The notes under the pieces: model-generated
What the model saw: only the letters and a program-made list of their open reading frames with translations
The model's database searches: none
What the model was told of the DNA's origin: nothing
Source of the DNA: Chitinophagales bacterium
GTDB taxonomy: Bacteria; Bacteroidota; Bacteroidia; Chitinophagales; Chitinophagaceae
DNA: 64,000 bases
Assembly: GCA_038226715.1 (NCBI GenBank)
Contig: JBBRQF010000004.1
Coordinates: 86,360 to 150,359 of the forward strand
Direction: 5' to 3'
Translations under genes and position numbers: made by a program
In this document: positions 1-64,000 of the stretch, piece by piece
How positions within the stretch are numbered: position 1 is the stretch's first letter
How the letters are laid out: every line of letters begins with the position of its first letter

Positions 1-452
1 ATGGTTTGTGCAAAGGCAAAAAGTTGGTCGTAAAATCCCGCTGTGTTCAGTATAAATATTTTTTTATCATGAATACTCAACTGGTTCCAGGTTAGCATTT
101 CAAAAAACTCATCCATAGTACCGTAGCCGCCGGGCAGTATGATGGCGGCATCACATTTTTCGTACAATATTTTTTTACGGGTGTGCATATTATCAACAAC
201 GATCAATTCTGTTATACCCCGGTGGTGATGTTCCCTGTCTTTTAAAATTTCAGGGATGATACCGATCACTTTTCCATCTTTTTCCAGCACAGCATTGGAA
301 ACTGCACCCATGATGCCTTTATTACCGCCGCCGTAAATAAGCGTTATTTTTTTTGATGCCAGTAAGTGTCCCAATGCCTTTGCCTGCTCTTCAAACAAAG
401 GATTATTGCCACTTTTGGAACCGCAAAAAACCGCTAATGATGTTATTGCCAT
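1..452 (-). CDS. LOG family (TIGR00730-type) nucleotide phosphoribohydrolase, truncated by window edge
   Basis: Not in ORF track. Manual translation from ATG at 452: MAITSLAVFCGSKSG...LIYGGGNKGIMGAV...MHTRK...LPGGYGTMDEFFE; the PGGxGTxDE motif is diagnostic of the LOG family. Confidence 0.9.
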   Translation of the reverse strand, partial: MAITSLAVFCGSKSGNNPLFEEQAKALGHLLASKKITLIYGGGNKGIMGAVSNAVLEKDGKVIGIIPEILKDREHHHRGITELIVVDNMHTRKKILYEKCDAAIILPGGYGTMDEFFEMLTWNQLSIHDKKIFILNTAGFYDQLFAFAQT

Positions 453-520
453 AAATTAATTAACTTGAATTTTATTGCAAGCTAAATATTCAGGATTAAT
501 AAATCATTATAAATTATTTT

Positions 521-2044
521 ATGTCTCCAATTATTTTATTTTCATTTGTTATCGGGTATTTTGTGTTGCTGCTTACCGTGGCTTATTTCACTTCAAGGGG
601 TAGTAATAATGAATCTTTTTTTATTGGTAATCGCAACAGTAACTGGATGCTGGTGGCATTTGGTATGATTGGTACAAGCCTGAGTGGGGTTACGTTTGTA
701 AGTGTGCCGGGTGGAGTAGGCGGCGGTAATTTTTATTATTTCCAGGTGGTACTGGGGTATTTTATCGGCTACTTTGTAATTGCATTTGTGTTGATACCGC
801 TGTATTATAAAATGAACCTGACGTCCATTTATACTTACCTGGAAAAACGTTTTGGCATCAATGCTCATAAAGCAGGTGCATTCTTTTTTATATTATCAAG
901 GATAGTTGGAGCTACTGCAAGATTATACCTTGTCATTAGTATTTTGGATATATTTATTTTTAAACAATTACATATCCCATTTGTAGTTGCTACTTTTATC
1001 ATTTTACTCCTGATATTATTATACACTTTTGAAGGTGGCGTAAAAACAATTATTTATACAGATACCCTGCAAACAACGGGCATGCTGCTTGGGCTGGTAG
1101 TTTGTACCATTGTTATTGTAAAAGCAATGGGTACCGATTTCAGCGGTGCATTATCACTTATGAATGAAAAAGGATACACCAAAATATTTAACACAGATGT
1201 AAAAGCAAGTTCCTTCTTTTTAAAACATATTGTTGGCGGTATGTTCATTGCAATTGCTATGACCGGCCTTGACCAGGAAATGATGCAGAAGAATATCAGT
1301 GTAAAAAATATAAGGGATTCGCAAAAAAATATCATGACGTTTACTGTAGTGATCATGGTGGTGAATTTTTTATTCCTTTTCCTGGGCGGCATACTTTATT
1401 TATATGCCAGTACTAATAATATTGTAACTGCACCCGATGATCTCTTTCCAACCATTGCATTAAGCAATGCTTTCAGCGGTACCATCGGTATTCTTTTTAT
1501 CATCGCTTTAATATCTGCATTATTTCCCAGTGTTGACGGTGCCATTACTTCACTCACGTCCTGTTTTTGTATTGATATTTTAGGCATTCATAAAAAGGAA
1601 GGAACAGAAAAAGAAAAGAAAAGAACAAGGCTTAAAGTTCATTTTAGTTTTGCAGTTGTATTTTTTGTAATGACTCTTCTCTTTAAGGCAATTAACGACA
1701 AACTGATTATTGACTTTATTTTAAAATTTGCGGGTATTACCTATGGGCCATTGCTGGGTTTATTTTCCTTTGGTATTTTAACAAAACGGCATTTGAACGA
1801 TAAACTGATCTGGACAGTTTGCATCATTGCGCCATTAATGGCATTAGGATTGGACCTGTTCAGCAGCCCGGAGTGGTATGAAAAGAAATTGCATGTTTCA
1901 TTGGGTCTTCAATCAATTTCAGAAAATATTTTTCATGGCTATAAAATAGGAAACGAATTGATACTGATAAACGGGATATTCACCTTTTTAGGCTTATTGT
2001 TAATTTCCGGCAAGGGAGATGCAAAAGTAGAAATTTCCGTGTAA
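521..2044 (+). CDS. Sodium:solute symporter (SSS) family transporter
   Basis: 507 aa polytopic membrane protein; FFIGNR, SLSGVTFVSVPG, SIYTYLEKRFG, GLDQEMMQK motifs. Confidence 0.9.
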   Translation: MSPIILFSFVIGYFVLLLTVAYFTSRGSNNESFFIGNRNSNWMLVAFGMIGTSLSGVTFVSVPGGVGGGNFYYFQVVLGYFIGYFVIAFVLIPLYYKMNLTSIYTYLEKRFGINAHKAGAFFFILSRIVGATARLYLVISILDIFIFKQLHIPFVVATFIILLLILLYTFEGGVKTIIYTDTLQTTGMLLGLVVCTIVIVKAMGTDFSGALSLMNEKGYTKIFNTDVKASSFFLKHIVGGMFIAIAMTGLDQEMMQKNISVKNIRDSQKNIMTFTVVIMVVNFLFLFLGGILYLYASTNNIVTAPDDLFPTIALSNAFSGTIGILFIIALISALFPSVDGAITSLTSCFCIDILGIHKKEGTEKEKKRTRLKVHFSFAVVFFVMTLLFKAINDKLIIDFILKFAGITYGPLLGLFSFGILTKRHLNDKLIWTVCIIAPLMALGLDLFSSPEWYEKKLHVSLGLQSISENIFHGYKIGNELILINGIFTFLGLLLISGKGDAKVEISV

Positions 2045-2159
2045 CTTTACGAGCTTAGTAAGTGCCATTCTTCACGATAATACAAGTGCAGAATGGCATT
2101 GTATTATCAGAACTAACCGGTTTAAAGCATAATTTTAAAACAGATACTTCGTTATAATC

Positions 2160-2798
2160 ATGGAACTGATAAAACATAAAGCAGAATCATATGCAAAGCA
2201 ATACACATCTACCCTGGATGATATATTGAATGAAATTGAGGAGTATACTTTAGCCAATCATCCGCATGCACAAATGCTTAGCGGGCATTTGCAGGGTAAA
2301 GTGCTGGAAATGTTCAGCAGCATGATTCAGCCGAAACGTATTCTGGAAATAGGGACATTTACAGGATTCAGTGCTTTGTGTTTGGTAAAAGGGTTACAAC
2401 CGGGTGGAAAATTATATACACTTGAATTAAGAGAAGAAGATGCGGCTACAGCTAAAAATTATTTTTCAAAAGCAGCTATGGATACAAAGATCGAATTACA
2501 TGTGGGAGATGCGTTAGAGATCATACACACACTTAATGAAACCTGGGACCTGGTTTTTATTGATGCAGATAAAGTGAACTATATAAACTATTACGAATTA
2601 ACTTTGCCATCAGTAAAAAAAGGAGGCTGGTTACTGGCAGATAATGTGCTTTTTCATGGCGAGGTATTGGAAGAAAATATAAAGGGAAAAAATGCCAAAG
2701 CTATACACGCATTTAACGAACATGTAAAAAACGATGACCGGGTGCAACAGGCCATGTTAACTGTAAGAGACGGGCTCTTATTAATTCAAAAGAAATAG
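2160..2798 (+). CDS. SAM-dependent O-methyltransferase (caffeoyl-CoA OMT-like)
   Basis: ILEIGTFTGFSA, DLVFIDADK, DNVLFHG motifs. Confidence 0.9.
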   Translation: MELIKHKAESYAKQYTSTLDDILNEIEEYTLANHPHAQMLSGHLQGKVLEMFSSMIQPKRILEIGTFTGFSALCLVKGLQPGGKLYTLELREEDAATAKNYFSKAAMDTKIELHVGDALEIIHTLNETWDLVFIDADKVNYINYYELTLPSVKKGGWLLADNVLFHGEVLEENIKGKNAKAIHAFNEHVKNDDRVQQAMLTVRDGLLLIQKK

Positions 2799-2802
2799 CC
2801 GC

Positions 2803-3945
2803 ATGCAAAAAATTATTATAGCCATATTATTTTCAGCAGTTTGCCTGGGTGCCCATGCGCAAAGGATATCTGTTGAAGCGTATATAGCACAGTTTAAAGA
2901 TATTGCCATCAATGAAATGAAACGTGTTGGTGTTCCGGCATCCATTACACTGGCGCAGGGCATCCTGGAATCAGAAAATGGGAATGGGGAACTGGTAAAA
3001 AAATCCAACAACCATTTTGGTATTAAATGTAAAAGCAACTGGAGCGGCGAAAGTGTTACGCATGATGATGATGCAAATGGCGAATGTTTCAGGGCCTATA
3101 CCAGCGCAGATGAAAGCTACCGCGATCACAGCGATTTTCTAAAAGCTAATAAGCGATACGGGTCATTGTTCGAACTTGATCCTGAAGATTATGGAGGCTG
3201 GGCAAAGGGATTAAAGAAGGCAGGTTATGCAACAAATCCACGATACCCGGAATTGCTGATCAAATATATTGAACAATACAACCTGCAGCAATATACTTTA
3301 AGCGCTTTAAACAGGCTGCCCGACAGTAATATTGTAAAAAAAGATGACGGAAAAGATATTATCGTTTCTGGAAAAACAGATGAAAAAACTGGTTCGGTAA
3401 ATAATAATGCTGCTGTACTATCTGCCGATCCTGGAATAATTATCAGTATTAATAACAGCAAATGTGTGTATGCAAAGAAAGGCACTTCTTTATTGGCCAT
3501 TGCCGATAAAAATAATATCAGTTTAAGTAAGCTGATGGAGTTTAATGATATGGACGAAGAAGGGTTGCTGGGCAAAGACAGCTATATTTACTTGCAAAAA
3601 AAACAGAAGACCGGTGATATGGAATTTTATGTGTTACAACCTGGCGAAACGCTTTATGATGTTGCAGAAATTTCAGGCATCCAGTTAAAGTATCTTTTAG
3701 AATATAATAATTTAAATGCTGCAGTTAAGCTTGCAGCAAATACAAAATTATTTCTGCAACCCGTTTTAAAGGTTGCAGCAGATGATATAGGAGAAAAGAA
3801 AACCAAAGTGCATCTGGTAGCGCCAAAAGAAGGTTTGTATTCCATTGCCAAAACATATCATGTTACTGTTGAGCAATTGAAAGAATGGAATAAACTTGAA
3901 TCCAATAATTTAAAAATCGGGCAGGAAATAATTGTTTCAAAATAA
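2803..3945 (+). CDS. Peptidoglycan hydrolase: GH73 glucosaminidase plus LysM domains
   Basis: Signal peptide; SITLAQGILES, NNHFGIKC, GYATNPRY; C-terminal LysM-like repeats (GETLYDVA, EGLYSIAKTYHVTVEQLKEWN). Confidence 0.9.
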   Translation: MQKIIIAILFSAVCLGAHAQRISVEAYIAQFKDIAINEMKRVGVPASITLAQGILESENGNGELVKKSNNHFGIKCKSNWSGESVTHDDDANGECFRAYTSADESYRDHSDFLKANKRYGSLFELDPEDYGGWAKGLKKAGYATNPRYPELLIKYIEQYNLQQYTLSALNRLPDSNIVKKDDGKDIIVSGKTDEKTGSVNNNAAVLSADPGIIISINNSKCVYAKKGTSLLAIADKNNISLSKLMEFNDMDEEGLLGKDSYIYLQKKQKTGDMEFYVLQPGETLYDVAEISGIQLKYLLEYNNLNAAVKLAANTKLFLQPVLKVAADDIGEKKTKVHLVAPKEGLYSIAKTYHVTVEQLKEWNKLESNNLKIGQEIIVSK

Positions 3946-3948
3946 ATA

Positions 3949-4494
3949 ATGCAAAGCATGGTTATCCAGGTGTTAGATAAAAAATTTCGGCCTTATATCA
4001 AAGCTCAGAAAATTAATGAGCAGATAAATGAACTGGCAAAGCAGATCAACCACGATTATGCCGGTAAACGGCCTTTGTTTATTGCTATTTTAAATGGCTC
4101 ATTCATGTTTGCATCCGATCTTTTTAAAGAACTTACCATTGAGGCTGAAATATGTTTTATTAAACTGGCATCTTATAAAGGAACAAAATCAACCGGGAAT
4201 GTAATTACCTCCATAGGCCTGGATATGCCCTTAACAGGCAGGCATGTAATTATTGTGGAAGATATAGTTGATACGGGTAAAACCTTATTTGAATTTTTAC
4301 CACAATTGGCAAGTCAGCAACCAGCCAGCTTAAAGATAGCAGCACTTTTACATAAACCGGATGCATTAAAGCATCCGCTCACCATAGATTATCTTGGGTT
4401 TAATGTTCCAAATAAATTCCTGTTGGGGTACGGATTGGATTATGATGGATTGGGCAGAAATTTAAAGGAAATTTACCAGTTGGTAGAGGAGTGA
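3949..4494 (+). CDS. hpt: Hypoxanthine phosphoribosyltransferase
   Basis: ILNGSFMFASDL, VIIVEDIVDTGKT PRPP-binding loop, GYGLDY. Confidence 0.93.
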   Translation: MQSMVIQVLDKKFRPYIKAQKINEQINELAKQINHDYAGKRPLFIAILNGSFMFASDLFKELTIEAEICFIKLASYKGTKSTGNVITSIGLDMPLTGRHVIIVEDIVDTGKTLFEFLPQLASQQPASLKIAALLHKPDALKHPLTIDYLGFNVPNKFLLGYGLDYDGLGRNLKEIYQLVEE

Positions 4495-4560
4495 TCAGGC
4501 AACGTAAAGCAATAAAAGAATATCTTAGTTTCAGGTATTATATTTTTTGTTACAATTAAC

Positions 4561-6333
4561 GTGCTATTGAAAAAATATATTTTTCATATCCTATTGATAT
4601 TATTGGCATTTACCTCCAATGCCCAGTATTATTTACGTGGCGAGATCAAAGATGAGAAAAATCAAGCCTTGCAGAATGTAAAAATACTCCTCAATTCAAA
4701 CAGGCAATTTTATTTTTCGGGTTCTTCGGGTGATTTTGGAATTACCAGCAATTCCTTAAATGATTCCTTAACATTAAACCTGGATGGTTATGAACCTAAA
4801 TCTATAAAAGTAAACTGCGAGCAGTGGCAGTATATCGTTTTAAAGGTATTGCCTTCAAATGTAAACAATAACAGGCCTAAGCTTATTTCTGTTACAAAAA
4901 ATTTAGACCACACCAGTAAAGTACACTGGTATATAAATGATGAAACCTATTTTCAGCTGGTAGAAAATGAATATGTAAAGGCAGATAAATTTCCCAATAC
5001 CGGGTTTTCATTAAATATAAATAAGGCATCTTACAGCAATGTGCGTCGTTTTATCAACATGAAAAGTGCAGTGCCGCCCGATGCTGTTCGTACTGAGGAG
5101 ATGATCAATTACTTTAACCTGCATTACCGTGAACCAAAAGCCGGGGAAATTTTCCGTTTTGAATCACAGCTTACATCATGTCCCTGGGATCTGGAAAAGC
5201 AATTACTCTTATTAAATGTTAATGCAAAAAAGCTAAACTTAAACATGATACCGCCCGGTAATTTTGTGTTTCTGATAGATGTATCGGGCAGTATGGATAT
5301 GCCTAACCGCCTGCCCCTGCTGAAAGCTGCATTTCAAATGTTTGTAAAAAACCTGCGCACTGTTGATACGATCTCCATTGTAACTTATGGCGGCTCTGTT
5401 GGAATATGGCTGCAGCCTACCGGGGGCGACGAAAAAGAAAAAATAATTAAATCCATTGAAGAATTGAATGCCAGCGGCGATACGCCCGGTGAAGCAGCTA
5501 TTATGACCGCTTATGCTTTGGCCAGAAGTACTTTTAAGGAGGTTGGCAGCAACAGGGTTATACTTGCTACAGATGGCGATTTTAATGTGGGGCTTACTTC
5601 AGAAAAAGCAATGGAAGACCTGATAACCAAAGAAAGGCAGGGGGGCATTTATCTTACCTGCCTGGGTGTGGGTATGGGTAATTTTAAAGATTCAAAACTG
5701 GCAACCCTTGCAAAAAAGGGAAATGGCAACTATGCCTATCTTGATAATATTAATGAGGCGGAAAAAGTTTTGGTAAAGGAATTAACACAAACTTTTTATG
5801 CAGTGGCTGATGATGTGTTTATGAATTTAAAATTTAACCCCGGGCTGGTTAAGGAGTATCGCCTGATTGGTTTTGATAACAGGCGAGATGCGGTAGCCGA
5901 TAGCACCATTGACCTGGAAGGAGGAGAGATAGGAAGTGGCAATAGTGTATTGGCTATTTTTGAGATCATACCGGCTACTGATGAACGCTTAAAACTGCCA
6001 TCATCTTCAAAAGATATAATTGCAGATATTGAAATGCGTTACAGTCTTTGTGGTGATACCAGTATTTTACAAATGACAAGTTCCTGTACTTATAATTATA
6101 CAGATTTTAAAAGTATTGACAAAGAACTACAGTTTGCTACTGCGGTTGCTATGTTCGGACTTAAAATAAAACAATCGAAATATATTAAACAGGTTGAGTG
6201 GGCAGACATACTAAAGATTGCTACAGCATCGTATGATCCGGCAAGTTACCTGCAAACAGAGTTTTTACAACTGATAGATAAAGCAGAAGATATTTACGCC
6301 GGTAAAAAACGAAAAAAGAATAAGCAGGATTAG
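4561..6333 (+). CDS. YfbK-like von Willebrand factor A domain protein with N-terminal carboxypeptidase-regulatory-like domain
   Basis: GTG start, signal peptide; MIDAS motif [45 protein letters not shown]. Confidence 0.85.
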
Positions 6334-7499
6334 GAAAACATTTCCCTTACTTTATCAAAAAACGATTTGTCGTTTTTATCGGGCTTAGGTTTAAAATTTT
6401 CTGAATGCTGCAATTTTTCAAGCATTTCTTTTTCGGCTGATGATACGTGTTGCGGGGTCCATACATTTACCTGTATCAGTTGATCTCCTTTTTCATAACT
6501 ATTTACATTAGGAAACCCCTTGCCTTTTAAACGGAATATTTTTCCACTTTGGGTGCCAGGTGGTATTTTAATTTTTGCCCTGCCATCGATAGTAGGCACT
6601 TCTATCTGGGTTCCAAATACTGCATCCGGTATAGAGATATGCAGGTCAAACGCAACATTCAAACCATCGCGGTGTAATTGAGGATGCGATTCTTCTTCTA
6701 TCAAAACGATCAGGTCTCCCGCAGCACCGCCCCGTTCTCCTGCATTACCTTTTCCACTTAAGCTTAATTGCATGCCTTCCTGAACACCTGCGGGGATATC
6801 AATAGTTACTGTCTCTTCACCATACACCCTGCCATCGCCTTTGCAGGCGGTACATTTGTGTGTAACTGTACTGCCTTCGCCATTACAGGTTGGGCAGGTT
6901 GTTACGGTTTGCATCTGGCCTAAAAAAGTATTCTGTACTCTTCTTACCTGCCCGCTTCCGCCACAGGTGCCACAGGTTTGTACACTATTCTTATCTTTTG
7001 CGCCGCTGCCATTACAGGTAGTGCAAAGCACATATTTTTTTACTTTGATCGTCTTTTGTGCACCTTTGGCGATCTCTTCATAATTCAATTTTATTTTAAC
7101 ACGCAGGTTACTGCCACGTGTGCCGCGGCTTCTTCCACCACCCGAACTTCTTCTTCCACTGCCGCCAAAAAAACTTCCAAAGGGACTGTCATCGCCAAAA
7201 ATATCTCCAAACTGGCTGAAGATATCATCCATATTCATTCCGGCACCGCCACTATATCCGCCTCCCCTGCCCGGGCTTGATGCCTGGTGACCAAACCTGT
7301 CATACTGTGCACGTTTATCTGTATCGCTTAAAATTTCATAGGCTTCGGCTGCCTCTTTAAATTTTTCTTCGGCAGCTTTATCACCTGGGTTTCTATCCGG
7401 ATGAAATTGCATGGCAACCTTACGGTATGCTTTCTTTATTTCATCCTGGGAAGAAGATTTGCTGACGCTCAATATTTCGTAAAAATCTCTTTTGCTCAT
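6330..7499 (-). CDS. dnaJ: Chaperone DnaJ
   Basis: J-domain HPD motif, G/F-rich region, four CxxCxGxG zinc-finger repeats. Confidence 0.98.
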
Positions 7500-7523
7500 A
7501 ATGTGATAATGTACTGCTGTTGT

Positions 7524-8072
7524 TTATTTTCCAACAACAACTTTTGCAAAACGTATTATTTTGTTATTCAGGTAATATCCTTTTTCAATTTCATCAACCA
7601 CTTTTCCTTTCATCGCTTCGGGTACCTCCACTTCTGTGATGGCCTCATGTTTTTCAACATCAAATTCGGTATTGATACTTTCCATAGCAGTAAGCCCTCT
7701 TGCCTGCAATTTGCTCCTCAGTTTATTAAACACTAACTGAACACCTTCTTTTTGTGCAGCGATGTCATTACTTTCAGTTAATTGTTTTTCGGCCCTGTCA
7801 CAATCATCCACAACTTCCAGCATAGCAATGATCACATCTTTGCCTGCCGTTTGTATCAGCTCATTTCTTTCTTTGGCACTACGTCGCTTAAAATTATCAA
7901 ACTCTGCAAAAAGACGCAGGTATTTGTCTTTTTGTTCTTCCACTTCTGCCTGTAATTTTTGCATAACATCCTCGCCTTCGGGGTTACTCAAATGTGTGTT
8001 TCCGGGTACATCTGCATCGGCATTTATATTCATGTCTTCGTTTTCGGGTGTAATAACTCCTTTATCTTTCAT
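7524..8072 (-). CDS. grpE: Nucleotide exchange factor GrpE
   Basis: YLRLFAEFDNFKRR, FDVEKHEAI, KGYYLNNKIIRFAKVVV; directly upstream of dnaJ. Confidence 0.96.
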   Translation of the reverse strand: MKDKGVITPENEDMNINADADVPGNTHLSNPEGEDVMQKLQAEVEEQKDKYLRLFAEFDNFKRRSAKERNELIQTAGKDVIIAMLEVVDDCDRAEKQLTESNDIAAQKEGVQLVFNKLRSKLQARGLTAMESINTEFDVEKHEAITEVEVPEAMKGKVVDEIEKGYYLNNKIIRFAKVVVGK

Positions 8073-8200
8073 ATCCTGATTTTAAAAATTGGTTGCGAAG
8101 GTACAACAGTCAAACATTTTGCCAAGTGGCAATTTGCGGTCAAATTGGCAATTATTTGCAAATAGGGCCAGCATTTAAGCACTATGTATGACACGGATGT

Positions 8201-8208
8201 TACCTTTG
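8201..8208 (+). promoter_or_regulatory. Bacteroidota housekeeping promoter -7 box (TACCTTTG) upstream of rRNA methyltransferase gene
   Basis: Exact match to TAnnTTTG in intergenic DNA. Confidence 0.55.
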
Positions 8209-8323
8209 CGCCTTGAAATCACCATTTGTGGCTAAATACCTATTCAATAATGAATAATTGCAGAAGTTGAGGTATAACAAATAGCGGTTTATTCCATGCG
8301 GCTAAAACCAATCATAAAAACAC

Positions 8324-9505
8324 ATGAAAAGCATTATTCTGAACAAAAAGATAAGCAGAAGGGTAGAAACCGGGCATCCCTGGATATTCGGCAATGAGGT
8401 AAATACCGGGAAAGCATTGGATGCTGCGGCAAAACCCGGTGAAATAGTAAATGTATTCACCCACGATAAAAAATTCATTGGAAGGGGTTATATCAACCCA
8501 CAATCGCAAATAATGGTTCGGTTGCTTACCCGTGATAAGGACGAGGTGATTGATGAACAGTTTTTTGTTAAGCGCATTCAGCAGGCCTGGGCATATCGCC
8601 AAAAATTAGGGTATACCGAAAACTGCAGACTCATTTTTGGAGAGGCAGATGATATGCCACAACTTATCATTGATAAATTCAACGATTATTTTGTAATACA
8701 AACTTTAGCACTGGGTATTGATGTTTGGAAACCAGCCATAGTGAAAGCCATAGAGCAGATATTTACACCCAAAGGTATTTATGAACGCAATGATGTGCCG
8801 GTAAGAGAACTGGAAGGTATGGAGCAGCACAAAGGTTTTTTATCTGCTGAATTTGATACCAATATCATCATCAACGAAAACGGCGTAAAATTTAATGTTG
8901 ATATCGCCAATGGGCAGAAGACCGGTTTCTTCCTGGATCAGCAGGATAACCGAAGAGCCATTCAGCATATTGTAAAAGATGCCAATGTGCTTGGTGCATT
9001 TTGTTATACCGGTTCTTTCGAGATCTGTGCAGCGCATTATGGGGCCAGGTCTGTGTTGGGACTGGATATTTCCCAGAGCGCTATTGATATGTGTAATAAA
9101 AATGCAACTTTAAATAAGCTTGATGGTATTTGTAAATTTGAATGTGTAAATGCTTTTGATGTATTAAAGGAATGGTCAAAGGAAGGAAAGCAATGGGATG
9201 TTGTAATGCTTGACCCGCCTTCATTTACCAAGAGCAGGGCCACCATTGATAAAGCTGTTGCAGGCTATAAAGAAATTAATTTACGGGGAATGAAACTGGT
9301 AAAACCCGGAGGCTTTTTGGTTACTTCAAGTTGTACCAACCTGGTGCAACCTGAATTATTTTTAGACATTATTCAAATGGCCGCAACAGATGCCAAAAGA
9401 AAAATAAGGCAGGTTGTTTTTAATTCGCAATCAGCAGATCATCCAATTATCAGGGGACAGGAGAATACACACTATCTGAAATTTTTGATAGTACAGGTGA
9501 TGTAA
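8324..9505 (+). CDS. RlmI/RlmK-like SAM-dependent rRNA methyltransferase with PUA domain
   Basis: GHPWIFGNE, LIIDKF, GQKTGFFLDQ, VVMLDPPSF motifs. Confidence 0.88.
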   Translation: MKSIILNKKISRRVETGHPWIFGNEVNTGKALDAAAKPGEIVNVFTHDKKFIGRGYINPQSQIMVRLLTRDKDEVIDEQFFVKRIQQAWAYRQKLGYTENCRLIFGEADDMPQLIIDKFNDYFVIQTLALGIDVWKPAIVKAIEQIFTPKGIYERNDVPVRELEGMEQHKGFLSAEFDTNIIINENGVKFNVDIANGQKTGFFLDQQDNRRAIQHIVKDANVLGAFCYTGSFEICAAHYGARSVLGLDISQSAIDMCNKNATLNKLDGICKFECVNAFDVLKEWSKEGKQWDVVMLDPPSFTKSRATIDKAVAGYKEINLRGMKLVKPGGFLVTSSCTNLVQPELFLDIIQMAATDAKRKIRQVVFNSQSADHPIIRGQENTHYLKFLIVQVM

Positions 9506-9518
9506 TAAAAGTGCTGGA

Positions 9519-9860
9519 TTATTTTACGACCTGGAACTTACCGGATTCGATGATCTTGCCTTCCTTATCTCGGAGCTGGTAAACATAAATGCCACGGTAA
9601 AAATCTTCGAGAGACATATTTGTTCGGGGTAGGAGTTTGGTAAGTTCGGATACTTTCTTACCCATAAAATTATAAATCTCGAGAGAAAAGGATTTATCAT
9701 ACCCGTACAGAAAATCAAAATTGATTGCCGCAGTAGCAGGAATTGGATAAGGCTTTATAAGTTTTGCTATAGGGTCACCCAGGGCAGGGTTTTTATTTTG
9801 AGCAAAAGATGTAAAAGTTATTCCAATAAATAAAATTAGTATGTAAAAGACTTTCTTCAA
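9519..9860 (-). CDS. Small secreted protein consisting essentially of a T9SS type A C-terminal sorting domain
   Basis: TTG start; signal peptide then PYPIPA...LEIYNFMGKKV...GIYVYQL...KFQVVK, matching the YPNP/IYNxxG/GxY/KxxxK CTD pattern. Confidence 0.75.
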   Translation of the reverse strand: MKKVFYILILFIGITFTSFAQNKNPALGDPIAKLIKPYPIPATAAINFDFLYGYDKSFSLEIYNFMGKKVSELTKLLPRTNMSLEDFYRGIYVYQLRDKEGKIIESGKFQVVK

Positions 9861-9989
9861 CTAAGTAAAAATATGTAAAATGTTTTAAATAAACAACATT
9901 TTGATGTTAGCTATTTTACAATAAATATATATTGTAAATCCGCAACAAACAAGCTTTTTTTATGAACGGTTATACCTTAAAATGGCAAA

Positions 9990-10463
9990 TTACCCGTTTA
10001 AACTGTCTAATTTCTGGTTTATAGCTTCAAAATCCGGCATATCTCCGGCACTTTCCAAAACCTCGGCATAAGCTACTTTACCTTCCCTGTCAATAATAAA
10101 TGCCGATCTTTTGCTAACACCTTTCATATCCAGGATCCATTCGGTATACAAAGAACCATAAGCTGCTGAAACCTCCTTATTAAAGTCGCTCAGCAGTGGA
10201 AAATTGAATTGCTGCTCTTCTTTATATTTCTTTAAAGTAAAAACAGAATCCACAGATATGCCAATTATCTGGGCGTTTACATTACTGTAACGGCTTATGT
10301 CATCCCGTACAGCACACAGTTCTTTAGTGCAAACGCCAGTAAAGGCCTGCGGAAAAAATAACAATAAAACGTTCTTTCCGGTAAAATCTGTAAGGCTCAC
10401 TTTGTTTTTATCAGTATCATGCAAGGTGAATCCGGGAGCGGTTTGGCCAATTTCGATAGTCAT
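9990..10463 (-). CDS. Peroxiredoxin (AhpC/TSA family)
   Basis: PQAFTGVC = PxxxTxxC peroxidatic motif; GISVD, LLSDF, RSAFIID. Confidence 0.9.
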   Translation of the reverse strand: MTIEIGQTAPGFTLHDTDKNKVSLTDFTGKNVLLLFFPQAFTGVCTKELCAVRDDISRYSNVNAQIIGISVDSVFTLKKYKEEQQFNFPLLSDFNKEVSAAYGSLYTEWILDMKGVSKRSAFIIDREGKVAYAEVLESAGDMPDFEAINQKLDSLNG

Positions 10464-10479
10464 AAATAATTTATTTAAG

Positions 10480-10487
10480 CAAATATA
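10480..10487 (-). promoter_or_regulatory. -7 promoter box (TATATTTG) for peroxiredoxin gene
   Basis: TAnnTTTG match 16 nt upstream of ATG. Confidence 0.6.
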
Positions 10488-10538
10488 AATCTTGCTTAGT
10501 TTAAATAAACAGATTTTTTTGGTATTTCATTTACATCA

Positions 10539-10565
10539 AAAACCCCTCTAGAAAGAGGGGTCTTA
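10539..10565 (-). terminator. Intrinsic terminator-like hairpin
   Basis: ACCCCTCT-AGAA-AGAGGGGT stem; U-tract follows on minus strand. Confidence 0.55.
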
Positions 10566-10929
10566 TTGTTATCCAAACAATCCATAAAAACAAAAATCTT
10601 TAAGTTGTTAGCACACGATTTTTGAGACAATAATGGACATTCAGATAAATGAGTATGATAAAACAAGTTTAGGGCTGTTTTACAATCAATTATTTGTTTT
10701 AGGAAAGCGTAGGTAGGTTTTTGTGCAGGTTTTGTATTTATGTAGGATTTACCTGGTAAAAACACGATAAAGAACAGTGATATACAGTGGGTGAGTAAAT
10801 ACCTTTCAACATGGGTTAAGTTTTAGTTTTCTATAGTTTCGATACAGCTACTGGTATAAACGGAGTTATTGTAGTTTTATTATTTGAATTTATAAAAGAA
10901 ATTGCTTTACTTATTAACATTGCCTGGTT

Positions 10930-10968
10930 AAAAAAAGAAAACCCCTGCAAAATATCTGCAGGGGTTTC
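10930..10968 (-). terminator. Intrinsic terminator of the DUF1573 gene pair
   Basis: AAACCCCTGCA / TGCAGGGGTTT stem followed by U-rich tract on minus strand, about 25 nt after stop at 10993. Confidence 0.75.
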
Positions 10969-10992
10969 AATAAAATTATAAGCTTATTTAAA

Positions 10993-11496
10993 TTAACCTT
11001 TTGAACCGGTTTTCATTTTAGAAACTGGTGCAGGCCTAACCGCAGTTGCTGGTTTAACAGGGGCAATTTCAGTTTTTTTCTTTGCATCGTTTTCAGCTAC
11101 CCATTTGTCATATTCTTCAGCAGTTAAAACATCACCGGTGATAGTGATACTTTTCAGTTCATCTACTCCAGCAAATTTTACAGTAAGGTGCTTGTCAAAA
11201 TGATTGGCAGCAGCAGCATTGTAAGTTGCAGTAATAGTACCTGTTTTACCAGGAGCTATTGGCGATTTTGTATAATCTCCCATAGTACAGCCACAGGTAG
11301 GATTAGCCTGTTCAATAATTAAAGGCTCTGTTCCAACATTGGTTACAACAAAAGTTGCAACAGCCGGAACACTTTGCTTTATTTTTCCCAGGTCAATTGT
11401 TTCAGATGCAAATTTAGCTACATCTGCTGCAGTTTTCTGTGCAAACAACATGGCCGAGAAAGTAATAGCTGTTAATGAAAGGAATAATTTTTTCAT
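10993..11496 (-). CDS. DUF1573 domain secreted protein
   Basis: Signal peptide; DLGKIKQ...PTCGCT...PIAPGKTG...YNA pattern. Confidence 0.85.
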   Translation of the reverse strand: MKKLFLSLTAITFSAMLFAQKTAADVAKFASETIDLGKIKQSVPAVATFVVTNVGTEPLIIEQANPTCGCTMGDYTKSPIAPGKTGTITATYNAAAANHFDKHLTVKFAGVDELKSITITGDVLTAEEYDKWVAENDAKKKTEIAPVKPATAVRPAPVSKMKTGSKG

Positions 11497-11515
11497 GATG
11501 GTAATGTTTAATTGT

Positions 11516-12007
11516 TTAGTTTTTTAAATCGTTTACGGCTTTGTTTTCCGGAGCAGAACTGCCCGGCGTTTTCCAAACTTCGCCTTTTATAGTTATTTGT
11601 TTGGACTGTGTTTCGTTATAAGTTACAGTAATAAATTTTGTAAAAGGACCCTCTGCAGCGGCATTATAACCTACAGTGATCTTTGTTTTTTCGCCCGGTG
11701 CTACAATTTTACCTTTTTCCCAGTCAGGTGTTGTGCAACCACAACTTGCATGTATATCGGTAATCTTTAGGTCTATTTTGCTGTTATTGGTAACTTCAAA
11801 AATATGAATAACCGGTTTGCCCTGGGGTATCTTGCCAAAATTAAATTCCGTCTCTTTTAAAGTCAGTAACTCATCTGCCTCAGCAATCGAAACAGTATTG
11901 GTAGTCACATTGGTAGTTACAGTATTAGCACTACTACCTGCAGGTGTTTGGGCATTAACCATCGACACAATGCAAACGGCAGAAAAAAATGTAAATATGC
12001 GTTTCAT
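11516..12007 (-). CDS. DUF1573 domain secreted protein (tandem paralog)
   Basis: Signal peptide; FNFGKIPQG...ASCGCT...VAPGEK...YNA pattern. Confidence 0.85.
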   Translation of the reverse strand: MKRIFTFFSAVCIVSMVNAQTPAGSSANTVTTNVTTNTVSIAEADELLTLKETEFNFGKIPQGKPVIHIFEVTNNSKIDLKITDIHASCGCTTPDWEKGKIVAPGEKTKITVGYNAAAEGPFTKFITVTYNETQSKQITIKGEVWKTPGSSAPENKAVNDLKN

Positions 12008-12112
12008 GTAAATATGTTATTTAAATAACAACGTAAAGATAATAAAACGGATTTATCTGTTATAAATTGTTATCCCGTTAGGAGATTTTTAACAAAGCTG
12101 CCCTATAATTTA

Positions 12113-12120
12113 TATTTTTG
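12113..12120 (+). promoter_or_regulatory. -7 promoter box (TATTTTTG) for 2-oxoacid dehydrogenase gene
   Basis: TAnnTTTG match 18 nt upstream of ATG. Confidence 0.6.
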
Positions 12121-12138
12121 CCGTAGATTAACCTTGAT

Positions 12139-14520
12139 ATGGATACACAAAACAATAACGATGCTGCCTTACAGGAAAAACTGAGTTTCGATAATTTCAA
12201 AAACGAAGTGCTGAAGGACTATCAATATGCCTGTGAAAGCAGGGAAACCAGTTTGCTTGGCAGAAAGGAAGTACTTACGGGTAAAGCAAAATTCGGAATT
12301 TTTGGAGATGGTAAGGAAGTGGCCCAGGTGGCGGCAGCAAAATTTTTTAAACCCGGCGATTTCAGGTCGGGTTATTACAGGGATCAGACTTTTATGTTTG
12401 CCAACGGACTGGCAAGTGTTGAACAGTTTTTTTCGCAGTTATATGCAGATCCAGATGTTGCTCATGATCCTTTTAGTGCAGGCAGGCAAATGAATGCACA
12501 TTTTGCAACCGAAATGGTTGATGAAAATGGTGATTGGTTAAACCTGGCACAGTTGAAGAATAGCAGTAGTGATATTGCACCAACAGCCGGACAAATGCCT
12601 AGGGCACTGGGCCTGGCTTTTGCTTCTAAAGCATTCAGGAATATTAAAGAAACACATAACCTTACAAACCTCAGCAATAATGGTAACGAAATTTGTTTTT
12701 GTACCATTGGCGATGCATCAACCAGCGAAGGCCATTTTTGGGAAACCATTAATGCTGCCGGTGTTTTACAGGTTCCCCTGGCAGTTTTTGTCTGGGATGA
12801 TGGTTATGGCATTTCTGTTCCAAAAAAATACCAGACAACAAAGGGATCAATTTCTGAAGCATTAAAAGGTTTACAAAAAAAAGAAGGTACTAATGGTATC
12901 GATATTTATAAATTAAAAGGCTGGGACTATGCAGGTATGTGTGAAGTACTGGAACCTGCCATTCAAAAAATAAGAGATACACATACGCCTGCTATTTTTC
13001 ATGTGGAGGAAATTACACAGCCGCAGGGGCATTCTACTTCCGGTAGTCACGAGCGTTACAAAACATCTGAAAGGCTTGAGTGGGAAAAAGAATGGGATGG
13101 TTTAAAACAAATGCGTGAATGGCTCATCACCAATGCACTGGCTGATACAGAAGAATTGAGTCATATTGAAGAGAACGCCGTTTTGTATGCCAGGGAAAGT
13201 AAACAAAGAGCCTGGGCTAAATATATTGAACCGATAAAAGAACAGGTTAGCAAAACCATTGAGATATTAAAACCGGTAGCATCTTTAGATCCTGCTATAA
13301 AAAAACTGGCAGATGATTTACTTGCTTTAAGAGAACCCATGCGCAGGGATATTATGAAAACCCTGGCAACGGTAATTGATATGGCCGGGCAAAATGATGC
13401 TGTAACTTCTGTAAAAACATTTTATGCAGCGCTGAAAAAAGAAAATGCAGATTTGTATAACAGCTATTTATACAATGAAGGGCCAAAGTCTGCCTTAAAA
13501 GTGCCTGTCATTAATCCTTATTATAAAGATGATGCAGCACTTGTAAATGGTTATGAAGTGTTGAATAAATATTTTGATGAATTATTTTCAACCAACAATA
13601 AAGTGGTGGCCTTTGGCGAAGACCTTGGCCAGATCGGTGATGTAAACCAGGGCTTCAGCGGCTTACAGGAAAAACATGGTAAGGAGCGTATATTTGATAC
13701 CGGCATCAGAGAACTTACCATCATGGGGCAAGGGATAGGATTGGCTTTAAGAGGGTTAAGGCCAATTGCCGAAATACAATACCTCGATTACTTATTATAC
13801 GGATTGCAACCACTGAGTGATGATGTTTGTACTACACATTTTCGTACTGCCGGGCAACAAAGTTGCCCGCTGATCGTAAGAACAAGAGGCCACAGGTTAG
13901 AAGGTATCTGGCATAGTGGCTCGCCCATGGGGATGATCATCAATGCACTCAGGGGCATGTATGTATGTGTGCCCCGTAACATGGTGCAGGCTGCCGGAAT
14001 GTACAATACATTGTTACAAAGTAATGATCCTGGTTTAGTGATCGAGTGCCTGAACGGCTATCGTTTAAAAGAAAAATTACCTGCAAATTTAATGGCCTAT
14101 ACGGTGCCGTTGGGTGTTCCCGAAATTGTAAAAGAAGGCACCGATGTTACCATCGTAACCTATGGCTCTACCTTACGCATTGTTTTAGCTGCCACCGAAA
14201 CCCTTGATAAAATGGGCATCAGTTGCGAAGTAGTGGATGTGCAAACACTTTTGCCTTTCGATATTGATCATAAAATTGTTGAGTCGTTGAAAAAAACAAA
14301 CCGCATTGTATTTGTTGATGAAGACGTACCCGGTGGAGCGGCGGCTTATATGTTTAATAAAGTGATGGAAGAGCAGGGTGGTTATAAACACCTGGATGTA
14401 TCCCCAAAAACCATTACTGCCAAAGCGCACCGGCCTTCCTATGGCAGCGATGGCGACTACTTCAGCAAACCAAATACAGAAGATGTTGTTGCGGTAATTA
14501 AAGAAATGATGCGTGAGTAA
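12139..14520 (+). CDS. Fused E1 alpha/beta 2-oxoacid dehydrogenase (probably branched-chain)
   Basis: GYYRDQ, TPP-binding GDAS...EG...N motif, GHSTSG loop, C-terminal transketolase-like domains (FGED, DTGIRE, VDEDVPGG). Confidence 0.9.
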   Translation: MDTQNNNDAALQEKLSFDNFKNEVLKDYQYACESRETSLLGRKEVLTGKAKFGIFGDGKEVAQVAAAKFFKPGDFRSGYYRDQTFMFANGLASVEQFFSQLYADPDVAHDPFSAGRQMNAHFATEMVDENGDWLNLAQLKNSSSDIAPTAGQMPRALGLAFASKAFRNIKETHNLTNLSNNGNEICFCTIGDASTSEGHFWETINAAGVLQVPLAVFVWDDGYGISVPKKYQTTKGSISEALKGLQKKEGTNGIDIYKLKGWDYAGMCEVLEPAIQKIRDTHTPAIFHVEEITQPQGHSTSGSHERYKTSERLEWEKEWDGLKQMREWLITNALADTEELSHIEENAVLYARESKQRAWAKYIEPIKEQVSKTIEILKPVASLDPAIKKLADDLLALREPMRRDIMKTLATVIDMAGQNDAVTSVKTFYAALKKENADLYNSYLYNEGPKSALKVPVINPYYKDDAALVNGYEVLNKYFDELFSTNNKVVAFGEDLGQIGDVNQGFSGLQEKHGKERIFDTGIRELTIMGQGIGLALRGLRPIAEIQYLDYLLYGLQPLSDDVCTTHFRTAGQQSCPLIVRTRGHRLEGIWHSGSPMGMIINALRGMYVCVPRNMVQAAGMYNTLLQSNDPGLVIECLNGYRLKEKLPANLMAYTVPLGVPEIVKEGTDVTIVTYGSTLRIVLAATETLDKMGISCEVVDVQTLLPFDIDHKIVESLKKTNRIVFVDEDVPGGAAAYMFNKVMEEQGGYKHLDVSPKTITAKAHRPSYGSDGDYFSKPNTEDVVAVIKEMMRE

Positions 14521-14548
14521 ATTTTCAGCCTGATCATTATTAACGTAT

Positions 14549-15199
14549 ATGATTGATTTCGGTTTTTTACACATCATAGATATTTTAGGTACTTTCTCAT
14601 TTGCAGTATCAGGTGCTTTTTTTGCCATGGAAAAAAAGCTGGATCCCTTTGGTGTGCTTATACTTTCTTTTGTGACGGCAATTGGCGGAGGAACACTGCG
14701 TGATATAATGATTGGCAACCTGCCCGTCGGCTGGTTACGTGATGAAACAGCAACCTTTGTTATTTTTATTGGTGCTATCGGCAGTATGTTCTTTGGCCAG
14801 TGGCTAAAAAAAATAAATGCCACTTTGTTTTTATTTGATGCGTTGGGACTGGGCCTGTTTACTATTATTGGTATTGAAAAAGGGATGGAATTAAATTTCA
14901 GCACCGGCGTTTGCATTGCGTTGGGAACCATCACCGCCAGCTTTGGAGGTGTTATCAGGGATGTATTGTTGAATAATGTTCCGTTGGTTTTTCGCAAAGA
15001 AATATATGCACTTGCCAGCATCATCGGCGGACTCGTTTATTATTTGCTGAAGCAAACAGCATTGAATGAAGATGCTGCAAAAATTATTTGTATCCTGTTG
15101 ATTTTAATTATCCGTTTACTGGCCGTAAAATATAAACTTTCACTTCCATTGATCTATTCAAAAAGTAAAAAAGATGAAACTGAGGATCTACCAGGTTGA
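14549..15199 (+). CDS. Trimeric intracellular cation channel (TRIC/UPF0126, YadS-like) membrane protein
   Basis: Two repeats carrying TAIGGGTLRD and TASFGGVIRD; DALGLGLF. Confidence 0.9.
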   Translation: MIDFGFLHIIDILGTFSFAVSGAFFAMEKKLDPFGVLILSFVTAIGGGTLRDIMIGNLPVGWLRDETATFVIFIGAIGSMFFGQWLKKINATLFLFDALGLGLFTIIGIEKGMELNFSTGVCIALGTITASFGGVIRDVLLNNVPLVFRKEIYALASIIGGLVYYLLKQTALNEDAAKIICILLILIIRLLAVKYKLSLPLIYSKSKKDETEDLPG

Positions 15200-15974
15200 T
15201 GCATTTGCAGATAAACTTTTCAAAGGTAATCCTGCTGCGGTAATTCCCCTGGATAAGTGGCTGGATACTGCACTGATGCAAAAAATTGCATTTGAAAATA
15301 ATTTAAGCGAAACTGCTTTCATAGTTCCATCTGTAAATACAGATCATGATTATGAAATAAAATGGTTTACTCCCGAGGTTGAGATTAATTTATGCGGCCA
15401 TGCCACTTTAGCAAGTGCTTATGTGCTGTTCCATATTTTAAATTTTAATAAGCCTGAGATCCGGTTCAATTCTTTAAGCGGTATATTAAAAGTTACTAAG
15501 GAAGCTGACATGATCTGCCTTGACTTTCCTTCATGGAAACCCGAGCGGTTGGATATTTACCCCGATGAGCTTTCAGCCATATTGAATTACGAAGACTTTG
15601 TAGGCGTGTACAAACACCGCGACATATTAGTTGAAATGGAGAATGAAAATGCAGTGAGAAACTGCAATCCCGATTTTTCACTAATGAAAAAGCATATAGA
15701 TAAAATGATCATCACGGCACCAGGGAAAAAAGTTGATTTTGTCTCCCGCTTTTTTGCACCCGGTGCCGGTATTGATGAAGACCCGGTTACAGGTTCGGCA
15801 CATTCGCAGCTAATACCTTTCTGGGCCGAAAAACTGGGTAAGCATAAACTACATGCATTGCAACTTTCGAAACGTGGTGGTGAATTGTGGTGCGAACAAA
15901 AAGATGAGCGGGTGATCATGAAAGGTAAGGCTGTGTTTTACATGAAAGGAGAAATAGACCTGGGTGAAATTTAA
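15174..15974 (+). CDS. PhzF family isomerase/epimerase-like protein
   Basis: YQVDAF...GNPAAV, NLSETAF, WFTPEVEINLCGHATLA, EDPVTGSAH. Confidence 0.92.
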   Translation: MKLRIYQVDAFADKLFKGNPAAVIPLDKWLDTALMQKIAFENNLSETAFIVPSVNTDHDYEIKWFTPEVEINLCGHATLASAYVLFHILNFNKPEIRFNSLSGILKVTKEADMICLDFPSWKPERLDIYPDELSAILNYEDFVGVYKHRDILVEMENENAVRNCNPDFSLMKKHIDKMIITAPGKKVDFVSRFFAPGAGIDEDPVTGSAHSQLIPFWAEKLGKHKLHALQLSKRGGELWCEQKDERVIMKGKAVFYMKGEIDLGEI

Positions 15975-16029
15975 ATTTTATTATTTTTAACCGTTGCAAT
16001 TATTGTTCTTAAAACTAAAATTATATACC

Positions 16030-16797
16030 ATGAAGAAAATATTTTATGCCTGCCTGTTGTTTTCTCTTTTTGCCTGCAATAACCAAAATACAGATTCAAA
16101 AGAAAAAGGAAGCAAGCCAGTTGCTGTTTCAGAAATGATATCCTCAACTGCCGGTTGCGGGTCACTTATTCTTTTTCATAAAGGAGCCATTATTGAAGGC
16201 GCCACTTATGATGGTGCCGGTAAACAAACCGGCAAACAAACCACTACAGTTACCGATGTAAAGGAAGAAGGTGGAATACTTGTTGCCAGTTCATCGGCAG
16301 TTACGAATGGGCCAACAGGCGAACGCAGGATGAACATGGTTTACAAATGCGATGGAAAAAACCTGTTCATGGATATGAATTCGGTATTACAGAATTTTGA
16401 TGTATTGAAAAATATTAAAGGAGATATTAAGCCTATCCGTTTCCCGATAGATATAAGTGTAGGGCAAACATTGCCTGATGCATCTTATACCGTGGCCGTA
16501 GACAGGGGTGAAGTTAAAATGGATATTACAACAAGCTATGCAAACAGAAGGGTAGCCGCCATGGAAAAAATAACTACAACGGCCGGTTCATGGGATTGCT
16601 ATAAAGTAAGCAGCGACATTGTATCGGATGTAAAGGGATTAGATGAAAAAATGAAAGCCGTCATGGATAAATTAAAAGATAAATTGAAAATGAGTACGAT
16701 CATGTGGTACACACCTAAAATAGGAATTGTAAAAACAGAAATGTACCGGGATGGTAAACTATTCAGCCGTTCAGAAATTACAGGTATAAAAGAATAG
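16030..16797 (+). CDS. Lipoprotein, DUF3108-like/TapB-like beta-rich fold (hypothetical)
   Basis: Start moved to ATG 16030 (MKKIFYACLLFSLFAC lipobox); ITTTAGSWDCYKV...WYTPKIGIVKTE pattern. Confidence 0.6.
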   Translation: MKKIFYACLLFSLFACNNQNTDSKEKGSKPVAVSEMISSTAGCGSLILFHKGAIIEGATYDGAGKQTGKQTTTVTDVKEEGGILVASSSAVTNGPTGERRMNMVYKCDGKNLFMDMNSVLQNFDVLKNIKGDIKPIRFPIDISVGQTLPDASYTVAVDRGEVKMDITTSYANRRVAAMEKITTTAGSWDCYKVSSDIVSDVKGLDEKMKAVMDKLKDKLKMSTIMWYTPKIGIVKTEMYRDGKLFSRSEITGIKE

Positions 16798-16870
16798 TTG
16801 AGAAGCGGGTTGGAAATACTATTGAGGATACAGGGTAAAATTGAAATTTTATAATTAAAGCAGTAAGCTG

Positions 16871-16903
16871 AAAAAAAATCCCGGTAATTTTTCGGGATTT
16901 TTT
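16871..16903. terminator. Bidirectional terminator between convergent genes
   Basis: A8-TCCCG(G)...CGGGA-T6 hairpin flanked by A and T tracts. Confidence 0.7.
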
Positions 16904-16912
16904 AATTTTTTC

Positions 16913-17623
16913 TTATTTAAGATTATGATACACTTTCTGCACATCATCATCCTGTTCTAAATGGTCTACCATTTTTAAAACATCGTTAGCCTGGTCTTCA
17001 CTCAGTTCCATGGTATTGGAAGGTATCCAGGTAAGTTCAGCACTGATCACTTCGATTTTCTTTTCCTCCAGGACCTTACTCATATTGCCGTATTCAGTAA
17101 ATGGCGTTCGGATAATTACATTGCCTTCGGCATTTTCACCTATCTCTTCCAGACCAAAATCAATCAATTCAAATTCCAGGTCATCCACATTAACGCCTTC
17201 ACCTTTAATTTTAAATTCGGCCATATGGGTAAAACCAAAAGCCACGCTTCCTGTTGTACCCAGTGAACCTTGTCCTTTTGTAAAATGCATTCTTACGTTG
17301 GCCACGGTACGGGTGGGATTATCTGTTGCGGTTTCAACCAGCACAGCAATACCATGCGGTGCATAACCTTCATACATAAGTTCTTCATAGTTGCTGGTAT
17401 CTTTACCCATTGCCCTTTTAATGGCAGCTTCCACACGATCTTTGGGCATGCCACAGGCTCTTGCATTCAGGTAGCATCTTCTTAAAGCGGGGTTGTTGTC
17501 GGGATCAGGTCCGCTGGATTTTACAGCAATGGCGATCTCTTTACCGATACGGGTAAAATTCTTTGCCATCTTATCCCAACGGGCAAACATGCTGCTTTTT
17601 CTTACTTCAAATATTCTTCCCAT
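16913..17623 (-). CDS. yebC: YebC/PmpR family protein
   Basis: [46 protein letters not shown]. Confidence 0.93.
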
Positions 17624-17628
17624 AAAAT

Positions 17629-17660
17629 GTTAATCCGTTAATTGGTTAATTCGTTAATCT
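17629..17660. repeat. Four tandem 8-mers GTTAATNN
   Basis: gttaatcc gttaattg gttaattc gttaatct; same unit as array at 51255. Confidence 0.85.
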
Positions 17661-17673
17661 GTGGGCCGGGTTG

Positions 17674-17681
17674 CAAATTTA
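17674..17681 (-). promoter_or_regulatory. -7 promoter box (TAAATTTG) for yebC
   Basis: TAnnTTTG match on minus strand. Confidence 0.55.
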
Positions 17682-17784
17682 GGGAAAATCATTTTTTAAA
17701 CGGATTTTGAAAATAGTATAATATTTTAAGCCAGAAACTCCGGCTCCCCTTTTTCGCCGGATTCTGGGCAAGGGGTTAGGGCCC

Positions 17785-17818
17785 AAAAAAGCGGTATCTG
17801 GAAATAGATACCGCTTTT
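17785..17818 (-). terminator. Intrinsic terminator of porin-family gene
   Basis: AAAAGCGGTATCT / AGATACCGCTTTT perfect stem; U6 tract on minus strand. Confidence 0.8.
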
Positions 17819-17835
17819 ACCAGTTATGCATTAAC

Positions 17836-18504
17836 TTAAAAAGTATAACCTATCGAAACTTTTATCACCCGGTTATAAGCCTCGTAATTATCATTTTTAT
17901 CTAATTTGGATAAGCCATAATCATAGCCGGCCTGTATATTTAAGCCATTATCAAATTCATAGCCAATGCCGCCGGTGAGGCCCAGGTCAACTTTATTAAA
18001 TCGTTCAGTAATGCCAAAACCCCGGTTGAAGATAGATATGCCTAATACACCAAGTTTTGCATTTAAGGTGCTGCGGGCCAGGTAAGAAACCTGCGGGCCG
18101 GCATACACATTCAACCCCCTTACAACATTAGCCCTGATTACAAGGGGAATATCAATATAATGCGATTGCACTTGCGCACCAATATTAATACCGAAGTATT
18201 TTAATGCCGGAATTTGAAAATCGCCTTTGATGCTGTAACCTTTTTTGGAATACTGGAGCCCGGGTTCAAATGCAAATACTCCTGAAATAGGAATGCGGAC
18301 ATAACCGCCGATATGCAAACCTTTTTTGCCTTTGGTTACCACGTAGCCATCGGTCTTGTTCAGCAGGTCTTCAATGGCCTGCAGGTCGTCGCCCTCCCAT
18401 TTGGAAAAGTTTATACCGGTTCTGATTCCGTAACTCACCTGTGCATGCAGGAGTGGTGTCATCATTACTATTGCAATGACGCTAACAAAAATTTTTCTGA
18501 TCAT
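17836..18504 (-). CDS. Outer-membrane beta-barrel (PorT-like/porin family) protein
   Basis: Signal peptide, alternating beta-strand pattern (EPGLQYSKKG, YIDIP, YAGPQVSYL), terminal Phe in IGYTF. Confidence 0.85.
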   Translation of the reverse strand: MIRKIFVSVIAIVMMTPLLHAQVSYGIRTGINFSKWEGDDLQAIEDLLNKTDGYVVTKGKKGLHIGGYVRIPISGVFAFEPGLQYSKKGYSIKGDFQIPALKYFGINIGAQVQSHYIDIPLVIRANVVRGLNVYAGPQVSYLARSTLNAKLGVLGISIFNRGFGITERFNKVDLGLTGGIGYEFDNGLNIQAGYDYGLSKLDKNDNYEAYNRVIKVSIGYTF

Positions 18505-18754
18505 AGTTGGTTGCAGGATTTAAGGGCTGCGTGATTTTTTTAATTAGAAAATGATGCCATGGTTTTTTTATTTGCACAAGTATTTGTTAAAGGAAATTCT
18601 GTTTGCAAGCGGTTAACAAAAGCGTAGTTGTCTGGCCACTAAGCATAACTCAATTCTTTTAAATCTTTTAAAATATTGTGGAGATTTTAGAATTTAAAAC
18701 TCTTGTAGTGGCCTGACAACTAAGAAAGCGGCAAGACAACTAAAAGAAAACCTG

Positions 18755-18762
18755 TAAGTTTG
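18755..18762 (+). promoter_or_regulatory. -7 promoter box (TAAGTTTG) for kynA
   Basis: TAnnTTTG match 19 nt upstream of ATG. Confidence 0.6.
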
Positions 18763-18781
18763 CAGCAATTAAAATTGCAAT

Positions 18782-19774
18782 ATGGAGAAAGCCGTTTATT
18801 ATGCCGATTACCTGCAACTGGAAAAAATTACCGAGGCACAGGATCCCGAAAGTTTTAAAGATGGAAAACAACCGGCGCATGATGAAATGCTTTTCATCAT
18901 CATTCACCAGGCTTATGAGCTTTGGTTTAAGCAGGTTTTGTTTGAAGTGAATTCGGTGATTGAGATTATGAACAAACCAGTGGTGAATGATAACAGTCCC
19001 GAAATGCAAACCGTGGTACATCGTTTAAAAAGAGTGGTTACCATTTTAAAAGTATTGGTGCAGCAAATAGATATTATGGAGACGATGACACCGATGGATT
19101 TTCTTGACTTCAGGGATATGCTGCGGCCTGCATCGGGCTTCCAGAGTTACCAGTTTAAAGTGATAGAGGCTAAGCTGGGTTTAAAGTTTGAGCATAGGTA
19201 TGGACAAAGTTATTATACATCACAACTGAAAGAAAAAGATATAGCCATCATCAAAGATGCTGAAAGCGGGAAATCTGTTTTGCAGTTAATTAATGCCTGG
19301 CTGGAAAGAATGCCATTTATAACGGAGGATTTCTGGCGTAATTACCAACAGGTTTATGTAAACAGTTTGGCCGAAGCTGAAAAAAATAATGCAGCAGCAT
19401 TTGAAACTACATTTAATAATCCTGGTGCTGATACAGAAAGGAACCTGTCACCAAAAGCCTGCCGCTCGGCTTTATTTATTATGATGTATCATGGTTACCC
19501 TATGCTGGAGCAACCGTTTCAATTACTGGATACACTTTTGGAAATTGACAACCAACTGGCCAACTGGCGCAGCCGCCACATTAATATGGTACAGCGCATG
19601 ATTGGCACCCGAATTGGTACAGGCGGCAGCACCGGTGCCGGTTATTTAAAAGCTGCTATGGATAAACATTATATTTTTAAAGAGCTGGCGCAGTTGAATA
19701 GTTTTTTGGTAGACAGGAAAAAGTTACCACTATTGCCAAAAGAAGTGGGAGAAAAGTTAGGGTATAATTTTTAA
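18782..19774 (+). CDS. kynA: Tryptophan 2,3-dioxygenase
   Basis: YADYLQL, HDEMLFIIIHQAYELWFK, FLDFR...ASGFQSYQF, GTGGSTG heme-proximal loop. Confidence 0.95.
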   Translation: MEKAVYYADYLQLEKITEAQDPESFKDGKQPAHDEMLFIIIHQAYELWFKQVLFEVNSVIEIMNKPVVNDNSPEMQTVVHRLKRVVTILKVLVQQIDIMETMTPMDFLDFRDMLRPASGFQSYQFKVIEAKLGLKFEHRYGQSYYTSQLKEKDIAIIKDAESGKSVLQLINAWLERMPFITEDFWRNYQQVYVNSLAEAEKNNAAAFETTFNNPGADTERNLSPKACRSALFIMMYHGYPMLEQPFQLLDTLLEIDNQLANWRSRHINMVQRMIGTRIGTGGSTGAGYLKAAMDKHYIFKELAQLNSFLVDRKKLPLLPKEVGEKLGYNF

Positions 19775-19825
19775 CCGTTATTTCCCAAACGGGATGGCTA
19801 CATGAGCAATGAGGGGTATTAAAAA

Positions 19826-20989
19826 CTAATAAATATCTTCTTCTGGTATTTTAAGCTTAGATAAAAAAAGTAAGTATTTACAGCATTCTCTATAAGCATA
19901 GTCAGACATAGTTCTTGTTGTAAAACGATATTTTCCTTTCAGATTGGCTTCAATAATCCATTCAGCTCCATCCATAGGCCGTGGTTCGGGATCTAAAACG
20001 GGCAGGTTCCAAAAATTAATGCTGCTTAGCCTGGATTCCCATTTATTCCATTCGGAACCTGTTAAATATTGTGTAGTGTTTACAATAATTTTGTCAGGAG
20101 AATAACCATTGTTGTCTATTATTTCTTTTGTAGTGAGAATGAAATTATTACATGCTTTTTGAAATCTTATTGTAACAGGATTATGGAAAGAACGAAGCCA
20201 GGTAAAACGATAAATTTCATCATAACCTTTATAATTGTAGAGTGAAGGTTCTTTAAAAGAAGATAAAGAATTACTATACCATAAATCAGCAAAAGTGTCT
20301 AAAGCATTTAAATTAATTTTCGAATTTTGTGTTTTGTCATACAATGGGAAATACAATTGCGAAAGTGTGGTTGAATCATTTCTAAACCTGCTATTGGGTT
20401 CACCAATTTGTAAACCTGAGAATTTTATACTGCCATTAACTTTGATAAATGAAAATGAGTGTATTCTCATTATGTCATAATTCCCACTAATTTCCTTTGA
20501 AATAAGGTCTATTCTGTAATTAAGTAGAGCGCTATCACGAGGCGAAGCTAAATGCTGAGTGTCCTTATTGTAAGTGTATTTTAAGTAGACATGGGATTGT
20601 TCTTTTTTTGAATAGGGAATGAAAGTTAAGTTCTTTTGCCTGGCGTATTGAGAATTTAAAAACTCTTTAATAGAGAAGGATTGAATTTCCGGCTTATAAT
20701 CATTGACCTCTTTTTTATGAACCGAATAATCAATACTATCTAATGAAAGCTTTATTATTTTGGGGCTATCCTTTTGCTGAAAAAGCTCATTAAATCTTTT
20801 CCAGAATTGTAAAAATTCTAACGTGTCTTTTTTCAGAATTTCAATTTGAGGCTCAGCTTCCATTTTTATTTCAGCCATTTGTGTTTCTACTGTTTCAAAT
20901 TCAACGTTTTCAGGTGGTGCAATCAGTTTATTATGCTTACAAGAATAGCATATTAAAGCTGTAAGTACCCCAAAAAAAATTAGTTTCAT
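19826..20989 (-). CDS. Hypothetical lipoprotein (AT-rich accessory gene)
   Basis: 387 aa ORF, lipobox ICYSC; C-terminal YRFTWLRSFHNP...NFW...DGAEWIIE segment; no function recognised. Confidence 0.7.
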   Translation of the reverse strand: MKLIFFGVLTALICYSCKHNKLIAPPENVEFETVETQMAEIKMEAEPQIEILKKDTLEFLQFWKRFNELFQQKDSPKIIKLSLDSIDYSVHKKEVNDYKPEIQSFSIKEFLNSQYARQKNLTFIPYSKKEQSHVYLKYTYNKDTQHLASPRDSALLNYRIDLISKEISGNYDIMRIHSFSFIKVNGSIKFSGLQIGEPNSRFRNDSTTLSQLYFPLYDKTQNSKINLNALDTFADLWYSNSLSSFKEPSLYNYKGYDEIYRFTWLRSFHNPVTIRFQKACNNFILTTKEIIDNNGYSPDKIIVNTTQYLTGSEWNKWESRLSSINFWNLPVLDPEPRPMDGAEWIIEANLKGKYRFTTRTMSDYAYRECCKYLLFLSKLKIPEEDIY

Positions 20990-21043
20990 CTTTATTTAGT
21001 TTTGATACTTGTAAGATGTTACAATATTCAAATTCCATATTTG

Positions 21044-21149
21044 AAAGCTCAATAAAGTTATACTGTACAAGAGTGCGACGCCAATGAAGTAAAATAGAAT
21101 TACAAGGGCTGGGCTAAAAAAGAGATGCTTCGTACCTCAGCATGACAGA
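21044..21149. repeat. Composite intergenic repeat, copy 1 (REP-like AGATGCTTCG..CTCAGCATGACA core plus TACTGTACAAGAGTGC segment)
   Basis: Aligns colinearly with 22062-22210. Confidence 0.85.
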
Positions 21150-21222
21150 GCAAGGGAGTGATAGGACTGCTATCATTTTTAATTCTTAATTGATGTAGGT
21201 TTCGAAAGATAAAAAAGCACTG

Positions 21223-21870
21223 CTAATGCAAAGGAAATGTATTTACGTTTGGTAAAACTCTTGAATAGTTAGTAGTATCCTGCATACCTATTTGTAAGGT
21301 ATCAACTAACGTGCGGTAACCTCCCAGGTTTGTGTCCCAGGCCGAATACATAATATTGTTTACAGCATTCGGCAATACCCTGTTCATGATAATTGTATCT
21401 AGCGTTTGCCCATACAAAACATGTCTTGTATTAGCTGATAAAACTACCAGGTCGTTAAATGGGTTATTGGTTATTGTTAAATGTGTTTTCAAATAGTTGA
21501 ATTCTCTTGCGGCTATTATTATATTATTTCTTGTTCCCGGTGTTAGGGTTACCGTGGAGCTTCGGTCATAGTTTTCATCATAATTAATCCTGGCTTCATA
21601 TCCAATACTTAACCCGTCTCCATTAAAGGACAAAATGAAGTTCCCATTCAGATCTGTTTTAGCTGTTGCTACTACGGTGGCACAGGAAATGGAGAATGTG
21701 GTTCGTCTGCATCCATAAATAGTTACCGTTGCATTGGGAAGCTTTTTATTTTTTACAGAATCGATAACATAGCCAGCTACTGTTGTTAATACATTCTCTT
21801 TTATTGCTTTCTTGCAGGACATTGCAAATATCAGCAACATAACAACCGCAATAATTTTAAAGTATGCCAT
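21223..21870 (-). CDS. Hypothetical lipoprotein with carboxypeptidase-regulatory-like Ig domain
   Basis: Lipobox FAMSC; VAGYVIDS...LPNATVTI...TDLNGNF pattern. Confidence 0.7.
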   Translation of the reverse strand: MAYFKIIAVVMLLIFAMSCKKAIKENVLTTVAGYVIDSVKNKKLPNATVTIYGCRRTTFSISCATVVATAKTDLNGNFILSFNGDGLSIGYEARINYDENYDRSSTVTLTPGTRNNIIIAAREFNYLKTHLTITNNPFNDLVVLSANTRHVLYGQTLDTIIMNRVLPNAVNNIMYSAWDTNLGGYRTLVDTLQIGMQDTTNYSRVLPNVNTFPLH

Positions 21871-22061
21871 ATTGAATAATTGGTATTAATTTTTTAAAAA
21901 GTGCAGCCAACTGCAAAATTTTCAAAATTGCGATATAATAACAACTGGATCAGCAACTGAAATTAGAGTAAATATTTTTGCGTTTCATAATTGGTACTAC
22001 CGAATGCTTTATAAAACTAATTCTTAATATTGGAAGTCAAGATTTATTTTACGCTTATATA

Positions 22062-22210
22062 AAAGTTCAATGAAGTTATACTGTAAAAGAGTGCCCCGAA
22101 AGCTTTCGGGATAAACTGTGCCAATGAAACTAAATAGAATTGCTGAAGCCAGGCTCAAAAAAAGATGCTTCCCGAAATAATCGGGACAGGTCGTTCCTCA
22201 GCATGACAGA
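22062..22210. repeat. Composite intergenic repeat, copy 2, with two nested CCCGA..TCGGG palindromes
   Basis: Shares AAGTTATACTGTA.AAGAGTGC, GCCAATGAA..AAATAGAATT, AGATGCTT and CCTCAGCATGACAGA with copy 1. Confidence 0.85.
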
Positions 22211-22220
22211 AGCGAAGGGG

Positions 22221-23354
22221 TCAGACCAACTCCTTCAACTTCTCCACCACCATATCAACTTCTTCCCTGGTATTGTGTTTGCTAAAACTAAAACGTACAG
22301 TTACCTGGTTGGGGTTGTTGTTGATGGCACGGATAACGTGGCTGCCCTGTTCGGCGCCACTGGTACAGGCGCTGCCGCCGCTGGCGCAGATATTATTTAT
22401 GTCGAGATTGAAAAGTATCATCTCCGATTTTTCTGTTTTGGGGAAACTGGCGCTGAGTACTGTGTACAAACAACGGCCCAATGCATCGCCGTTAAATGCA
22501 ATGCCGGGAAGATGTTTTTTCAGTTCGTCCATCATATAATACTTGAGTGTACCAATGTATGCCATGTCTTCTTCATGCGTGGCGGTTGCCATTTCAAGCG
22601 CTTTTGCAAAGCCCACAATGCCGTACAGGTTTTCGGTGCCGGCACGCATGTTGCGTTCCTGTCCGCCGCCATGTACAAAGGGTTTTATGCGTACATTTTC
22701 GTTGATGTATAAAATGCCCACGCCTTTTGGTCCGTGAAATTTATGAGCAGCACCAGTAATAAAATGTACCGGTGTATTGCGCAGGTCAAAAGGGAAATGC
22801 CCAACGGTTTGCACGGTATCGCTGTGAAAAATGGCGCCATACAATTTGCATAATTCACCCACCGCATGAATATCTAAAATATTACCTATCTCGTTATTGG
22901 CATGCATTAAGGTAACCAGTGTTTTTTCTTCGCTGGCTGCCAGTAATTTTTCCAGGTCATCAATATCTATATGCCCGTTCGGCAATAGTTTTACATAGCT
23001 CACCTTGGCAATATCCAGGTTATCAATATGCTCTACGGAATGTGTTACGGCATGATGTTCTATCGGCGAAGTGATGACGTGCCTGCAACCCAGATCCCTT
23101 ACAGCGCAGGAGATTGCCGTGTTGCTGCTTTCGGTACCGCCACTAGTGAAAAATATTTCGGCAGGGTGTGCATTTAAAATTTTGGCCACAGTCTTACGGG
23201 CTGTCTCAATTGCCATGCGGCTTTCTCTTCCATAAGAATAAATGGAAGATGGGTTACCAAACTTTTCAGTCAAGTAAGGCATCATGGTTTCCAGTACCTG
23301 TGCATCAAGTGAGGTGGTTGCGGCGTTATCGAAATAAATACGGGATGTACTCAT
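22221..23354 (-). CDS. iscS: Cysteine desulfurase (IscS/NifS group I)
   Basis: YFDNAATT, GNPSS, FTSGGTE, PLP lysine AHKFHGPKG, catalytic loop SGGSACTSG. Confidence 0.92.
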   Translation of the reverse strand: MSTSRIYFDNAATTSLDAQVLETMMPYLTEKFGNPSSIYSYGRESRMAIETARKTVAKILNAHPAEIFFTSGGTESSNTAISCAVRDLGCRHVITSPIEHHAVTHSVEHIDNLDIAKVSYVKLLPNGHIDIDDLEKLLAASEEKTLVTLMHANNEIGNILDIHAVGELCKLYGAIFHSDTVQTVGHFPFDLRNTPVHFITGAAHKFHGPKGVGILYINENVRIKPFVHGGGQERNMRAGTENLYGIVGFAKALEMATATHEEDMAYIGTLKYYMMDELKKHLPGIAFNGDALGRCLYTVLSASFPKTEKSEMILFNLDINNICASGGSACTSGAEQGSHVIRAINNNPNQVTVRFSFSKHNTREEVDMVVEKLKELV

Positions 23355-23375
23355 AAATATATTTTAAAGAATTTT

Positions 23376-23463
23376 ATTACACTAATTATTACTAATTACA
23401 CGAATTGATAAGAAAAGTGCATAATTCGTGTAATTCGGGTAATCCGTTTTCAAATTCGTGTAA
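23376..23463. repeat. 9-mer tandem plus inverted repeat array (ATTACACGA / AATTCGTGT)
   Basis: attacacta/attacacga left arm; aattcgtgt aattcgggt aatccg..aattcgtgtaa right arm. Confidence 0.75.
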
Positions 23464-23468
23464 CAGAT

Positions 23469-24848
23469 TTACATCATCTTCCCGATATCCTGCATCAGTT
23501 TTTTTGCAATATTATCTGCCTTAGATTCAAAATCACTTTCGGCATAAATGCGTATAATAGGTTCTGTGTTGCTGGTACGTAAATGTACCCAATCATTGTC
23601 GAACTCTATCTTTAAACCATCCTCTGCATTTATCGGCTGATTCTTATACAGGTCTTTTATGCTTTCAAAAATAGTTTTTATATCAGTACCGTTGGGCAGT
23701 TCAATTTTATTTTTGCTGATGAAGTAATCGGGGTACGTACTACGTAATTGTTTAATTGTTTTATTACTGTTGGCCAGGTGTGTTAAAAACAGCGCAATGC
23801 CGATCAAAGCATCCCGGCCATAATGCAGGTCGGGCACAATGATACCGCCATTACCTTCACCACCGATGACTGCATCAACAGCTTTCATTTTATTTACCAC
23901 GTTCACTTCGCCAACCATACTGGGAAAATATTGGCCGCCATGTTTTATAGTTACATCTTTTAAGGCTTTGGTGCTGCTCATGTTGGAAACCGTATTGCCT
24001 TTTCTTTTGCTCAATATATAATCTGCCACTGCAACCAATGTATATTCTTCGCCAAACATACTGCCATCTTCACAAACAAAACAAAGACGGTCAACATCCG
24101 GATCCACGGCAATACCCAGGTCGGCATGGTGCTTTACCACGGCACTGCTTAAATCTGTTAAGTGCTCAGGCAGCGGCTCGGGATTGTGGGCAAAATGGCC
24201 GTTCACCTCTTCGTTTAGAATCACAATATCTGTTACACCCAGTTCTTTTAACAATGCAGGTATGGCAATGGCACCCGTACTGTTTACCGCATCTACAACT
24301 ATTTTAAAATTTTTAGATCTTATGGCAGCAACATCAACCAGTTCGTAATTAACAACCGCATCAATATGTTTCTGCAGCAAAGTTTCATCTTTGGTATAAG
24401 TACCCAGTTTATCTACAGACGCAAATGTAAAATCTTCTTTTTCGGCTGCCACCAGGATCAGTTTGCCTTCATCGCCACTGATAAATTCGCCTTTATTATT
24501 CAGCAGTTTTAATGCATTCCATTCTTTGGGATTATGGCTGGCGGTAAGGATAATGCCACCAGCTGCATTTTCAAATTTGACGGCCATTTCAACGGTTGGT
24601 GTGGTGCTAAGTCCAAGGTCAATAATATCAAGTCCCAAGCCAAGTAAGGTATTTACCACCAGGTTGCTCACCATTTCGCCACTTATCCGGCCATCGCGGC
24701 CAATCACTATTTTAGTGTTAGTGACTTGTTGTAATATCCAGGATCCGTATGCTGCTGCAAACTTCACAATATCAACGGGGGTAAGGTTATCATTGGTTTT
24801 TCCGCCAATGGTGCCACGTATGCCGGAAATACTTTTTATAAGTGCCAT
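23469..24848 (-). CDS. glmM: Phosphoglucosamine mutase
   Basis: Start moved to ATG 24848 (MALIKSISGIRG); TASHNP phosphoserine loop, DPDVDR metal loop, GGEGNGG. Confidence 0.9.
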   Translation of the reverse strand: MALIKSISGIRGTIGGKTNDNLTPVDIVKFAAAYGSWILQQVTNTKIVIGRDGRISGEMVSNLVVNTLLGLGLDIIDLGLSTTPTVEMAVKFENAAGGIILTASHNPKEWNALKLLNNKGEFISGDEGKLILVAAEKEDFTFASVDKLGTYTKDETLLQKHIDAVVNYELVDVAAIRSKNFKIVVDAVNSTGAIAIPALLKELGVTDIVILNEEVNGHFAHNPEPLPEHLTDLSSAVVKHHADLGIAVDPDVDRLCFVCEDGSMFGEEYTLVAVADYILSKRKGNTVSNMSSTKALKDVTIKHGGQYFPSMVGEVNVVNKMKAVDAVIGGEGNGGIIVPDLHYGRDALIGIALFLTHLANSNKTIKQLRSTYPDYFISKNKIELPNGTDIKTIFESIKDLYKNQPINAEDGLKIEFDNDWVHLRTSNTEPIIRIYAESDFESKADNIAKKLMQDIGKMM

Positions 24849-24868
24849 TCTAAATTCTTTTAGGGACG

Positions 24869-24876
24869 CAAAGATA
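24869..24876 (-). promoter_or_regulatory. -7 promoter box (TATCTTTG) for glmM
   Basis: TAnnTTTG match 20 nt upstream of ATG. Confidence 0.6.
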
Positions 24877-24891
24877 AGAAACACTTAGAAA

Positions 24892-24926
24892 GTTAATGGT
24901 TAAAGGTTAATCGTTATTGGTTAATA
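24892..24926. repeat. Five tandem 7-mers GTTANNN between divergent promoters
   Basis: gttaatg gttaaag gttaatc gttattg gttaata. Confidence 0.8.
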
Positions 24927-24979
24927 GCTAATTATTTGGATGTGTTATATATTGGCTATACCCATTCACGATTAACTGC

Positions 24980-24987
24980 TAACTTTG
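24980..24987 (+). promoter_or_regulatory. -7 promoter box (TAACTTTG) 4 nt before ATG
   Basis: TAACTTTG-CCTC-ATG. Confidence 0.6.
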
Positions 24988-24991
24988 CCTC

Positions 24992-25735
24992 ATGCAACAA
25001 ACCTGGTTTAAAGATTGGTTCAACTCTCCTTATTATCATCAACTATATTTTAACAGGGATGACAGGGAGGCGGAGGCTTTTATTGATAAACTGATCAATT
25101 ACCTGAAACCTGCATCCGGAAGCTGCATGCTGGATGTGGCCTGTGGAAAGGGCCGGCACTCTATTCAATTAGCCAATAATGGGTTTGATGTAACCGGTAT
25201 TGACCTGAGCGATGATAGTATTAACGAGGCTTTGCTATCGCAGACAGAAACGCTTCATTTTTATAAACACGACATGCGGCTGCCTTTCTGGATAAATTAT
25301 TTTGACTATGCATTTAATTTTTTTACCAGCTTCGGATATTTTAAAACCAGGCGGGAACATGATAATGCCATACGTACCATTGCCCAGTCTTTAAAAAAAG
25401 ATGGAACCTTTGTGATGGATTTTTTAAATGTGCATTATGACGAAGATCATTTAATACACCAGTCTGAAAAAGAGATTGACGGCATTAATTTTATTATTAC
25501 CAAATGGTATGATGAAACCCATTTTTACAAGAAAATTGTTGTGGAAGATGAGGCCTTGCAGGAGCCTTTGATCTATACCGAAAAAGTAGCCAAATTTTCT
25601 TTGGGCGATTTTACAGAGATGTTTGCCTACCAGGGTTTACAGATACAGGAAGTGTTTGGGGGTTATGATTTTGGAAATTATGATGTAAAGCGTTCGCAAC
25701 GGATGCTGATGATAGCCAAGAAGATAAAAGCCTGA
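24992..25735 (+). CDS. Class I SAM-dependent methyltransferase
   Basis: MLDVACGKGRH motif I, DMR, FNFFTSFGYF. Confidence 0.88.
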   Translation: MQQTWFKDWFNSPYYHQLYFNRDDREAEAFIDKLINYLKPASGSCMLDVACGKGRHSIQLANNGFDVTGIDLSDDSINEALLSQTETLHFYKHDMRLPFWINYFDYAFNFFTSFGYFKTRREHDNAIRTIAQSLKKDGTFVMDFLNVHYDEDHLIHQSEKEIDGINFIITKWYDETHFYKKIVVEDEALQEPLIYTEKVAKFSLGDFTEMFAYQGLQIQEVFGGYDFGNYDVKRSQRMLMIAKKIKA

Positions 25736-25742
25736 TTGATAT

Positions 25743-25862
25743 GGGTCGGGACGCTAACCTTTGCATTGCAAAGGAGCGATCTGAACCATACTTTGATATT
25801 TTAAAACGAAAATTTACAATCATTGACACATACGATTCAGGCCGCTTAAAGCGTCCCGACTC
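25743..25862. repeat. About 120-nt multi-stem inverted-repeat element between convergent genes
   Basis: GGGTCGGGACGCT pairs with AGCGTCCCGACTC; internal CCTTTGCA-T-TGCAAAGG hairpin; AGCGATCTGAACC/GATTCAGGCCGCT second stem. Confidence 0.7.
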
Positions 25863-25866
25863 TGTC

Positions 25867-27849
25867 CTACTTGTTTTTATTATTGATCAGCATCCACCTC
25901 GCTGTTTCATAAATAGCAGAAGTGAGTTGAGATAAATGTTTTTTAACAGAATCCTGCTGAAGCGTGGATAATACGGGCAGGTTGTTTCTTACAGGTACGA
26001 GTTCTTCTTTATTGATACGGATATTTTTTCGGAAAAAATAATCATCATTAACCACACCGATCCAGCCGGGCGCATGATAGATGATGAAGGCGGCGTTTTC
26101 TTTTTTATTTGAATCGACCAGGTCTCTGCCCAATGTAGAATTCAGATACGGTTGCTGCATCATGCCTGCCACGGTTGGCAGGATATCAATTTGTGAAACA
26201 GCTTCGGTTCTTTTTTTTGCTGCCAGTAAAGCAGGTGCATAAAACAACAGCGGTACATGTTCATCACTCAGGCGTTGCTCTGTCCAGGCCAGGGGATAAA
26301 CAGCCGTGGCATTTCCTTCCACACCATGATCGCCGGTAAAAACAAAAATGGTATTATTGAACCATGGCGAGTTTTTTGCAGCTTCCATGAATTTTTTTAT
26401 GCAGTAATCGGTGTAAGCAAAAGCATGGTATTCCTTCAGCGATTCAAAACCATATTTTGCCAGTGTATCGGTATTAATATCTGCCCTGTTAAAATCCTTG
26501 TCTTCTTCGGGTATGTCAAATGGGCGGTGGTTATCGGCGGTTTGTATGATGGCAAAAAAAGGTTTCTGTTCTTTTGCCAAAAAACCATTGGCTTCCAAGA
26601 ATAAATTTTTATCGCTGATGCCCCATACATTCAGGTTTGGTGCCTTGTATTTTCCTTCTTCATACACATGCAGTTGATTGATATTATTAACCAATCCTTT
26701 AAAATTATTGAACTGGCTTCTGCCACCAATGAAATAATATTTTTCGTACCCGTCAAAATCATTGATGATAGTTCGTTGATTGATAGACTCGGGATTGCGG
26801 GTGGAAAATTTAGAAAGCTGCACATCGGGGATGCCGGTGATGGTTGCAAAAATACCACGGGCGGTGCCAAATGTGGGGGTAAAGCATCGTTCAAAAAAAA
26901 TACCTTCGTTACACAACTGGTTAAAATATGGCGTGCTGTTTAAGGGATTGCCGCTCATGCTGCTCTTGTACATGCTGAAGCTTTCGCAGATAACCAGTAC
27001 TACATTAGGCTGACTTTCAAATGCCCTGCTGCCCGGGTGTATCAGGCGGCTGTATCCTTTTTTAAAGCTGTTGTCTTTTTCCAATTGTAAAAAGCGGGAC
27101 ATGTCATTATAATATTCAGCGGCTTTTGTATTATGATCGGGATTTCTGAAACGAAGTGTTGTAAAAAAATTCTGAAGCGGGTTTAATGCCAGGTTACTTT
27201 TAAATTCATCATCTAAACTAAAGGCCCTGAAAAAATCGAGCGGCTTCATGGTAAAAAAACCGTACACAAACCAGCCCAGCAATAACAGGGCAGCGCCATG
27301 CCAGCGGCGGCGGTAGGTAAACTTGTGAATGTTTATATTTTTTTCAGTTACATCAACATGCATTCTGCGAAACATCCAGATCATCATCAGTACGGCACCA
27401 AATAAGCCAAACAGTATCCATACCACGGGATAACTCTGCCAAACCATCTGTAAACTTTCCCGGGGGTCTTCGGCAAAGATCAATGCATCTGCATTAAGCC
27501 TGGCATTGATGTAGGCAAACTGGCCAAAATCGGCACCATAAAAAAACAATACCAGTAAGGTGGTTACACCCAGGTAGGCAGTCCATATTTTTTTGCTACG
27601 TTCACTACTGAATGGAGAGAGCTGCGGAAATAAAGAAAGCACGGCAATCGGTAAAAGTATAATGGCGATCCAGCGCAGGTCGTATTTTAAACCCAGCCAG
27701 AAAGAAGGCCCGAGTTCCAGCACACTGAGGCTTTTGGGCTTAAAGCAGATGACGGTAGCAATACGGAAGGCAGTAAATATGCACAGGTATATCAGGAATA
27801 GTTTTACTATCCATTGTATTGTTTTGGGAACACGCCAACTGATGAGCAT
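25867..27849 (-). CDS. LTA synthase/sulfatase-like membrane phosphotransferase
   Basis: Five N-terminal TM segments, then NVVLVICES, catalytic T in FGTARG, NHRPF, FTGDHG. Confidence 0.88.
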   Translation of the reverse strand: MLISWRVPKTIQWIVKLFLIYLCIFTAFRIATVICFKPKSLSVLELGPSFWLGLKYDLRWIAIILLPIAVLSLFPQLSPFSSERSKKIWTAYLGVTTLLVLFFYGADFGQFAYINARLNADALIFAEDPRESLQMVWQSYPVVWILFGLFGAVLMMIWMFRRMHVDVTEKNINIHKFTYRRRWHGAALLLLGWFVYGFFTMKPLDFFRAFSLDDEFKSNLALNPLQNFFTTLRFRNPDHNTKAAEYYNDMSRFLQLEKDNSFKKGYSRLIHPGSRAFESQPNVVLVICESFSMYKSSMSGNPLNSTPYFNQLCNEGIFFERCFTPTFGTARGIFATITGIPDVQLSKFSTRNPESINQRTIINDFDGYEKYYFIGGRSQFNNFKGLVNNINQLHVYEEGKYKAPNLNVWGISDKNLFLEANGFLAKEQKPFFAIIQTADNHRPFDIPEEDKDFNRADINTDTLAKYGFESLKEYHAFAYTDYCIKKFMEAAKNSPWFNNTIFVFTGDHGVEGNATAVYPLAWTEQRLSDEHVPLLFYAPALLAAKKRTEAVSQIDILPTVAGMMQQPYLNSTLGRDLVDSNKKENAAFIIYHAPGWIGVVNDDYFFRKNIRINKEELVPVRNNLPVLSTLQQDSVKKHLSQLTSAIYETARWMLINNKNK

Positions 27850-27973
27850 AATTAATTATTTCCTTAAGCCAGGCAAAGTATGCGAATATACTACTTAGCA
27901 CAATCAGTTAAATGTCTTTTGGATTTTAAGATGCTGCCAGAGCAACGTACAGGGCAGTATTTCAGTTTAAAAA

Positions 27974-28047
27974 GTTGTCAGGCTTGAGCTCGTCGAAGCC
28001 AGCATCGATTATGGTAACCCGTCTTCGACAAGCTCAAGGCTGACAAC
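27974..28047. repeat. REP-type palindrome (GTCAG.CTTGAGCT.GTCGAAG ... CTTCGACAAGCTCAAG.CTGAC)
   Basis: 25-nt arms at 27974-27998 and 28023-28047 with 2 mismatches. Confidence 0.85.
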
Positions 28048-28151
28048 TCACGAGTTAATTGACAAATAAAACTGAGACAGTAACCAATGCAAACCAATAT
28101 CTAACCTAAAGGATAAATCGATATATTTGACCTTTTCAAAAACATGCTTTC

Positions 28152-29825
28152 ATGGGTAAAGGCCAACTCTCAAAAACCTCTTTTTTATTTTTATTGGGAA
28201 TTGTTATTTTATTAAATCTAACCGGCCTGTTCAATGAGATTATGGAGCCTGATGGAACACTGTATGCCGGTTTGGCCAAGCAGATTGCAAAGAGCGGTAA
28301 CTGGTTTAATTTGTGGATCAACGGGGCCGACTGGCTTGATAAGCCACACCTTCCTTTCTGGTTGGCCGCCATGAGTTTTAAGGTATTTGGATTTTCAGCA
28401 TTTGCTTACAAACTACCTTCTTTTCTCTTTTTTATTGTTTCCATTATTTACTGCTACAAATTAGCTGCAGCTATCTATTCAAAAGAGATTGCCAGGTTTG
28501 CAACATTAATATATGCTACAGCCTTACACACAATCATTTCAAATTTTGACGGTAAGGTTGAAATTTATTTAACTGCATTTGTTGTTGCGGCCATGTACCA
28601 TATGTATAAGGCATTTAATGAAAAATGGTTCGGGCATATTATTACTGCTGCTTTGTTTGCAGCCTGTGCGGTAATGACGAAAGGGATTTTTGCACTCATT
28701 ACCATTGCTGTAGGGTTTGTTATTTACTGGATCAAAACAAAACAGTGGAAAGAGTTTATAAACCCTAAATGGTATCTTTTTGTATTGCTCACGTTCATTT
28801 TTATTTTGCCGGAATTATATTCCTTATATGCTCAATTTGACCTGCACCCCGAGAAAATTGTTTTTGATAAAACACATGTTTCGGGCCTTCGGTTCTTTTT
28901 TTGGGATAGCCAGTTCGGCCGTTTTTTTAATAATGGCCCGATAACCGGCAAGGGCGACCTTTCTTTTTTTCTGCACACCAGTTTGTGGGCTTTTATACCC
29001 TGGTCAGTTTTATTGTTATTGTCAGTCATTAATTTGTTCAGCAAAAAAATAAAAGCTGCAGCTAATTATAACAGGTGGATAATAGGTGGCAGTGCGCTCT
29101 TTAGCTTTCTCATGTTCTCGGTCTCAAAATTTCAGTTACCGCATTATATCGTTATTTTATTTCCGCATTTTGCCATGATCACGGCAGCTTACCTTGTTGA
29201 AGGCGCTTCAGAAAAGGCACTTAAAAGAATCAATGTATTTCAATCCATATTATTTGTATTGCTTTTTGCTGCAGTAATATGGCTTGTAATATTGTATAAT
29301 TTTAATAACATGACCTGGTTTTTAATTTTGGCCGCTGCTATTGCTGCCATTGTTATTTTTTATAAACCGGGTTTTATATTGCCGGCATTGCTCAAAAAAA
29401 ATATTGGTTTTGCTTTATTGCTGGCTGTGTTTTTAAATTGCCTTTTTTATCCTTCGCTGTTAAAATACCAGGCTGGCATGATGGCCGGTAAATGGCTTAA
29501 CCAACAAGGTGTAACAAAGAAAGTGATTTTATACAATTGCCTGTCTTCCAGTTTCGATTTTTATTACCAGGGTGATATTGATTACAGCAAACCAACTGCA
29601 CAAAACATCAATGCATCAAAGGCTGGGGATTCGCTGTTGCTGTTTTCCATGCTACGGGATGTAAGAGACATTGATACGGCTGCAGTAAGTGTAACTGTTT
29701 TAAAAACTTTTTCATATTTCCATGTAAGCCAGGTTAATGGTAAATTCATTGATCATAATACCCGTCAGCAGGTGGTTGATACAATGGCCATAACTTTAGT
29801 AACCGGAAAAAATAATTCAAAATAA
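28152..29825 (+). CDS. ArnT-like glycosyltransferase (GT39/GT83, lipid-carrier dependent)
   Basis: MEPDGTLY, WLDKPHLPFW, VMTKG, SKFQLPHY motifs; many TM helices. Confidence 0.88.
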   Translation: MGKGQLSKTSFLFLLGIVILLNLTGLFNEIMEPDGTLYAGLAKQIAKSGNWFNLWINGADWLDKPHLPFWLAAMSFKVFGFSAFAYKLPSFLFFIVSIIYCYKLAAAIYSKEIARFATLIYATALHTIISNFDGKVEIYLTAFVVAAMYHMYKAFNEKWFGHIITAALFAACAVMTKGIFALITIAVGFVIYWIKTKQWKEFINPKWYLFVLLTFIFILPELYSLYAQFDLHPEKIVFDKTHVSGLRFFFWDSQFGRFFNNGPITGKGDLSFFLHTSLWAFIPWSVLLLLSVINLFSKKIKAAANYNRWIIGGSALFSFLMFSVSKFQLPHYIVILFPHFAMITAAYLVEGASEKALKRINVFQSILFVLLFAAVIWLVILYNFNNMTWFLILAAAIAAIVIFYKPGFILPALLKKNIGFALLLAVFLNCLFYPSLLKYQAGMMAGKWLNQQGVTKKVILYNCLSSSFDFYYQGDIDYSKPTAQNINASKAGDSLLLFSMLRDVRDIDTAAVSVTVLKTFSYFHVSQVNGKFIDHNTRQQVVDTMAITLVTGKNNSK

Positions 29826-29833
29826 AACGCGTC

Positions 29834-30214
29834 ATGTATTCCTTCATTTTAAAAATGATCAAATTCGGACTGGTAGGGTTACTGGGTATGACGATAGATT
29901 TTGGAACCACCTGGCTTTGTAAAGAAAAGCTGAGATGGAACAAGTATATTGCCAATGGTTGCGGGTTTACACTGGCTGTTATTTGTAATTACAGCATTAA
30001 CCGCCGCTGGACATTTACCAGCAGTAACCCGCATTGGGTAAAGCAGTTTACCCTGTTTGTAATAGTGAGTTTAATAGGTTTATTGCTTAACACGGCTTTT
30101 CTTTACTTTTTTCATCAAAAAAAGAATAAGAATTTTTATGCTGCAAAATTCCTGGCCATTGTGATCGTATTTGTCTGGAATTTCCTGGCGAATTTCTTTT
30201 TTACTTTTAAATAA
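29834..30214 (+). CDS. GtrA family protein
   Basis: 126 aa, 4 TM; KFGLVG...IDF...NYSINRRWTF...WNFLANFFFTF. Confidence 0.9.
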   Translation: MYSFILKMIKFGLVGLLGMTIDFGTTWLCKEKLRWNKYIANGCGFTLAVICNYSINRRWTFTSSNPHWVKQFTLFVIVSLIGLLLNTAFLYFFHQKKNKNFYAAKFLAIVIVFVWNFLANFFFTFK

Positions 30215-30235
30215 CTTAGCACTTATAATTTTATA

Positions 30236-30817
30236 ATGCAGCAACTCATTCATATTGATAAAGTACTTTTCAGGCTCTTCAACAGTCAGCTTACCAATCC
30301 TTTTTTTGATTGGATCATGCCCTGGCTGCGCAATTCTCTTGTGTGGGTACCACTATATCTTTTTATTTTGTTACTTGTTGCCATTAATTTTAAGAAGAAA
30401 GGTTTCTGGATAATTGTTTTTGCCATCATTACTGTTGCGCTTACAGATGGCCTCAGCAGTAAACTGATCAAACCCTATTTTGGCCGGTTGCGCCCCTGCA
30501 ACGATCCTGATATGATCAATATAGTACGGTTTTTATTGAATGTCCGCCCCGGCAATGGAAGTTTCACCTCTTCACATGCAGCTAATCATTTTGGCATTGC
30601 CATGTTTTTATACAGCGTATTAAAACCCTATTTTGGTAAATGGATGTTGTTGTTTTTTGTGTGGGCCTTTTTTATATCCTATGCCCAGGTGTATGTAGGG
30701 GTTCATTATCCATTTGACATCCTGGGAGGCACTGTTTTAGGCTGCCTTATAGGATATGGGACAGCTTTTATATGTAAGCAACAGCTTAAAGAAAAGCAGT
30801 CATTAATCGGGGTATAA
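30236..30817 (+). CDS. PAP2 family lipid phosphatase
   Basis: KxxxxRxRP (KPYFGRLRP), SFTSSHA, and S(Y)AQVYVGVHYPFD motifs. Confidence 0.9.
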   Translation: MQQLIHIDKVLFRLFNSQLTNPFFDWIMPWLRNSLVWVPLYLFILLLVAINFKKKGFWIIVFAIITVALTDGLSSKLIKPYFGRLRPCNDPDMINIVRFLLNVRPGNGSFTSSHAANHFGIAMFLYSVLKPYFGKWMLLFFVWAFFISYAQVYVGVHYPFDILGGTVLGCLIGYGTAFICKQQLKEKQSLIGV

Positions 30818-30924
30818 ATAATTGTTGTTTATTAATTATCTTAGAATAAGATACCGTTTAAATATAGTTTATAGATATTTGCATTCAAAACCGTTTAATA
30901 AAACTGCGGTTCAATTAAAAACTT

Positions 30925-32223
30925 ATGATCGAAGCTTTCATTTTAGGATTGCTCATAGTGATAAACGGACTGCTGGTAATGAGTGAGATAGCCCTGGTTA
31001 GTGCCCGTAAATCGAGGCTGGAAACCATGGCAAAAAAAGGCGATCTGAAAGCAAGAACAGCACTTGACCTTTCTGAAAACCCGGAAAAATTTTTATCCAC
31101 AGCACAAATTTTTATCACACTTATTGCCATCTTAACGGGTGTGTACTCCGGCGAAAAATTTGGTCATTTTGTAGAGCCTTCTATTGAAAAAATCGCTTTT
31201 TTGCAGCCTTATGCAAAAACCATTTCAACCGTCATTATTGTTATCATCGTTACTTTTCTCTCCATCATTTTTGGTGAGCTGGTGCCTAAAAGACTGGGTA
31301 TGTTACGGGCCGAAAAAATTGCAAGGCTTGTGGCCGCCCCTATGAATTTTTTATCAGTCGTTACATATCCTATTGTTTGGCTGCTGTCTAAAATTTCACA
31401 GTTATTCTTTAAATTATTCAACATAAAAACTTCTACCGATAATACAGTAACCGAAGAGGAAATTAAAGCCATGGTAGCTGAAGGAAGTGAACATGGTGCC
31501 ATTGAAGAAGAAGAGAAGGAAATTATTGAAAGACTATTTCACCTGGGCGACAGGAATATTACTTCGCTGATGACACACCGTACCGATATCGTCTGGTTTG
31601 ATGAGCAGGATAGGGTACAGGATTTTAAGGACAGGTTTGAGAAACTTACCTATTCTACTTATCCTGTTTGTAATAAAGTAGTTGATGATATTACCGGTGT
31701 GATATTTGTAAAAGATATTGTAAAAGCTGCGCCAACAACTTTACTTAAACACCTTGCCGTGCAGGCCATGTTTGTTCCCGAAAATAATACTGCTTATCAA
31801 CTGCTCGAAAAATTCAAATCTTCAAAAATACACAGTTGCTTTATTGTAAATGAATATGGAACGCTGGAAGGCATGATCACGCTGAATGATATACTGGAAG
31901 CAATTGTGGGCGATGTGCCGCAAAGCGGGCAGGAAGAATATGGCATTGTTGAACGTAACGACGGTTCTTACCTGGTAGATGCACAGATACCTTTCTATGA
32001 TTTTTTAAGCCATTTTGAAAAAACAGAATGGATGAATGAAGGGGAACATGATTTTGATACCTTAGCCGGATTTGTTTTGCATGAGCTTGAACATATACCT
32101 GTAACAGGTGAACGTTTTGAATGGAATGGATTTGATATTGAGATCATAGACATGGACGGGCAGCGTATTGATAAACTGCTGGTGAAGGTTTCGGAAGAAA
32201 TAAAGGACGAGATGGAAGATTAG
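30925..32223 (+). CDS. CNNM/HlyC-CorC family transporter (DUF21 + 2 CBS + CorC domain)
   Basis: MSEIALVS, FGELVPK, MTHRTDI, VNEYGTLEGMITLNDILEAIVG, DTLAGF. Confidence 0.9.
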   Translation: MIEAFILGLLIVINGLLVMSEIALVSARKSRLETMAKKGDLKARTALDLSENPEKFLSTAQIFITLIAILTGVYSGEKFGHFVEPSIEKIAFLQPYAKTISTVIIVIIVTFLSIIFGELVPKRLGMLRAEKIARLVAAPMNFLSVVTYPIVWLLSKISQLFFKLFNIKTSTDNTVTEEEIKAMVAEGSEHGAIEEEEKEIIERLFHLGDRNITSLMTHRTDIVWFDEQDRVQDFKDRFEKLTYSTYPVCNKVVDDITGVIFVKDIVKAAPTTLLKHLAVQAMFVPENNTAYQLLEKFKSSKIHSCFIVNEYGTLEGMITLNDILEAIVGDVPQSGQEEYGIVERNDGSYLVDAQIPFYDFLSHFEKTEWMNEGEHDFDTLAGFVLHELEHIPVTGERFEWNGFDIEIIDMDGQRIDKLLVKVSEEIKDEMED

Positions 32224-32226
32224 CGA

Positions 32227-32254
32227 TCAAAAGTTAAAAATAAAAAGTCAAAAC
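32227..32254. repeat. Four tandem 7-mers T(C/T/A)AAAA(G/A/C)
   Basis: tcaaaag ttaaaaa taaaaag tcaaaac just after stop. Confidence 0.55.
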
Positions 32255-32308
32255 CTGCGTTGTTAGTTTGATCAGATTTTAATAACAGACTTTTCAACCC
32301 TTTCGTTT

Positions 32309-32893
32309 ATGAAATATGCTTTTTACCTTCTTATTGTTCTGTTTGTTTTATCCTGTAACCAGGCTGTAGATAAGCAGGAAGATGTTCGTCTTGTTCAGCC
32401 AACCGTGCAACCTTCAGCACTGGAATTGTCTGTAAGGTCTGCACTAACTGATATCCTTACAAAAGAAATAGTGAATTCAGGAAATAAAGTTGACTCGCTT
32501 GTATTTACCGGCATGGAGATCGTCAGGATCTCTCAAAAAGATTATTTTACAGAAGAAGAGAGTGCGCAGAAGAAGGATTTTGAGAACTACCTTACCTATA
32601 TGGAAAAGCTCAAAAATACCGGCAGTAAAATGTACAATTCTATTGACATAGCCGATAATAAACTAAAACATGCTGGAGTAATTACATACCTGAACACGAT
32701 GATCAGGAAGGAGCCGGAGGATAAAAATTTATATAAAGTAACCTATTATCTGAAAGCAGCTACAAAGAATTATAAGTATACCCGGTTGCAAACCACCTAT
32801 CTTGATGCTGATTTAAAAAAGATGGCTACAGATTACAGCTTTTTAAATAAAGCAAAGCCGTTTCCGCATTCACCTGCTGTGAAACAACAATAG
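32309..32893 (+). CDS. Hypothetical lipoprotein
   Basis: Lipobox FVLSC; 194 aa ORF. Confidence 0.65.
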   Translation: MKYAFYLLIVLFVLSCNQAVDKQEDVRLVQPTVQPSALELSVRSALTDILTKEIVNSGNKVDSLVFTGMEIVRISQKDYFTEEESAQKKDFENYLTYMEKLKNTGSKMYNSIDIADNKLKHAGVITYLNTMIRKEPEDKNLYKVTYYLKAATKNYKYTRLQTTYLDADLKKMATDYSFLNKAKPFPHSPAVKQQ

Positions 32894-32932
32894 AAACGGA
32901 GTAAATAAAAATAGGGTCTTTGTTCAGCAAAT

Positions 32933-32953
32933 TCAAAACTCAAAACTCAAAAC
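32933..32953. repeat. Three perfect tandem 7-mers TCAAAAC overlapping the DUF6702 stop codon
   Basis: tcaaaac x3; encodes the final SFEF* on minus strand. Confidence 0.8.
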
Positions 32954-33446
32954 TTGTTTTGTCTTCCGGGTTAATAAGCTTGGTGCTTTTTTTATCGCCT
33001 TTTACTTTGGTATGAATGATGCTCATCTGTTCTTTTTTGTATTCAAATAAAATATTGTCGGTAACATCTATTTTTTTTACACTGGCAATATTATTAACCT
33101 GGTAAAAACTCACAATACCTTCTTCCTGTTGCTCATAACCCAGAAACTGTAGGGTAACATTTTTATCATCAACTTTTAACAACAGGTGTTTCTGCACATA
33201 GTCCGACACCAGCTTATTCATCGCATTTTTATCTTTGGGTTGCAACAAGTCAACATAGGTTTTATAAGTATCCCGCAATGCCTTTTCAAAATCATCTGTA
33301 AAGATCTTACAGCTAATCTCTAACGTTTTTTCAGTGGCATTGTGTTCAATTTCTGTAACACTTACAAATATTGGATGATTTGTTGTTGCAGGAGGATGTA
33401 AAACAAGACCAGCAACCAATAACCATTTAAATAAAATACTTACCAT
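32940..33446 (-). CDS. DUF6702 family secreted protein
   Basis: Signal peptide; HPIFVSVTEIEHN, KIFTDDFE pattern. Confidence 0.75.
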   Translation of the reverse strand: MVSILFKWLLVAGLVLHPPATTNHPIFVSVTEIEHNATEKTLEISCKIFTDDFEKALRDTYKTYVDLLQPKDKNAMNKLVSDYVQKHLLLKVDDKNVTLQFLGYEQQEEGIVSFYQVNNIASVKKIDVTDNILFEYKKEQMSIIHTKVKGDKKSTKLINPEDKTSFEF

Positions 33447-33528
33447 TTAGCAAAGAGATTAATAAAAAACCGTTTCTTTAGAGATATTTGAACGGCAAAA
33501 CTAACATAAACAATCAATTTTAGTCTCT

Positions 33529-34104
33529 TTGTTGCAGAATTTAGGTTTTTATTTTGATATTGGCTGGCATCATATCATTGCAAAAGATGCTTTTGATCAT
33601 TTGCTGTTCATACTTGTTTTAATTGCGGTTTACCTGATCAGTGACTGGAAAAAAGTGCTGGTTTTAGTTACGGCATTTACCCTGGGGCATTCACTTACTT
33701 TAATTTTAAGTATTGTAGATATTATCAGGGTTAAAGCAAACCTGGTAGAGTTTTTAATTCCTTGTACTATTATAATTACGGCTATATTTAATTTGTGGCA
33801 AAAGGGTTTTGGTTCAAGATCATTACAACGAAATTATTTTTTAGCATTTTTCTTTGGCCTGATACACGGATTAGGTTTTGCAAATTCCATCCGTTTTATG
33901 ATGAGCAGCGATGAAAGCCTGGGAGTAGATCTTTTAGGATTTAACCTGGGATTGGAAGCCGGGCAGATCGCAGTAGTAAGTTGTATTTTAATTTTTAGTT
34001 TTATAATAGTAAATAAAGCAGGCTTAAAAAGGGATTGGTGGGTAAAAGGCTTGTCGGTTTTTGCAATATTGTTTGCTTTTAAAATAATTTGGGATCTTTT
34101 TTAA
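33529..34104 (+). CDS. HupE/UreJ family membrane protein
   Basis: TTG start; GWHHI...DHLLF, TAFTLGHSLTL, FFGLIHGLGF, FNLGLEAGQ. Confidence 0.9.
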   Translation: MLQNLGFYFDIGWHHIIAKDAFDHLLFILVLIAVYLISDWKKVLVLVTAFTLGHSLTLILSIVDIIRVKANLVEFLIPCTIIITAIFNLWQKGFGSRSLQRNYFLAFFFGLIHGLGFANSIRFMMSSDESLGVDLLGFNLGLEAGQIAVVSCILIFSFIIVNKAGLKRDWWVKGLSVFAILFAFKIIWDLF

Positions 34105-34132
34105 ACACAACATTAATCAATCAATAATAAAT

Positions 34133-36535
34133 ATGAAACAACTGACAGCTTTTGCTTTTTTGCTTTTCATCGGTATCAATGCCAATGCCCAGGACATTAA
34201 AAACAATCCGGGCAGCAACCATGGTAACCGTTTTGAACAGCTTGGAACTATTTTACCTACGCCAAATGAATATCGTACTGCCAGTGGTGCACCAGGCCCA
34301 AAGTACTGGCAACAGCGCTGCGACTATGATATTGTTTGCGAACTGGATGAGCCTAACCGCCGTTTAATTGGTAAAGAAACGCTTACTTATTCCAATAATT
34401 CTCCTGATGTTTTAACCTACCTGTGGTTGCAGCTTGATGAGAATGAGCACAGCAATACCAATAACTCGGGTTACCAGACCAGTAATATGATGCCAAAGAC
34501 TATCACCGAACAGGATATTACCAGGTATAGCGGAATATTAGATAAGGATCGTGAATATGGCGACAATATTACCAGGGTTGCAGACGTAACCGGCAAGGCT
34601 TTACAATACACCATCAACAAAACCATGATGCGTATTGAATTGCCACAGCCGCTTAAACCCGGACAGCAGTTTACTTTTAAAGTAGATTGGAATTATAATA
34701 TTATTGAAAAAGGAAAATACGGAGGCCGTGGTGGTTTCGAAAATTTTCCGGAAGATGGGAATGACCTGTTTACCATGACGCAGTGGTACCCACGCCTTTG
34801 TGTGTACAGCGATTTCCAGGGATGGCAGAACCACCAGTTTGTAGGTAGCGGTGAGTTTGCGTTAACCTTTGGTAATTTTAAAGTGGCCATGACGGTACCT
34901 GCCGATCATGTGGTGATGGCAACCGGCCAGGGACAAAACTACCAACAGGTACTTAGTCCTGCACAATTTGCACGCTGGCAAAAAGCGCAAACCGCTACCG
35001 AACCTACAGAAGTAGTTACACTTGATGAAGCTGTTGCAAGGGAAAAACAAAAATCAAAAGAAAAAAAGACCTGGATATTTAAAGCTGATATGGTTCGTGA
35101 TTTTGCCTGGGGCAGTTCACGCAAATTTGTATGGGATGCTATGCCGGCGATGGTAGAAGGAAAGAAAGTGATGTGCATGAGTGCTTATGGTAAAGAAGCT
35201 TATGCTTTATACCGTAAGTTCAGTACTAAAGCCGTGGCTCATACGATCAAAAGTTATTCAAAATTCACCATTCCTTTTCCTTACCCGGTTGCACAAAGTA
35301 TTGAAGCTGCCAATGGAATGGAATATCCAATGATCTGTTTCAATTTTGGCCGTACCGAAAAAGATGCCAATGGTGGTTACAGTGCCAATAGCACATACAG
35401 CGAAGGAACCAAGAATGGTATGCTGGGTGTGGTTATACACGAAGTAGGGCATAACTTTTTCCCCATGATCATCAACAGTGATGAAAGACAATGGACCTGG
35501 ATGGATGAAGGATTGAATTCGTTTTGCGAATATTTAACGGAAGAATTATGGGATAACAAATTCCCGGTAAGCAAAGGCCCGGCTTATAAAATTGTTGATT
35601 ACATGAAGCTGCCAAAAGATATGCTGGAGCCAATTATGACCAACAGCGAAAATATTATTCAGTTTGGCCCCAATGCTTACAGTAAACCAACAACCGGTTT
35701 AAATATCCTGCGTGAGACCATCATGGGACGTGAAACTTTTGACTATGCATTTAAAGAATATGCAAGGCGTTGGGCATTTAAACATCCAACACCTGCCGAT
35801 CTTTTCCGCACCATGGAAGATGCCAGTGCCGAAGACCTGGATTGGTTTTGGAGAGGTTGGTTTTATGGAACAGAGCCATGTGATATTTCGCTTGATACGG
35901 TTAAATGGGCAGTGTTGAATACTGAAATTACTGCACCGGGTAATAACGGACCTGCTACCAGGAAGCTGCCGGTTGCAAAACCAATGCTGAATACATTTGA
36001 TGACATTTCTAAAATAAGAAACCGGGAGGATAAAAAAATAACTTTTGCAACGGATGCAGATCCGGCATTAAGGGATTTTTACTGGAGATATGATCGTGGC
36101 CAGGCTAAAGTAGATACCACTGCTTTTGAAATAACCGTGCCGCCGGCAAGTACTGATAATTACACTGAAGCAGAGCGTTTTAAAATTGCAGGGGCAAAAA
36201 ATTTATACGAATTAACTTTCAGCAATAAAGGCGGTTTGGTAATGCCAATTATTATTGAGTGGACTTTTAAAGATGGCTCTAAAGAAATTGACAGAATACC
36301 GGTTTATGTTTGGCGCAAAAATGAAAATAAAGTGGTAAAAACCTTTATGAAGGATAAAGAAGTTGCCTCTATTTTATTAGATCCGTTAAGAGAAACTGCC
36401 GATATTAACACTGATAATAATTCCTGGCCTGCGGTAACAACGCCAAGTAAATTCCAGTTATTTAAGAATGGAGGCGCTAACAGGGCAAGAGGTGCTGCCG
36501 GTGGTGGAAACCCAATGCAGAAGGAGATAAAATAA
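34133..36535 (+). CDS. M1 family zinc aminopeptidase (secreted)
   Basis: Signal peptide; GMEYP, HEVGH (HEXXH) plus downstream WMDEG glutamate. Confidence 0.93.
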   Translation: MKQLTAFAFLLFIGINANAQDIKNNPGSNHGNRFEQLGTILPTPNEYRTASGAPGPKYWQQRCDYDIVCELDEPNRRLIGKETLTYSNNSPDVLTYLWLQLDENEHSNTNNSGYQTSNMMPKTITEQDITRYSGILDKDREYGDNITRVADVTGKALQYTINKTMMRIELPQPLKPGQQFTFKVDWNYNIIEKGKYGGRGGFENFPEDGNDLFTMTQWYPRLCVYSDFQGWQNHQFVGSGEFALTFGNFKVAMTVPADHVVMATGQGQNYQQVLSPAQFARWQKAQTATEPTEVVTLDEAVAREKQKSKEKKTWIFKADMVRDFAWGSSRKFVWDAMPAMVEGKKVMCMSAYGKEAYALYRKFSTKAVAHTIKSYSKFTIPFPYPVAQSIEAANGMEYPMICFNFGRTEKDANGGYSANSTYSEGTKNGMLGVVIHEVGHNFFPMIINSDERQWTWMDEGLNSFCEYLTEELWDNKFPVSKGPAYKIVDYMKLPKDMLEPIMTNSENIIQFGPNAYSKPTTGLNILRETIMGRETFDYAFKEYARRWAFKHPTPADLFRTMEDASAEDLDWFWRGWFYGTEPCDISLDTVKWAVLNTEITAPGNNGPATRKLPVAKPMLNTFDDISKIRNREDKKITFATDADPALRDFYWRYDRGQAKVDTTAFEITVPPASTDNYTEAERFKIAGAKNLYELTFSNKGGLVMPIIIEWTFKDGSKEIDRIPVYVWRKNENKVVKTFMKDKEVASILLDPLRETADINTDNNSWPAVTTPSKFQLFKNGGANRARGAAGGGNPMQKEIK

Positions 36536-36555
36536 TCAAAATAATATAAGTTCAT

Positions 36556-36591
36556 AAAAAGCTGTTCATCCCCAGGCGGAACAGCTTTTTT
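36556..36591 (+). terminator. Intrinsic terminator after M1 peptidase
   Basis: AAAAAGCTGTTC / GAACAGCTTTTTT. Confidence 0.8.
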
Positions 36592-36623
36592 ATTACATCT
36601 TTAATTTGCTACATTGCAGCAAT

Positions 36624-37436
36624 ATGAAATACGCTCTCCTGCTACTTTTTACTTTTATTTTTTCTGTTACATTATTTGCCGGTAAAGTAGATACGGTTTC
36701 TATCTACAGTAACAGCATGCACAAAAATATCAAAGCGGTTGTGATCAGGCCCGATAGTTACAGAAAAAAAAATAACCATTTTCCGGTGGTTTATCTTTTA
36801 CATGGTTATTCGGGCAGCTATAACAACTGGATAATTAAAGTGCCCGAACTAAAGGATTATGCCGATGCTTATCAAATGATGATCGTTTGCCCCGATGGTG
36901 GTTTCAGCAGTTGGTACTTCGATAGCCCGATGGATTCTGCTTACAGGTATGAAACACACCTGGCAATTGAAGTAGTTGATTACATTGATAAAAATTACCG
37001 CAGCATACCAGATAAAAAACACAGGGCCATCACTGGTTTAAGCATGGGCGGTCATGGTGCTTTATTTTTAGGTTTAAGGCATGCCGATATTTTTGGTGCG
37101 GCCGGCAGTATGAGCGGTGGTGTAGACCTGATGGAAAGTAAAAGCCGCTTTGATATCATCAAAAGAATTGGCGATACTATTTTACAAGCCAAAGCATGGC
37201 ACGATCTTACCGTAATTAACCTGATAGAAAATTATACCAACACAGATCTTAAAATAATTTTTGATTGTGGCGACAAGGATATTTTTATTGAAGGCAACCG
37301 CAGGCTGCATCAGAAAATGAAGCAATTAAAAATTGCACATGAATACACAGAAAGGCCTGGGATGCACAACTGGGATTATTGGAAAAATGCGATTCCTTTT
37401 CAACTGCTATACTTTCAGCGTTTTTTTAATAATTAG
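36624..37436 (+). CDS. Secreted alpha/beta-hydrolase esterase (S-formylglutathione hydrolase/CE1-like)
   Basis: Start moved to ATG 36624; YLLHG, nucleophile GLSMGG, DCGDKD, HNWDYW. Confidence 0.88.
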   Translation: MKYALLLLFTFIFSVTLFAGKVDTVSIYSNSMHKNIKAVVIRPDSYRKKNNHFPVVYLLHGYSGSYNNWIIKVPELKDYADAYQMMIVCPDGGFSSWYFDSPMDSAYRYETHLAIEVVDYIDKNYRSIPDKKHRAITGLSMGGHGALFLGLRHADIFGAAGSMSGGVDLMESKSRFDIIKRIGDTILQAKAWHDLTVINLIENYTNTDLKIIFDCGDKDIFIEGNRRLHQKMKQLKIAHEYTERPGMHNWDYWKNAIPFQLLYFQRFFNN

Positions 37437-37447
37437 TTGCCGGGTAA

Positions 37448-38137
37448 CTATCCACCCGCCGAGGTTCGTCCATCCCTAACCACATTTTTCTTTCCCTTAT
37501 TTTTCTTCTCCCACTCTATCATTTCCGGAGTCTTTTGTACCTCTTTCTTTTTTTCAACAGGGGCAACAACCATTTTGTTATTATCGCCGGGCGTTTCCAG
37601 GTGCCCACGATCGTACTTTTCTACTTTTACAAGGCGGCCACTGCCAGCTTCATAATATTTCCATTCGCCATGCTTCACACTGTATTGTTCTGCTTTTACG
37701 ATCTTATAATCAATGATCTCATTATTGCCAGAGCCATATACTGCAATGGTATCGTAGGGTGCATCAGGATCGTAGCCCTTCCAGGATTCTTCCCTGATGA
37801 GATCACCGAGGTAAGTATAATATTGCTGAATACCATCTTTGCCACCGAGTTTATAAAATTCAACAGCAATGATATCGCCGGTTAAACTATACTTACGCCA
37901 GATACCTTCCTTATTATTGTTCTTAAAAATTCCTTCTTCTTCATAACCCGGTTCACTCCTGAGTGGTTCTACATGTAGCACCCATTTGCCCTGTTTCATA
38001 TCTTTATTGTCAATGGCATTCAGGGTATCGCCTTCGGCAGAAAGCTTGTATGTTTTATATTGCGCAGTGCCATTCATCAAAAACAAAAACTGTATGATGG
38101 TCAGTACCAACAATTGCCGTATTTTTAAAATTCGCAT
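37448..38137 (-). CDS. Secreted MORN-variant repeat protein
   Basis: Signal peptide; KQGKW, KEGIWRKY, KHGEWKYY repeats. Confidence 0.7.
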   Translation of the reverse strand: MRILKIRQLLVLTIIQFLFLMNGTAQYKTYKLSAEGDTLNAIDNKDMKQGKWVLHVEPLRSEPGYEEEGIFKNNNKEGIWRKYSLTGDIIAVEFYKLGGKDGIQQYYTYLGDLIREESWKGYDPDAPYDTIAVYGSGNNEIIDYKIVKAEQYSVKHGEWKYYEAGSGRLVKVEKYDRGHLETPGDNNKMVVAPVEKKKEVQKTPEMIEWEKKNKGKKNVVRDGRTSAGG

Positions 38138-38183
38138 AATGATCTATTTATTACTTGCGTCAATCAAACCAAAACACCTGACG

Positions 38184-40688
38184 ATGAAAAATCTTCTCAA
38201 ATTTACAATAATCCTGCTTTTTTGTTTTGTTAATTCTTTACAGGCACAAATTAAGCCCAGTACAGGCACCGAAAGATTAAACGGTATACAAAAAAGAAAA
38301 TTGCTTGAAAACGACACACTTTTAAACAGTATCAAATTCCGTAATGTGGGTCCCAGTATTATGAGCGGCAGGGTGGTGGATGTAGATGTTAACCCGGCCG
38401 ACCCTACTGAATTTTATGTGGCTTATGCCTCAGGCGGTTTATGGTATACAAAAAATAACGGACAAAGCCTGGTGCCGGTTTTTGATAAGGAAAATGTATT
38501 CAGTATTGGTGATGTTGCTGTTAACTGGCGCAACGGCACCATCTGGTTGGGCACCGGCGAAGCAAATAGCAGCCGTTCTTCTTATTCGGGTTTGGGCGTT
38601 TATAAAAGTACAGACAAAGGCAAAACCTGGGAATATCTTGGTTTACCCGAGAGCCATCATATTGGTAAAATAAGTTTACACCCAACCGATAATAATATTG
38701 CCTGGGTAGCGGTACTGGGGCATTTATATTCGCCCAATAAAGAGCGTGGTGTTTACAAAACTACCGATGGCGGTAAAAACTGGAAACAAACCCTATTTGT
38801 GGATGAAAATACAGGCGCTGCTGATATGGACATCAACCCAAAAGATCCCGATGAATTATATGCCGCCATGTGGTACCGCACCCGCAGGGCATGGAATTTT
38901 GAAGAGAGCGGAAAAACATCCGGCATTTATAAAAGTAATGATGGTGGCAATACCTGGAAGCCTGTAACTGCTGCCGGCAGCGGCTTTCCTGCGGGTGATG
39001 GAATTGGCCGTATTGGCGTGGCAGTTTTTGCAGCTAACCCAAATATTATTTATGCCACATTAGATAACCAGGGACACCGGCCAGATACCGCAAAGAAAAA
39101 AGTGGATACCAATTATGTGCTGAAGAATTTTAAAGACCTTACCAAAGAAAGTTTTGCCAATCTGGATAATAATAAATTAGACAGCTTTTTGGTTGACAAT
39201 AATTTTAAAGAAAAATATACCGCAGCAACTGTAAAAGAATTGGTTAAATCCGATAAAATAAAACCAACCGAAATTTATAATTACCTTTTTGATGCCAACA
39301 CCGCTTTATTTGAAACACCCGTCATTGGTTGCGAAATTTACCGCAGTGATGATGCAGGCGCCAACTGGCGAAAAGTAAATACCAAAGAACTGAACCTTTA
39401 CAATACCTATGGTTATTATTTTGGAAAAATATCGGTAAGTAATACCAATGCAGATAAGTTGGTGATAAGCGGATTTAATTTAATGTTGAGCACCGATGGC
39501 GGCAAAACTTTTGAAGGAACAGACAATGACGCCACGCACCCCGATTGGCATGGAGCATGGATGGATCCCAATAAGGACAGCCATTGGATTGCCGGTAATG
39601 ATGGTGGTTGCAATATATCCTACGATGATGGCAAACATTGGTTTAAGGCCAACACCCCATCGGTAGGGCAGTTTTATAAAATTGCAGTTGATGAAGCCAA
39701 ACCTTATAATATTTATGGTGGCCTCCAGGATAACGGCACCTGGTTTGGGCCGGCTAACAGTAAGGATAACGACCAGTGGGATTATGAAGGGGTATATCCC
39801 TGGAAACAGATAGGTGGTGGGGATGGTATGCAGGTAGTGATAGATACCAGGGATAATAAAACGGTTTACTCCGGATCGCAGTTTGGTTTTTATGGCCGCA
39901 GAAGTACAGATGGTGCTGGCAAACGTTTATTTATTTATCCAAGGCCCGACCTGGGCGAAGCTAAATATCGTTTTAACTGGCAAACACCAATCTGGTTAAG
40001 CAAACACAACCAGGACATTTTTTATTATGCTACCAATAAATTTCACCGCAGTTTACAAAAAGGAGAGAACCTGGAGACATTGAGTGGAGACTTAACCAAT
40101 GGCGGTACTGCAGGCGATGTACCTTTTGGCACCGCAACTACATTGGTTGAATCGCCGATGAAATTTGGGTTGATATACATTGGTACTGATGATGGCAATA
40201 TACAAATGAGTAAAGATGCCGGTTATACCTGGACAAAGATCAGCACCAGTTTACCCAAGACTGTGCAGGGTTTGTACGTAAGCCGTGTTGCGCCATCTGT
40301 ATTTAAAGAAGGCAGGATCTATGTTTCATTGAACGGTTACCGCAGCGATAATTTTGGCAGTTATTTATTTGTGAGTGAAGATTACGGAACTACCTGGATG
40401 CAGTTGGGCAACGACCTGCCGATGGAGCCCATCAACGTGGTGATTGAAGATCCAAAAAAGGAAAATATTATTTATGTGGGTACCGATAATGGGTTGTATG
40501 CTTCTTTTAATATGGGCAAAAATTTCATGACCCTGGATAACAACCTGCCCCGTGTGCCGGTACATGATATGGCCATACAGCAACGTGAAAATGAATTGGT
40601 AGTGGCAACGCATGGCCGCAGTATTTATATTGCTAAGTTGAAAGACATTTATAAATTTTATGATAAGCTGGCGGGGGAGAAGAAATAA
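38184..40688 (+). CDS. BNR/Asp-box (VPS10/sortilin-like) beta-propeller protein, putative glycosyl hydrolase
   Basis: True start at ATG 38184 (MKNLLKF signal peptide); many SxDxGxTW repeats; FRNVGP...SGRV. Confidence 0.85.
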   Translation: MKNLLKFTIILLFCFVNSLQAQIKPSTGTERLNGIQKRKLLENDTLLNSIKFRNVGPSIMSGRVVDVDVNPADPTEFYVAYASGGLWYTKNNGQSLVPVFDKENVFSIGDVAVNWRNGTIWLGTGEANSSRSSYSGLGVYKSTDKGKTWEYLGLPESHHIGKISLHPTDNNIAWVAVLGHLYSPNKERGVYKTTDGGKNWKQTLFVDENTGAADMDINPKDPDELYAAMWYRTRRAWNFEESGKTSGIYKSNDGGNTWKPVTAAGSGFPAGDGIGRIGVAVFAANPNIIYATLDNQGHRPDTAKKKVDTNYVLKNFKDLTKESFANLDNNKLDSFLVDNNFKEKYTAATVKELVKSDKIKPTEIYNYLFDANTALFETPVIGCEIYRSDDAGANWRKVNTKELNLYNTYGYYFGKISVSNTNADKLVISGFNLMLSTDGGKTFEGTDNDATHPDWHGAWMDPNKDSHWIAGNDGGCNISYDDGKHWFKANTPSVGQFYKIAVDEAKPYNIYGGLQDNGTWFGPANSKDNDQWDYEGVYPWKQIGGGDGMQVVIDTRDNKTVYSGSQFGFYGRRSTDGAGKRLFIYPRPDLGEAKYRFNWQTPIWLSKHNQDIFYYATNKFHRSLQKGENLETLSGDLTNGGTAGDVPFGTATTLVESPMKFGLIYIGTDDGNIQMSKDAGYTWTKISTSLPKTVQGLYVSRVAPSVFKEGRIYVSLNGYRSDNFGSYLFVSEDYGTTWMQLGNDLPMEPINVVIEDPKKENIIYVGTDNGLYASFNMGKNFMTLDNNLPRVPVHDMAIQQRENELVVATHGRSIYIAKLKDIYKFYDKLAGEKK

Positions 40689-40702
40689 TTGAAATGTTAT
40701 TT

Positions 40703-41662
40703 TTATTCAAATGCCAGCAAGGTTCTGTAAACTCCCTCTATTACTAAACCCATCCTGGATATATCGAGGTTAGCCAGTTTATCATTTGCTGTATGGTAAT
40801 TGTGATTTCTGTAAAATGATGTATTGGTGATCATGATGGCACTGTAACCAAAATTCCAATAATTTCTGTGATCGGAAAGATCGAGGCCGCCGAAAACAGC
40901 AGGAGCCCTCAATGATTTTGTGAGTATCGAATTATTCTTAAATGCAAGCTCCTTATATTTCTTAGCGAAGCCGCCACAAAATGATTTTTGTATGATGGTT
41001 ATAAAATTGCCTTTGTTTCCATAGAACCATTCCAGCATTCCCAATGGATATTCCTGTGAGTTTTCCTTATCGGAATAGTAACCGATCATCTCTATACTTA
41101 TCATGCCTTTAACGGCTATATCGGAATCATGAAGTGATCTTGCATGAATGTAGCTTCCCATATTTTTGGTATCAAAAAAAGGAGGTTCTTCCAGGGAGAA
41201 TGCGACAAGATCAATTCTGTACTTAAGCGGTTTATTATTCAGCAGCCTGGCCAATTCTAAAATTCCTGCCACACCACTGGCATCATCATCAGCACCGTCC
41301 TGGTTACCACAAACATCATAGTGTGCGCCAACGATTATCCTTTCGGCGTTTTCGGGGCCAAATGAAGCGATAATATTTTTATATGCTTTATTTCTGACTG
41401 TGAATTGCTGTGCTGAAACGCGGTTTGTGTATTTGCCAAATTCGGTTGAGATGCGGTCAGCAACAGAATCAAGAATTTCTGTATTCTGGTATTGCCGGGG
41501 CTTTGATGTATTGACGATCATTTCAAGGCACTTTTTTATGTTTATCGTGTCTGAAATATTTGTCAAAAGCTTTGGCTCAGCACTGTTGGGGTAGTTTTGA
41601 ATGGCAAATATGCCCGCCAGGATTAAAATTATCAGCGCTGTTATTTTCAGGAACCGTTTCAA
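40703..41662 (-). CDS. M28 family metallopeptidase
   Basis: TTG start; VGAHYD, GADDDASG, FSLEEPP, SLEMIG-like (SIEMIG), SDH, YHT motifs. Confidence 0.88.
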   Translation of the reverse strand: MKRFLKITALIILILAGIFAIQNYPNSAEPKLLTNISDTINIKKCLEMIVNTSKPRQYQNTEILDSVADRISTEFGKYTNRVSAQQFTVRNKAYKNIIASFGPENAERIIVGAHYDVCGNQDGADDDASGVAGILELARLLNNKPLKYRIDLVAFSLEEPPFFDTKNMGSYIHARSLHDSDIAVKGMISIEMIGYYSDKENSQEYPLGMLEWFYGNKGNFITIIQKSFCGGFAKKYKELAFKNNSILTKSLRAPAVFGGLDLSDHRNYWNFGYSAIMITNTSFYRNHNYHTANDKLANLDISRMGLVIEGVYRTLLAFE

Positions 41663-41722
41663 ATTGTAGTTACTTTAAAATGAGTATTAACGTAAATTAT
41701 ATGAGAGTTCTGAAATGAAACT

Positions 41723-41776
41723 GGGCGGCATTGCTTATGCCGGTTTTAACATGGTCTGACGTCCTCGTCTGACCAT
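41723..41776. terminator. Two adjacent hairpins after the TonB receptor stop
   Basis: CGGCAT..ATGCCG (41726-41742) and ATGGTCTGACG-TCCT-CGTCTGACCAT (41751-41776). Confidence 0.5.
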
Positions 41777-41777
41777 A

Positions 41778-44279
41778 TTAAAACCTCCCCACAATTTTAA
41801 AATTAACCAACCTCGGTGTTAACCTGTTGGGAATGGCGTACACATTATTTGCAAAATCTTTGATGAGCTGGTAAGAGATGGTATTGCGGCGGTCTATTAA
41901 ATTAAATACTTCAAAGCTTGCCCAGATATTTTCGAAACTGCGGAAGGGGCTGTGACTGCGGCGCTTGCTTTGTTCAGTGAGCAGTTGTGCGCTGAAGCCA
42001 ACATCAACACGTATGTAAGGCTCAATGGTAAGTGCATTGCGGTACTTAACACTGTTGGGAATATTATAGCTCATGTTGCTGCCATACAACAGGTTTAAAT
42101 GAAATTTAAAATTTTTGTTGGTGGTAAGGTAATCTTCTAAATATAAGCCGGCGGTTATTAAACGGTCGGTAGGACGGCGTACAAAACCTACAGTATTTTT
42201 TATGCTGTCAACTGCTACCTGGTCGGTGCTGTGCGAATTGATGATCTCGCCTGCAGCATTTTTATACTGGTAATAAAAATCATTGTCCAGGTTTTCTTTG
42301 GTTTGCATAATACCAATGCTGAACCAGCTCTCTGCATCTTTCACCAACTCACCAAAAACGCGTGCTTCAATACCGGTTGCATAGGCTTTGGCATCGTTGT
42401 TACCAACATAGCGGATCTTTACATTGTCAATATCATACACATCCACCTTGCTCATACTTTTGTAATAGGCTTCGGTGCTCAGGCGAAAGGGGCGGCCTTC
42501 CAAACCTTTAAAATTCCAATCCATACCGGCAACAACCTGGTAACTTCTTTGTGCTTTCAGATCGGTATTTACGGTGCCATCATACCGGCGCAACTCCCGG
42601 TAAAAAGGTGGCTGGTGATATGCACCTGCAGCCACTTTAAAGATCACGTCTTTTTTCCAGTTTGGTTTTACGCTAACCTGCATGCGTGGACTTATTAAAA
42701 ATTCTTTGTTGAGTGAATTATAATTGTAACGCACACCTGCCTGCAGGGTAATATCCCTGTTATTCTTTCCCAGGTTTATATTATCCTGGATATAATCACT
42801 GTATTTTTGAATGGAGAGATTGGCAGTGGAGTTTAATGATGTAAATAAATTAAGGTTCGCCGGGTTGTGCGGCAGTGAATAACCGGCACTGTCCTGGTAT
42901 TCCCATTCTTTCAATTTGTCGGAAATATTGGTTTGCTCAATACTGTTGCCAAACTGAATAAAATGTTTGCCTGTTGCATAACTTCCTTTAAGGTTGGCAT
43001 TGTACACGTTTATATTTAATTCGTTGCGGCCATAGTTTTGGTAATAACCTGCGCCAAGCGGGTTTACAATTTGTCCGTACGTGCTGCTGGTATTATCAAA
43101 ATCGCGGTCGCCAAATAAATAGGCGCCGGCTATATCAAAATTTTCATTCTCTTTATTTTGAAAACGGCTAAGCATCCACTTAAGCCTTAATTTTTTATTG
43201 GGCGTATGCACCAGGCTTAATCCGATGAGGTTTGTTTTGTAGCCGTCTCTTTCCTGTCCTTCAAAGGCAACATCCAGTCCCAGGTTGGCTGTAAAGAAAG
43301 GAGAGAAGACCGAAGTTGTTTTTTGTACCGACTCGGGAAAAAGGGTGAATTTGGTAACTGAGTAAGTGCCCAATAATTCAAGCTGTATTTTTTCGCTGAG
43401 TTTATAAGTGATAAATGCCTGCACATCTGATGAAGATGGAATGTAGGAACCAACTGTTTCCTGGCTTTTTAATAAATTTTTATTGCTGCGGTTGCGTACA
43501 CCAAGCAAGTAAGAGATCTTTCCTTTTTTTGCGGCACCTTCCAGGTGCAAACCCTGTTCTAACAAACTAACATACGCCGAGCCGCCAAAGCCTGATGGTT
43601 TTTTGTATTGAATATCCAATACGCTGCTCATTTTATCGCCATACTTTGCCTGGAAACCGCCGGTATAAAAATTTACATTTTTTGCCAGTTCAGGATTTAT
43701 AAAACTAAGGCCTTCCTGTTGCCCGCTGCGAACGAGGTAAGGACGAAAAATTTCAAAATCATTGATGTATATTAAATTTTCATCGTAGTTGCCGCCACGT
43801 ACACTGTACTGCGAAGTGAGTTCGTTATTGCTACCAACCAGTGTTTTGATCAGCCCTTCAATACCACCGATAGTGCTGGGTATTGTAAGCGCATTTTTGG
43901 GATTTATTTTAACAAGGCCGGTTTCGTTGCGTTCTTTTTCATTGCTGATCTCCACGGTTTGCAGGGTTCTGCTGCCACGTTCCATTTGTATGGTTATCTT
44001 TTCTTCTTCGCCATCACTCAGGTAAAAATTCTTTTGTACTTCGTTATAGCCTGTATAAGTAAATACAAGTGCAAAGGATTTGCCTGCCGGAACTTTAATG
44101 CTGAAACTGCCGCTGTCGTTACTGATAATGCCATTCGACTTTCCTAAAATTACTATCGATACTTTGGAGATCGGATGATCATTTTCGTCAACAATCCTGC
44201 CATTGATAAGGGCAGATCTTGTTTGAGAAAAAGTGCTGATGGTGAGCAGTAGTAATAAGCAGGTAAAGGCAGTTCTCAT
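41778..44279 (-). CDS. TonB-dependent receptor with carboxypeptidase-regulatory-like N-domain
   Basis: Signal peptide; plug SVRGGNYDENLIYIND, FYTGGFQAKYGDKMSSVLDI; C-terminal barrel ending in F. Confidence 0.88.
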   Translation of the reverse strand: MRTAFTCLLLLLTISTFSQTRSALINGRIVDENDHPISKVSIVILGKSNGIISNDSGSFSIKVPAGKSFALVFTYTGYNEVQKNFYLSDGEEEKITIQMERGSRTLQTVEISNEKERNETGLVKINPKNALTIPSTIGGIEGLIKTLVGSNNELTSQYSVRGGNYDENLIYINDFEIFRPYLVRSGQQEGLSFINPELAKNVNFYTGGFQAKYGDKMSSVLDIQYKKPSGFGGSAYVSLLEQGLHLEGAAKKGKISYLLGVRNRSNKNLLKSQETVGSYIPSSSDVQAFITYKLSEKIQLELLGTYSVTKFTLFPESVQKTTSVFSPFFTANLGLDVAFEGQERDGYKTNLIGLSLVHTPNKKLRLKWMLSRFQNKENENFDIAGAYLFGDRDFDNTSSTYGQIVNPLGAGYYQNYGRNELNINVYNANLKGSYATGKHFIQFGNSIEQTNISDKLKEWEYQDSAGYSLPHNPANLNLFTSLNSTANLSIQKYSDYIQDNINLGKNNRDITLQAGVRYNYNSLNKEFLISPRMQVSVKPNWKKDVIFKVAAGAYHQPPFYRELRRYDGTVNTDLKAQRSYQVVAGMDWNFKGLEGRPFRLSTEAYYKSMSKVDVYDIDNVKIRYVGNNDAKAYATGIEARVFGELVKDAESWFSIGIMQTKENLDNDFYYQYKNAAGEIINSHSTDQVAVDSIKNTVGFVRRPTDRLITAGLYLEDYLTTNKNFKFHLNLLYGSNMSYNIPNSVKYRNALTIEPYIRVDVGFSAQLLTEQSKRRSHSPFRSFENIWASFEVFNLIDRRNTISYQLIKDFANNVYAIPNRLTPRLVNFKIVGRF

Positions 44280-44346
44280 TATATGAAGATATATATATTT
44301 TGTGTTTTACAATGTGCTAAATTTATAGCTCAAAAATATAATACAG

Positions 44347-45240
44347 GTGATCAAAAGCATTTTAACCGCAGTTGTTATTTCGGCTCTTATTTTTTCCTGC
44401 AACAGCGGGGAAGATAAAACTTTTACAAAAAATGAAAGACGGGTTACCGAAGGCGATTCAAAAGGGAGTAATGCTAACCTGTTGTACCTGGATACGGCCG
44501 AAAATATTTATAATATCCTTTGCCAGGACTGGGTTTTAAAAGAAGATGCCGAAGGACTGGAAGGTATGAATGAAAGTTCGAAGTTTGAGATCCCCTACCG
44601 GAGTTTTTATTTTTCAACGAAAGGGACTTTTGTGAAGAACCCGAGAAATACTTTTGACTACGGTAACTGGATGTATGATGATGCCGCTAAAACAATAACC
44701 CTAAATAATACAATTGATAAAACGAAGGATATTTACAAGATAGCAAGGGTTACATCGGGTGAATTGACATTGGTGAATGCAGGCGTAAAAAGTGCTACCA
44801 ATTTAACCTTTATTTCATCAGAAAAGCGTTATAAAAATCCTGATGATGAGCCTTATTTTTTAGAGAATAACCGCTGGCGTATAAAACCAAATGCCAAAGA
44901 ATCAGACGCCGCCATTCAGCAGCGGCTGAAAGAAAATATCCATTTCTTTATTTTGTTTTATAGAAGCGCACTTGCAAAAGATGATAAGACGGTTTCTTTC
45001 TGGGGCCTGCCTTCCTGCTTTAAATGGTATGGCGGCGGTATCTTTTTAAAGAAAGAAAACGAGCTTAAAGAAAACTGGATAAGCTGTTTTTACAATAAAG
45101 ACCAGGCCATGCAGGCATATGCTCTTGCAGATAAATTATTAAGTCAGAAATATAATTGGCCCACGGGAGAATCAAACTGGCTGAAGTTAAACCTGGCTGT
45201 GGCCGAACTGATGTATAAAAAGATTGATGAGATACATTAA
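44347..45240 (+). CDS. Hypothetical lipoprotein (lipocalin-like N-terminal part)
   Basis: GTG start, lipobox LIFSC; LCQDWV...GNW pattern; fold assignment is tentative. Confidence 0.65.
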   Translation: MIKSILTAVVISALIFSCNSGEDKTFTKNERRVTEGDSKGSNANLLYLDTAENIYNILCQDWVLKEDAEGLEGMNESSKFEIPYRSFYFSTKGTFVKNPRNTFDYGNWMYDDAAKTITLNNTIDKTKDIYKIARVTSGELTLVNAGVKSATNLTFISSEKRYKNPDDEPYFLENNRWRIKPNAKESDAAIQQRLKENIHFFILFYRSALAKDDKTVSFWGLPSCFKWYGGGIFLKKENELKENWISCFYNKDQAMQAYALADKLLSQKYNWPTGESNWLKLNLAVAELMYKKIDEIH

Positions 45241-45273
45241 CCTCACCCCAACCCCTCTCCCAAGGAGAGGGGC
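45241..45273. repeat. REP-like CCTCACCCCAACCCTCTCC-CAA-GGAGAGGG hairpin
   Basis: CCCTCTCC/GGAGAGGG stem directly after stop codon; looser inverted relative at 17743-17781. Confidence 0.7.
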
Positions 45274-45340
45274 TTAGATATTAAGAAATATAAATATTTT
45301 CTACCTGTAAATTTCCCTTTGGAAATATAGCAAAGCAAAC

Positions 45341-45359
45341 ATTGCAACGCAGTTGTGAT
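45341..45359. promoter_or_regulatory. Imperfect palindrome ATTGCAAC-GCA-GTTGTGAT, candidate metalloregulator operator
   Basis: 8-3-8 dyad (6/8 pairs) about 40 nt upstream of the -7 box. Confidence 0.4.
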
Positions 45360-45399
45360 AAAACTTCAGGCATAAGTTAGTGGCGGATTTTAAAACCAG

Positions 45400-45407
45400 T
45401 ATTTTTG
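45400..45407 (+). promoter_or_regulatory. -7 promoter box (TATTTTTG) 4 nt before GTG
   Basis: TATTTTTG-CAAT-GTG. Confidence 0.6.
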
Positions 45408-45411
45408 CAAT

Positions 45412-45729
45412 GTGAAAATAATACTGTTCATATTAAGTGTATACCTGTTGGTTTTGCCAGGCATGGCTTGTGTAGAAAAGGATAACTGTTCGGATCCGTT
45501 ACAAAGTTCAGTAACAGCAACCAATGGCCATGCACAACATGAAGACGATGGCTGTGGTAATTTTTGTACTTGTTCTTGCTGTGTTCATATTGTCTCTGTA
45601 AATTTTCAACCTGCTTTACTGTTAATTGATAAAGCTGCAGTTAAAAGCAGGCAGTTTTCTTTTTATCATAATATTTCACTCCCTTCCAACTACTTTGGAA
45701 ATATCTGGCAACCGCCAAAGATGGTTTAG
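45412..45729 (+). CDS. DUF6660-like Cys/His-rich small protein preceding a TonB receptor
   Basis: Hydrophobic N-terminus, HAQHEDDGCGNFCTCSCC, C-terminal IWQPPK. Confidence 0.8.
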   Translation: MKIILFILSVYLLVLPGMACVEKDNCSDPLQSSVTATNGHAQHEDDGCGNFCTCSCCVHIVSVNFQPALLLIDKAAVKSRQFSFYHNISLPSNYFGNIWQPPKMV

Positions 45730-45772
45730 TTATGTAAACAATATTAATTGATCATCTTAAAAAATAATTTTA

Positions 45773-47953
45773 ATGCAAAAAATAATTACGTTGCTTTTGG
45801 CAACCTTAATGGTATATAATGCAACCGCACAAAATAGTTTTAGAGCGATAATAAAAGACAGCAAAACCGGGCAGCCTTTAACGGGAGCAACGGTGGTTTT
45901 ACAACATGCGGAGAAAGGCACTGCAGCCGATAGTACTGCATTTGTTGAATTAAATAATATCCCCAACGGAAAGCAGCGCATTACATTCAGCTTTGCGGGT
46001 TATGAAGCGGTATATAAAGAATTTGTTTTTCCATTGGCAGCTAAAAATGCCGTTATCATTTTGTTGACAGCGGTTGAGGAAGATATGGACGAAGTGATCA
46101 TACAAAGCACCCGTACCAGTCGTACCATTAATAACACGCCAACCCGTGTTGAAACCATTGATGGCGAAGAACTGGATGAAAAAAATAATATGCGGCCGGC
46201 CAACGTATCCATGCTGCTGCACGAAAGTACGGGCCTGCAGGTGCAGCAAACATCCGCCACCAGCGGTAATGCCAGCATACGGGTACAAGGACTGGATGGA
46301 AAATACACCCAGCTTTTAAAAGATGGTTATCCCAATTACGGAAATTTTACCAGCGGGCTGAGTATACTTGAAATTCCGCCACTGGATCTTAAACAGGTGG
46401 AAGTTATCAAGGGGCCAGCTTCAACTTTGTATGGTGGCGGCGCCATTGCAGGCGTGGTGAATTTTATTTCAAAAATGCCAGGCGAAAAGATGGAAGCAGA
46501 TCTTTTATTGAATCAATCGCATATTGGTCAAACAAATATAGGAACCTACCTGTCGCAAAAGAAAGGAAAGTTTGGGTATAGTTTTTTGGGACTTGTAAAT
46601 TTTCAGAAAGCTTATGATGTAGATAAAGATGATTTTTCGGAAATTCCGAAGAGTAATAATTTTACCATCAACCCCAGGTTGTTTTTTTATCCTGTTGAAT
46701 CCGTTAGTATCATGCTTGGCAACAGCTATACCCAGGGTAAAAATACAGGCGGTGATATGGAAGTGATTAAAGGAAGAACAAGTGTAGCGCATACTTATTC
46801 TGAAATAAATAAAACGAAAAGAAATACGACTACGCTTGAGATCGATAAAAAAATGAAAGCAGGAAAATCAGTAAAGCTGAAACAAAGCCTTGGATTTTTT
46901 GACAGGGAAATACAAATACCCGGCTATGATTTCGGAGGCGTGAATACCAACAGTTTCACCGACCTGTCGATGTTGTTTGTAAAACATAAGCATACGTTTA
47001 TTGGCGGGTTGAATATCGTGGTTGATAAATTTAAACAGGATAGTACCGGCGTTTTAAATGCGCAAACATTTACCGGTGGCATTTACCTGCAGGATACCTG
47101 GGATATAACAAACAGGGTAAAATTGGAAACCGGTTTAAGAGTAGACCACATGCGTTTTAAAAACAACAACTATAAAAAAAATCAAAGCTTTATTTTACCC
47201 AGGGTTTCAGCACTTTTTAAAATTTCGAATAAGTTCAGTTCCCGGATAGGAGGAGGTTTGGGCTATAAAACTCCAACGGTATTTACTGAAGAAACGGAAA
47301 CCTTGCAATACCGCAATTTGAAGGCATTAAACAATGTTGAGTCTGAAAGAAGTGTTGGCGGTACTGCAGATGTAAATTTCAAAACAAAAATTACGGGAGA
47401 TCTTTCTTTCAGTATCAACCAAATGTTCTTTTATACAAACATTAATAAGCCATTGGTATTGAGTTCGGATGCTTTTGGGAAGTACAGTTTTGCCAATGCT
47501 TCAAAATCCATTAGCAGCAGTGGATTTGAGACCAATCTTAAATTAATTTACAAGGAAGACCTGAAATTATTTGTTGGTTATACCTACACCTATGCAAAGG
47601 CCGGTTATTTGCCAGGCAATCAGTTTTTACGCCTGCTGCCAAATAATAAATTGAACCTCACGCTGATGTATGAGAAAGAAGATAATTTTAAATTGGGCCT
47701 GGAAGGATATTTAACAGGCAACCAGTATCTCAACAACGGAAGCAGCACGCCCTCATTTTGGGAGTTTGGTTTTATGGCACAAAAGACATTTAAAAAAGTA
47801 TCGCTGTTCATCAATTTTGAGAACTTCACCGATCAGCGGCAGAGCAAATACAAAACGGTGGTAAACCCGCCACATAGCAATCCGTCATTTGATGATATCT
47901 GGAATCATACGGAGGGATTTGTAGTGAATGGAGGAGTAAAAATTAAATTGTAA
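45773..47953 (+). CDS. TonB-dependent receptor, probable metal uptake
   Basis: Signal peptide, carboxypeptidase-regulatory-like domain, plug IRVQGLDGKYTQLLKDG and VEVIKGPASTLYGGGAIAGVVN; barrel. Confidence 0.9.
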   Translation: MQKIITLLLATLMVYNATAQNSFRAIIKDSKTGQPLTGATVVLQHAEKGTAADSTAFVELNNIPNGKQRITFSFAGYEAVYKEFVFPLAAKNAVIILLTAVEEDMDEVIIQSTRTSRTINNTPTRVETIDGEELDEKNNMRPANVSMLLHESTGLQVQQTSATSGNASIRVQGLDGKYTQLLKDGYPNYGNFTSGLSILEIPPLDLKQVEVIKGPASTLYGGGAIAGVVNFISKMPGEKMEADLLLNQSHIGQTNIGTYLSQKKGKFGYSFLGLVNFQKAYDVDKDDFSEIPKSNNFTINPRLFFYPVESVSIMLGNSYTQGKNTGGDMEVIKGRTSVAHTYSEINKTKRNTTTLEIDKKMKAGKSVKLKQSLGFFDREIQIPGYDFGGVNTNSFTDLSMLFVKHKHTFIGGLNIVVDKFKQDSTGVLNAQTFTGGIYLQDTWDITNRVKLETGLRVDHMRFKNNNYKKNQSFILPRVSALFKISNKFSSRIGGGLGYKTPTVFTEETETLQYRNLKALNNVESERSVGGTADVNFKTKITGDLSFSINQMFFYTNINKPLVLSSDAFGKYSFANASKSISSSGFETNLKLIYKEDLKLFVGYTYTYAKAGYLPGNQFLRLLPNNKLNLTLMYEKEDNFKLGLEGYLTGNQYLNNGSSTPSFWEFGFMAQKTFKKVSLFINFENFTDQRQSKYKTVVNPPHSNPSFDDIWNHTEGFVVNGGVKIKL

Positions 47954-48114
47954 ATGTTTCTGCAAATAAAAATAATCCCTCTCATTACTGAGGTAGTAAT
48001 TGTTTAAGCATATTTTATTATTTGAGATGCTTGGTTACTGCAAATTCTTGTCTTAATTTACTTGTAGTTTACAGATCATAATGATCATTTATTCACTTTT
48101 TAAAAATTAAAACT

Positions 48115-48444
48115 ATGGGATTTGATCAGTATCATGAGCCACCGGAAGAACTTTCCGCAACCACCAGGACTTTTGCACGTATGGTTACCTCTTTAATAGA
48201 AGAAGCAGAAGCAATAGGCTGGTATGAACAAAGAATATCAGTAGAGAAAGATAAACAGGCCAAAGCTATTATGGAAAATGCTCAGGAAGAAGAATTTAAA
48301 CATTTTGGAATGGACCTGGAATTTTTACTTCGCAAAAAACCAATATGGAGAGCAACTTTGCAAGCCATTCTTTTCACAAAAGGCGATATTGTTGCATTAG
48401 GAAAAAAGGGCGAAGAAAAAGCGGAGAAAGCGGAGAAAAAATAA
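48115..48444 (+). CDS. Encapsulated-ferritin (EncFtn)-type ferritin-like protein
   Basis: HEPPEEL, SLIEEAEAIGWYEQR and EEEFKHFGMDLEFL match the recalled EncFtn pattern HEP..L, EELEAVDWYDQR, EEKEHAAMTLEWL. Confidence 0.85.
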   Translation: MGFDQYHEPPEELSATTRTFARMVTSLIEEAEAIGWYEQRISVEKDKQAKAIMENAQEEEFKHFGMDLEFLLRKKPIWRATLQAILFTKGDIVALGKKGEEKAEKAEKK

Positions 48445-48482
48445 CCGGCATCAGCAAAGCTAAATGCAGTTCTTAAGTAAAA

Positions 48483-48522
48483 AAATAAAAGGTCGCAGTT
48501 TTTTATTTGGGGCCTTTTATTT
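48483..48522. terminator. Bidirectional terminator-like hairpin
   Basis: AAATAAAAGG / CCTTTTATTT between convergent genes. Confidence 0.55.
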
Positions 48523-48526
48523 ATCA

Positions 48527-49174
48527 TCATAAATTCTTTAACGCAGCAATTGTAGCAATCGGGTCTGCAGATTTAAACACCGTACTGCCGGCTACCAAAA
48601 CATCTGCACCTGCATCAATGATAGATTTTGCATTCTCTAAAGTAACGCCACCGTCAACTTCAATTTTTACCTGCAGGGAGAGTTCGTCAATCATTTCACG
48701 CAGTTGTTTGATTTTAACCAATGTGTGTGGTATAAATGATTGTCCGCCAAAACCAGGGTTCACACTCATCAAACAAACCATATCAATATCTGCCAGTATA
48801 TCTTTTAAAGCCTCAACGGGTGTATGCGGATTAACAGCCACACTTGCCTGCATGCCCAGGCTTTTTATTTGCTGGATATTGCGGTGCAGATGCGGACAGG
48901 CTTCAATATGCACAGTCAAAATATCAGCACCGGCTTTTTTAAAAGCTTCGGCATAGTTACCGGGTTCTTCTATCATTAAATGTACATCGCATATTTTGTT
49001 GGTGGCTTTTCTAAAAACCTCCACAAGCATGGGACCGTAACTGATGTTAGGCACAAAGCGGCCATCCATGATATCGAGGTGATACCAATCTGCCTGGCTT
49101 TCGTTCAGCATTTTGCATTCAGCTTCTAAATTTAAAAAATTGGAGGCTAGTAAGGAAGGAGCGATGATTGCCAT
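48527..49174 (-). CDS. rpe: Ribulose-phosphate 3-epimerase
   Basis: Start moved to ATG 49174 (MAIIAPSLL); HLDIMDG, DVHLMI, MSVNPGFGGQ, VDGG, VAGS. Confidence 0.96.
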   Translation of the reverse strand: MAIIAPSLLASNFLNLEAECKMLNESQADWYHLDIMDGRFVPNISYGPMLVEVFRKATNKICDVHLMIEEPGNYAEAFKKAGADILTVHIEACPHLHRNIQQIKSLGMQASVAVNPHTPVEALKDILADIDMVCLMSVNPGFGGQSFIPHTLVKIKQLREMIDELSLQVKIEVDGGVTLENAKSIIDAGADVLVAGSTVFKSADPIATIAALKNL

Positions 49175-49194
49175 TTTGAATTTTGAATTTTGAA
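49174..49194. repeat. Three tandem 7-mers TTTTGAA abutting rpe start codon
   Basis: ttttgaa x3. Confidence 0.7.
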
Positions 49195-49207
49195 ATGATT
49201 CAGGCTG

Positions 49208-49215
49208 CAAAGTTA
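49208..49215 (-). promoter_or_regulatory. -7 promoter box (TAACTTTG) for rpe
   Basis: TAnnTTTG match on minus strand. Confidence 0.55.
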
Positions 49216-49245
49216 ATTCATAATTCTGCATGCGTCATATAGAAT

Positions 49246-50052
49246 TTACTTAGACTGCAATTTTTCCAAAGCATCTTTTGCTTCCACATAATCCGGAGAA
49301 TACAATAAGGCCGTTTTATAAGCTTCAAAAGCTTCTTTGGGATTGTTCAGTTTTTCGAAGCAACGGCCCAGCCAGTAATAACCTTCATCAAAATTATTTT
49401 GCAGGGTAACAGCTTTAGTTAAAACGGTGCTGGCTTCTTCATATTTGCCCATATCGTATAAGGCAATTCCTTTTTCGCGGTAGGCAAACATGTGCATATG
49501 ATCCAGCAGCAGGCATTTATCCAAAAAACTGATTGCTTTATTTTTATCGCCCGTAAAATTGAAATATAAACCCTTAATGAAAAAAGCTTCTTTAGCAGCT
49601 TCCGGAACTTTGGAATTTAATAAGGTATCAGCAATTTGAAGTGCCCTGCTGTTTTTGGTTTGTGCATACAGGGAACCAAGCAGTATCAGGTAACGTGGTG
49701 AGGGATTTAACCGCAAGGCAGTTTCAAAAGACCTGATCGCATTTAAAGTATCTTCATTTTCAAAAAGCAGGGTTGCTTTTATATCCCAGAGCCTGGCATT
49801 TACACTGTCTTTTTGCAATGCTTCATTGGTGGTTTCAAGGGCTTTATCGTAATCAGCACTGTCGCGGTAAAACTGTATCAGTTGCTCTTTTAATAAAAGT
49901 GAATCGGGGAATGCTGTTATAGAATCTTTTAATATTTTTTCACGGGCAGCAGATTGAGTGGCCGGGTTCTCATTTCCTTTTGCCTGATCCTGGTTATTAC
50001 AGGCAATGATCGATATCAGTAAAACAAGACATGGCAGTATTCTTTTTATCAT
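49246..50052 (-). CDS. Tetratricopeptide-repeat lipoprotein
   Basis: Start moved to ATG 50052 (MIKRILPCLVLLISIIAC lipobox); several TPR units. Confidence 0.85.
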   Translation of the reverse strand: MIKRILPCLVLLISIIACNNQDQAKGNENPATQSAAREKILKDSITAFPDSLLLKEQLIQFYRDSADYDKALETTNEALQKDSVNARLWDIKATLLFENEDTLNAIRSFETALRLNPSPRYLILLGSLYAQTKNSRALQIADTLLNSKVPEAAKEAFFIKGLYFNFTGDKNKAISFLDKCLLLDHMHMFAYREKGIALYDMGKYEEASTVLTKAVTLQNNFDEGYYWLGRCFEKLNNPKEAFEAYKTALLYSPDYVEAKDALEKLQSK

Positions 50053-50056
50053 GCTG

Positions 50057-50130
50057 CAAAAATAAGCGCTGCTTTGATTAACCAGATGACAATTTTCTGA
50101 CAATATAAAATTTAACATCTTTTACCTTTG
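50057..50130. promoter_or_regulatory. Divergent -7 boxes: TATTTTTG (minus, 50057-50064) and TACCTTTG (plus, 50123-50130)
   Basis: Two TAnnTTTG matches facing the TPR and TolB-like genes. Confidence 0.6.
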
Positions 50131-50147
50131 CGCCATAAAAATAACAA

Positions 50148-51251
50148 ATGAAAAAATTGATCTTTTCCGGGGTATTAGCAGGTGTAGTGATTGTTTTGGT
50201 TTCTTTTACAAAACATGGCGTTAATAATCCGGGCCTGGTATCCCTTAAAGATACCATTGTATTTGAGGGTGAAAAACATTTTGCCAATGTGCAGCAACTG
50301 ACTTTTGGTGGCGATAATGCTGAGGCCTATTTTAGCTTTGATGGGAAATACATCATTTACCAGAGAACGAATCCTAAGTTGGGCATCATGTGCGACCAGA
50401 TATGGTTGGGTAAGGTTCCGGCACCCGGTGAAAAATTTGAGTCGAAGTTGGTAAGTACCGGTACCGGAAGAACTACCTGTGCTTATTTTTATCCAGATGG
50501 AAAACATATTTTATATGCTTCAACACATTTAGGTAGCGGCGAATGCCCACCGGTACCAGATAGGAGCAAATATGGAAATAAATATATTTGGGCTGTGTAC
50601 AAAGACTTTGATATTTTTAAAGCAGACCTGAATGGAAAAATTGTTAAGCAACTGACAAAAACGGACAGGTATGATGCTGAAGCAACCATTTCTCCAAAAG
50701 GCGATAAGATATTATTTACGTCATTAAGAAATGGCGACCTTGATCTGTATACTATGGATATGGATGGCAAACATGTAAAACAGATCACTAACACGTTGGG
50801 TTATGATGGAGGTGCATGGTTTAGTCCGGATGGAACAAAAATTATCTGGCGTGCATCCCGGCCAACAACTGCTGATGAAATAAAGGAGTATAAAGATCTC
50901 TTAAAAGAAAACCTGGTAGCACCTATCCACATGGAAGTATGGGTTGCCAATGCAGATGGCAGCAATGCCCATCAAATTACTTTTTTAGAGCAGGCAAACT
51001 GGGCACCTAATTTTACACCTGATGGTAAGCATATGATCTTTTGTAGTAACCATGAATACAAAAGAGGTTTCCCTTTCAATATGTATATGGCTGACCTTGA
51101 TGGAAAGGGTGTGGAGAAGATAAGCCGCGATAAAGGTTTTGATGCATTCCCCATGTTTAGCCCGGATGGTAAGAAATTTATTTTCTGCAGCAACCGGAAT
51201 AACGGCGGTACGCACGATACGAATATTTTTATTGCTGACTGGGTGGAATAA
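50148..51251 (+). CDS. TolB-like PD40/WD40 beta-propeller protein
   Basis: Signal peptide; repeated FSFDGK, SPKGDK, FSPDGTK, FTPDGK, FSPDGKK. Confidence 0.88.
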   Translation: MKKLIFSGVLAGVVIVLVSFTKHGVNNPGLVSLKDTIVFEGEKHFANVQQLTFGGDNAEAYFSFDGKYIIYQRTNPKLGIMCDQIWLGKVPAPGEKFESKLVSTGTGRTTCAYFYPDGKHILYASTHLGSGECPPVPDRSKYGNKYIWAVYKDFDIFKADLNGKIVKQLTKTDRYDAEATISPKGDKILFTSLRNGDLDLYTMDMDGKHVKQITNTLGYDGGAWFSPDGTKIIWRASRPTTADEIKEYKDLLKENLVAPIHMEVWVANADGSNAHQITFLEQANWAPNFTPDGKHMIFCSNHEYKRGFPFNMYMADLDGKGVEKISRDKGFDAFPMFSPDGKKFIFCSNRNNGGTHDTNIFIADWVE

Positions 51252-51254
51252 AAT

Positions 51255-51357
51255 GTTAATTGGTTAATCCGTTAATCCGTTAATCCGTTAACACGTTAAT
51301 CCGTGAACGGGCTTATTACTATTGAACTCCTACGGATTAACCAATTAACGGATTAAC
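51255..51357. repeat. 8-mer GTTAATCC tandem array with inverted copies
   Basis: Seven direct units 51255-51310; three inverted units 51334-51357. Confidence 0.9.
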
Positions 51358-51858
51358 ATTACTCTTTGGCCCAAGTTCAATTACTTCAGCATCTTTCATT
51401 TCGGTTCCGTCAATTACAAAGCGGATGATGGTTCTAACCTTGTGCCAGCCTTGTTTTCCGGCAGCGCCGGGGTTCATGTGCAGGCAATTGAGTTTGTCGT
51501 CATACATGATCTTTAAAATATGCGAATGGCCGCTGATAAAGAGTTGCGGCATGTGTATTAATATTTCTTTTTTTGTTTCGGGATTGTATTTGGGTGGATA
51601 ACCACCAATATGTTTTATCATCACTTTTACGCCTTCGCACATAAATATCAGTTGCTCCGGAAATTCGGTTCTGATGTCCTGACCATCAATGTTACCATAA
51701 ACACCTCTTACCAGGGTCAGGCGTGACCTTAGACCATCTGCTATTTCTTTGCTGCCAAAATCCCCGGCATGCCAAACTTCATCGCAGTTTTTAAAATGTT
51801 CAAAAACTGATTCGTCTAAAAAACCGTGCGTATCAGATATCAGCCCTATCCTTTTCAT
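51337..51858 (-). CDS. Metallophosphoesterase (YfcE family)
   Basis: ISDTHG, HAGD, VYGNID, GHSH, MNPG motifs. Confidence 0.92.
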   Translation of the reverse strand: MKRIGLISDTHGFLDESVFEHFKNCDEVWHAGDFGSKEIADGLRSRLTLVRGVYGNIDGQDIRTEFPEQLIFMCEGVKVMIKHIGGYPPKYNPETKKEILIHMPQLFISGHSHILKIMYDDKLNCLHMNPGAAGKQGWHKVRTIIRFVIDGTEMKDAEVIELGPKSNVNPLIG

Positions 51859-51985
51859 TTTCCATTTCTTTAAAGAAAGATAAATAAAAACTGCTGATCA
51901 GGCTGCTGTTATTTTTGATCTTTAAAAATGGATCACAATACCGTAAACCCTGGTATTCTTTTTTTATAACAGCAGTATGCTGATT

Positions 51986-53176
51986 TTATTTTATAATGCC
52001 GCAATCCAATTCAAATTTTTCTCCGGAGTGGAAGTATTCTTTGCCTTGTTTTGTTTCGGCAGTAATATAGTAATCAACATAACTCATTTGCCACTGCGAT
52101 AATTCTTTTGAGTAAGCACCACCACCTATATATTCGTAGCCGTATTCATGCCACTGTGCGTAACATTTACCATTTTGCTTAAATAAGACCCATGTGGTTA
52201 TCGATCTTCTAAGCGGAATACCCACATCATTTTTAGCGATGTGGAAATCAGCATCAGCAAAAATAACCTTGTAGGCAGGGCTGCCCGGCCAATGGCTATT
52301 AAAGTATTTGATAATATTGGTTGCTAAAGCGGGATCGGTTTTTTTGTTAGCTATCGAACTAAGATAACCATTCAATACCGCTTTTGTTTTGCTGTTCTCC
52401 CTGTTGTTGATGGCATCATTTGCAGCGGCTAATTCTTTTTCTGATTTGTATTCCTGGCTGATTAAGTGGTTTGCTTTATTGGCGTCTTTCTGATAAAATG
52501 AAGCCCAGCCCGACATATCGGGGTCCCTGAATACGAGGGTTTCATTATCGGGTAGGTATAAATAAGTATGGCCCGGACTTATATAGAGTTTATCTGCTTT
52601 TTTTATAAAATTATTACTGCCAACCAAAATCGTATCAGCTGAAACAAAGATCACCGGCAGGCTGTCATCGGCAAAGTAGGTATTGGCTCTTGAAACAAAA
52701 CTGGAGTAGGTAAAGTAAATGTATTTTACCCTGGGGTCTACGATCTTACCCAATGCTTCTTTCATCAGCCCGGCTTCTTCATTGCTGTAATCAGGCGGCG
52801 GGATTTTATTGCCCTTTTTATATTTGAAATAACAACTCCAGTCTTTCCCATTAGGTGATACAATAAAACCAACCTGCTCTGTTTTGTCTATTATCAGCAG
52901 GTAACTTTTCCTGTCGGCAGTAAAATAGATAGAGCTGCCGTCTTTCAGCGCTGTCCGGTAAAATGTTTTTTCTGCGATCTTCAATGAGTCGTCATTTCCT
53001 GCCAGGGTTATTTTTTTCATGGCAAAAGGCACTTTGTCGAGTTGGTAAGCCTCATAGGTGGTATTGGTTATGTAAAAGGTCTGCCCTTCCTGTGCGTAAA
53101 CTTTATTTCCCGGGCATATGGCCATAAAGAAAATAGAAACCAGGATGCTTATAAAGAAGTAAGATATTTTTTTCAT
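51986..53176 (-). CDS. Secreted hypothetical protein
   Basis: Signal peptide ending VYAQ; 396 aa; function not recognised. Confidence 0.7.
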   Translation of the reverse strand: MKKISYFFISILVSIFFMAICPGNKVYAQEGQTFYITNTTYEAYQLDKVPFAMKKITLAGNDDSLKIAEKTFYRTALKDGSSIYFTADRKSYLLIIDKTEQVGFIVSPNGKDWSCYFKYKKGNKIPPPDYSNEEAGLMKEALGKIVDPRVKYIYFTYSSFVSRANTYFADDSLPVIFVSADTILVGSNNFIKKADKLYISPGHTYLYLPDNETLVFRDPDMSGWASFYQKDANKANHLISQEYKSEKELAAANDAINNRENSKTKAVLNGYLSSIANKKTDPALATNIIKYFNSHWPGSPAYKVIFADADFHIAKNDVGIPLRRSITTWVLFKQNGKCYAQWHEYGYEYIGGGAYSKELSQWQMSYVDYYITAETKQGKEYFHSGEKFELDCGIIK

Positions 53177-53193
53177 CAGTTTAAAATTTATGG

Positions 53194-55326
53194 TTAACGG
53201 GATTCTAATTTTTTCAATCTTTGCAACAGATCGTCAATCATCTTCTGCTGCTCATCATTTTTTTTATTTAATTCCTGTACTGCTTTTACCAATGGCATTA
53301 TAAACTGGCTGTAAGAGATGCTGTAGGTATCGGTAATATTTTGTGGTGCATTTACCCCATCAAAATGATAGCCGAGTGCCAAGGCAGTTTTTTCTACCTC
53401 CTGGGCAATAAAACCGGTTTGTATAAAATTTTCAGCTTTGTTATAGGTTTCAGCTGTTTTCATTCTTTTTGCCCTTACTGAATCCGGCAACATCTGCATT
53501 ATATGTTCGTCTAATTTTTTTATATTGATCGTATAAGTAACGGGGCGTAGCCGGGTAATAAAATCAAGGCCGGGTACATTTTCATGTATATTTTCTTTGA
53601 ACCTGCCATCGCTTAGGTTGCTCCAAGCGGCATAACCGCCAATGACCATTCCTCCAATGTTCTCTCCGATTACAACTTTGTAGCTGGCATTTGCAACTGC
53701 ACGTGCGCCGATTGCGGTTGCATTATTTAAATTAAATGTACTTACATTGGATTCTGATCCAAGTGATGTATTATAAGCCCCGGTAGCGTTTTGGCTCAGT
53801 GCTCCGTCTCCAACTGCAGTGTTATTATCTCCTGTGGTATTATTAAAAAGTGAACTTGATCCTAAAGCAGTATTGAAAGTTCCAGATATATTTTCAGTAA
53901 GTGCCCACCATCCATTTGCAGTGTTATAATTTCCTGTTGTATTAAAATTAAGTGCAGCCGATCCGTTTGCAGTGTTATTGCTTCCTATTGTATTGGAATA
54001 AAGTGTAGCATTCCCATTGGCTGTATTCTGACCTCCTGAAGTATTACTTACCAGTGCATAAATTCCCGTGGCTGTATTACTGCCTCCTGTTGTATTGTTA
54101 TAAAGTGCTGCGTATCCGTTGGCTGTGTTATTATTCCCTGTTGTATTGCTGGCAAGTGAAATATAGCCGGTAGCCGTATTACTTTCTCCACTTGTGTTCG
54201 CGTAAAGTGCATTGTAACCGGTTGCTGTATTGGTACCTCCTGTTGTATTCTGGTACATGGCATAGCCACCAGTAGCTGTATTATAAGAGCCGGTGGTATT
54301 GCTGTTAAGTGCAGCAACCCCATGTGCTGAATTATAACTTCCGCTGGTATTGGAATATAAAGTAGCATAACCGTTTGCTGCATTTTGTTGCCCGCTGGTA
54401 TTTGACTGAAGCGATCTTGATCCTATCGCCGTATTGTTATTTCCTGTATTGGTTTGTAGGGCTGCCAGGCCAATTGCGGTATTGTCGTGCCCTGTAGTGT
54501 TGATGCTTAATGCGCCATATCCCATCGCACAATTAAAATAGCCGGATATATTTGAACTCATGGTAGAATAACCTATGGCTGTGTTATATAAACCGGTTGT
54601 GTTTGCAAACATGGCATAATTTCCAACAGCCGTATTTTTTTCACCTTCTTCCAGGCTTATATTGGCACCGGTTCCATTGTTGTATAAGGCATTAAATCCA
54701 ACGGCAGTATTGTCGCTGCAATCGAAATTTTTACCCAAAGCGTTTGCACCTACAGCCGTATTTTGAATGCCTGTTGTATTTCCATTTAATGCATTTACGC
54801 CACTGGCTGTATTGTAATTGCCCATGGTATTACTAAAAAGACTTTTGTAACCAAATGCTGCATTGCCAATACCTGTGGTAAAATCAAGTGATCTGAAACC
54901 CAGCGATGTATTCAACAGGGCCGAATCAATAATACCAGCCCGAAGGTTTTTTATTCTGAATATCAGTGGCTGGGCATCCGTAGTGCCTATAAAATTTATA
55001 GCCGGGTTGGTAGCGGCATTACCTGTTAAACTCCAGCCGCTTTTATAAGCAATCGTTTCCCAGTCGGGTATGGCAGGAGTGCCCATATTTACCATCAGCA
55101 GGTTTTTTGAGGTATCATACACCAATAAAGCTTTGGCAGGGGTGCTGATAGCCAATATGGTTGCCGTGTTCATTCTTGGAATGAGCATCCCTTTTACCGG
55201 GCTGGTAATATCCAGCATCGCCGAAACATCGGAAGATGCACCGGTCACATTAACAGCCAGACCCTGTGCGTTGGCAAAGCTTATAAAGCAGCATGCAATA
55301 ACGATTAGAAAAAATATTTTTTTCAT
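53194..55326 (-). CDS. Secreted repeat fibre protein with C-terminal peptidase S74 (intramolecular chaperone) domain
   Basis: Signal peptide; SAMLDITS..KGMLIPRM; more than 20 14-aa NTAxGxxALxxNTTG repeats; SDGRFKENI..GLDFITRLRPVTY; terminal coiled coil. Confidence 0.85.
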   Translation of the reverse strand: MKKIFFLIVIACCFISFANAQGLAVNVTGASSDVSAMLDITSPVKGMLIPRMNTATILAISTPAKALLVYDTSKNLLMVNMGTPAIPDWETIAYKSGWSLTGNAATNPAINFIGTTDAQPLIFRIKNLRAGIIDSALLNTSLGFRSLDFTTGIGNAAFGYKSLFSNTMGNYNTASGVNALNGNTTGIQNTAVGANALGKNFDCSDNTAVGFNALYNNGTGANISLEEGEKNTAVGNYAMFANTTGLYNTAIGYSTMSSNISGYFNCAMGYGALSINTTGHDNTAIGLAALQTNTGNNNTAIGSRSLQSNTSGQQNAANGYATLYSNTSGSYNSAHGVAALNSNTTGSYNTATGGYAMYQNTTGGTNTATGYNALYANTSGESNTATGYISLASNTTGNNNTANGYAALYNNTTGGSNTATGIYALVSNTSGGQNTANGNATLYSNTIGSNNTANGSAALNFNTTGNYNTANGWWALTENISGTFNTALGSSSLFNNTTGDNNTAVGDGALSQNATGAYNTSLGSESNVSTFNLNNATAIGARAVANASYKVVIGENIGGMVIGGYAAWSNLSDGRFKENIHENVPGLDFITRLRPVTYTINIKKLDEHIMQMLPDSVRAKRMKTAETYNKAENFIQTGFIAQEVEKTALALGYHFDGVNAPQNITDTYSISYSQFIMPLVKAVQELNKKNDEQQKMIDDLLQRLKKLESR

Positions 55327-55338
55327 ACACATTATATT

Positions 55339-55449
55339 TTAATTGTTCGGCTTTCGATGATTTTTATAGAAGAATTGCATTATCTCCTTCCATGATAATG
55401 CGATGAAAGTAGCCAGGCTTACTAATATTATACCTGATATAAATGCCAT
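55339..55449 (-). CDS. Unannotated 36-aa single-TM peptide
   Basis: Manual translation: MAFISGIILVSLATFIALSWKEIMQFFYKNHRKPNN*; same strand, stop 12 nt before the fibre ATG at 55326. Confidence 0.55.
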   Translation of the reverse strand: MAFISGIILVSLATFIALSWKEIMQFFYKNHRKPNN

Positions 55450-55499
55450 TAAATAATTGTTGGTAAGTAAGCTAACAGGTAATAAACTGTTATTTGGGT

Positions 55500-55552
55500 T
55501 GATTTATTGAACAGGCAGTTTGGTGAAGTAAAGTGTAGGTATGATTTATTGA
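55500..55552. promoter_or_regulatory. 11-bp direct repeat TGATTTATTGA with 42-bp period, candidate LytTR operator
   Basis: Copies at 55500-55510 and 55542-55552. Confidence 0.35.
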
Positions 55553-55553
55553 G

Positions 55554-58544
55554 CTAACTCATTTCTCTTTTTATTCGGATGATCACAGTTGTGCCCGCAG
55601 GATTTCCATGAATGTCTTTTACATCTGTGATTTCAATAGGTTGTATGGCAGGTGTGTTATTAAAACTTATCAGCCGTTGCAGGGTTATTCCTGTTGCCCT
55701 GGAAAGATGTCCTTCTGGTAATTGGTCATAATTACCGGCAGCATTTACTCTGCCTACCCCGTTATCTTTAATCTCACAAATGATCCATTGCTTTTCTGCG
55801 CTGATCCTTATGCTTAGTTTTTTATCTCCCTCTTTTTTACTCAATCCATGCCACAAGGCATTTTCAACAAAAGGTTGAAGTATCAATGAAGGTATTTTTT
55901 CCTGGTGTATAAGCAATTCCCGATCAATATTTTCTGAATAATCAAGATCAACATTCATCCTCAGTTTTTCCAGCTCAATATACAGTTGAATAGAGTTTAG
56001 CTCTTTTTCAATACTCACCAAGTTGGCATCAGCATTTTCCAGCACATGCCGCATCAGTTTTGCAAACTTGCTGATATAACTTCCTGCTTCATCTGTGCGG
56101 TTATGTATGATCAAAGATTGAATGGAGTTCATGGCATTAAAAATAAAATGAGGCTTCATCTGTGCTTTCAGTGCACTGCTTTCCAGTTCCTGTAACTGAC
56201 TTTTTAATTCTGCCCTTGTTCTTACCTGTTTTAAACGGTATTGAAAAAGACTTACAATTGCCGATGCCGATAAAATAATTAAGAATAACCTGAACCACCA
56301 GGTTTCCCAAAAAGGAGTTTTAATAATGAAAGAAAAAGAAACCGGAGTGCCCCAGTCGCTGGATGCTGTTTTTGCTTTTACGTAAAATGTATAATTCCCC
56401 GGTGAAAGTTTTACAAAGGTAATTGATGTATTCCTGTCAGGTTGACTCCAGTTGCTGTCAAGCCCCTGCAACTTGTAAGAATATTGCAGCCCGTTATAAT
56501 TTCCGAAACTGATACCGGTGAAATCGATCTGCAGGTTATTCTCATTATACAAAAGAGATACTGCGGCTTGTTGCGTCCAGAAATGTTGTAATGAGTTGAA
56601 CTTTTCAAGCAGTTTTCCTGAAGAAGAAAGTATACGGATCCGCTCTATGCTGATAGCTGGAATCACTGATTTAGTTGAAATACTGTCGGGGTTAAAACGA
56701 TATATTTCTGAAGATTTGCTGAGCCATACATAGCCATCCGATGCGCTGAGTAATTTTGCATTTTCAAGATCTGCCGGGTCTATCTCCAATGTGTTACCGA
56801 TATTAAAAACGGAAGGCTGGTTGTTGCCACTACTGTCAGGTTTTATTAATAAAAGCCCGGATGGTGTAACTACCCATAGTCTGTAGTATTTATCAATACA
56901 TGCACTGTTTACGACATTATTTGGCAGCCCGTTCGAAGTTGTAATATCCATATCTTTTTCGGGCAGGTTATGGGCGTTCCAGTGATAGCGGCTGATACCT
57001 GTTCCATTATTGTATATCCAGAACTTTCCTCCTGGTTCTTCCAGAAAAGAATAGCCGTAAATAGTTTTTGGAATTCCCAATTCTTCATTTACAGTAAACA
57101 AATTATCCTTCATATCAATGAGAAAGGAGCCGTTAAGCCGGGTACTTATAATTTGTAATCCATTATTGAAGGAGTGATTAATGTAAGGGTAGCGAATAAA
57201 TTCCCGGTTATTTGCCGAAATGAAATTTTCCTGTAATTTTTCATCACCAGTTTTAAATGTGTCTGCAGCAATACTCAGCCTCCTTTTTTTAAAATTGAAA
57301 TCAACGCCAAATGTATTAGTGGAATGGCCAGACAAGAAAGAGTAATCTTTTATATTCTTTTTATCCAGGCAAAAAAGCTTTTGAAACCTGGTAGAAAACC
57401 ACAGCCTGCCTTTATCATCCCAGCAGGAATAATCTATCAGGTCTCCTTTTTTTAAAGGAAGTGTAACCGGTGAAATTTTAAAATCGTTACCGGCAAAACT
57501 TAACATACCATTAATACGGCTATAAGCAATGATATTTTTTTTATCCGGCGTTTCCAGTACAGCATAGACACCCGATGTGTTATGGGTAAACCGGGATATG
57601 TCTTTTTCATTGACCAGGCCCAGTCCGTCAATACAGGCAATCCACAGATTGCCCGTTTTATCTTCCAGAATATCGGAGATAAGATTCTGCGTTACAGGGA
57701 TATGCCAGGTAAACTCTTTGGTATTGCCAGGTTCGCTGATCATTAATCCATTCTCTTCGGTACAAACCCAATAACGGTTCTTTGAATCTTTGTAAAAGGC
57801 ATAGATGATTTTATTATGTAGCGGCTGTTCAAAAACCCGAATTTGCCTATGACCATTAATTATAAAAAGCCCGTCTTCTGTTGCCAGGTAGGTTGTATCA
57901 TTAAACGAACGGATGCTCCTGAAATAAGGGCCGTAACCTCCTGTTTTTTCACCCAATAATTCATAATTGTTATTTCTCAACAGAATTAAATGATCACCAT
58001 AATTAAAATAGATGCCTTCTTTTGTTTCAATTACCTGGTGGCATGAATTGTTTTCAAGCCCTGGATAACATTTGATTTTTTGCCAATGATCTTTTTCAAA
58101 ATGATAAATACCATTTGAAGTAATGGCTATCATTCCCATGCTTTTTATGTAACTGATACCCGAATAATGAAGCTGGGCCGAATCACTTAACGGGTATGTG
58201 TAAAAATGCCCATTTTTTAAAGTGGCCATCCCTCGGCTGGTGGAGGCCCATAAATTGTTCGCACTATCTTCATACATAATGGCTCCATATAATGAAGGCA
58301 GACCATCCTTAAGGTTATAATTAACAAAATCTTTCCCGTCAAACCGGCTTATCCCATTCGTTGTACCTATCCATAAAAACCCCTTGCTGTCAGGTAACAT
58401 GGTCAAAATATATGAGTCAGGTAATCCATCTTTGACTGTATATTTATTTAGGGAGAAATGGTCTGACTGGGCCAGCAGGTTAGTGAAAATAATACTGAAT
58501 ATAATCAGCCATATTAATCTATATCTGTATTGTTTTTTTTGCAA
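55554..58544 (-). CDS. LytS-type sensor histidine kinase with periplasmic beta-propeller and Y_Y_Y domain
   Basis: Signal peptide, Reg_prop repeats (DSKGFLWIGT), YKLQGLD..W, TM helix, LKAQMKPHFIFN, LQPFVENALWHG, DNGVG. Confidence 0.92.
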   Translation of the reverse strand: MQKKQYRYRLIWLIIFSIIFTNLLAQSDHFSLNKYTVKDGLPDSYILTMLPDSKGFLWIGTTNGISRFDGKDFVNYNLKDGLPSLYGAIMYEDSANNLWASTSRGMATLKNGHFYTYPLSDSAQLHYSGISYIKSMGMIAITSNGIYHFEKDHWQKIKCYPGLENNSCHQVIETKEGIYFNYGDHLILLRNNNYELLGEKTGGYGPYFRSIRSFNDTTYLATEDGLFIINGHRQIRVFEQPLHNKIIYAFYKDSKNRYWVCTEENGLMISEPGNTKEFTWHIPVTQNLISDILEDKTGNLWIACIDGLGLVNEKDISRFTHNTSGVYAVLETPDKKNIIAYSRINGMLSFAGNDFKISPVTLPLKKGDLIDYSCWDDKGRLWFSTRFQKLFCLDKKNIKDYSFLSGHSTNTFGVDFNFKKRRLSIAADTFKTGDEKLQENFISANNREFIRYPYINHSFNNGLQIISTRLNGSFLIDMKDNLFTVNEELGIPKTIYGYSFLEEPGGKFWIYNNGTGISRYHWNAHNLPEKDMDITTSNGLPNNVVNSACIDKYYRLWVVTPSGLLLIKPDSSGNNQPSVFNIGNTLEIDPADLENAKLLSASDGYVWLSKSSEIYRFNPDSISTKSVIPAISIERIRILSSSGKLLEKFNSLQHFWTQQAAVSLLYNENNLQIDFTGISFGNYNGLQYSYKLQGLDSNWSQPDRNTSITFVKLSPGNYTFYVKAKTASSDWGTPVSFSFIIKTPFWETWWFRLFLIILSASAIVSLFQYRLKQVRTRAELKSQLQELESSALKAQMKPHFIFNAMNSIQSLIIHNRTDEAGSYISKFAKLMRHVLENADANLVSIEKELNSIQLYIELEKLRMNVDLDYSENIDRELLIHQEKIPSLILQPFVENALWHGLSKKEGDKKLSIRISAEKQWIICEIKDNGVGRVNAAGNYDQLPEGHLSRATGITLQRLISFNNTPAIQPIEITDVKDIHGNPAGTTVIIRIKREMS

Positions 58545-58548
58545 GAAT

Positions 58549-59310
58549 TTAAGGTTTGAAGAATTTCAAAAAGGCTTCTTTATTACTGCGTGAAACTTCT
58601 ATTTCTGCGCCATCATTCATTACCACGATACCCCCTTCTCCTTTTTTATACATTCTGACATGGGCAAGGTTTATCATGTAGGAGCGGTGTATCCGGAAAA
58701 AATTATGTTCACTTAAAATGTCCTCATATTGGCCCATATTGTAACTTGAAATTATCTTTTTTTTATCTGTAAAATAAAACTCGGTATAATTACTATTGGC
58801 ATGGCAATAGGAAATATCATCGATGGGGATTACCTGGTATCCTTCAGCAGAAGGAATGATAATCCTGCCAGGAATTTTTTGTGGGTTTTTGAGTTGCTGT
58901 TTTAACAATTCTAATTGAACGTGTGATGTTTTGCTGGATTCCTTTATTTTATAAACTGCTTTTTTTACAGCTTCCCGAAATTCGTCCACTGCTACCGGCT
59001 TCATCAGGTAATCCAGTGCATGATAACGAAATGCCTTTACTGCAAATTCATTGTATGCGGTGATGAAAATCAATTCAAATCCGGGATTTGTTATTTTGTT
59101 AAGAAGATCAAAGCCGTTTTCCTTTTGCAACTGAATATCTAAGAAAATAATACCAGGCTCAAATTTCGCGATACATAGCAAAGCTTCGGCTACCGAAGCG
59201 GCTTCGGCAATAATACTGATCTCAGGAAAAAACAAGGAAAGCATTTTTGTAATAAGTTTCCTGCTCTGAAATTCATCATCTACTATAAGAACACTTATAT
59301 TTTCTGTCAT
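58549..59310 (-). CDS. LytTR family response regulator
   Basis: VDDE, FLDIQ, FITAY, YLMKP receiver; FFRIHRSYMIN LytTR domain. Confidence 0.95.
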   Translation of the reverse strand: MTENISVLIVDDEFQSRKLITKMLSLFFPEISIIAEAASVAEALLCIAKFEPGIIFLDIQLQKENGFDLLNKITNPGFELIFITAYNEFAVKAFRYHALDYLMKPVAVDEFREAVKKAVYKIKESSKTSHVQLELLKQQLKNPQKIPGRIIIPSAEGYQVIPIDDISYCHANSNYTEFYFTDKKKIISSYNMGQYEDILSEHNFFRIHRSYMINLAHVRMYKKGEGGIVVMNDGAEIEVSRSNKEAFLKFFKP

Positions 59311-59588
59311 GGATAAAATCGATGGGTTAGGATGATCGCCATTGTAAAATACTAAAAAGAATTCATTAGTTTTAATGTATGGTTCTTATCCAGGGCAAAG
59401 AAAACTTACTGCGTGGTTTAGTGATTTTCATTTAACTTTATGCCATGCCTTTTCACCGGAACTTCACATATTATATCGACAAGCGTAACTGGAAGTATTA
59501 TTTCCTGCTTGCATCTCTTGCTCTTTGCGTCAATGGATAATTTTAATGATCTTAAAAATTATTCAATATTAATTAATAAATTTTAACA

Positions 59589-60746
59589 ATGGCACACTAT
59601 CATACATCAGGAAATATTCCCCATAAACGGCATACACAGTTTCGTAAACCTGATGGCGAATTATATTCCGAACAGCTATTTTCAACCGAAGGCTTTAGTA
59701 ACGATTATTCAATTTTATACCATTGCCATCCACCAACCGAGATCATTAAAACAGATGAGCCTGTAAACGTACAGCCGAAGGTTGCAGAAGAAAAAATGCT
59801 GAAGCACCGTAGCCTGGAAGGTTTCAACATTAAACCGGAAAAGGATTACCTGCAAAGCCGCAAAGCGGTGTTGGTAAATAACGACTGCCATATTGTATTG
59901 GCAGCACCACAACAAAGCATGACGGATTATTTTTATAAAAATGCCGATGCTGATGAAATGATATTTGTGCATGAAGGAACCGGTGTTTTAAAAACACAAT
60001 ACGGAAACCTGGATTTTGCCTACGGCGATTATTTAATTATACCGCGTGGTTCTATTTACCAGATAAGTTTTGCAACAGAAAACAACCGGTTGTTTATTGT
60101 GGAATCATTCAGCCCGATAAGATACCCAAAAAAATATGTAAGCAAACTCGGACAGTTGATGGAACATTCGCCTTTTTGCGAAAGAGATATCCGACAGCCA
60201 AAAGACCTGCAAACGATTGATGAGGCCGGCGATTTTTTAATTCAAACCAAAAAGAAAGGCGTATTATATGGCCTGCATTATGCCCATCATCCCTTTGATG
60301 TGGTGGGCTGGGATGGTTGTTGCTATCCATTTGCTTTTTCTATTCATGATTTTGAACCTATAACCGGAAGGGTACATCAGCCACCTCCGGTACACCAGAC
60401 TTTTGAGGCTAATAATTTTGTGGTATGTTCATTTTGTCCGCGTTTGTTTGATTACCATCCGCAGGCTATTCCGGCGCCTTATAATCACAGTAATATCGAT
60501 AGTGATGAAGTATTATATTATGTAGATGGTGATTTTATGAGCCGCAAGCATGTTACAAGAGGTATGATCACATTACATCCGGCTGGTATTCCACATGGGC
60601 CACATCCCGGAGCAGTTAAGAAAAGTATTGGCGCAAAAGAAACCAATGAACTGGCGGTAATGGTTGATACGTTTCACACCTTACAATTAACCGAAGCGGC
60701 TTTGCAAATAGAGAATGAAGGTTATGTTATGAGTTGGGCTGAGTAG
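59589..60746 (+). CDS. hmgA: Homogentisate 1,2-dioxygenase
   Basis: NADADE, HPFDVVGWDG, HQPPPVH, HSNIDSDE, TLHPAGIPHGP. Confidence 0.93.
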   Translation: MAHYHTSGNIPHKRHTQFRKPDGELYSEQLFSTEGFSNDYSILYHCHPPTEIIKTDEPVNVQPKVAEEKMLKHRSLEGFNIKPEKDYLQSRKAVLVNNDCHIVLAAPQQSMTDYFYKNADADEMIFVHEGTGVLKTQYGNLDFAYGDYLIIPRGSIYQISFATENNRLFIVESFSPIRYPKKYVSKLGQLMEHSPFCERDIRQPKDLQTIDEAGDFLIQTKKKGVLYGLHYAHHPFDVVGWDGCCYPFAFSIHDFEPITGRVHQPPPVHQTFEANNFVVCSFCPRLFDYHPQAIPAPYNHSNIDSDEVLYYVDGDFMSRKHVTRGMITLHPAGIPHGPHPGAVKKSIGAKETNELAVMVDTFHTLQLTEAALQIENEGYVMSWAE

Positions 60747-60783
60747 GTATTACTTATTAGGATATTGCCAGTATACCCATTTA

Positions 60784-60808
60784 CAATGACTTATTGACCA
60801 ATGACTAA
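60784..60808. repeat. CAATGAC-type 7-mer tandem
   Basis: caatgac ttattgac caatgac taa; same family as 62570-62625. Confidence 0.55.
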
Positions 60809-60875
60809 ACGCTTACCACATTTGGGTATTTTATTTTTGAATAATTAACAGCATCTTCACCGTTCACTAAATATA

Positions 60876-61373
60876 ATGATAATGTCTACTTATTATCCGC
60901 TAAAAACTGGCAACAGCTGGACCTACAAAACCAATGATGGCAGTACGTTTATCAATAGTATTGTTTCAGAAGATAATGGAACTTTCGGCATGACCAACTC
61001 CACAGTTGCACATACAACAGTTGTAAAAAAAGAAGGCAATACTTTTTTTACTGACAGTTATGAAGCCGGTAACCTGCAACCTTTTTTAAAAGAAGATGCA
61101 GCAGCAGGTGATACCTGGGAGATCAAATACAAAGCCAACACCATCGATAGTGTATTGGCTGTAGAAATAAAATCGGTTGGCGGCAATAGGGAAGTTGAAG
61201 GAAAGACCTACTCCGATGTTATGGAGATGGAGGGCAGCATGAGTTTTATTGTTAATGGAGCTATATACAGTGCCAACACAAAATATACCTGGTATTATGC
61301 AAAGGATGTAGGCCTGATATTGACTACGTCTACACTTGGAGACAATATGCCGCTAATAAGTTATACTTTATAA
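60876..61373 (+). CDS. Hypothetical protein, DUF3108-like beta-rich fold
   Basis: YYPLKTGNSWTY ... WYYAKDVGLI pattern; no signal peptide. Confidence 0.65.
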   Translation: MIMSTYYPLKTGNSWTYKTNDGSTFINSIVSEDNGTFGMTNSTVAHTTVVKKEGNTFFTDSYEAGNLQPFLKEDAAAGDTWEIKYKANTIDSVLAVEIKSVGGNREVEGKTYSDVMEMEGSMSFIVNGAIYSANTKYTWYYAKDVGLILTTSTLGDNMPLISYTL

Positions 61374-61465
61374 CAGGTAGGCAGCAAAGATTGTCAACGG
61401 AATAAAACTGTGGGGCTTTTTTTAGAAAATTGTTATTATATTTATCCAACAAAAAACAAAGCTGT

Positions 61466-61873
61466 ATGATAAAATTTAATGAAATTAAAGTAGGCGATTA
61501 TTTAATAGCTGATAACGATGGCGATAAGAAAGAAGGTGAGGTAACCGATCTGAATGGCAATGAAAAGCAGGTATGCGTAAACACTGGTGCCCAGGATTTC
61601 TGGTACGAAACTGAACAACTGAGTGCCATTCCGCTGGATGATGAACAGTTAGCCAAACTGAAATTTCATAAGGAAGAAAATGAAGATGGTACAGTAAAAT
61701 ATATGAAGGGGGCTTTCAGGATGATGTTACCTGCCAAAAATGATTTTTCAAAATTTGAGATCTGGTACCGCGATGAACACAGGCATATTATGCAACCCAT
61801 TAATATACACCAGTTGCAAAATCATTTTTATGAAATGACCAAGGTGCACCTGAATGACGAATCTTTTGACTAA
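61466..61873 (+). CDS. Hypothetical protein
   Basis: Start moved to ATG 61466 (MIKFNEIKVGDY); IPLDDEQL and IHQLQNHFYEMT motifs. Confidence 0.75.
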   Translation: MIKFNEIKVGDYLIADNDGDKKEGEVTDLNGNEKQVCVNTGAQDFWYETEQLSAIPLDDEQLAKLKFHKEENEDGTVKYMKGAFRMMLPAKNDFSKFEIWYRDEHRHIMQPINIHQLQNHFYEMTKVHLNDESFD

Positions 61874-61890
61874 AAACAATAATTTATACA

Positions 61891-61924
61891 AAAAGCCCTC
61901 TAATTAAAACCTGGGGGCTTTTTT
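61891..61924 (+). terminator. Intrinsic terminator
   Basis: AAAAGCCCTC / GGGGGCTTTTTT. Confidence 0.65.
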
Positions 61925-62116
61925 GTATAAATTCCTGTAAATAATTCATACATGTCATTTTTACTTTTTTAATAGTTTTGCTAAGAATTTTGATAAACCC
62001 CCGGTTTTGAGAAGCTTAGGGGTTAAAATAAGCGGGAATTTCCGCTTATTTGTGGAAAAATGCGGGAATTGTTGGTAATTCAATATGGTTTTTGTGGTTA
62101 ATTAAATAATTCCTCC

Positions 62117-62124
62117 TATCTTTG
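62117..62124 (+). promoter_or_regulatory. -7 promoter box (TATCTTTG) for infA operon
   Basis: TAnnTTTG 13 nt upstream of ATG; TTTG about 22 nt further upstream as candidate -33. Confidence 0.65.
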
Positions 62125-62137
62125 CGCTCCAAAAATT

Positions 62138-62356
62138 ATGGCTAAACAGGCACTTATTAAACAGGATGGAGTAATCATTGAAGCGTTAAGCAATGCTATG
62201 TTTAAGGTTAAATTGGAGAATGATCATGAGATTTTAGCCACAATTTCCGGAAAAATGAGGATGCACTATATCCGTATTTTACCCGGCGATAAAGTTGGTG
62301 TGGAAATGAGCCCTTATGATTTAACCAGGGGAAGGATCATTTTCAGGTATAAATAA
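62138..62356 (+). CDS. infA: Translation initiation factor IF-1
   Basis: MAKQ...[12 protein letters not shown]...[17 protein letters not shown]. Confidence 0.98.
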
Positions 62357-62360
62357 AAAC

Positions 62361-62431
62361 GTCAGTAGTGAGTCGTCAGGCGTGAGTAGGAAACTACCTC
62401 ATTTCATGATTCACGATTTACGATTCACGAT
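62361..62431. repeat. 7-mer tandem/inverted array in infA-rpmJ spacer
   Basis: gtcagta gtgagtc gtcaggc gtgagta ... catgatt cacgatt tacgatt cacgat. Confidence 0.7.
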
Positions 62432-62448
62432 AAGAAAAAAACAAACTA

Positions 62449-62565
62449 ATGAAAGTAAGAGCATCAATTAAAAAACGAAGTACAGATTGCAAGATCGTAA
62501 GAAGAAAGGGCAGGCTGTATGTGATCAACAAAAAGAATCCTCGTTTTAAGCAAAAGCAAGGATAA
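62449..62565 (+). CDS. rpmJ: 50S ribosomal protein L36 (Zn-ribbon-less form)
   Basis: Not in ORF track; [38 protein letters not shown]. Confidence 0.97.
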
Positions 62566-62569
62566 AATC

Positions 62570-62625
62570 TGTCATTTGTCATTAAAGTCATTTTGAATGA
62601 CCAATGACCATTGACTTAATGACTA
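62570..62625. repeat. 7-mer tandem/inverted array (GTCATTT / AATGACC) in rpmJ-rpsM spacer
   Basis: gtcattt gtcatta aagtcattt ... aatgacc aatgacc attgact taatgact. Confidence 0.85.
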
Positions 62626-62655
62626 AAATATACTACTAAACAAATAAATTGAATT

Positions 62656-63033
62656 ATGGCTCGTATTGCCGGTATAGATTTACCAAAAAACAAAAGAGGC
62701 GAAATTGGCCTTACTTACATTTACGGAATTGGCCCTTCAACTGCTAAATACATTTTAACTAAGTCAGGAATTGACCATAGTAAAAAAGTAAACGAGTGGA
62801 ACGATGATGAGCAAACTGCCATTCGTAACGTAATTAATAACGAGTTTAAAACCGAAGGTGCTTTGCGTAGTGAAACCCAGATGAACATCAAACGTTTACT
62901 GGATATCGCATGTTACCGTGGTTTACGTCATCGTAAGGGATTACCTGTTCGCGGTCAACGTACTCGTACTAACAGCCGTCAGCGGAAAGGTAAGCGTAAG
63001 ACAGTTGCAGGTAAAAAGAAAGTAACTAAGTAA
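62656..63033 (+). CDS. rpsM: 30S ribosomal protein S13
   Basis: [10 protein letters not shown]...YIYGIG...[17 protein letters not shown]. Confidence 0.98.
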
Positions 63034-63063
63034 TATGCAAATGTGCCAATATGCAAATATGCA
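63032..63063. repeat. Four tandem 8-mers AATATGCA in rpsM-rpsK spacer
   Basis: aatatgca aatgtgcc aatatgca aatatgca. Confidence 0.8.
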
Positions 63064-63198
63064 GATTGGCCGTTTGATTTTATAGACTTCAACAATTTGA
63101 AGCAATACCAGATAGCCACGAAGTCGGCAGGAGGGTTGGTTCAGTCCCGGTTAAAATCAGGATATATTTTTTAAAAGATTACCTATCTAGATTAAATT

Positions 63199-63597
63199 AT
63201 GGCAAAAGCACAAGGCGCAAAAGCAGCCGCTAAAAAAAGAGTAGTAAAAGTTGACAGCTACGGAGATGCACACATTACTGCAAGTTTCAACAACATCATT
63301 ATTAGTTTAACCAATAAGCAGGGCCAGGTTATTAGCTGGAGCAGCGCAGGTAAAATGGGTTTCAGGGGTTCTAAAAAGAACACACCTTACGCAGCCCAGA
63401 TGGCCGCCGCAGATGCAGCTAAAACAGCTTTGGACGCAGGTTTAAAAAGAGTTGATGTATTTGTGAAAGGACCGGGAAGCGGCCGCGAAGGGGCTATCCG
63501 TTCTTTATCTCAAAATGGTATCGAGATCAATATGATCAAAGACGTTACGCCTTTGCCACATAATGGTTGCCGTCCTCCAAAGAAAAGAAGAGTATAA
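63199..63597 (+). CDS. rpsK: 30S ribosomal protein S11
   Basis: ASFNN, WSSAG..GF.GS.K.TPYAA, GPGSGRE, PHNGCRP. Confidence 0.98.
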
Positions 63598-63600
63598 TTT

Positions 63601-63705
63601 CGATTTGGGATTTTAGATTTGCGATTTCAGATTTGGGAGGCTTCAAAAAACAAATTCTGCTGAAATCTTAAGAAAATCTAAAATCTACAATCCGAAATCT
63701 AAAAT
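63601..63705. repeat. 7-mer tandem/inverted array (NGATTTN / AAAATCT) in rpsK-rpsD spacer
   Basis: cgatttg ggatttt agatttg cgatttc agatttg ... aaaatct aaaatct acaatcc gaaatct. Confidence 0.85.
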
Positions 63706-63784
63706 ATTTAATAACCGGGTGCATTATTCATTTTAAAAGGTCTTTATAATGATGCATCGTCACTAAAAGACCACTATAACAACT

Positions 63785-64000
63785 ATGGCACGTTACACAG
63801 GCCCCAAAACAAAAATCTCCAGGATCTTCGGAGAACCCATTACAGGTAATGGAAAGTGGTTAACCAAGAACAGCAATCCTCCGGGAATGCATGGTGCTAA
63901 CCGCAAGCGTAAAACTTTAGGTGAATATGCTTTGCAATTAAGAGAGAAGCAAAAAGCCAAGTACACTTATGGTTTGCTTGAAAAACAATTCCGCAAAACA
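63785..64000 (+). CDS. rpsD: 30S ribosomal protein S4, truncated by window edge
   Basis: Not in ORF track; [16 protein letters not shown]...PPGMHG...[22 protein letters not shown]. Confidence 0.97.

Follow-up and report, generated by a model that had tools for sequence, protein, structure and literature searches.

The window analysed here, a stretch of 64,000 nucleotides from a Chitinophagales bacterium (GenBank assembly GCA_038226715.1, contig JBBRQF010000004.1), carries a small open reading frame of the DUF6660 family ahead of a gene for a TonB-dependent receptor. The features of the locus, in window positions, are the following.

45342 to 45361, no strand assigned: near-palindrome TTGCAAC-N3-GTTGTGATAA, some 51-70 nt ahead of where the transcript is predicted to start
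45400 to 45407, plus strand: Bacteroidota -7 promoter box (TATTTTTG; consensus TAnnTTTG), separated from the GTG by 4 nt
45412 to 45729, plus strand: DUF6660 leader ORF, GTG start, 105 aa
Residues 1-20 of the leader ORF: hydrophobic anchor, with Cys20 at its end
45532 to 45588, plus strand: codons of leader residues 41-59, the His/Asp/Cys cluster HAQHEDDGCGNFCTCSCCVH
45685 to 45717, plus strand: codons of leader residues 92-102, the tail SNYFGNIWQPP, a candidate arrest motif
45718 to 45758, plus strand: RNA hairpin of 13 pairs with one bulge, from per-sequence folds
45773 to 47953, plus strand: TonB-dependent receptor, 726 aa, the presumed controlled cargo (Pfam CarboxypepD_reg (CarbopepD_reg_2), Plug and TonB_dep_Rec_b-barrel)
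48115 to 48444, plus strand: EncFtn-like ferritin gene (Pfam EncFtn-like, E 4.4e-24), 161 nt after the receptor

The translation of the leader ORF begins with MKIILFILSVYLLVLPGMAC, reads HAQHEDDGCGNFCTCSCC at residues 41-57 and ends in GNIWQPPKMV before the stop. It agrees to the letter with a preliminary description of this DNA, which had reported a 105-aa frame with a hydrophobic N-terminus, a metal-ligand cluster and IWQPPK near the stop. The same description had placed the end of the ORF at 45773, where the receptor gene begins; the small ORF ends at 45729. The distance it gave, 43 nt from the leader stop to a receptor on the same strand, is correct, with the receptor ATG at 45773 and the receptor domains recovered by Pfam. 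With no further in-frame start upstream of it within the open frame, GTG 45412 was taken as the leader start. The codons of Pro101-Pro102 occupy 45712-45717 and are followed by those of Lys, Met and Val and by a TAG stop.

The ORF, provisionally called DUF6660-like, proved to match the Pfam model DUF6660 (PF20365) with an E-value of 3.7e-9 and 37.4 bits against a gathering cut-off of 27, its residues 1-103 aligning to positions 1-101 of the 102 in the model. The model is also matched by each of the 26 aligned relatives. Every hallmark of the family seen in the alignments is present: a length of about 100-110 aa, an N-terminal hydrophobic helix ending in Cys, the motif CxxxCxCxCC and Q-P-P at 2-4 residues from the stop. 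Close homologues number 70 (E 1e-20 to 1e-44), a profile search returned 2,327 representative clusters at E <= 0.001, and the source genome carries a second DUF6660 copy. Judging from these matches, the leader ORF is real beyond chance. A PDB sequence search gave no solved-structure relative at E < 0.1, and PADLOC found nothing.

With an even sample of 401 Bacteroidota genomes, 17% of which carry the family, we recovered 74 DUF6660 genes and compared their surroundings. In all 74, DUF6660 is the first gene of the unit and lies on the same strand as its cargo; the spacers run from -1 up to 304 nt, lengths of about 40-120 nt being common. The preliminary description had proposed testing whether the downstream receptor is conserved; this holds for 14 of the 74, in which the cargo is one TonB-dependent receptor orthogroup, but the commoner partner is a CusA/CzcA-family efflux pump (57/74, 77%; TIGR00914, 1177.8 bits). 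The remaining three genes precede a further small ORF and then a pump or a metal-handling gene. Full-length orthologues of the window receptor follow DUF6660 in 13 other sampled loci (E 1e-151 to 0, 38-70% identity); the receptor has no Cys, and Met140 and Met147 of its plug are invariant. The family tree requires at least five well-supported switches between pump and receptor cargo, and leaders 60-67% identical to each other precede a pump or a receptor at the same locus in sister genomes. DUF6660 units adjoin P-type ATPases and HMA, MerC and CDF genes, and some loci also adjoin Fur-family genes. In the loci seen, the CzcA-type operons led by DUF6660 usually have no two-component system adjacent.

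The end of the leader is its most constrained part. Pro-Pro is present in 100% of members, Gln in 82-94%, Trp in 82-99% and Ile in 71-92%, so that within the WQPP motif singled out in the preliminary description invariance is limited to Q-P-P, or to P-P, and the position of W is held by L or F in some members. The stop codon follows Pro-Pro after 2-4 residues in 72 of the 74 sampled genes and in 198 of 214 representatives. All synonymous codons are in use for Q and both prolines across the family; selection therefore acts on the peptide, and an RNA motif at W-Q-P-P is ruled out. A docking site for the cargo protein is not what the tail conserves either, because one leader type precedes the unrelated pumps and receptors. 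As a point against stalling at Pro-Pro, the genome encodes EF-P, the factor that normally relieves such pauses.

At the other end, Lys2, 17 hydrophobic residues and an acidic stretch form a predicted N-in/C-out anchor helix, as the layout of the known metal-responsive leaders CutF and CruR requires. This helix (residues 2-18) is all that AlphaFold2 predicts, with a pLDDT of 52 and no further fold, a low confidence equally expected for a metallothionein-like apo-peptide. The cluster of the window ORF reads C48-GNF-C52-T-C54-S-C56-C57-V-H59; C48, C52 and C54 are invariant across the alignment, and at least 90% of members also keep C56 and C57. It is a candidate metal-ligand site, with a Cys motif (CxxxC) as in CutF and CruR. 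In the window C48, the first Cys of the cluster, stands 53 residues before Pro101. Among the sampled genes 67 of 71 keep this distance within 49-55 residues, as do 208 of 214 representatives and close homologues; from the last cluster Cys to Pro-Pro it is 40-46 residues. The linker between them is fixed in length and unconserved in sequence. A small folded metal site would also account for such constancy. The homologue alignment proposed earlier as a check has thus borne out Pro-Pro and how far it stands from the stop, the Cys cluster with the spacing between the two, and the gene's place at the head of every unit.

Cys20 had raised the suspicion of a lipoprotein, since G-M-A-C in the window could be a lipobox. 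The window does have Ala at -1 and acidic residues after the Cys, and a small Cys-rich product adjoining a receptor might also be the precursor of a secreted metal-binding peptide that the receptor takes up. The resemblance to the lipobox [LVI][ASTVI][GAS]C is confined to position -1, and most DUF6660 members read xxPC, whose Pro at -1 is unfit for it; at family level the lipobox was rejected. For a secreted peptide, none of the 74 neighbourhoods contains peptide-modifying or export genes, and most members precede efflux pumps. We regard both versions as highly improbable.

Between the Pro-Pro codons and the receptor lies the hairpin. Its 5' arm (45718-45731) begins at the codon after Pro-Pro and comprises the K-M-V codons, the stop and 2 nt; its 3' arm (45746-45758) ends 14 nt before the receptor ATG. 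A covariance-model alignment (A5) pairs 89.8% of cells against 82.0 +/- 0.9 in shuffles (0/500), in a comparison that leans towards the model's own structure, and both sides change in 10 of the 13 pairs, with slid controls at 8-51%. RNAalifold on a MAFFT alignment, in which the 3' arm is misaligned, recovered a 3-pair stem inside the W-Q-P-P codons only. In the window alone, pairing takes in 11 of the 12 tail bases, where shuffles give 6.9 (p about 0.05). The alignments and folds taken together support a covarying hairpin in the clade of the window.

Leader-cargo spacers fold more stably than dinucleotide shuffles, with a mean z of -2.9 for the receptor type and -3.2 for the pump type. With a ribosome placed at Pro-Pro, opening the start region downstream is computed to cost 2.4 and 3.0 kcal/mol less; if the ribosome is set 12 codons earlier, the change is just 0.05 and 0.38 (Wilcoxon p 2e-4 and 6e-7). 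In the window the receptor start region is already accessible (2.5 kcal/mol free, 1.9 with a ribosome at Pro-Pro), and melting of the hairpin may therefore matter little there. To our knowledge, Bacteroidota mRNAs have no Shine-Dalgarno sequences. An intrinsic terminator was also considered at 45718-45772; the scan calls none, and the stem is A+U-rich and followed by AAAAAATAATTTTA.

A loose pattern finds a -7-like box ending 4-6 nt ahead of the start codon in 44 of the 74 DUF6660 genes, and the strict TAnnTTTG does so in 29. With 4-5 nt between the box and the start codon, the leader mRNA is predicted to be leaderless; in Flavobacterium johnsoniae the G of the box lies at -5 and transcripts start 4-5 nt after it (PMC6847099). 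The near-palindrome farther upstream recurs at this location in almost every one of 24 Ferruginibacter and other Chitinophagaceae relatives, before receptor-type and pump-type units, and is a candidate transcription-factor site. Its strict pattern occurs once in the genome of the window against 1.6 expected, and with this single match a genome-wide regulon was ruled out. The second DUF6660 copy has a related sequence, TTGCAACcgcATTGTTAT, on its upstream side.

Palindrome and Fur-family neighbours point to transcriptional control, which could suffice. DUF6660 would then be a stable periplasmic metal-binding protein, anchored in the membrane and made together with metal transporters under purely transcriptional control. 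Like CusF or CzcI it would serve as a chaperone, a buffer or an accessory subunit, and the hairpin would provide no more than ordinary translational coupling or mRNA stability. The anchor helix with its dense Cys/His cluster, the constant association with metal-transport units and the conserved candidate operator all suit this explanation, as do weak matches of three of 26 members to the NCBIfam 'CopL family metal-binding regulatory protein' (best E 0.012, below threshold). It leaves unexplained why the same invariant tail precedes two unrelated cargo types that have been swapped so often, and Trp, Gln and Pro are no metal ligands. Of a protein acting in trans one would not expect an invariable first position, a stop 2-4 codons past Pro-Pro and a hairpin arm immediately after it. 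No fold is predicted, and none of 26 members matches Pfam CusF (PF11604) or an HMA domain at E <= 10. On balance we find a stable metal-binding protein rather unlikely.

The reading that we favour, with a probability of roughly 0.5, is that the leader ORF is a cis-acting, metal-sensing leader peptide at the head of a leaderless two-gene, perhaps three-gene, transcript. From its sequence and setting, the small gene probably makes expression of its neighbour, on or off, depend on metal. The promoter box places the predicted transcript start at the GTG, and the anchor would take the nascent chain to the translocon. With the ribosome at Pro101-Pro102, the Cys cluster would lie 43-53 residues behind the catalytic centre, just out of the exit tunnel and entering the periplasm. 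A thiophilic metal, probably of the Zn/Cd/Co type because the pumps of the family are CzcA-like, would bind the cluster and stop the pull on the chain, and the IWQPP tail would then hold the ribosome. A ribosome so held would cover the K-M-V and stop codons and keep the hairpin open, favouring translation, or survival, of the downstream message. When metal is missing, the pause would resolve, termination would follow three codons on, the hairpin would re-form and receptor expression would stay low.

Such a leader could also work in the opposite direction, by the mechanism published for a leader of DUF2946 that precedes the gene of a TonB-dependent transporter. CruR (Bp2923) of Bordetella pertussis carries RAPP three residues from its C terminus, at 45 +/- 2 residues from its CxxC; Rho-dependent termination acts across a 162-nt spacer, and copper relieves the arrest (PMC9426467). 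Applied to DUF6660, arrest by default would shield the message from Rho and nucleases, the receptor would be made under metal scarcity, and metal would relieve the arrest and shut the receptor off. The two leaders share an N-terminal export signal, a conserved Cys-to-Pro-Pro spacing close to that given above and a Pro-Pro near the end, followed by three residues in the window; the exposed receptor start in the window leaves room for a mechanism that does not mask the start site. They differ in motif (RAPP against WQPP), with no detectable homology, and the 43-nt spacer with its hairpin is short for a Rho loading site beside the 162 nt of cruR-bfrG. The cargo spectrum argues for induction: most cargoes are efflux pumps, which are expected to be induced by metal, not repressed, and one leader type serves both cargoes. 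Among the 14 receptor units, two have a CDF exporter with an HMA domain 4-5 nt behind the receptor, and one has a Fur-family gene 2 nt behind it. We consider receptor repression by metal improbable.

The favoured metal-induced leader has its closest parallel in CutF (Rhodobacter capsulatus, cutFOG), also of DUF2946. CutF stalls at its Pro-rich tail with melting of a stem-loop, acts only in cis, is itself undetected as a protein and serves metal-induced detoxification genes (PMC9973294; bioRxiv 10.1101/2025.02.05.636593). The likeness in sequence comprises a small first-gene product, predicted to be exported, with a CxxxC metal motif (C48-GNF-C52 in the window), a Pro motif near the stop and a stem-loop between leader and cargo, whose opening by a stalled ribosome is CutF's feature. 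DUF6660 differs in having the larger cluster CxxxCxCxCC together with Cys20, IWQPP instead of a Pro-rich (PPP) tail, and a CzcA-type pump or a TonB-dependent receptor instead of a multicopper oxidase; nor can its hairpin mask a Shine-Dalgarno sequence, and the window transcript is predicted to be leaderless. Because the pump is the main partner and near-identical leaders precede both cargoes, a shared induction logic appears likelier than importer repression in the style of CruR, although the direction is assigned with low certainty. The window ORF does not match Pfam DUF2946 (PF11162), one of 26 DUF6660 members does so at E 0.22, and the genome of the window gives no DUF2946 match at E <= 1. 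DUF6660 thus appears to be an analogue or a very remote relative of DUF2946 and not a demonstrable member. Of the initial proposal of a Bacteroidota equivalent of CruR, the layout common to CruR and CutF stands, and metal induction fits better than receptor repression.

The same proposal had been presented as not yet shown. In the literature searched we found no paper naming DUF6660, but a survey of 'CutF-like' proteins (PMC9973294) gives 5,334 of them, about 19% in Bacteroidota, with efflux-pump and TonB neighbours. This survey has probably already counted such Bacteroidota proteins, and the idea of metal leaders in this phylum is therefore not wholly new. Two further sources (PMC7897499; bioRxiv 10.1101/2024.02.28.582505) describe, after Tanner 2009 and Woolstenhulme 2013, a selected E. 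coli arrest peptide, FxxYxIWPPP, whose full-motif stalling is reportedly little affected by EF-P. As given there, it shares with the window tail aromatic residues followed by I-W and consecutive prolines, I-W-(x)-P-P being common to both. It differs in that its aromatics stand 2 and 5 residues before Ile, against 3-4 in the window, which also inserts Gln between W and P-P and has two prolines rather than three; it is moreover an artificial sequence, tested in E. coli only.

Our broader and more tentative proposal, which we hold a little short of even odds, is that DUF6660 proteins are metal-gated arrest leaders throughout Bacteroidota, with leaderless mRNAs and a motif of their own, aromatic-x-I-W-Q-P-P-K/Q/R with the stop 2-4 codons on. 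Promoter, leader and hairpin would form a portable cassette, repeatedly placed before CzcA-type efflux pumps or a dedicated TonB-dependent receptor. Other leaders combine some of these properties. SecM, MifM and VemP are exported nascent chains that arrest near the end of the ORF; an RNA structure farther down is thereby opened, and the following gene is translated more. The proposed action of DUF6660 resembles theirs in all three respects; they differ in sensing export capacity, not metal, in their motifs and cargoes, and in stem-loops that mask a Shine-Dalgarno sequence. CzcI of Cupriavidus metallidurans and CopL of Xanthomonas, proposed metal-sensing regulators, are likewise small Cys/His-containing first genes before metal-efflux or resistance genes (czcCBA or copAB), but CzcI is without a C-terminal proline motif and both hosts are Proteobacteria, not Bacteroidota.

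If the cassette reading is true, nascent-chain metal sensing as in CutF and CruR would reach a second major phylum with another arrest motif and RNA logic, and a regulator would be named for the commonest type of heavy-metal efflux operon in Bacteroidota. A natural I-W-Q-P-P arrest sequence would become available for comparison with the selected FxxYxIWPPP. The receptor would belong to the response to metal excess, not to metal starvation, which would raise the question of the role of a TonB-dependent receptor under the control of efflux pumps. The ferritin gene, whose place in the leader-receptor unit is uncertain, follows the receptor in two close relatives only (L106 and L125).

The small open reading frame ahead of the receptor is best read, with a probability of roughly one half, as a Bacteroidota-specific version of the CutF/CruR type of arrest leader, acting in cis and sensing metal. 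Translation and domain matches confirmed the layout reported in the preliminary description, a 105-residue frame with an IWQPP tail lying 43 bases before a TonB receptor on the same strand, and its assignment as DUF6660-like was borne out by a Pfam match (E 3.7e-9, 37.4 bits, cut-off 27). The product begins with MKIILFILSVYLLVLPGMAC, carries HAQHEDDGCGNFCTCSCC at residues 41-57 and ends in GNIWQPPKMV; its 70 close homologues are all of Ferruginibacter/Chitinophagaceae-type source. The features of the locus are as follows.

44347-45240, + strand: predicted lipoprotein gene, 297 aa, signal ending in LIFSC
45252-45272: G+C-rich hairpin of 9 bp after the 297-aa gene
45342-45361: near-palindrome TTGCAAC-gca-GTTGTGATAA, 51-70 nt upstream of the small frame's start
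45400-45407: -7 box TATTTTTG, matching the Bacteroidota TAnnTTTG and ending 4 nt before the GTG
45412-45729, + strand: DUF6660 frame, GTG start, 105 aa, stop TAG
45718-45731 and 45746-45758: 5' arm (including the stop codon) and 3' arm of a hairpin of the window's clade
45773-47953, + strand: TonB-dependent receptor, 726 aa, with CarboxypepD_reg-like, Plug and TonB-dependent beta-barrel domains
48115-48444, + strand: EncFtn-like (encapsulated-ferritin-like) gene, E 4.4e-24, 161 nt after the receptor

The Pfam model detected DUF6660 in 68 of 401 genomes drawn evenly from Bacteroidota (43 of 179 genera), and 73 sampled places, fetched together with the two copies of the window's own genome, gave 74 usable genes. 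Among 1.84 billion representative proteins, 2,327 clusters matched a family profile at E <= 0.001; no mention of DUF6660 was found in the literature searched. Across a diverse 26-sequence alignment M1, C20, C48, C52, C54, Q100, P101 and P102 are invariant, which upholds the expected conservation of the cysteine cluster, and the linker between cluster and tail is unconserved in sequence. The spacing to the stop codon is likewise conserved, with two to four residues after Pro-Pro in 72/74 genes and in 198 members of a 214-sequence set of representatives and close homologues, and the first cluster cysteine lies 49-55 residues from the first proline in 67/71 genes and 208/214 representatives. The tail reads F/L-x-S-D/N-F/V/Y-Y/F-G-S/N-I-W-Q-P-P-K/Q/R-I/L/V-x-stop; of the WQPP motif originally singled out, Pro-Pro occurs in all 74 genes, whereas the tryptophan may be replaced by leucine or phenylalanine. 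All synonymous codons occur at Q and both prolines, and the constraint therefore acts on the peptide rather than on the RNA. The first proline (window 45712-45714) is CCG in 28/74 genes, against 21% of the proline codons of neighbouring genes, and the second in 4/74 only; in the window's clade, G-G-C of TGG-CAR is able to pair with G-C-C of CCG-CC.

Two DUF2946 leader peptides offer the closest comparison. CruR of B. pertussis precedes a TonB-dependent transporter and carries RAPP three residues from its end, with a conserved CxxC-RAPP spacing of 45 residues; relief of the arrest by copper triggers Rho termination (PMC9426467). CutF of R. capsulatus is exported co-translationally, and copper on its CxxxC leads to a stall at the Pro-rich tail that melts a stem-loop and allows translation of cutO, the CutF protein itself being undetectable (PMC9973294; bioRxiv 10.1101/2025.02.05.636593). 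DUF6660 shows every architectural feature of these leaders, including CxxxC (C48-C52), at nearly equal spacing, so the suggested analogy with CruR stands at this level; it does not extend to the DUF2946 model, whose one match among 26 members has E 0.22 and which finds nothing in the window's own genome. The NCBIfam CopL family gave weak matches for three members (best E 0.012). The iterative search of the CutF study lists 5,334 'CutF-like' proteins (PMC9973294); Bacteroidota account for 19%, and the neighbours are of the ACR_tran, OEP and TonB-like types. These Bacteroidota proteins, none of which was studied there, very probably include DUF6660. The tail also recalls FxxYxIWPPP, an arrest peptide selected in E. 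coli, although the register differs; EF-P reportedly has little effect on the stalling of that peptide (PMC7897499; bioRxiv 10.1101/2024.02.28.582505). EF-P is encoded in the window's genome.

In all 74 cases a gene on the leader's strand directly follows DUF6660. The downstream receptor, first proposed as the conserved partner, holds that place as a full-length orthologue in 14, and a CusA/CzcA-family RND pump (TIGR00914, 1177.8 bits) in 57; in the other three a further small frame (tandem DUF6660 copy or HMA-domain protein) intervenes before a pump or metal-handling gene. Most of the 57 pumps carry a fused outer-membrane-factor domain, and a membrane-fusion protein is encoded next. The fourth membrane helix of 54/55 pumps carries DFGx3DG[A/S]x3[V/I]E, which we take, after Nies 2003, to set divalent-cation CzcA-type pumps apart from Cu(I)/Ag(I) CusA. 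Other neighbours include P-type ATPases, MerC, HMA proteins, CDF exporters and Fur-family genes; two receptor-type units have a CDF exporter with an HMA domain 4-5 nt after the receptor, and one has a Fur-family gene 2 nt after it. A 137-aa Fur-family gene also adjoins the unit in some subfamilies (loci L128-L130 and L035-L037). A spacer of 231 nt separates the second copy of the window's genome (G000:C43:29777-30085; locus L003, 7769-8086, - strand; 105 aa, ATG start, ending SIWQPPKIS) from a downstream 1441-aa CzcA-type pump that carries a fused outer-membrane-factor domain; a membrane-fusion protein and a P-type ATPase come next. The tandem cases (L049, G095:C9; L089, G259:C1) comprise two successive DUF6660 genes before one pump at one locus and, in another genome, a DUF6660-receptor and a DUF6660-pump unit about 3 kb apart.

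On the DUF6660 tree the receptor label requires seven changes, at least five of them forced by well-supported branches, and supported sister pairs join pump-type with receptor-type leaders. Among 26 Ferruginibacter/Chitinophagaceae relatives with leaders 60-67% identical to the window's, the receptor follows in most and a pump in four (L109, L116, L117, L120). From such similar leaders before either cargo, and from these switches, it follows that the leader is a portable module; its conserved tail cannot serve the cargo as a docking site.

Measured against dinucleotide shuffles, the spacers between leader and cargo show excess structure (mean z -2.9 in 13 receptor-type and -3.2 in 54 pump-type units), and the codons downstream of Pro-Pro have more bases paired with them than in the shuffles (7.9 versus 5.1, and 6.9 versus 4.9, respectively). 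In the window's clade the Lys codon directly following Pro-Pro is where the hairpin starts, and the 3' arm ends 14 nt before the receptor ATG. A covariance model derived from 11 sequences found this hairpin again in additional relatives, with 89.8% of cells paired against 82.0 +/- 0.9 in shuffles (0/500) and 10/13 pairs changed on both sides against 4.6 +/- 1.3, both in a model-fitted alignment that leans towards the model; slid-partner controls gave 8-51%. A ribosome with Pro101 in the P site would span about -12 to +15, covering the K-M-V codons and hence the 5' arm. Such a footprint lowers the computed opening cost of the downstream start (-15 to +12) by 2.4 kcal/mol at receptor loci (13/13 below the mid-ORF control, p 2e-4) and by 3.0 at pump loci (p 6e-7); placed 12 codons upstream, it shifts the cost by 0.05 and 0.38 kcal/mol. 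At the window's locus the drop is slight (2.5 to 1.9 kcal/mol), the A-rich start region of the receptor being open even without the ribosome. A terminator scan found no terminator-like site in the leader-receptor spacer. Induction by excess thiophilic divalent metal is favoured because CzcA-type pumps make up most of the cargoes, one leader type goes with either cargo, and a ribosome placed at Pro-Pro is computed to open the downstream start; the direction of regulation is the weakest step.

In 44/74 DUF6660 genes the start codon comes 4-6 nt after the end of a -7-like box. In F. johnsoniae this box has G at -5 and transcription starts 4-5 nt beyond it (PMC6847099); leaderless mRNAs are a minority, leaders of <=10 nt occurring in 13% of messages there, and in F. 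psychrophilum 5.5% of messages are leaderless. The start codons (GTG 31, ATG 31, TTG 12) come from a heuristic that probably places several TTG calls too far upstream; their equal A and G first bases would fit a transcript beginning at the start codon, and the leader mRNA is predicted to be leaderless. The near-palindrome, probably a transcription-factor site, keeps a constant distance from the promoter in nearly all close relatives, receptor-type and pump-type alike, and a related TTGCAACcgcATTGTTAT lies upstream of the second copy. Its conservation speaks for the main rival, a less likely reading in our estimate, in which the small frame encodes a metal-binding protein that is anchored and stable and is regulated by transcription in the ordinary way. 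L128 and L129 have a perfect palindrome, TTGCAAT-tga-ATTGCA, overlapping the DUF6660 promoter at its -33 region.

AlphaFold2 on 27 sequences predicted only a helix at residues 2-18 (mean pLDDT 52, pTM 0.23), which agrees with a nascent-chain sensor and also with an apo metal-cluster peptide; no relative of solved structure was found for the small frame. Reading the N terminus as a lipobox fits poorly, the window having G-M-A-C and most members Pro at -1.

Upstream, the 297-aa lipoprotein matched nothing in Pfam, NCBIfam or PADLOC; it directly adjoins DUF6660, at 60-82% identity, in 21 of the 26 relatives, which are all those whose fetched flank reaches it. Downstream, the EncFtn-like gene is the sole copy in the window's genome, has no adjacent encapsulin shell gene and follows the receptor in two close relatives only. 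The window's receptor lacks cysteine; plug methionines 140 and 147 (NNMRPANVSML) are invariant in all 14 orthologues, at identities of only 38-70%, and may, speculatively, form a thioether metal site.

Follow-up and report, generated by a model that had tools for sequence, protein, structure and literature searches.

The gene considered here occupies positions 48115-48444 on the forward strand of the window (the whole stretch of 64,000 nucleotides that was analysed, from the genome of a Chitinophagales bacterium), where it runs from an ATG codon to a TAA codon and encodes an EncFtn-like protein of 109 amino acids, a shell-less di-iron protein of the type now termed 's-FLP'. It is preceded on the same strand by a DUF6660 gene (45412-45729, encoding a Cys/His-rich protein of 105 amino acids with a hydrophobic N-terminus; PF20365, 37.4 bits), which opens this string of genes and which an earlier note on the same DNA had missed, and by the gene for a TonB-dependent receptor (TBDR; 45773-47953, with CarboxypepD_reg, Plug and barrel domains); downstream, the rpe gene (48527-49231, reverse strand) is convergent with it. 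The TBDR and rpe had been named as neighbours in that note, and Pfam searches bear out both; every NCBIfam match to the TBDR falls far under its cut-off.

The TBDR and EncFtn-like genes are separated by a spacer of 161 bp (47954-48114, forward strand), which contains no terminator-like hairpin; for this one reason, the EncFtn-like gene is predicted to be probably co-transcribed with the DUF6660 and TBDR genes. The same spacer holds a perfect dyad, GATCATAATGATC (48074-48086), that was considered as a conserved Fur/Zur-type operator and then set aside, as the genome has no second copy of it and the closest relatives (loci L002 and L005) do not share it. An open reading frame of 82 amino acids that overlaps the gene in antisense (48282-48530, reverse strand) was likewise rejected, as a shadow ORF and not a gene; such shadow ORFs form clusters in 49-59 loci because the sense gene is so strongly conserved.

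The description of the product as an EncFtn-type protein was upheld. The 109 residues quoted in the earlier note were reproduced exactly, and they match the Pfam family PF22277 ('EncFtn-like') across its full model (84.5 bits against a cut-off of 27 bits; E 4.4e-24; residues 5-89, aligned to model positions 1-85 of 85). A check for placement in some other ferritin-like family was negative, with no Pfam match at E<=1 apart from PF22277, whether to rubrerythrin or to any other such family (PF02915 and PF00210 included). Against TIGR04535, which NCBIfam provides for ferritin-like proteins associated with encapsulins, the score is 91.2 bits, under the cut-off of 125. Among solved structures, those closest in sequence are the Rhodospirillum rubrum EncFtn (5da5, E 5e-16), Nitrosomonas europaea NE0167 (3k6c) and the EncFtn of H. 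ochraceum, with 5da5 and 3k6c matched at E values of 1e-15 to 1e-16. Profile searches find a single copy of an EncFtn-like gene in the host genome.

A HMMER alignment to the R. rubrum protein (Rru; 5da5) proceeds with a constant offset of two residues, and places the ferroxidase-centre residues E32, Y39, E62 and H65 at E30, Y37, E60 and H63 of the window protein, the inner entry-site pair E31 and E34 at E29 and E32, and His57 at an asparagine, N55. The earlier note had claimed that the ferroxidase centre and the entry-site glutamates are kept and that the His57 position has become Asn, and the alignment agrees with it at every position. In a sample of 28 homologues from many phyla, 42 of the 109 columns are invariant, among them E29, E30, Y37, E60 and H63, as well as an N-terminal QYHEP motif, W36, E59 and K62. 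The block that reads HxxxEExEH in classical EncFtns thus appears in the window protein as N55-A-Q-E-E59-E60-F-K62-H63. The outer-surface metal sites of EncFtn have been reviewed as c/c' (H57 and E61) and C' (E61 and E64) (PMC11202242); both are altered here, with N55 in place of H57 and the invariant K62 in place of E64, while the catalytic centre is retained along with the inner ExxE site. Because of these replacements, the chemistry of the protein may differ from that of the characterised EncFtns.

The structure prediction that the earlier note had called for points the same way. An AlphaFold2 monomer model built with the 28 homologues (mean pLDDT 90.8) consists of helices at residues 15-43, 47-74, 76-85 and 92-108, in which two long antiparallel helices and a short third one form half of a ferritin bundle, and the best Foldseek matches to that model are all of EncFtn type (3k6c, 5n5f and 5da5, with TMt values of 0.87-0.89). 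The EncFtn-like fold, the membership in the family and the retention of the catalytic ligands, including the redox tyrosine, are thus established.

Classical EncFtns carry a targeting peptide of consensus L/F-x-V/I-x-x-L/I (for example, SLGIGSLK) after a disordered linker (PMC11202242). The C-terminal tail of the window protein, GDIVALGKKGEEKAEKAEKK, ends in GEEKAEKAEKK and holds neither that consensus nor a GSLxIGSL-type peptide, so that the absence of a cargo peptide noted earlier is confirmed by a charged tail that is devoid of any hydrophobic targeting motif. The tail of the subfamily as a whole spans about 15 residues, with the consensus GDIVxLGxKGEEKxx, and varies in length; in the window gene, a 9-bp tandem duplication (GCGGAGAAA GCGGAGAAA, 48418-48438) has added Ala-Glu-Lys to the tail relative to the closest relatives.

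The absence of an encapsulin was equally well borne out at the level of whole genomes. The host genome (4.2 Mb, 100% complete) contains no match to Linocin_M18 (PF04454, the family-1 encapsulin), in a search in which the positive controls ring, and no HK97-type capsid gene of family PF05065; the family-2a encapsulin model NF041162 is also without a match in the host genome, but its control was silent as well. Family-1 encapsulin is absent, moreover, from 46 of 50 further genomes with a close homologue, and in the four carriers that possess one it lies on a different contig or, where positions are comparable, about 0.6 Mb away. Two ordinary ferritin/Dps genes (PF00210) are present in the host genome, on other contigs. 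Given a complete host genome and 46 of 50 carriers without an encapsulin, shell independence is the rule for this subfamily and not a local accident, and the annotation 'EncFtn-like' does not imply an encapsulin.

Of the 'shell-independent role' put forward in the earlier note, the shell independence therefore stands, on the absence of PF04454 from the host and from those 46 carriers, whereas the novelty that it implied does not. The particular roles offered there (detoxification of Fe(II) or peroxide, or the feeding of Dps/ferritin) may apply and agree with the data, since the host has its two PF00210 genes. Shell-less EncFtn-like proteins are common. Relatives of EncFtn without an encapsulin were already grouped as 'Non-EncFtn' by He et al. 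in 2016 (PMC5012862), and short forms that lack the long tail and the targeting peptide were named 's-FLP' by Eren et al. in 2024, with 3K6C as their prototype (PMC11202242). The window protein and its relatives have the features of these groups, namely a length of 104-109 amino acids, a tail of about 15 residues and no shell. To our knowledge, the 3K6C structure itself is still unpublished.

That prototype, NE0167, is also one of the closest known systems. Like the window protein it is short (95 versus 109 amino acids), lacks a targeting peptide and has the two-helix fold of EncFtn; no other solved structure scores better in Foldseek (43% identity, TMt 0.89), and its ferroxidase ligands and inner ExxE site are identical. 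However, NE0167 keeps the HxxxEExEH block in which the window subfamily has N55 and the invariant K62 for H57 and E64; the two tails differ (LFTNKPIAHE in NE0167, LFTKGDIVxLGxKGEE in the window subfamily); the two proteins fall in separate clades with a long branch of 2.96 substitutions per site between them; and a metal-efflux context is shown here for the window subfamily only. The classical proteins Rru_A0973 (5DA5) and H. ochraceum EncFtn (5N5F) are 35-40% identical to the window protein and superpose on it at an rmsd of 1.5-1.6 A over 88-89 positions. The equivalents of Rru_A0973 residues E32, Y39, E62, H65, E31 and E34 are all kept in the window protein, but it has no linker, no SLGIGSL-type peptide and no encapsulin gene, its TIGR04535 score lies under the cut-off, and the outer c/C' metal sites of the classical EncFtns are changed. 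Without that linker and targeting peptide, without an encapsulin gene and with its outer sites altered, the protein cannot build a mineral store as the classical EncFtn-encapsulin systems do.

Homologues of 104-106 amino acids are very numerous. At least 564 stretches in data representing one genome per species encode a relative, and the best 80 of these at least 564 relatives are 72-95% identical to the window protein. They are spread over nine phyla (Bacteroidota, Alphaproteobacteria, Gemmatimonadota, Actinomycetota, Chloroflexota, Planctomycetota, Acidobacteriota, Verrucomicrobiota and Armatimonadota). Within Bacteroidota the gene is rare and patchy, an accessory gene that was found in 4 of 401 sampled genomes, all from the host's own family; in the host genus, two of five sampled genomes carry it. 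One Chitinophagaceae genome holds two EncFtn-like copies (G113:C1:2937025-2937279 and 3110152-3110406), one of them in a cluster of genes for an adaptor, a membrane protein and an ATPase, the other in an unrelated context.

In a phylogenetic tree, a branch of approximately 3 substitutions per site (2.96 to NE0167) sets the subfamily apart from NE0167 and Rru EncFtn, and the clade is shallow inside; the window protein belongs to a distinct and extremely constrained subfamily. (A library of representatives at 50% identity, with 900 clusters, was of little use for the family tree because its best-listed rows are mostly fragments and mis-called ORFs.) Phylum labels on the tree require 14 changes, where 8 would be the minimum, and the intermixing is seen, for example, where a copy from Williamsia falls within Chitinophagaceae and one from Chloroflexia stands beside a Bacteroidetes copy. 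Within the genus, dN/dS is 0.03-0.05; across phyla, dS is saturated while amino-acid identity remains at 77-86%, and GC3 follows that of each host, from 0.29 to 0.90. The saturated dS, the host-tracking GC3 and the low dN/dS together lead to the conclusion that most copies have long resided in their hosts under very strong purifying selection and that transfers have been occasional, the low-GC Williamsia copy apparently being one.

The neighbours of the gene, which the earlier note had named as a TBDR and rpe, prove informative in comparative context. In a survey in which ORFs were called in 79 homologous loci and clustered, and recurrent neighbours were identified (loci from Nitrobacteraceae and Chitinophagaceae are numerous among them and are not independent observations), a metal transporter lies within 4 kb of the EncFtn-like gene in 25 of the 79, tying the gene to divalent-metal transport clusters. 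A P1B ATPase is found in the flanks of 22 loci, co-directional with the EncFtn-like gene in all but one; ten loci have it within 500 bp, nine of them with a gap of 30-55 bp. For comparison, a P1B-like gene would be expected in about 2-3% of random 12-kb stretches of the host genome, which has 8 P1B-like loci in its 4.2 Mb. The ATPases have a CPC motif and match ZntA/CadA models (TIGR01512, PRK11033), and RND, CzcB-type MFP, CDF and NRAMP proteins were confirmed among the other neighbours. The remaining loci, approximately two thirds, lack metal genes, and a Pfam tally of 140 of their neighbours brought out no shared theme. No paper that links EncFtn to metal efflux was found in the searchable literature.

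The metal-associated loci have several architectures. Those of Chitinophagaceae encode, in order, a CzcA-type RND protein fused to an outer-membrane factor, a CzcB-type adaptor, the EncFtn-like protein, a membrane protein of 204 amino acids and an ATPase; those of Nitrobacteraceae, an RND protein, two small proteins, an ATPase, the EncFtn-like protein, further small proteins and a CDF protein; and one Chitinophagaceae genome has the order ZIP, MgtC, NRAMP, EncFtn, ATPase. In an actinomycete (locus L036, 25-6315, from a metagenome-assembled Williamsia sp.), the order is ATPase, LspA, DUF305, CDF, NRAMP, EncFtn. This metal island lies on an actinomycete contig, its EncFtn-like gene has a GC content of 46% and a GC3 of 0.53 and nests among Chitinophagaceae, and it looks like either a recent cross-phylum transfer or a binning error.

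Ferruginibacter relatives provide a direct comparison with the window, in that a single EncFtn sequence (P0012, 93% identical to that of the window) is found in two forms at the same rpe-adjacent site. In the first form the order is RND/OEP-CzcB-DUF3703-EncFtn-ATPase-rpe, and the EncFtn stop codon and the ATPase start share 4 bp; in the second, from another genome, it is TBDR-DUF3703-EncFtn-rpe. The window corresponds to the second form without DUF3703 and headed by DUF6660, and the order TBDR-(DUF3703)-EncFtn-rpe is common to the Ferruginibacter loci L002, L005 and L098.

Several companions of the gene deserve mention in their own right. DUF3703 lies directly upstream of EncFtn in several loci of Ferruginibacter (L096:5586-5969, L097:1270-1653, L098:1254-1619 and L002:3122-3487); it is found in both the RND/ATPase and the TBDR forms, is absent from the window, and may be a further member of the module. 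DUF6660 has a paralogue in the host genome (C43:30085-29774, by tblastn), directly upstream of the RND gene in a czc-like RND-MFP-ATPase operon, and in a relative of the same genus (locus L088, with DUF6660 at 13420-13746) the order is DUF6660-RND-MFP-x-EncFtn-ATPase; it appears to act as a leader or accessory gene in the metal-transport operons of Chitinophagaceae, and a literature search found no paper that mentions it. An RND-TBDR pair on host contig C53 was discarded as evidence, since its RND protein shares no more than 25% identity with the HME type. The multi-pass protein of 204 amino acids that lies between EncFtn and the ZntA-type ATPase in Chitinophagaceae (L004:6336-6950, L099:6337-6951 and L013:6554-7171) has a HAxIPNHW motif and His-rich loops, matches no Pfam or NCBIfam family, and may be an uncatalogued metal transporter. 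Finally, four conserved proteins (of 125, 152, 157-200 and 285 amino acids; L010:2878-3739 and 6609-7082, L040:7108-7965) without any family match accompany the RND-ATPase-EncFtn-CDF order on Nitrobacteraceae chromosomes and plasmids; two of the four are secreted and bear Cys or His.

Four conjugative plasmids (MOBP, MPF_T) from Rhodopseudomonas and Bradyrhizobium carry an EncFtn-like gene, and the plasmid-borne homologues are annotated 'hypothetical protein' in RefSeq/GenBank. One plasmid presents the order IhpA/IhpB-CzcA-ATPase-EncFtn-CDF and a second the order CzcA-cadA-MgtC-EncFtn; on two Bradyrhizobium plasmids the gene is divergent from the iron exporter gene mbfA. The divergent mbfA/EncFtn spacer holds a perfect Irr-type iron control element (ICE), TTTAGAATGATTCTAAA, at L093:7845-7861 and L095:6845-6861, 20 bp from mbfA. 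This element occurs only there among all of the loci, and a general control of the EncFtn-like gene by iron finds no support on that account; likewise, neighbouring mbfA and cytochrome b genes occur neither in the 79 genome loci nor in the host genome. Work of the O'Brian laboratory on iron and metal stress in Bradyrhizobium concerns the MbfA iron exporter, the IhpABC divalent-metal exporter and bacterioferritin (papers cited in PMC10760861 and PMC11941057). The plasmid EncFtn copies adjoin mbfA or sit in an IhpA/IhpB-CzcA-P-type ATPase-CDF cluster, which suggests, by analogy, the same logic of export paired with cytoplasmic iron handling; the host genome differs in having neither mbfA nor the arrangement seen on the Bradyrhizobium plasmids. 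We know of no experiment that links the MbfA or IhpABC exporters of Bradyrhizobium to any EncFtn-like protein.

By damaging mononuclear iron enzymes and exposed iron-sulfur clusters, Zn, Cd, Co and Cu raise the amount of reactive Fe(II). Against this background we infer, as the most likely explanation and one somewhat more probable than not, that the window protein acts as a free, cytoplasmic, ring-shaped di-iron ferroxidase that is used during metal stress. Residues E30, E60 and H63 from each of two paired two-helix subunits would build a symmetric di-iron centre, with Y37 nearby, and, on the model of 3K6C and 5DA5, five of these dimers would join up in an open ring; a ring assembly is predicted because of those two structures and because the di-iron site would exist only across the dimer interface. 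The inner E29/E32 site would take in Fe(II), O2 or H2O2 would oxidise it, and the resulting Fe(III) would be released instead of stored, passing to the cell's Dps/ferritin or merely being kept from Fenton chemistry. Free EncFtn is known to oxidise iron in vitro without storing it, in a reaction that Zn(II) inhibits (PMC11202242). The protein would serve to restrain reactive Fe(II) whenever the metal pool is upset by Zn, Cd, Co or an excess of Fe; encoded together with exporters, such a ferroxidase would keep Fenton damage down as the pumps remove the toxic ion, and the subfamily would form an accessory of divalent-metal homeostasis clusters (HME-RND/CzcB, ZntA/CadA-type P1B ATPase, CDF, NRAMP and TBDR).

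The same genomic context could also be read in terms of a cytoplasmic metal buffer or metallochaperone, whose E29/E32 and di-metal sites would bind Zn(II), Cd(II) or Co(II) and which would hold these ions or pass them to the adjacent ATPase or CDF exporter, with iron oxidation not being its main job. In favour of this, the gene sits in tight operons with ZntA/CadA-type ATPases (including the 4-bp overlap), the extreme sequence constraint would fit a conserved partner surface, and Zn(II) is known to bind at EncFtn sites and to inhibit the oxidation of iron (PMC11202242). Simple binding, however, has no need of an invariant redox-active Tyr37 and an exact set of ferroxidase ligands; the protein offers no Cys or other soft-metal ligand, the binding capacity of each ring would be small, and most loci have no adjacent exporter, all of which leaves this explanation rather unlikely. 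The scarcity of exporters bears on the metal link itself: with two thirds of the loci showing no metal genes and no common theme, the association may reflect opportunistic hitch-hiking on resistance islands. The protein would then be a general di-iron enzyme of oxidative stress (peroxidase- or oxidase-like, or feeding Dps/ferritin), to which the metal clusters are incidental. AhpC/TSA neighbours (seen twice), the two plasmid copies beside mbfA with its perfect Irr-type ICE, and the Dps/ferritin partners in the host genome agree with that account, as do the unrelated neighbours of roughly two thirds of the loci; yet the association with metal transporters recurs in several architectures and phyla, extends to translational coupling, and lies far above the roughly 2-3% expected per random 12-kb stretch, so that we regard a purely oxidative-stress function as quite improbable.

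A last explanation would return the protein to a shell: it would be cargo either of a compartment not yet recognised or of a shell whose gene lies elsewhere, and the conserved GDIVxLG segment of its tail would mediate loading in place of a classical targeting peptide. The review of the class allows for an undefined binding sequence in s-FLP tails (PMC11202242), the segment G90-D91-I92-V93 is conserved and predicted to be helical, and four of the 50 carriers also encode an encapsulin, at a locus remote from the EncFtn-like gene. Against these points stand a complete host genome with no gene of PF04454 or PF05065, the 46 carriers without an encapsulin, a tail that does not fit L/F-x-V/I-x-x-L/I, and variation in tail length that extends to the 9-bp duplication in the window gene itself; a cargo function is accordingly very hard to credit.

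With the cytoplasmic ferroxidase ring preferred, a broader and more speculative proposal can be considered: the subfamily would be a dedicated cytoplasmic part of mobile export systems for Zn, Cd and Co (and Fe), as opposed to a degenerate encapsulin cargo, coupled translationally to ZntA/CadA-type ATPases, and would either quench Fe(II) freed by toxic metals or buffer the toxic metal and present it to the pump. We hold this to be possible, though doubtful at present. The value added here is modest, and consists of a functional lead that is drawn from conservation, from spread among phyla, from clusters of Zn/Cd/Co-type export genes and from conjugative plasmids. The conservation of the subfamily approaches the level of ribosomal proteins across nine phyla, and what had appeared as an 'orphan ferritin' becomes a concrete hypothesis, that of a cytoplasmic ferroxidase ring or metal buffer that serves as an accessory of heavy-metal resistance. 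If true, the broader proposal would give the s-FLP class its first physiological role, and would add a new accessory part to heavy-metal resistance operons.
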